5,373 bases of DNA, taken from NCBI GenBank assembly GCA_965644315.1, contig CBFFRQ010000156.1:1-5373 (forward strand), in the 5' to 3' direction. Under the pieces are notes generated by a model. That model was not told where the DNA came from. It saw only the letters and a program-made list of their open reading frames with translations, and did not search any database. Position numbers and translations under genes: made by a program. Numbering within the stretch: position 1 is the first letter of the stretch; every line of letters starts with the position of its first letter. The DNA is from Caecitellus pseudoparvulus. Its lineage: Eukaryota; Protista; Bigyra: Bicosoecida. Below are positions 1 through 5,373 of this stretch, piece after piece.

Positions 1-1269
1 AGCCGAGGCATTTTGACCAGCTATCAGAACAGATCCCGTTGCTAGCACTCCCTCAGAGACTTTGACGAGCACATGTCCTGATCGATGAGTCCCGCTTGTT
101 GATGAAGCTTGAAGTTTGTTTGAGGTTGTTTGTGACGCTCCCGTGGTAACGTTGACGTTACCTGTCAAGGCTCTGTGCCCAAACCCAGATGAAAGTTTCA
201 AAGCCGCACCCTTTGTCACTGACGGTCCTGTGTGAAAAATCATATCACCACTCACGCTGGTTGAGGCGCCTGTGCGCAAGTACAAGCCTCCCCCCCGAAC
301 TTGTGCCTGACCAGGACTGATGTGCACCCCCCCACTTGCACCGAATGAACTTCCTTGCAAATCTCCTGTTTGCAGAGAAACTTTTCCAGAGATTTGAGCA
401 CAGTTGCTCATAAGCGAAATCCCCGCGGAAGTTCCTCCCATCGCCGTAGCCGCTCCAGTGAGAACAGATACTGTGCCGGATTGGGCCGAAGAGGCTCTGC
501 CTGATCCCACAATTGCAGACTGTGAGCTTGATTTGCTTGTACCCGACGCAAATTCAATTCCTCCACTCCGAGATTCCGCATTCCCAGTCGCAGTGGTGAC
601 GAGTCCAGACGCTTGTGCCCCACTTGCAGACTGTATTCTGAGCTCGCTGCCAGTGGTGTTCGGGTTTGAACTTGATCCACTCGAAATGTGATAGCTACCA
701 GAAGCTGTCGTTTGGCTTCCTCCAGTCCCAAGTACTAGATTGCCCGGCACCATTGGAGCAGATCCCCCTTTCAAGTGAACATGGCCAGATGACAAAGCGT
801 TCCCGGATCGAAGAACCACACTGCTTGACGCGATTTCATGTGCAGTCGAACTAATGGTGATTGGCTGACTGAGTGGAGGCAGAGCTTGTGTCACTTTGTC
901 CGCACCAACACGAACAATGCCCGGATACAACGGAGAGCTCCCAGCCCTGATTGAAACTCTAGAGGGTTGCTCTGGAACCCCAGAATCAGCGCCTCGAACA
1001 AAAATCGAACCTGGTCCGTCCCCACTTGACTCCGACACAAGGTATATGTTTCCACCTTGAACTACACTATCAGCAGTTCGCAAAGAAACATTCCCCGACT
1101 CTCCATTGCTCTCACCCGCAAAAACAAAAACACCGCCAGTTTCAAAGGCATCACCCGAACGAACATGCCCGTCTCCCGCGGAAACCAATGCCCCGCTCGT
1201 GCTCAGACCCACCTGCCCACTTGCAACAGCACTGTGATGGCCAGGATCAATATGCTGCGAAAAAACATG
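1..1269 (-). repeat. Continuation of the same repeat pattern in a Gly-poorer, lower-GC block
   Basis: The units persist (GGVFVFAGESNGE / SGNVSLRTADSVVQ / GGNIYLVSESSGDG / PGSIFVRGADSG; SGGIEFASG; SGTVSVLTG). Gly is about 16% (68 of 420 codons counted over 1-1260), with more Ile/Leu/Phe/Tyr/Lys/Asn/Pro than in the upstream block. The boundary is approximate. Confidence 0.75.
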
Positions 1270-4200
1270 CACATCCGACCCTTCAACACTCAAACTGCCA
1301 CCCACTCCCTCCGCTGACTCACCAGCACCAGCCACCACGCGCTCACCAGTGCCAGCCTCAAGCCCCACATCACCCCCCACCAAACCACTACCACCCGACA
1401 CCTGCACAGTTGACCCCATACCAGCAAGCACGCTCACTGAGCCGCCCACAAGCCCATCGCCACCCTGCACACCGACAGCCCCTGCAACACCACCCCCACC
1501 TGCGCCCGACACCATGGCTACTGACCCGGCCTGTCCTCCCACGCTTCTCCCCCCCGCCACCGACACAGCACCATGGCCTCGACCAACCCTCGTGCTCACA
1601 TCACCAGCACCCAGCACTCCCCCGCCACTGCCAATCGCCACAGCGCCAGACCTGCCCACAGCGCTGTCCCCGCTGCGCACATCCAAGGCCCCTGACGCCA
1701 CACCACCACCTGACATGCCGGTGCCCAATGCCACACTGTCCCCGCCCTCAATGCTGACTGACCCACTCTGTTCGCTCGAGCTTGAGCCGCTCACAGCCAA
1801 CACAGTACCTCCACGCACAGCTCGGCCACCACCACCAAGGACTCTGACCTCCGACCCCGCAACAGCAATGCTGCCGCCCTCCACACCCCCGCCAGCGGAC
1901 ACAGTCACATGGCCGGCTGTCGCCCCTTCCCCGCTCACAATGCGGGACTCCCCCCCATCATCACTGCCATCGCCTCCACCGACCCTGACACCTGCCGCAC
2001 CAGCCAACTCCACACCACCCCCCTGACCCTGCCCACGCCCCGCCCCAACACCAACACTCGACCCAGACAACACAACTGACCCCGACGCCAGGCTGCTTTG
2101 CCCAGCACCCACCATGATCGACCCTGCCGTGCTGCTTCCCTCGCCCACCCGCATGGTCACATCCCCACTTGCACCTTGCCCGGCACCGCTCCCCAGCACA
2201 ACACTGCCGGACAGCCCCCCATCACTTGCACTGCCGCTCCGCACCTGCACACGGCCACCTCCCCCATGCACAGATGCCCCTGCATGTACACTCACGGCGC
2301 CCCCAGCACTCCCCACCACACCGGCATCGCCACCCGCCCACCTCACGCTGCCACCAACGCCCCTCGCCGCCACGCCTCCCCTCATCGCTAGCCTGCCACC
2401 AACTCCTCCATCGCTGACACCGCTGGACACTGTGACACCCCCCCTTCCCACGACACGCACGTTGCCGCCGCTCCCTGCAGCGCCACCAGCAACGACACTG
2501 GAGCCACCACCAACACCTGCATCTGATGCTCCACCTGACACACCCACACTGCCTCCCACGATGCCCACCGCCCCTGCCCCTGTACCGCCATGGCCTGCTT
2601 GCACTGACAAGCCACCACTAGTGCCGTTCACACCCCTCCCGCTCACGACGCGCACAGCCCCACTACCACCTGCACTGCTGCCGCTCCCCAGACTCGCTGC
2701 ACCGCTGGACCCTCCTGAGCTGGAACCGCTGCCCAGTGTGACGCCCCCACTGGCCCCACTGCCGCTGCTACTCACCGTCACATTGCCTGATGCTCCATGC
2801 TCAGACCCACCAGCTGCTGCACTCACACTGCCACCAATCACACTGCCATCACCACCGACCAAGTGCAAGGCGCCACCACCCACCGCACCACTCCCGACCG
2901 CCACCTGCACCGCACCGGACTCACTGCCCTCCCCACTCGTCATCATCACACCCCCTGACGAGCCACCAGAGCCGCCACTCTGCACACCCACGGCGCCCCC
3001 ACTCGCCACACCCACACCATCTGCCCCGATCACCGTGACAGAGCCGCTGCTGCCCTCCAGAGCGCTGCCTGTGACCACCGCTAGAGCCCCCCCTGACCCA
3101 CTCCCAGCAGCACCACTGCCAAACACCACGCTGCCACTTGCTTCACCGCCTCCACTTAGCACCGTCACACCACCGCTGCCCGCTGCAGTACTGGACCCAC
3201 TCCTGGTGCTGACAAGCCCGCTCGTGCCGTTCACACTTGACCCGCTGGACACCTCAACTGCAGAGCTTGCATCATCGCCCCCACCTCCACGCACCACGGC
3301 TCCCCCACCCACATCACCCCCACCACCAGCCGCCAAAGCGTGACCACCGCCCTGACTCCCGGCACCCGCCTCGACAGTCAAAGACTCTGCTTGCATCTGC
3401 AAGGCACCGCCCGCGCCCTGGCTGGAGCCCACCATGAGCTTCGCGCCCCCCCCAGCAGACCCAAGCGACACGTCGCCCACTTGCCCACTTGCCAGCAGGA
3501 CTGCCTCGCCAGCCACCAATGCCGACCCTGATGCCTGGACGCCGATGTCTCCGCTGCCTGCCACCCCTGTGCCGGTGTGCATGGCCAGTCCTCCGCTGCG
3601 CCCCGATGTGGCCACTCCGCTTGCCAACACAAGCGAGCTCCCACCTGCTTGGCTGCTGCCTGCCTGCGCTGCAACACGCCCACTCCTGCCCCCCGCCCCG
3701 CTGATGACAGCGACGCCGCCCCCCTCTGACATGCTCAATGCAAGGCTATCGCCCCCTTGCACCTCCACAGTGCCTGATGTAGTCGTGCCAGGGCCTGTGC
3801 CAATGCGCACCTGCCCACCCTGCCCGCTGGCCCCCGCTGAGCCAACTCCCACCTCCACGCGGCCACTTGAGCCACCAACTGAACCACCGTGCCCGCTCTC
3901 CAGTGTCAAGGCACCTGACCCTCTCGCGCCCTCGGCACTCGACACTGATACCTCGCCTGTCGTCGCTTCCCGCCCTGACAAGGCTTCAGAGAACCTGAGC
4001 CCTTCACCTTGTAGTGCCAAGACCAACCGCCCCACCACATCGTCGTGCAGCATAGGACCACCCTCTCCACTGGACAGGATAGCACGCAAACTATCTTGTG
4101 CGCTGGCCTGACTGCCCCCTGATGCGATGCCTGATACGAGCGGCAGAGACAAAGCCGCGATGCGGCGCGCAGCCACATCGCTCACCGGCGCCCCTTGCTG

Positions 4201-5373
4201 TCCACGAGACAAGGCTTGGACGACAGCCCCCACCACCGTCGCCGGGGCATGCACCGAGCCACGCCCATCAACCGACAGCCTGCCATCTCCCCCTGCACTG
4301 AGCACCATGCCTTGGCCACTGCCCACAGCCACTGCACCGCCGTCCAACACAGCACCACTGCCAGATACCCCGAGCGCTGTCGAGCCCACACTCAACGACC
4401 CCCCACTAGACTCCAACACCGACACACCACCCTCCAGTCGCACAGACCCAGTGCCGTGCATGCTGATGTTTCCGCTTGCTTCAACAGCGACGTCACCGCC
4501 GGACTCACCTCCCCCAGCCACACCAACCACGCTCCCACCACCAGCTACACGTGATGCCCCCGACTCAACCCCCACCACGCCACCGCCGCCAACCCGCACA
4601 CCGCTTCCACCGGCCAACCGCAAGCCACCATCAGCATGTGTGCCTACGTCCACATTGCCTGCACCAACCACGCCTACTGACTGCCCAGCGAAAGACACCT
4701 CACCCCCAGCACCGCTGCCACTGGCCCCCCCGTGCACTCGCACGGCACCACCCAAACCGCCCTCGGCGCGGCCCCCCCGCACGGCTGCATCGCCTGCGTG
4801 CACTGCAGCTGCACCGCTCTCAATGGACACGCCCCCGCTGCCATGACTCCCACTGCCGCTCCCCACATCCACGCCACCGGCCCCCACGACGCTCACCGCG
4901 CCACCCGCCACACTGATGCCGCCTGACTCAACACGCCCCGACCCACTCTCATGTGCAACATCACCACCTGCCCCTGCCTTGCTGCCTCCACCTGCCACTT
5001 CGATCGCCGTGCCCCTCACATGCACACCTCTGCCGGACACTGCCACGCCGCCCGGTCCATGAACGGCAGTACTGCCCCCCACAGCACCCCCACCACCTGC
5101 CACACTCACCAGACCACCCACAGCAGTCCCCGACCCACCCAACAGCCCCACATCACCCGATGCCGTCGACACTGACACATCGCCCGCTGCACTCGTGCCG
5201 CCCCCTGACAGCACTGACACGCCACCCTGGCCCTGCACTTGCATCTCCGTCTGCACCTGCACTTGCACGCTGCCGCTTGCGTGGGAGTCCGCTGAAGCAA
5301 GCGTGGACACTGCCACTGAGCCGGCTGGGCCTGCTGTGGAGCTGCCACCAGCAACGTTGACACTTGTACCGAA
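1..5373 (-). CDS. Partial (open at both window edges) giant Gly/Ser/Val/Ala-rich repeat protein, >=1791 aa; probable extracellular beta-solenoid/fibre-like protein of unknown function
   Basis: Plus-strand triplets in frame 1 (positions 1-3, 4-6, ...) are never TTA, CTA or TCA, so the corresponding minus frame has no stop in 1791 codons (manual reading). The translation is coherent throughout, e.g. SGLVSTRSGSSTAAGSGGVTVLSGGGEASGSVVFGSGAAGSGSGGALAVVTGSALEGSSGSVTVIGADG (about 3222->3016) and SGKVSLQTGDLQGSSFGASGGVHISPGQAQVRGGGLYLRTGASTSVSGDMIFHTG (about 390->226). Synonymous third positions vary (GGT/GGC/GGG/GGA), as expected for a real coding frame. The function is inference. Confidence 0.93.
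1270..5373 (-). repeat. Degenerate protein-level tandem repeat array (~13-15 aa period), Gly-rich block, interrupted at ~3961-4260
   Basis: Consecutive units such as SGSVVLGSGAGQGA / SGDVTMRVGEGSST / AGSIMVGAGQSSLA / SGSVVLSG (about 2211->2062). Hydrophobic residues (mostly Val, codon GTG) alternate within each unit. No exact DNA tandem repeat is visible, so the repeat is conserved only at the protein-pattern level. Confidence 0.85.
3961..4260 (-). other. Non-repeat in-frame insert (~100 aa) within the repeat array
   Basis: Translation: GSVHAPATVVGAVVQALSRGQQGAPVSDVAARRIAALSLPLVSGIASGGSQASAQDSLRAILSSGEGGPMLHDDVVGRLVLALQGEGLRFSEALSGREAT. The GG-V-x-V pattern is lost and the segment is Leu/Ala/Arg-rich. 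The repeat resumes directly afterwards (TGEVSVSSAEGARGSGALTLESG). Confidence 0.7.

What the first reader, a model, noticed from the sequence alone, without database searches (positions are those of the whole stretch)
1..5373. Hidden giant ORF: the whole window is one stop-free minus-strand frame missed by the ORF track
Seen: 1791 codons with no stop, open at both edges, so the protein is at least 1791 aa and probably much longer. No intron is needed to keep the frame over 5.4 kb. Seen: a highly restricted composition, with 1 Cys (400-402), 1 Trp (2338-2340), 4 Tyr (all below position 1050), only 2 Lys in 1261-5373 and no Pro between 1261 and 3789 (manual counts). Inference: this is a very large structural or surface protein that automated annotation would probably mis-call as antisense 'mucin/extensin-like' Pro-Thr ORFs. 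The pattern resembles my unverified recollection of giant uncharacterised G/S-rich repeat proteins in stramenopiles (oomycetes, pelagophytes) and of some phage/virus fibre proteins.
Basis: partly seen in the sequence, partly recalled or inferred. Interest (0 to 1): 0.8.

Follow-up and report, generated by a model that had tools for sequence, protein, structure and literature searches.

The report
Internal piece of giant fibre gene
The window is a real, stop-free slice of a giant glycine/serine-rich protein gene of a marine protist, most likely a three-chain extracellular fibre; its two ends join in frame because it is one unit of a repeated gene that the assembly probably closed into a loop.

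Summary
Confirmed: minus frame 1 has 1,791 codons and no stop, and every manual count holds. Strain differences favour this frame: 24 of 40 synonymous, p=2e-5, none nonsense, one 3-nt indel. The protein is a ~14-residue GxVxVxSG repeat plus a ~90-residue helical insert.

New here: in contigs of two other studies base 5373 joins base 1, in frame and in repeat register. Bases 1298-5370 lie 3-8 times deeper than 1-1297 and branch in frame into other sequence. The window is therefore probably one unit of a repeated, cassette-built giant gene, closed into a loop by assembly.

Only 12 weak relatives were found among 1.84 billion proteins. Three carry a MYRF-like S74/ICA chaperone inside the same repeat. 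The window's insert sits in that slot and resembles its tail, but has no catalytic lysine: probably a dead relic (about 65%).

Best reading: the shaft of a trimeric beta-helical fibre, working like the TLP-12 glycofibril but not a member of it. The scan found this family before on other pieces of this genome. Expression, start, stop and fold are untested; the own genome was not available.

The parts
1..5373 (-). Stop-free reading frame, 1,791 codons, internal piece of a giant Gly/Ser/Val/Ala protein
   Evidence: strain differences mostly synonymous in this frame
1..1297 (-). Segment U (aa ~1360-1791): low-depth, AT-richer spacer (GC 0.52, GC3 0.41) with the same ~14-residue repeat; holds all Tyr, the Cys, 8 of 10 Lys, 14 of 21 Pro
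   Evidence: depth lowest in all four runs; composition; repeat autocorrelation peak at lag 14
1298..5370 (-). Segment M (aa 2-1359): multi-copy, G-rich cassettes (GC 0.67, GC3 0.60), 3-8 times deeper than U, with in-frame branches into other sequence at 3349, 4506, 4826 and 5370
   Evidence: tables 2, 7, 8; loose ends translate open in frame, and the 4506 branch differs between runs by two synonymous changes; ratios
3964..4242 (-). Helical insert (aa 378-470), probable catalytically dead relic of an S74/ICA chaperone domain; no Lys
   Evidence: four helices at pLDDT about 50-65; tail matches a profile of related ICA modules at 8.1 bits, 0 of 2000 shuffles; same slot in the repeat pattern; no Pfam, hhalign or fold match
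4243..4602 (-). Run of short 7-10-residue repeats directly before the insert, as found before live S74 domains in relatives
   Evidence: median strand spacing 8 here, 9.5-10 in three relatives, against about 14 further away
1354..3963 (-). Main shaft of 13-16-residue repeats (G-x-V-x-V-x-S/G-G plus Gly/Ser loop), mixed with shorter ones
   Evidence: spacing mode 14-15; motif 33 times against 2.0 +/- 1.4 in shuffles; model with weak beta-solenoid matches
5371..5373 (-). Codon at the joint: base 5373 is followed by base 1 in other runs' contigs; frame and 14-residue register are kept across it
   Evidence: table 5 (runs X3, X4; 37 letters on the short side); translation on both sides

Best explanation
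The window is an internal unit of a giant nuclear gene (or small gene family) of a marine protist that encodes a fibre protein. Shown: the frame is coding and under purifying selection; the protein is about 120 short hydrophobic strands separated by Gly/Ser loops; most of the DNA exists in several near-identical copies that branch in frame; the end joins the start in frame. Inferred: three chains wind into a parallel beta-helix, with the two Val of each repeat facing the core and the Ser-rich loops outside, possibly glycosylated. Folding would be driven by live S74/ICA chaperone domains elsewhere in the chain, which trimerise and cut themselves off. The insert here is probably a dead ICA that survives as an uncut three-helix collar. 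Inferred for the DNA: a low-copy spacer (U) lies between two copies of the shared cassette (M-U-M), the assembler closed U+M into a 5,373-bp loop, and the shared cassettes are kept alike by gene conversion or recent duplication, which would also explain their higher GC.
For: Coding frame. Repeat. Relatives share the repeat, and three of ten scanned carry Peptidase_S74 inside it; that domain is MYRF-ICA-like with intact S/A-DERxK; a further one occurs in L009. ICA domains fold triple beta-helices, use a Ser-Lys dyad and trimerise by their last helix (PMC8326128). A solved protist-type precedent exists (TLP-12, bioRxiv 10.1101/2025.09.30.679562). Joint, depth step and branches recur in runs of different studies, with M1/U ratios of 5.7, 5.7 and 6.3. 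The composition change point (G content at 1269, GC3 at 1332) lies at the depth step (1298-1327). Unchecked AI notes describe >21,000-codon fibre genes with live and dead S74 domains in this genome.
Against: Relatives are weak (best E 5e-8, 29-37% identity) and match only through the low-complexity repeat. No trimer could be modelled; the monomer model has pLDDT 68, pTM 0.47, no Foldseek hit and best Z 6.1 at rmsd 7.8, which is background level. The ICA relic is borderline: hhalign E 0.15, pairwise shuffle p 0.02-0.16, only the tail matches, and the single-sequence model resembles generic helix bundles, not an ICA. The tool warns that contig depth is no copy number. No RNA run holds the stretch. 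The own genome could not be searched, so the link to the other giant genes rests on notes I could not check.
Confidence: 0.7

Rival explanations
1. Same gene and DNA structure, but the repeat folds as a single-chain beta-solenoid (curli-, S-layer- or autotransporter-like stalk), and the insert is an unrelated helical spacer.
For: The monomer model's best matches are CsgA (Z 6.1), SufBD-type beta-helices and RsaA; the insert has no significant match to any ICA library model or structure.
Against: Only one hydrophobic strand per 14 residues and few Asn (20 in 1,791) make a self-contained core unlikely (inference); relatives with this repeat carry the trimer-folding ICA domain; a monomer run cannot show an intertwined trimer.
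Confidence: 0.17
2. The gene belongs to an endogenous virus or other mobile element (polinton-like virus, virophage, giant virus) and encodes a virion fibre; its multi-copy state reflects several insertions.
For: S74-bearing fibre genes of up to 3.9 k residues are common in polinton-like viruses (PMC12220804); nearest Atlas clusters include viral ones; the DNA is multi-copy.
Against: No relative in IMG/VR contigs, phage genomes or PHROGs; copies share only parts and branch in frame into other coding sequence; related loci run for 7-20 kb as the same repeat with no viral gene called.
Confidence: 0.06
3. The 5,373-bp unit is a real extrachromosomal circle or a long head-to-tail array, so that the frame is endless on the DNA itself.
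For: The ends join exactly, in frame and in register; short-read contigs cannot tell a circle from M-U-M.
Against: U is several-fold shallower than M, and M mostly continues into other sequence at 5370; the ratio is similar in three studies; the unit has no start, stop or non-coding room for a promoter; only 34-37 letters of M are shown next to the joint.
Confidence: 0.04
4. The protein is an unstructured, elastic or gel-forming Gly-rich polymer (silk- or mucus-like) rather than an ordered fibre.
For: 43% Gly+Ser, almost no aromatic residues; M has drifted to 30% Gly.
Against: Regular spacing of hydrophobic strands conserved against distant relatives; near absence of Pro over 850 residues.
Confidence: 0.03

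Closest known systems
TLP-12 glycofibril and its Amoebophrya candidate proteins (Li et al., bioRxiv 10.1101/2025.09.30.679562)
   Same: Giant (about 20,000 aa) protist proteins of short Gly/Ser repeats; ICA domain in the same chain or family; solved as a three-chain beta-sheet stem.
   Different: TLP-12 has a 12-residue GSxxSx7 repeat and a C-terminal ICA, in alveolates. Here the period is 14-15, GSxxS is not enriched (8 against 13 in shuffles), the ICA slot is internal, and the host is probably a stramenopile.
Peptidase_S74 / ICA domain proteins: MYRF (7dc3), phage long tail fibre (6f45), GA-1 neck appendage (3gud), endoNF
   Same: The relatives' domain matches these structures (E 3e-15 to 5e-4); short repeats precede the slot as in a beta-helical stalk.
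   Different: The window's insert is about 30 residues shorter, has no Lys and no DxRxK motif, and is not detected by Pfam; it lies inside the chain with more shaft behind it.
Unnamed GxIxIxSG repeat proteins: Aphanomyces euteiches CAK4417441.1, proteins of GCA_000428205.1, JGI and Logan fragments
   Same: Same 13-15-residue repeat with conserved Gly spacing; multi-kilobase frames; internal S74 in several.
   Different: Only 29-37% identical; their S74 motifs are intact; they use Ile/Leu and Ser where this window uses Val and Gly; no function is described for any.
S74-bearing fibre proteins of polinton-like viruses (PMC12220804)
   Same: Large modular fibre proteins with S74 in protist genomes.
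   Different: There S74 is C-terminal behind laminin-G or collagen repeats, in proteins of up to 3.9 k aa inside viral elements; no viral context or match was found here.

Membership tests
TLP-12 dodecapeptide glycofibril proteins | 12-residue repeat GSxxSx7 | tested here: not met
   period 14-15, lag-12 autocorrelation near zero; GSxxS 8 observed against 13.2 +/- 3.5 shuffled
TLP-12 dodecapeptide glycofibril proteins | ICA domain at the C terminus | not testable with these tools
   the C terminus is outside the window and the genome was not available
TLP-12 dodecapeptide glycofibril proteins | Three chains woven into a triple beta-sheet stem, O-glycosylated | not testable with these tools
   only monomers can be predicted; model inconclusive
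Peptidase_S74 / ICA domain (window insert) | Match to PF13884 | tested here: not met
   no Pfam family up to E 10
Peptidase_S74 / ICA domain (window insert) | Ser-Lys catalytic dyad (S-D-x-R-x-K) | tested here: not met
   no Lys between aa 133 and 644; dyad defined in PMC8326128
Peptidase_S74 / ICA domain (window insert) | C-terminal trimerisation helix | tested here: inconclusive
   predicted helix aa 444-467; matches the relatives' helix end and next strand at 8.1 bits, above 2000 shuffles and all other windows (best 2.2), but hhalign E 0.15; test made after seeing the resemblance
Peptidase_S74 / ICA domain (window insert) | Position directly after a run of short beta-helix repeats | tested here: met
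   spacing 8 before and 14 after the insert; 9.5-10 before and 9-14.5 after in three relatives
Peptidase_S74 / ICA domain (window insert) | ICA fold | tested here: inconclusive
   single-sequence model, mean pLDDT 43, matches only generic helix bundles
Unnamed GxIxIxSG 14-mer repeat proteins with internal S74 | 13-15-residue repeat with one hydrophobic strand and conserved Gly | tested here: met
   12 hits at E 5e-8 to 7e-4
Unnamed GxIxIxSG 14-mer repeat proteins with internal S74 | A live S74 domain in the same chain | not testable with these tools
   none inside the window; reported for other pieces of this genome only in unchecked notes
Viral or phage fibre gene | Relatives or context in viral genomes | tested here: not met
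   no match in PHROGs, IMG/VR or phage genomes; flanking context not available
Secreted / surface protein | Signal peptide or membrane anchor | not testable with these tools
   neither terminus is in the window; 8 of 20 Asn lie in N-x-S/T, which a 21% Ser+Thr protein partly explains

The most novel reading that the evidence does not exclude
The shared cassettes are a working length- and module-variation system: recombination between near-identical coding cassettes adds, removes or swaps fibre segments in frame and in repeat register, dead ICA collars mark uncut joints while live ones set the cut sites, and loop-out can release a real 5,373-bp circle with an endless reading frame.
Probability: 0.1. 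Interest if true: 0.8.

Novelty: new variant of a known kind. Interest (0 to 1): 0.5.

Why it matters
Giant ICA-folded glycofibrils of protists were recognised only in 2025, from pond-water cryo-EM, with candidate genes in alveolates and no known function. A 14-residue variant with internal live and dead chaperone domains in a widespread marine protist would extend the class and give a source for matching orphan fibril maps to genes. It also shows how such genes are lost in annotation: no start or stop in the contig, antisense decoy ORFs, and repeats that assemblers fold into loops. This window adds the DNA-level picture (shared cassettes, in-frame joint, GC step at the copy boundary); the protein family itself was already noted elsewhere in this genome by the scan.

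Tried and rejected
Three word searches (aa 1370-1791, aa 280-560, segment U) were blank; they see only proteins of 0.55-1.75 times the query length. Pfam, PHROGs, NCBIfam and PDB sequences gave nothing relevant. Scans of JGI metagenomes (22, 25), viral contigs (26, 95), prokaryotic genomes (60) and phage genomes (96) found no relative; one search gave four ordinary phage S74 loci. No DNA-level tandem repeat inside the window; short direct repeats reflect the codon pattern. The exact protein is not on record. Rejected: chance open frame; coding on the plus strand (18-60 stops); TLP-12 membership; a live protease in the insert (no Lys). The two S74 copies in L009 are identical and inverted, possibly an amplification chimera, so they count as one. 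Paper searches for this family in stramenopiles found nothing. I did not submit a sequence joined across 5373/1 to any search.
Full report
1. The observation. Minus frame 1 runs through all 5,373 bases without a stop (1,791 codons); the other five frames have 18-60 stops. Shuffles give at least 39 stops, or 13 when codon-position composition is kept. The mechanical ORF list leaves it out and shows plus-strand ORFs of up to 409 aa. Contigs of four public runs from four studies differ from the window at 40 listed places (24 more were not shown): 24 are synonymous in this frame against an expected fraction of 0.28 (p=2e-5, pN/pS about 0.26), none is nonsense, and the only indel is three bases. 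The frame is coding and under purifying selection. No RNA run holds the stretch, so expression is untested.

2. Source. Near-identical DNA occurs in 20 runs of 10 studies, including marine metagenomes; names are coded. Other notes of the scan call the organism a GC-rich marine stramenopile flagellate; I could not check this, as no genome is held for the window. Nothing suggested human DNA.

3. The DNA is a self-joining unit of shared cassettes. In contigs of runs X3 and X4, bases 5337-5373 are followed directly by base 1. The length is 3 x 1,791, so the frame is kept, and the residues on both sides form one regular 14-residue repeat. Depth is lowest over 1-1297 (segment U) and steps up at 1298-1327. 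Relative to U, parts of 1298-5370 (segment M) are 4-8 times deeper in three runs and about 3 times in the shallow fourth. The tool warns that depth is no copy number, but branch points say the same: other contigs leave the window's sequence at 3349, 4506, 4826 and 5370 in two to four runs each, and the 27-30 loose letters are open in the same frame; at 4506 the runs differ by two synonymous changes. Short-read contigs show only 34-37 letters of M beside the joint and cannot exclude a true circle or array.

4. The protein. About 120 short hydrophobic strands (G-x-V-x-V-x-S/G-G) recur with a spacing mode of 14-15, mixed with 6-9-residue units; the motif occurs 33 times against 2 in shuffles. Family libraries and three word searches were blank. 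Because these left the protein open I used the full profile search once: aa 360-1559 gave 12 hits among 1.84 billion proteins, E 5e-8 to 7e-4, all through the repeat. They include an Aphanomyces euteiches protein, a Picochlorum protein and fragments of multi-kilobase frames. Three of ten scanned carry Peptidase_S74 inside the repeat, closest to the MYRF ICA structure (E 3e-15); another lies in L009. A model of aa 700-905 from a 71-row alignment of repeat tiles reached pLDDT 68, pTM 0.47, had no Foldseek hit, weak beta-solenoid matches (best Z 6.1), and Atlas neighbours at TM 0.43-0.46 that include an oomycete cluster and a viral S74 cluster. This is compatible with parallel beta structure but does not prove a fold.

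5. The insert. Residues 378-470 (3964-4242) break the repeat and are predicted as four helices. They follow a run of short repeats and precede long ones, as the S74 domains of the relatives do. The last helix and next strand resemble the end of those domains (LALQxxxxRF against AALQxQxKRF/L): 8.1 bits, above all 2,000 shuffles and all other windows of the protein. Other tests are weaker (hhalign E 0.15; p 0.02-0.16; no Pfam or fold match), and the test followed the observation. There is no Lys in or near the insert, so the Ser-Lys dyad (PMC8326128) is absent. I put a dead ICA relic at about 65%. Unchecked notes describe dead and live S74 domains every ~1,975 residues in another piece of this genome; the unit here is 1,791 residues with one insert.

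6. Mechanism. Shown: coding frame, repeat, multi-copy cassettes, in-frame joint, S74 in relatives. From established knowledge: ICA domains trimerise through their last helix, fold the upstream triple beta-helix and cleave themselves. Inferred: three chains wind together, Val residues fill the core, Gly/Ser loops face out and may carry glycans; live ICA domains elsewhere fold and cut the precursor, dead ones stay as collars. At 4.8 A per strand (half the 9.6 A rise of the two-strand TLP-12 repeat) this unit would give roughly 60 nm of fibre, or up to twice that if each loop adds a second strand. The biological role (tether, coat, feeding thread) is not addressed by any evidence here. Confidence 0.7; rivals are a single-chain solenoid (0.17), a viral fibre gene (0.06), a true circle or array (0.04) and a disordered polymer (0.03).

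7. Comparison and novelty. It works like TLP-12 and phage or polinton-like-virus fibres, but fails the TLP-12 repeat test (period 14-15, no GSxxS) and the insert fails the catalytic test for S74. It belongs with an unnamed group of 14-residue-repeat proteins with internal ICA domains; paper searches found no description of that group in stramenopiles, within the limits of the library. Rating: new variant of a known kind. The scan reported this family before on other pieces of the same genome; what this window adds is the cassette structure and the in-frame loop. Interest 0.5.

8. Left out. I did not search or fold a sequence joined across the 5373/1 joint; the two sides were only read next to each other. 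The frame could not be extended.

Noticed in passing
None of four runs shows an indel there, and a codon model (trained on the main frame, so biased) does not prefer the other frame.
   Followed up: partly
window 894-903 and the ~40 bases below: The only place where a 13-codon window scores better in another minus frame; it lies in the Pro-enriched irregular segment (aa ~1454-1505).
   Followed up: no
window 1228-1274: Cluster of differences next to the U/M boundary, three of them non-synonymous, shared by runs X1 and X4 but not X3; possibly two alleles or a conversion-tract edge.
   Followed up: no
window 1-1327 against 1298-5370: Differences between runs are 1.1-1.7% in U and 0.4-0.55% in M; M contigs are collapsed over copies, so the figure is biased low.
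   Followed up: partly
window 3193 and 3672: Loose ends seen only in run X4 do not read as repeat sequence in this frame; probably other organisms or diverged paralogues at 85% likeness.
   Followed up: partly
L002 1-20736 and L009 1-20245 (GCA_000428205.1): Two 20-kb stretches made almost wholly of the same repeat in several overlapping frames; L009 holds two identical S74 copies in opposite orientation, possibly an amplification chimera.
   Followed up: partly
L004 1-3504 (GCA_004144985.1): A protein labelled 'tail fiber domain, Methanosarcinales archaeon' has the MYRF-like S74 and 14-residue repeat of this group and may be protist DNA in an archaeal bin (inference).
   Followed up: no
L001 3-7715: The Aphanomyces euteiches contig is one repeat frame of 1,997 + 573 codons with a single stop at 5994-5996; the annotated 859-aa protein covers only part of it.
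   Followed up: partly
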